NCBI GenBank assembly: GCA_003345555.1 | Contig: PRDJ01000023.1 | Location: 1 to 5,356, forward strand | Length of the DNA stretch: 5,356 bases | Direction of reading: 5' to 3' | From: Candidatus Thorarchaeota archaeon | GTDB lineage: Archaea; Asgardarchaeota; Thorarchaeia; Thorarchaeales; Thorarchaeaceae | In this document: in pieces, positions 1 through 5,356 of the stretch | Numbering within the stretch: position 1 is the first letter of the stretch | Layout: each line of letters begins with the position of its first letter | Position numbers and translations under genes: made by a program | The notes under the pieces: generated by a model | What the model saw: the letters and a program-made list of their open reading frames with translations, nothing else | Databases searched by the model: none | Told to the model about the DNA's origin: nothing

Positions 1-780
1 CGCGTTGACCCCGATACGGGTGAAATGCTATTGTCGGGAGCAGGCGAGCTACACGTGGAGGTCACCGTGGAGAAGCTGGCCAGAGAGGGTATCGATGTCG
101 TGCTCGGCAAGCCTATGGTCCTGCTGAGGGAACAGATGACAACAGATGGAACAACCTGCACAGCAGGCGGAGGCAAAGTGAGTCAATTCTCTGTGAAAGC
201 GGTAATAACACCAGATGAAGAGACAGTCCGTGGGCTCGGCTCAGTGCTTGACTCCGACACACGATCAGGATGCTATCTCGTGGATGCAACAAGAACGGTC
301 AATCCATTCAGAGACGAGGCTGAACCGATTCATGAGGCATTCAGCGCCCTAGTCGAAAGTGGTCCTGTATCGGGGGAACGCTTGCGCAAGATAACCATCA
401 TAATAGAGCAATTGGGATTGCGCGTCGAATCGCCAGAGACCTCTTGGCGCGATGTCACACAGCCGCTTCTTGATGCTGCACGAAAGTCCATGATGACAGG
501 AAAGCCAATCGTTCTTGAGCCATGGATACACCTTGAGATAAGTACACCCGAAGAACACGTGGGAACAATAACGGCGATAGTATCGAAGCGCCAAGGCAGA
601 GTCCTAGAGATAGATTCTGAAAGAACCCTGTATCGAGTTCGTGCTGAAATCCCCGTCAGAGAGTCATTCGGGCTTGCCACCGAGATAAGGACATCAACGT
701 CAGGCTGGGCGACTTGGGGAGCGAGAGCTGGTGGATATCGCAGAGTGGGTGCATCAGCAAACGAGCAGACGTTCACTTAG
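1..780 (+). CDS. Divergent translation elongation factor 2 homolog (aEF-2 paralog-like), C-terminal domains III-V; 5'-truncated by the window edge
   Basis: Frame 1 is open from base 1 (RVDPDTGE-MLLSGAGELHVE), matching the EF-2/EF-G domain III motif (ETGE..LSG[MA]GELHLE). So the ATG at 25 is internal. The domain IV/V motifs SGPVSGE, LEP..LEISTPEEHVG, SKRQGRV, AEIPVRESFGLATEIRTSTSG and GY are present. Stop TAG at 778-780. Confidence 0.92.
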   Translation, partial: RVDPDTGEMLLSGAGELHVEVTVEKLAREGIDVVLGKPMVLLREQMTTDGTTCTAGGGKVSQFSVKAVITPDEETVRGLGSVLDSDTRSGCYLVDATRTVNPFRDEAEPIHEAFSALVESGPVSGERLRKITIIIEQLGLRVESPETSWRDVTQPLLDAARKSMMTGKPIVLEPWIHLEISTPEEHVGTITAIVSKRQGRVLEIDSERTLYRVRAEIPVRESFGLATEIRTSTSGWATWGARAGGYRRVGASANEQTFT

Positions 781-781
781 A

Positions 782-3085
782 TCAGGTTCGAAGGTAGAAC
801 CGTCTGTTCATCTCCTCTCCTAGAAAAGCGACCACCCTTCTGTCGACCATCGCTACACTGTCCATCATGAGGAATGTGCGAGTAATGTTCGAGAATATGG
901 CATTCAGGTACGGCAGCGCCTTGGAGAGTTCAGATTGCTCTGTCATCTGAAGATATGAGTCAGTAATCTTCGTTAGGTTCATCCAATCCTCTGCGAGAAT
1001 GAAACTGTACTGACCTTCAGCAGAGGCTTCTGGCACAGATGGATACTTCGACCGGTCTATCACCGGCCCGTACTGCTTTTCAAGAGCAGCTGCGAATCTT
1101 AGCAGAACTCCCGAGAAGGAACTCGACGTCGCACGAATGAACTCCGAGGCCTCTTCGAATGGTGAGTCGGTGCTCTCCACTTTCTTTAGAGACACGGCGG
1201 CTTCGTAAAGTCCGGATGCGAGTTCGGAGAAGCTCTTGTGCTCGTAGAACTGCCTTATTGTTTGGGCTAACTGCGTCTGGGCTTCCCAATACTGAGCGAG
1301 GAGAGGATCAGCAAGGCGTACCATGTCATCTATCGGCGATAGGACTCTCAGTCCTGACTCCGGACTGACTGCTGGCGCGTTGAGCTTGGCAGTCGCGAGT
1401 CCCATCATAACGCTGGCAATCCCTGAGAGGTCAGATCGGTCCTCGATGATTCTTCTAGCCCGACGCGATAACTGAGTCCAAGACGAACTCACATATGGAA
1501 TAACAAGGCTTGCGCCCTGAATGAAGACGTTGTCATCACTGGGCGTAGCATCTGACAGCATCTTGTCCACATCATCAAGCAGACGAAGAAGTCGGGCGGG
1601 CATGGTCGTTCCGTGGCGCAGGCTGAGCCAGATGATATTGAAAGCTGCAATAGCGATCTCGGTGTAGGCACGACGATCCGTCGGCGACAGTCTGATGTAC
1701 TGGGCAAGCGCTTCTCTGAGCTGCTCTTCGGCATCGGCGTTCGATTCGTTTGAGGACCGCATAAGTGACAGTGCAAGACCCGCTCGACTGCTTATGAGCT
1801 CCAATTCTGAAATGCCCGCCTTGGCCAACAGATCTTCTCTTGCCTTGATAGCACGCTTGAATGCCTCTATGCCTACGTTCCAGAACTCGTTTGAGTCAGT
1901 AGAGAGACATATCCACCCGAGGGCGTGATCACATCTCGAAGCTTCTGGGCCGCAATCGAAGCCAGACTTCTCAAGGTTCTCAACAATGGACTTGGCTCCT
2001 TGAAGATAGCTGATGGCACGTTCAACACTAGCATGATCACCGAGCAGACCGTGTGCCAAGCCCAACGCCGCTAGGCACTTGTAGTGAAAGAACGACTGGT
2101 TTGCATTCATATCATGGAGAATCTGATATTCATCGGAGGCATCCCGTAGCCACCCAACTGCTTGGGGTACTGCCTCGCGCCAACCGGTCACCAAGATGTT
2201 GGACCCGATGTCAAGTAGTACCAGAGCCAAGTCAGAGCCGGTCCAAATTCCTGATTGTGTGCCCTCCTTGTACAATCTCGCAGCCTTGTCTGCAAGAATG
2301 CGTGCCGCCTCATAGGGAACGCCATCATCTCTTGTGTCATTTAGACTCAGCTGTAGAGCGGTCTGTGCGAGCCGTCTGGAGTCTTCACTCAACCGCGCTT
2401 TCCTATCTATTTCTTCAAGCATCTTTCGCGTCTCTTCGTACATTCCTAGCTCTGTGAGAGCACAGGCTTCATCAAATGCAATCTCATCTGCAAGAGACTC
2501 GAGCTTCATCTGGCGAGCCATAGCCAAGAGACGGTTCAGAAGCGCTTCTGCACAGTCAAAGAGTGCAGCATTCACAAGGTTGTATGTTAGATAGTGCACC
2601 TCATGGAGTGCAAGGATACTCGCCGGCTCATGGAATCGATTGAAAATCGCTTCAAGGGTTAGAAGTATCTCGTCTGTCAGAAAGGTGACAAGAGGGCGGA
2701 GATTGAGCCGGAGAGCCGTCTCCGTCGCCTGAGTGAGCTCTCCGAGCACATCAAGCAGCTGCGGCAATGCCTTCAGGTCGGGCAGGAGTTCTGATTCTGC
2801 TCGTCTGTACCCGCTTGTGTATCTGGTATCGAGCAGCATCACGAGCTCTGGCATGATTGGGTCTTGGCCGAATGAAAGCCGTACTGTCAGCTCCGTGAAT
2901 TTCGTGCTTGCGAGGCCCGGTCGTCTGAGTATGATTTCTTCGACCGCTCTTGCAAGACCGTATAGAGTCTCAGCATTGTCAGGGTCAGATGCGCCGGCGT
3001 TCTGAATTGCTGAAAGAGCATCATCGAGGGAGAGAGATGCACACAGGATGTCTCTCAGGGTGACCTGAACCAGCGAACCCACCAT
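782..3085 (-). CDS. Large alpha-helical, TPR-like repeat protein of unknown function (~767 aa)
   Basis: Uninterrupted 2.3-kb ORF, Ala/Leu/Glu-rich. It has several TPR-like helix pairs (FDEACALTELGMYEETRKMLEE; LAALGLAHGLLGDHASVERAISYLQGAKSI; DHALGWICL...GIEAFKRAIKA; AGLALSLM...AEEQLREALA). ATG at 3085 is preferred over GTG at 3091 because GGAGTG lies just upstream of the ATG. Stop TGA at 782-784. Confidence is high that it is coding; the TPR call is moderate. Confidence 0.8.
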   Translation of the reverse strand: MVGSLVQVTLRDILCASLSLDDALSAIQNAGASDPDNAETLYGLARAVEEIILRRPGLASTKFTELTVRLSFGQDPIMPELVMLLDTRYTSGYRRAESELLPDLKALPQLLDVLGELTQATETALRLNLRPLVTFLTDEILLTLEAIFNRFHEPASILALHEVHYLTYNLVNAALFDCAEALLNRLLAMARQMKLESLADEIAFDEACALTELGMYEETRKMLEEIDRKARLSEDSRRLAQTALQLSLNDTRDDGVPYEAARILADKAARLYKEGTQSGIWTGSDLALVLLDIGSNILVTGWREAVPQAVGWLRDASDEYQILHDMNANQSFFHYKCLAALGLAHGLLGDHASVERAISYLQGAKSIVENLEKSGFDCGPEASRCDHALGWICLSTDSNEFWNVGIEAFKRAIKAREDLLAKAGISELELISSRAGLALSLMRSSNESNADAEEQLREALAQYIRLSPTDRRAYTEIAIAAFNIIWLSLRHGTTMPARLLRLLDDVDKMLSDATPSDDNVFIQGASLVIPYVSSSWTQLSRRARRIIEDRSDLSGIASVMMGLATAKLNAPAVSPESGLRVLSPIDDMVRLADPLLAQYWEAQTQLAQTIRQFYEHKSFSELASGLYEAAVSLKKVESTDSPFEEASEFIRATSSSFSGVLLRFAAALEKQYGPVIDRSKYPSVPEASAEGQYSFILAEDWMNLTKITDSYLQMTEQSELSKALPYLNAIFSNITRTFLMMDSVAMVDRRVVAFLGEEMNRRFYLRT

Positions 3086-3094
3086 AGCCACTCC
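3086..3094 (-). promoter_or_regulatory. Putative Shine-Dalgarno (GGAGTG) for the helical-repeat gene
   Basis: The minus strand reads ctgagcGGAGTGgctATG, similar to the archaeal SD core GGAGGTG. Confidence 0.45.
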
Positions 3095-3127
3095 GCTCAG
3101 TCGTTGGTTTCTTCGTGATGAGTTCGG

Positions 3128-3140
3128 TTAAAAGCTTTGA
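3128..3140 (-). promoter_or_regulatory. Putative archaeal BRE/TATA promoter for the helical-repeat gene
   Basis: The minus strand reads tCAAAGC-TTTTAA-cc. The TTTTAA box (3133-3128) follows an A-rich BRE-like segment and ends 42 nt upstream of ATG 3085, within the 58-nt intergenic gap. Confidence 0.5.
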
Positions 3141-3143
3141 CAG

Positions 3144-3914
3144 TTATCCACTGACGAAAGGTCTCCATGCCCTAGAGGCCTCAGTTCCTCTCATCCGCTC
3201 CAGACTAACATAGTAGACTGGTTCAGCACCTGTGTCATCCATCTTGAACTTAAGTACTGAGTCAGTCAGGTAGGAGTAGGTTGCGTAGGTCTTTTCGTCG
3301 TGTACACCCTCCTCTAACACGAACATGATGCTATGTGAAATCTGTGTCACCCTGCCGCTGAGCCGCTGAATCGACCGTGGCAATGTCTCGGGACTCGAAT
3401 GAAGTATGAAAGTGGAGAGGCTATCAATCACTACTCTAGCACACACGAGCTTCTCAAGAGCTTCGGAAAGAACAATCCCCAGCTCTGTTATATCGTCTAT
3501 TTTCGATAACGAGTAAGCGGCCGTGGTCTTGGGTGCGCCCATACGCTCTGAATATGCATCAATGAACTTGAAGTAGCCTGCCTTCTCGCATGCTTCGATA
3601 GGCCACCCGTGCCTGCTCATGTCATTCCTGATCACCCTTGGCGACACATCCGTAGTGATGAAAACAGCAGGGAAGCCAAGGTTCAGCCCTTCTGCCAAGA
3701 ACGCCTCTGCGTAAGTTGTCTTACCGGATCCAAGGGGACCCACCAGCATGTACGATAGCTGGGTCAATTGGCCAAACTGCACCATGTCGCCTATCATGGG
3801 GTGAACGTTTACGGGGCGGCCTAGACAAGGTCCCACGATGCTCTTTTGAGCTTCTGGCACTGGGCTCTTGCGTGTACCTGCTTTCTTTCGTGTGGGTTGA
3901 GTTGGCCTCTTCAT
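3144..3914 (-). CDS. KaiC/RAD55-family (RecA superfamily) single-domain ATPase, CII-like and divergent
   Basis: Walker A GPLGSGKT (aa 59-66), FIDAYS, Walker B VVIDSLS (aa 161-167), SYLTDSV, and an Arg-finger-region motif ERMRGT. The usual TxEE motif is replaced by TTDV. It has a basic N-terminal extension of ~30 aa. ATG at 3914, TAA at 3144-3146. Confidence 0.88.
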   Translation of the reverse strand: MKRPTQPTRKKAGTRKSPVPEAQKSIVGPCLGRPVNVHPMIGDMVQFGQLTQLSYMLVGPLGSGKTTYAEAFLAEGLNLGFPAVFITTDVSPRVIRNDMSRHGWPIEACEKAGYFKFIDAYSERMGAPKTTAAYSLSKIDDITELGIVLSEALEKLVCARVVIDSLSTFILHSSPETLPRSIQRLSGRVTQISHSIMFVLEEGVHDEKTYATYSYLTDSVLKFKMDDTGAEPVYYVSLERMRGTEASRAWRPFVSG

Positions 3915-3938
3915 GACCTATGCTTCCGTTTCTAGATG

Positions 3939-4685
3939 CTAGTGGCCCGGAGTGATTTCACCTGGCCAGACTCGTATTCCCTCATCAGTGATTCTCATAG
4001 AATGAATGCGTGAACTGTGTTTCGAGCCCCTAAGCTTCAGGACTTCGATAGAACGTGACCTAGATGTGTCACTGATTTTCTCATTGTAGAGAACGATGAC
4101 GCCTGATGCAAGGAAAGCTTCAATGTCAAAGACACCGAGCCCTGTATCCTGTGCGGGTATCTCACTAGTCAGGAGCAGTGTGCAGCCAGCCCGTGAGATC
4201 GAAGCACAGAGCTTGAAGAATTCCTCCCGAAGGATATCACGACTCCTGAACTTGTATGCCATAATCGACAGCGTGTCAATGACGACCCTTTTTGCATTGA
4301 GCCTCTTAACGTGGTTCAAGATGATTGCCTCAAGACCAGAAAGGTCAAAGCTGGGGTATTCCCCTACTGTAACCGGCGTAACTTCCTTTGACGGCGATAA
4401 GTCGACTATCGCTAGTCTGCCGGCTCGCTCCAGTTGGGCAAGGTCCATTCCGAACCTGAGCATGTTTCGTCGGATTAGGTGAGGCGGCTCCTCCAAAGTC
4501 ACCAACACGCCGGACTCATTATAGAGCGTTGCACCCTTAAACAGAAACTGGATTGCAAGGATGCTCTTCCCTGTGCCCGCCTTCCCTGCGATGAGAATCG
4601 TATCACCTCTGGGAAAGCCTCCCTCTATCAGCTCATCCAAGCCGGGAATACCGGTCTTAACGCGCTCAATGGTAAACTCGCTCAT
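3939..4685 (-). CDS. kaiC: KaiC-family single-domain ATPase, CI-like
   Basis: RVKTGIPGLDELIEGGFP, Walker A GKAGTGKS, catalytic VTLEE, FDLSGL, Walker B VVIDTLS, EAFLASGVIVL and EVLKLRGSKH..RITDEGI all match the KaiC domain. The symbol denotes family membership only; clock function is not demonstrated. Confidence 0.93.
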   Translation of the reverse strand: MSEFTIERVKTGIPGLDELIEGGFPRGDTILIAGKAGTGKSILAIQFLFKGATLYNESGVLVTLEEPPHLIRRNMLRFGMDLAQLERAGRLAIVDLSPSKEVTPVTVGEYPSFDLSGLEAIILNHVKRLNAKRVVIDTLSIMAYKFRSRDILREEFFKLCASISRAGCTLLLTSEIPAQDTGLGVFDIEAFLASGVIVLYNEKISDTSRSRSIEVLKLRGSKHSSRIHSMRITDEGIRVWPGEITPGH

Positions 4686-5014
4686 TCTGCTGCACCTTTC
4701 TTCTTTGTCACCTTAGCCCCAAGAATCATCTTGAGGAGCATCTCAGGCTCTGGTATGCCAGTGATTGAAACCCCTCCGATCATAACAGTCGGCAGAGCAA
4801 AGATTCCGTACTTCTCTGCGGCCTCGGGGCTCTCAGTCACGTTGATTACTGTAAACTTGAATACTGAGGCATCGAAGTCCTCAATAGTTTCTCGTATCAC
4901 CTCCTCGGCTCTTGGACAGAACACGCACGCATCTGACTTGAAGAGGAAAATCTCTATTATTGTTGGTTCCTCTGCCTCTTCAACCTTTGCGGCTCTCTCT
5001 CTTTTCTTTGGCAA
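4682..5014 (-). CDS. Thioredoxin/glutaredoxin-fold protein with CxxC (CVFC); KaiB/SasA-type fold relative
   Basis: IEIFLFKSDA-CVFC-PRAEEV, INVTESPEAAEKYGIFA-LPT-V (cis-Pro motif) and ITGIPEPEML give a full Trx fold. Start is placed at TTG 5014 (MPKKRERAAK..., 110 aa) because AGGAG lies 10 nt upstream. The ORF track start is GTG 5071. The stop overlaps the kaiC start as ATGA at 4682-4685. Confidence 0.85.
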   Translation of the reverse strand: MPKKRERAAKVEEAEEPTIIEIFLFKSDACVFCPRAEEVIRETIEDFDASVFKFTVINVTESPEAAEKYGIFALPTVMIGGVSITGIPEPEMLLKMILGAKVTKKKGAAE

Positions 5015-5024
5015 AAAGGATATG

Positions 5025-5029
5025 CTCCT
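5025..5029 (-). promoter_or_regulatory. Putative Shine-Dalgarno AGGAG for the thioredoxin-fold gene
   Basis: The minus strand reads ttcAGGAGcatatcctttTTGccaaag. Confidence 0.4.
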
Positions 5030-5112
5030 GAACCGAGGGAATGGCAAAGAGAGAATCCTCTTGCCTGTCACTTGAAGCTTTTGTAGGTGTTACCTAGATA
5101 TTGGAGCTGACG

Positions 5113-5356
5113 CTATGCTCTCCGACGCATTAGTGCTCTAATCTTTGTGGCTGCTTTACCTAAAGCTCTTGAGTGATATCTCACGTTGCGGTCCATAATG
5201 GCGGCCAGAATGATTGGCTGTTCCTTGCCAGACGATATCTTCCTGAATACGGCTTTTCCGCCGGCACAGCGGACAGAGATATCCTTGAGTTCACCCAGTC
5301 CGAGCTCATTCCGCATCCTCTCGACGGAGGAGGCTACGTAGCCGGACATCGCTGCC
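5113..5356 (-). CDS. Roadblock/LC7 (MglB/LAMTOR-like) domain protein; 5'-truncated by the window edge
   Basis: The frame stays open past ATG 5349 to the edge (A-A-M-S-G...). AAMSG..ASSVERMRNELGLGELKDISVRCAGGKAVFRKI....ILAAIMD..V fits the Roadblock pattern (AAMS helix, ELGLGEL, beta hairpins, C-terminal helix). Stop TAG at 5113-5115. Confidence 0.82.
   Translation of the reverse strand, partial: AAMSGYVASSVERMRNELGLGELKDISVRCAGGKAVFRKISSGKEQPIILAAIMDRNVRYHSRALGKAATKIRALMRRRA

Follow-up and report, generated by a model that had tools for sequence, protein, structure and literature searches.

A conserved Thorarchaeota module joining a CxxC thioredoxin, a CI-type single-domain KaiC and a degenerate KaiC-like paralogue

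Three adjacent genes of Thorarchaeota, encoding a thioredoxin-fold protein (Trx), a CI-type single-domain KaiC (KaiC-1) and a divergent KaiC-like protein (KaiC-2), are a real conserved module, far beyond chance. They lie at the centre of a longer gene set, Roadblock–Trx–KaiC-1–KaiC-2–TPR-like protein, which is found beside the Rab-like GTPase "Thor-Rab". As a whole, the data are best explained by a KaiC-type switch with redox input at the core of a conserved Thorarchaeota operon, a reading that we hold with moderate confidence. To our knowledge, KaiC-family ATPases have been proposed as the main archaeal signalling hubs and almost none of them has defined partners. Here, the Thorarchaeota KaiC gains concrete candidate partners, namely a CxxC thioredoxin, a degenerate paralogue, a TPR scaffold, a Roadblock protein and a crystallised Rab-like GTPase. 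A literature search found no published description of a combined Roadblock/Trx/CI-type KaiC/degenerate KaiC/TPR/Rab-like GTPase module.

Gene layout and conservation of the operon

The window (the whole stretch of 5,356 nucleotides that was analysed) comes from a member of the Thorarchaeota, which confirms the Asgard host that an earlier reading of the sequence alone had thought probable. ORF calling gave three co-oriented minus-strand ORFs corresponding to Trx, KaiC-1 and KaiC-2. Both the ORFs and the sequence bear out the tight linkage described in that sequence-only reading, with an ATGA overlap followed by a 24-nt gap (Table 1), and the motifs that it had picked out by eye (FDLSGL, IEAFLAS, LKLRG, IDSLS, SYLTD and RMRG) are all present. 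The overlapping stop and start codons suggest that Trx and KaiC-1 are translationally coupled. The TTG is probably the start codon of Trx, with the GTG as an in-frame alternative.

Table 1. Features of the window, numbered from its first nucleotide
Feature	Coordinates	Strand	Basis or remark
EF-2/EF-G paralogue, C-terminal part, convergent to the operon	1..780	+	PF00679, PF14492
All-helical TPR-like protein, 769 aa	782..3091	-	Last gene of the same-strand row
KaiC-2, divergent Thorarchaeota-specific KaiC-like P-loop protein, 256 aa	3144..3914	-	PF06745, 100.3 bits (gathering cut-off 26.6 bits, whole protein); DUF7504
24-nt spacer, KaiC-1 stop to KaiC-2 start	3915..3938	-	Read in the sequence
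KaiC-1, CI-type single-domain KaiC ATPase, 248 aa	3939..4685	-	PF06745, 230.8 bits (same cut-off)
KaiC-1 B-loop, residues 98-118, PSKEVTPVTVGEYPSFDLSGL	4332..4394	-	Predicted Trx docking site
ATGA, Trx stop / KaiC-1 start overlap	4682..4685	-	Read directly in the sequence
Trx, thioredoxin-fold gene	4682..5014 (TTG start) or 4682-5071 (GTG start)	-	PF13192
Trx active site, C-V-F-C	4916-4927		Sequence
Roadblock/LC7 (MglB-like) gene, C-terminal part, cut by the window end	5113..5355	-	tblastn

The Roadblock gene is the first of the conserved same-strand row. The fragment in the window has no Pfam match when taken alone; it is 79% identical to the Roadblock gene of CP070658.1 by tblastn, and its orthologues carry PF03259. 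The gene stands back-to-back with a Rab-like GTPase, which in SMTZ1-45 is the crystallised Thor-Rab (PDB 7EZB; Tran et al. 2024, PMC10933270, a paper with 0 mentions of KaiC). The operon Roadblock was also considered as the published Thor-RB or another solved Asgard Roadblock, an identification rejected because it has no PDB match. The TPR-like protein has no Pfam match, and its neighbours in the ESM Atlas are TPR families, with a feature score of 0.95 and a structural TM of 0.43-0.51 that serve as a lead only. Its gene follows KaiC-2 in all Thorarchaeota loci of sufficient length and is absent from the distant locus L078. The EF-2/EF-G paralogue (109 bits on TIGR00490, cut-off 738) keeps the same position in all loci and is a conserved neighbour that we do not count in the module.

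The neighbourhood survey found the order GTPase(-), Roadblock, Trx, KaiC-1, KaiC-2, TPR, EF-2 paralogue(-), and with it the order of the triplet, on every sufficiently long contig of 74 loci. These loci were taken from species-representative genomes, almost all of Thorarchaeota (about 70 Thorarchaeota species genomes). The 4-nt ATGA overlap of Trx and KaiC-1 recurs in most of 53 orthologous loci. In the complete genome CP070658.1, only two genes match PF06745 strongly (235 and 108 bits, the next at 42 bits), and on this evidence Thorarchaeota have this single KaiC pair and no expanded family. Other, weaker RecA-superfamily loci are found elsewhere in the same genome.

Beyond Thorarchaeota, a Trx gene directly upstream of a CI-type KaiC was detected in three other Asgard genomes; a RagA-like GTPase is also present in two of them and a second, degenerate KaiC-like gene in one, and the KaiCs of all three belong to the same CI-containing subclade in the tree. 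At 15 of the 18 non-Thorarchaeota Asgard CI-type KaiC loci examined, Trx, Roadblock and GTPase were undetected by profiles.

The genes of Trx, KaiC-1, KaiC-2 and the TPR-like protein are all covered by contigs from the RNA libraries of two wetland studies; these contigs do not show strand and may include DNA carry-over. One of them spans the KaiC-2/TPR junction, whereas contigs that cross from Trx into KaiC-1 or from KaiC-1 into KaiC-2 reach fewer than 31 letters past the junction on one side and were not counted as bridges. Where RNA-contig cover is missing, for example over 5013-5356 and over most of the TPR gene, this is no evidence of silence.

Two KaiC-family proteins in tandem

The sequence of KaiC-1 marks it as a single-domain KaiC of the CI type. 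Walker A reads GKAGTGKS and Walker B VVIDTLS, the catalytic EE pair lies in TLEEPP and the Arg finger in LKLRGSKH, the C-terminal hairpin is complete, and the B-loop insertion carries SFDLSGL with the FDLS of CI domains. With these motifs kept, it is predicted to remain catalytically competent. The resemblance to CI proposed in the sequence-only reading was confirmed by the profile scores (CI 242 bits vs CII 144) and by the trees, which put KaiC-1 together with CI domains within the CI+CII clade. Isolated CI structures are matched at E = 1e-42, with 5JWO and 5JWQ among the matches, and mean column identity across 36 orthologues is 87%. CI-type single-domain KaiCs are frequent in Asgard archaea, 203 of 300 genomes having a match at E<=1e-30, and KaiC-1 is therefore no special fission product.

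Neither ATPase reaches the cut-offs of the circadian KaiC families TIGR02655 and NF006799, which describe two tandem KaiC domains (CI+CII, ~500 aa). KaiC-1 scores 154.6 vs 546 bits and 197.9 vs 408 bits, KaiC-2 scores 33.5 and 53.8 bits, and the matches of both cover the CI half only. The same holds for thermo_KaiC_1 (TIGR03877, cut-off 307), with 156.8 bits for KaiC-1 and 80.6 for KaiC-2, and for thermo_KaiC_2 (TIGR03878, cut-off 232), with 32.7 bits for KaiC-1 and no match for KaiC-2. The two-domain proteins closest to KaiC-1 (P0121 and P0122) and the single-domain P0341 have neighbourhoods unrelated to the operon. A sub-threshold KaiB-like protein upstream of P0122 is the sole likeness among these three neighbourhoods.

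KaiC-2 retains Walker A (GPLGSGKT) and RMRGT in the family and comparative alignments and has an invariant T-T-D-V stretch in place of the EE pair. It ends about 12 residues past RMRGT, without the C-terminal hairpin and A-loop, and its first ~38 residues are unconserved in the family alignment. The first EE position is occupied by Asp, as in many single-domain KaiC-like proteins, and because this Asp is kept KaiC-2 may still hydrolyse ATP. A search of 1.84 billion cluster representatives gave only 3 matches at E<=1e-30, followed by generic single-domain KaiC-like proteins with 30-38% identity. No record of the window's exact KaiC-2 protein was found. The AF2 model, built on a 13-row alignment, is poor (pLDDT 46.7).

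The sequence-only reading took KaiC-2 for a CII-like protein and suggested that the locus may encode a KaiBC-like timer or switch, with separate genes for CI and CII and an unfused KaiB-like Trx, which could resemble the clock ATPase before fusion or after fission. KaiC-1 is truly CI-type, the order Trx then KaiC mirrors kaiB-kaiC, and Trx is modelled on the B-loop (see below); CI-type single-domain KaiCs are, however, common in Asgard archaea. The 'SYLTD' of the window's KaiC-2 resembles CII 'STLTD', but it aligns in the register of CI 'EFVAD' with a gap at the extra phosphosite-loop residue specific to CII, and its Ser/Thr are not kept across the family (AYSAD in L076). At the 15-column deletion of CII, KaiC-2 keeps a loop of CI length. 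Also missing from KaiC-2 are the EE pair, a phosphorylation loop of the CII kind (with Ser-Thr, as in HIS-T-I/L-TD), and the A-loop and tail at the C-terminus. Its similarity is to CI rather than CII in the profile scores (78.8 vs 51.8 bits) and in 85 of 94 two-domain KaiCs searched with phmmer. The trees uphold the expected affinity of KaiC-1 with CI and place KaiC-2 outside the CI+CII clade (SH-aLRT 100), among generic archaeal single-domain KaiC-like proteins. When KaiC-2 and CII were held together, one AU test did not reject the grouping (p = 0.231, 118 rows) and the better sampled one gave p = 0.028 (90 rows), so this grouping is disfavoured, not decisively. Since KaiC-2 is not CII-like and Trx is a canonical thioredoxin, the pre-fusion or post-fission picture is not borne out, and we regard a split clock of this kind as very unlikely. 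Tandem single-domain KaiC genes are thus not to be equated with a CI/CII split, tempting as that misreading is. Still less probable is that KaiC-1 and KaiC-2 are RadA/Rad55-type recombination paralogues acting in DNA repair. Both ATPases belong to the RecA superfamily, and many KaiC-2 orthologues bear the name 'RAD55 family ATPase' at NCBI. KaiC-1 matches DnaB_C, RadA and RadB weakly, but its 230.8 bits on the KaiC Pfam family compare with 16 on the RadA/RadB NCBIfam models (cut-offs 259-278). Neither protein has a DNA-binding domain, their neighbours are signalling proteins (Roadblock, GTPase and TPR) instead of repair genes, and the complete genome has its other, weaker RecA-superfamily loci elsewhere.

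The thioredoxin and its predicted docking site

Trx is a canonical CxxC/cis-Pro thioredoxin outside the KaiB family. The marks of the thioredoxin superfamily are present in its score (34.7 bits on PF13192, Thioredoxin_3, above the cut-off of 24.8), its CxxC active site, its cis-Pro loop (motif ALPT) and its fold. The AF2 model (pLDDT 86.9) has the order beta-alpha-beta-alpha-beta-beta-alpha and aligns to thioredoxins with TM 0.75-0.81 (Foldseek). The best 50 PDB fold matches listed are all thioredoxins or Trx-fold relatives, with no KaiB or SasA among them, and the KaiB family PF07689 gives 21.1 bits, under its 27-bit gathering cut-off. The best NCBIfam match is the MJ0307 family of small redox-active thioredoxins (TIGR00411), at 51.7 bits under the equivalog cut-off of 92.75 bits. 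CxFCP (Cys-x-Phe-Cys-Pro) is kept in 64 of the 64 orthologues examined, as is the cis-Pro; the N-terminal acidic tail varies. The operon Trx belongs to a subfamily whose members score 131-170 bits and are found only beside KaiC-1, against at most 68 bits for other Trx-fold genes of the same genomes.

Complex modelling predicted that Trx docks on the B-loop of KaiC-1, a segment that aligns with the CI B-loop insertion missing from CII and has invariant P111, S112, F113, D114, L115, S116 and L118 in the orthologue alignment. The model of the pair reached an ipSAE of 0.70, the best control and both partner-swap controls giving 0.00. In calibration, 58 of 80 solved complexes attained the ipSAE mark, as did 2 of 110 mismatched pairs; that calibration holds only roughly here because our own alignments were used. 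At least 99% of contacts are shared by the three model runs, with a pLDDT of at least 85 for the partners. The modelled interface joins KaiC-1 residues 94-124 to Trx residues 9-20, 43-60 and 64-73 and takes in the most conserved residues of both proteins. On the Trx side it is the canonical substrate groove, so that the active-site face lies on the B-loop. Of the KaiB-like partner proposed in the sequence-only reading, the placement on a CI-type B-loop thus persists as a model, whereas KaiB membership found no support in Pfam or among the folds listed.

We also considered that Trx is a general-purpose housekeeping thioredoxin that is merely co-transcribed, in which case the KaiC pair would be independent of it and the modelled interface an artefact. 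The canonical fold matches and active site would fit this explanation. So would the cysteines, since the orthologue alignments show no conserved Cys in KaiC-1 or KaiC-2 and Trx thus has no obvious disulfide substrate there. The complex model may in addition have passed from its memory of solved KaiB-CI complexes. A housekeeping role is hard to reconcile with partner-swap controls that both scored 0.00, with an invariant adjacency with overlapping stop and start codons across about 64 species genomes, with a subfamily confined to the side of KaiC-1, and with the recurrence of Trx-KaiC pairs in three distant Asgard genomes. We therefore consider it unlikely.

Proposed function and comparison with known systems

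The switch with redox input that we favour would work as follows, its oligomeric state, the binding of Trx, the gating by redox state and the link to the GTPase all being inferred. By analogy with PH0186 and KaiC CI, a hexameric ring of KaiC-1 with slow ATPase activity would most likely serve as the switch. Trx, translationally coupled to KaiC-1, would clamp the exposed B-loop in its CxxC/cis-Pro substrate groove as in the model. This contact could therefore depend on whether the CxxC is oxidised or reduced, or serve to report that state. As a paralogue that probably binds nucleotide, KaiC-2 most likely has a regulatory or adaptor role, either in a hetero-oligomer with KaiC-1 or as a second ring, and the TPR-like protein and Roadblock may serve as scaffold and coupling module to the GTPase. 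For the contact between the two KaiC proteins and for the GTPase link, the basis is gene order alone.

A bolder version is speculative and in our view improbable. The redox-active Trx would read a single-ring CI-type KaiC in the manner of KaiB or SasA, docking on the B-loop according to the state of its CxxC, and the switch would control the Rab-like GTPase via KaiC-2, TPR and Roadblock. The thioredoxin-partner state would then be ancestral to KaiB-type partners, and the operon would hold the first upstream regulator to be identified for an Asgard Rab-like GTPase. Asgard small GTPases matter to models of eukaryogenesis, and if Trx binds the B-loop they would gain a first candidate regulatory circuit. 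Such binding would also tie the contact of KaiC with KaiB and SasA in the clock to a thioredoxin partner of ancestral appearance and point to redox input.

In the cyanobacterial clock, fold-switched KaiB and the N-terminal thioredoxin-like domain of SasA bind the CI B-loop of KaiC. The Thorarchaeota module is similar in that the gene directly upstream of a CI-type KaiC encodes a small thioredoxin-fold protein, which is predicted to dock at the homologous B-loop, with its FDLSGL motif conserved. It differs in that the partner is a true CxxC/cis-Pro thioredoxin under the KaiB Pfam threshold, and in that KaiC is single-domain, with no CII, phosphosites or KaiA. Fold switching and rhythmicity are not implied for the Thorarchaeota module.

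Single-domain KaiC-family ATPases and partly inactivated paralogues are reportedly operon-linked to putative input and output proteins in archaea. The Thorarchaeota locus likewise links a single-domain KaiC and a degenerate paralogue with putative input and output genes, but its combination is specific and lineage-wide, with one KaiC pair. The view of archaeal KaiC-like ATPases as signal-transduction hubs is that of Makarova, Galperin and Koonin (2017, mBio 8:e01959-17), as represented by its citations in PMC5847659 and PMC6393860. In common with MglA/MglB-type switches of a small GTPase and Roadblock, and with Thor-Rab, the operon has a Roadblock/LC7 gene, here back-to-back with the Rab-like GTPase, whereas the KaiC/Trx arm is undescribed for these and the operon Roadblock is without a PDB match.

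We know of no Trx partner described for the Pyrococcus horikoshii proteins PH0186 (2ZTS) and PH0284 (2DR3), which are one-domain KaiC-family proteins of ~250 aa like those of the operon. KaiC-1 is nearer to bacterial CI domains than to these two proteins, and both operon proteins lie below the thermo_KaiC_1/2 cut-offs. KaiC-1 matches PH0186 at E = 1e-45, and the best PDB match of KaiC-2 is PH0284 (E = 4e-21).

Gene layout and conservation of the operon

Trx, KaiC-1 and KaiC-2 belong to a real, strongly conserved operon. The ORF coordinates (Table) confirmed three linked, co-oriented genes, as the sequence-only reading had described, with the Trx stop overlapping the KaiC-1 start in an ATGA (4682-4685) and 24 nt between KaiC-1 and KaiC-2. 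Trx carries a C-V-F-C CxxC motif and an ALPT cis-Pro motif, and every motif quoted in that reading was found in the window.

Coordinates of genes in the window and of related features at homologous loci
Feature	Locus	Position	Strand
Roadblock/LC7 gene, 3' part	window	5113-5355	minus
Trx gene	window	4682-5014 (TTG start of the sequence-only reading) or 4682-5071 (GTG start)	minus
KaiC-1, 248 aa	window	3939-4685	minus
KaiC-2, 256 aa	window	3144-3914	minus
Large gene, 769 aa	window	782-3091	minus
EF-2/EF-G paralogue, convergent to operon	window	1-780	plus
EF-2/EF-G paralogue	L003	11074-12780	
EF-2/EF-G paralogue	L004	11050-13131	
Cluster shared by two non-Thorarchaeota Asgard genomes	L118	3230-6412	plus
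Same cluster	L129	4259-7484	minus
CxxC-less Trx-like gene, Trx (CAFC), CI-type KaiC, KaiC-like/DUF7504 protein	L126	4255-6385	minus

KaiC-2 homologues (66-99% identity) come almost exclusively from Thorarchaeota MAGs, in agreement with the probable Asgard origin proposed earlier. A scan of species-representative genomes gave 74 loci, for which gene order was tabulated by tblastn with seven query proteins. The triplet order is conserved in these relatives, every contig long enough showing a single arrangement: Rab-like GTPase (-), Roadblock, Trx, KaiC-1, KaiC-2, ~766-aa protein and EF-2 paralogue (-). In the distant relative L078 (KaiC-2 50% identical), the GTPase, Roadblock, Trx, KaiC-1 and KaiC-2 are all encoded on one strand, and the seven-query tblastn detected no large protein. 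CxFCP is kept in 64 of 64 Trx orthologues, and the 4-nt Trx/KaiC-1 overlap was found in most of the 53 loci analysed. KaiC-1 and KaiC-2 are the sole strong KaiC-family members of the complete genome CP070658.1 (235 and 108 bits; next match 42 bits). Among the matches listed for a sample of 300 genomes of the phylum, KaiC-1 orthologues (at least 64% identity) and the Trx subfamily (131-170 bits) adjoin each other, with a sharp drop to other homologues (at most 46% identity for KaiC-1 and 68 bits for Trx).

Wetland metagenomes contain the window stretch. In two wetland studies, contigs of RNA libraries map to Trx, KaiC-1, KaiC-2, the large gene and the EF-2 paralogue, and one (3028-3286) spans the KaiC-2/large-gene junction. 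These contigs are consistent with transcription; they give no strand and may include DNA carry-over.

No ATG precedes the fold in the Trx gene (window 4966-5071, minus strand); the apparent start of the orthologues is mostly TTG or GTG, and their N-terminal tail, acidic or Lys-rich, is variable and 20-40 residues long. In all Thorarchaeota loci the EF-2/EF-G paralogue is convergent to the operon; with 109 bits it falls well short of the aEF-2 equivalog cut-off of 738 bits. Its copy called in CP070658.1 has 568 aa and lacks a GTP_EFTU match; that of another genome has 693 aa and one such match.

KaiC-1, KaiC-2 and the two domains of KaiC

The sequence-only reading had likened KaiC-1 to CI and KaiC-2 to CII, the first and second domains of two-domain KaiC, as parts of a candidate split clock ATPase. 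The first likeness was borne out by profiles, motifs and trees. For KaiC-1, E values are ~1e-42 against isolated CI structures and range from 1e-59 to 1e-74 against two-domain KaiCs, CI always being the best-matching part. It scores higher with CI than with CII on profile HMMs (242 vs 144 bits) and in phmmer means over 94 two-domain KaiCs (147.5 vs 66.3 bits). Walker A, the EE pair, Walker B, the Arg finger and the C-terminal hairpin are retained, as is the B-loop insertion with its invariant SFDLS motif. Maximum-likelihood trees place KaiC-1 within the CI+CII clade (SH-aLRT 100), where it sits with CI (92-94), as do other Asgard single-domain KaiCs. By these comparisons, KaiC-1 classifies as a CI-type single-domain KaiC. 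Such proteins are common in Asgard genomes (matches at E<=1e-30 in 203 of 300), so it is a member of a broad family and not a unique fission product.

The second likeness, and with it the CI/CII split, was not supported. The best PDB match of KaiC-2 is PH0284, and in each two-domain chain listed among the PDB matches it aligns over CI. CI outscored CII in 85 of 94 comparisons (38.2 vs 14.4 bits) and on profiles (78.8 vs 51.8 bits). Where CII carries a 15-column deletion, the KaiC-2 loop is even longer, and its phosphosite loop follows the CI register, 'SYLTD' aligning with CI 'EFVAD'; in most relatives the Thr is substituted, and in locus L076 the Ser is Ala. The EE pair is replaced by an invariant T-T-D-V, and the chain ends before the C-terminal hairpin. 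In the trees KaiC-2 falls outside the CI+CII clade, among generic single-domain KaiC-like proteins (PF06745 and DUF7504), and a KaiC-2+CII grouping appears disfavoured by AU tests (p = 0.231 with 118 rows; p = 0.028 with 90 rows and better sampling). Scores, loop register, missing EE pair and hairpin, and tree position thus speak against KaiC-2 as a CII equivalent, and it is not CII-like. Since the first EE position is Asp in many single-domain relatives, KaiC-2 may retain residual ATPase activity.

At L084 (5433-7497, plus strand), a two-domain KaiC (P0122) has one of the CI domains closest to KaiC-1. A 198-aa protein with a sub-threshold KaiB match (20.7 bits) precedes P0122 and overlaps its start, and two unannotated genes of ~90-100 aa follow.

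The thioredoxin and its predicted docking on KaiC-1

The window Trx is a canonical redox-type thioredoxin that shares no more with KaiB than membership of the superfamily. It passed Pfam Thioredoxin_3 (34.7 vs 24.8 bits) and fell below the KaiB cut-off (21.1 vs 27 bits). Its model (pLDDT 86.9) has a minimal beta-alpha-beta-alpha-beta-beta-alpha Trx fold, and the top 50 PDB fold matches listed were thioredoxins or Trx-fold relatives, with no KaiB or SasA among them. KaiB occurs solely with full-length KaiC, according to Schmelling et al. 2017 (PMC5520375). The next-best Trx-profile matches, in several other Asgard genomes (62-68 bits), fall within open frames as long as ~560-700 aa (e.g., G256:C215:5682-5930 and G292:C25:57092-57343) and may be Trx-domain fusion proteins.

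In a controlled complex test with 36-row alignments of Trx and of KaiC-1, three runs reached ipSAE 0.70, whereas the highest value among three controls was 0.00. Of solved complexes, 58 of 80 attain this mark, as do 2 of 110 mismatched pairs, a calibration that is only rough with author-built alignments. The runs agreed in at least 99% of contacts, with partner pLDDT of at least 85. On KaiC-1 the predicted interface comprises residues 94-124, the error being smallest at 112-118 (SFDLSGL); on Trx it comprises residues 9-20 (CxxC), 43-60 (cis-Pro loop) and 64-73. The Trx face is the canonical substrate groove, and the positions most conserved in each protein fall within the interface. Trx would dock at the KaiC site used by KaiB and SasA. 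Of the KaiB-like partner proposed earlier, the docking site is thus retained in the predicted complex, but the family differs. The pass may stem from solved KaiB-CI complexes that the model had learned.

In cluster-protein alignments KaiC-1 and KaiC-2 have no conserved Cys, whereas one is kept in Roadblock (97%), in the Rab-like GTPase (95%) and, at two positions, in the TPR-like large protein (84-90%). A disulfide substrate would thus lie elsewhere than in the KaiCs, or the CxxC would be a sensor; within the cluster, the thioredoxin may target Roadblock, the GTPase and the TPR-like protein.

Trx-KaiC pairs elsewhere and the GTPase neighbours

Of 18 non-Thorarchaeota Asgard loci with a CI-type KaiC, 3 have a CxxC Trx directly upstream of it, two of the three with a Gtr1/RagA-like GTPase downstream, and all three KaiCs group with KaiC-1 in a CI-containing subclade. 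One of the three, L126, is an independently built triplet of Trx, active KaiC and degenerate KaiC, the last with Walker A GSGRT (Lys to Arg), and has an extra Trx-like gene that lacks CxxC. This independent recurrence supports a putative functional Trx-KaiC(-GTPase) link. The L118/L129 cluster is of a different kind: three uncharacterised proteins, two small and one of ~160 aa, are encoded with a Trx (CGFC), a CI-type KaiC in which F-E-Q takes the place of the EE pair, and a Gtr1/RagA-like GTPase.

The most fitting reading of the operon is an ATPase switch of KaiC type that has a thioredoxin as partner, possibly its redox input, and a degenerate paralogue, KaiC-2; the switch would be wired to the Roadblock/Rab-like GTPase pair. 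No account of a Trx-KaiC module from Asgard archaea turned up in full-text literature searches.

In SMTZ1-45 the GTPase beside the operon is Thor-Rab, which has been crystallised (7EZB, E = 1.2e-113); KaiC is mentioned nowhere in the paper on Thor-Rab. A PDB search gave no match for the operon's Roadblock. The 769-aa protein has no Pfam match, and its TPR-like appearance in the ESM Atlas is a lead only. Immediately upstream of the Rab-like GTPase/Roadblock pair, the closest long contigs (L001/L002, 2172-3505, minus strand) carry a Cas12f1/TnpB-like gene as well as a second Arf/Ras-like GTPase with a WD40 propeller.
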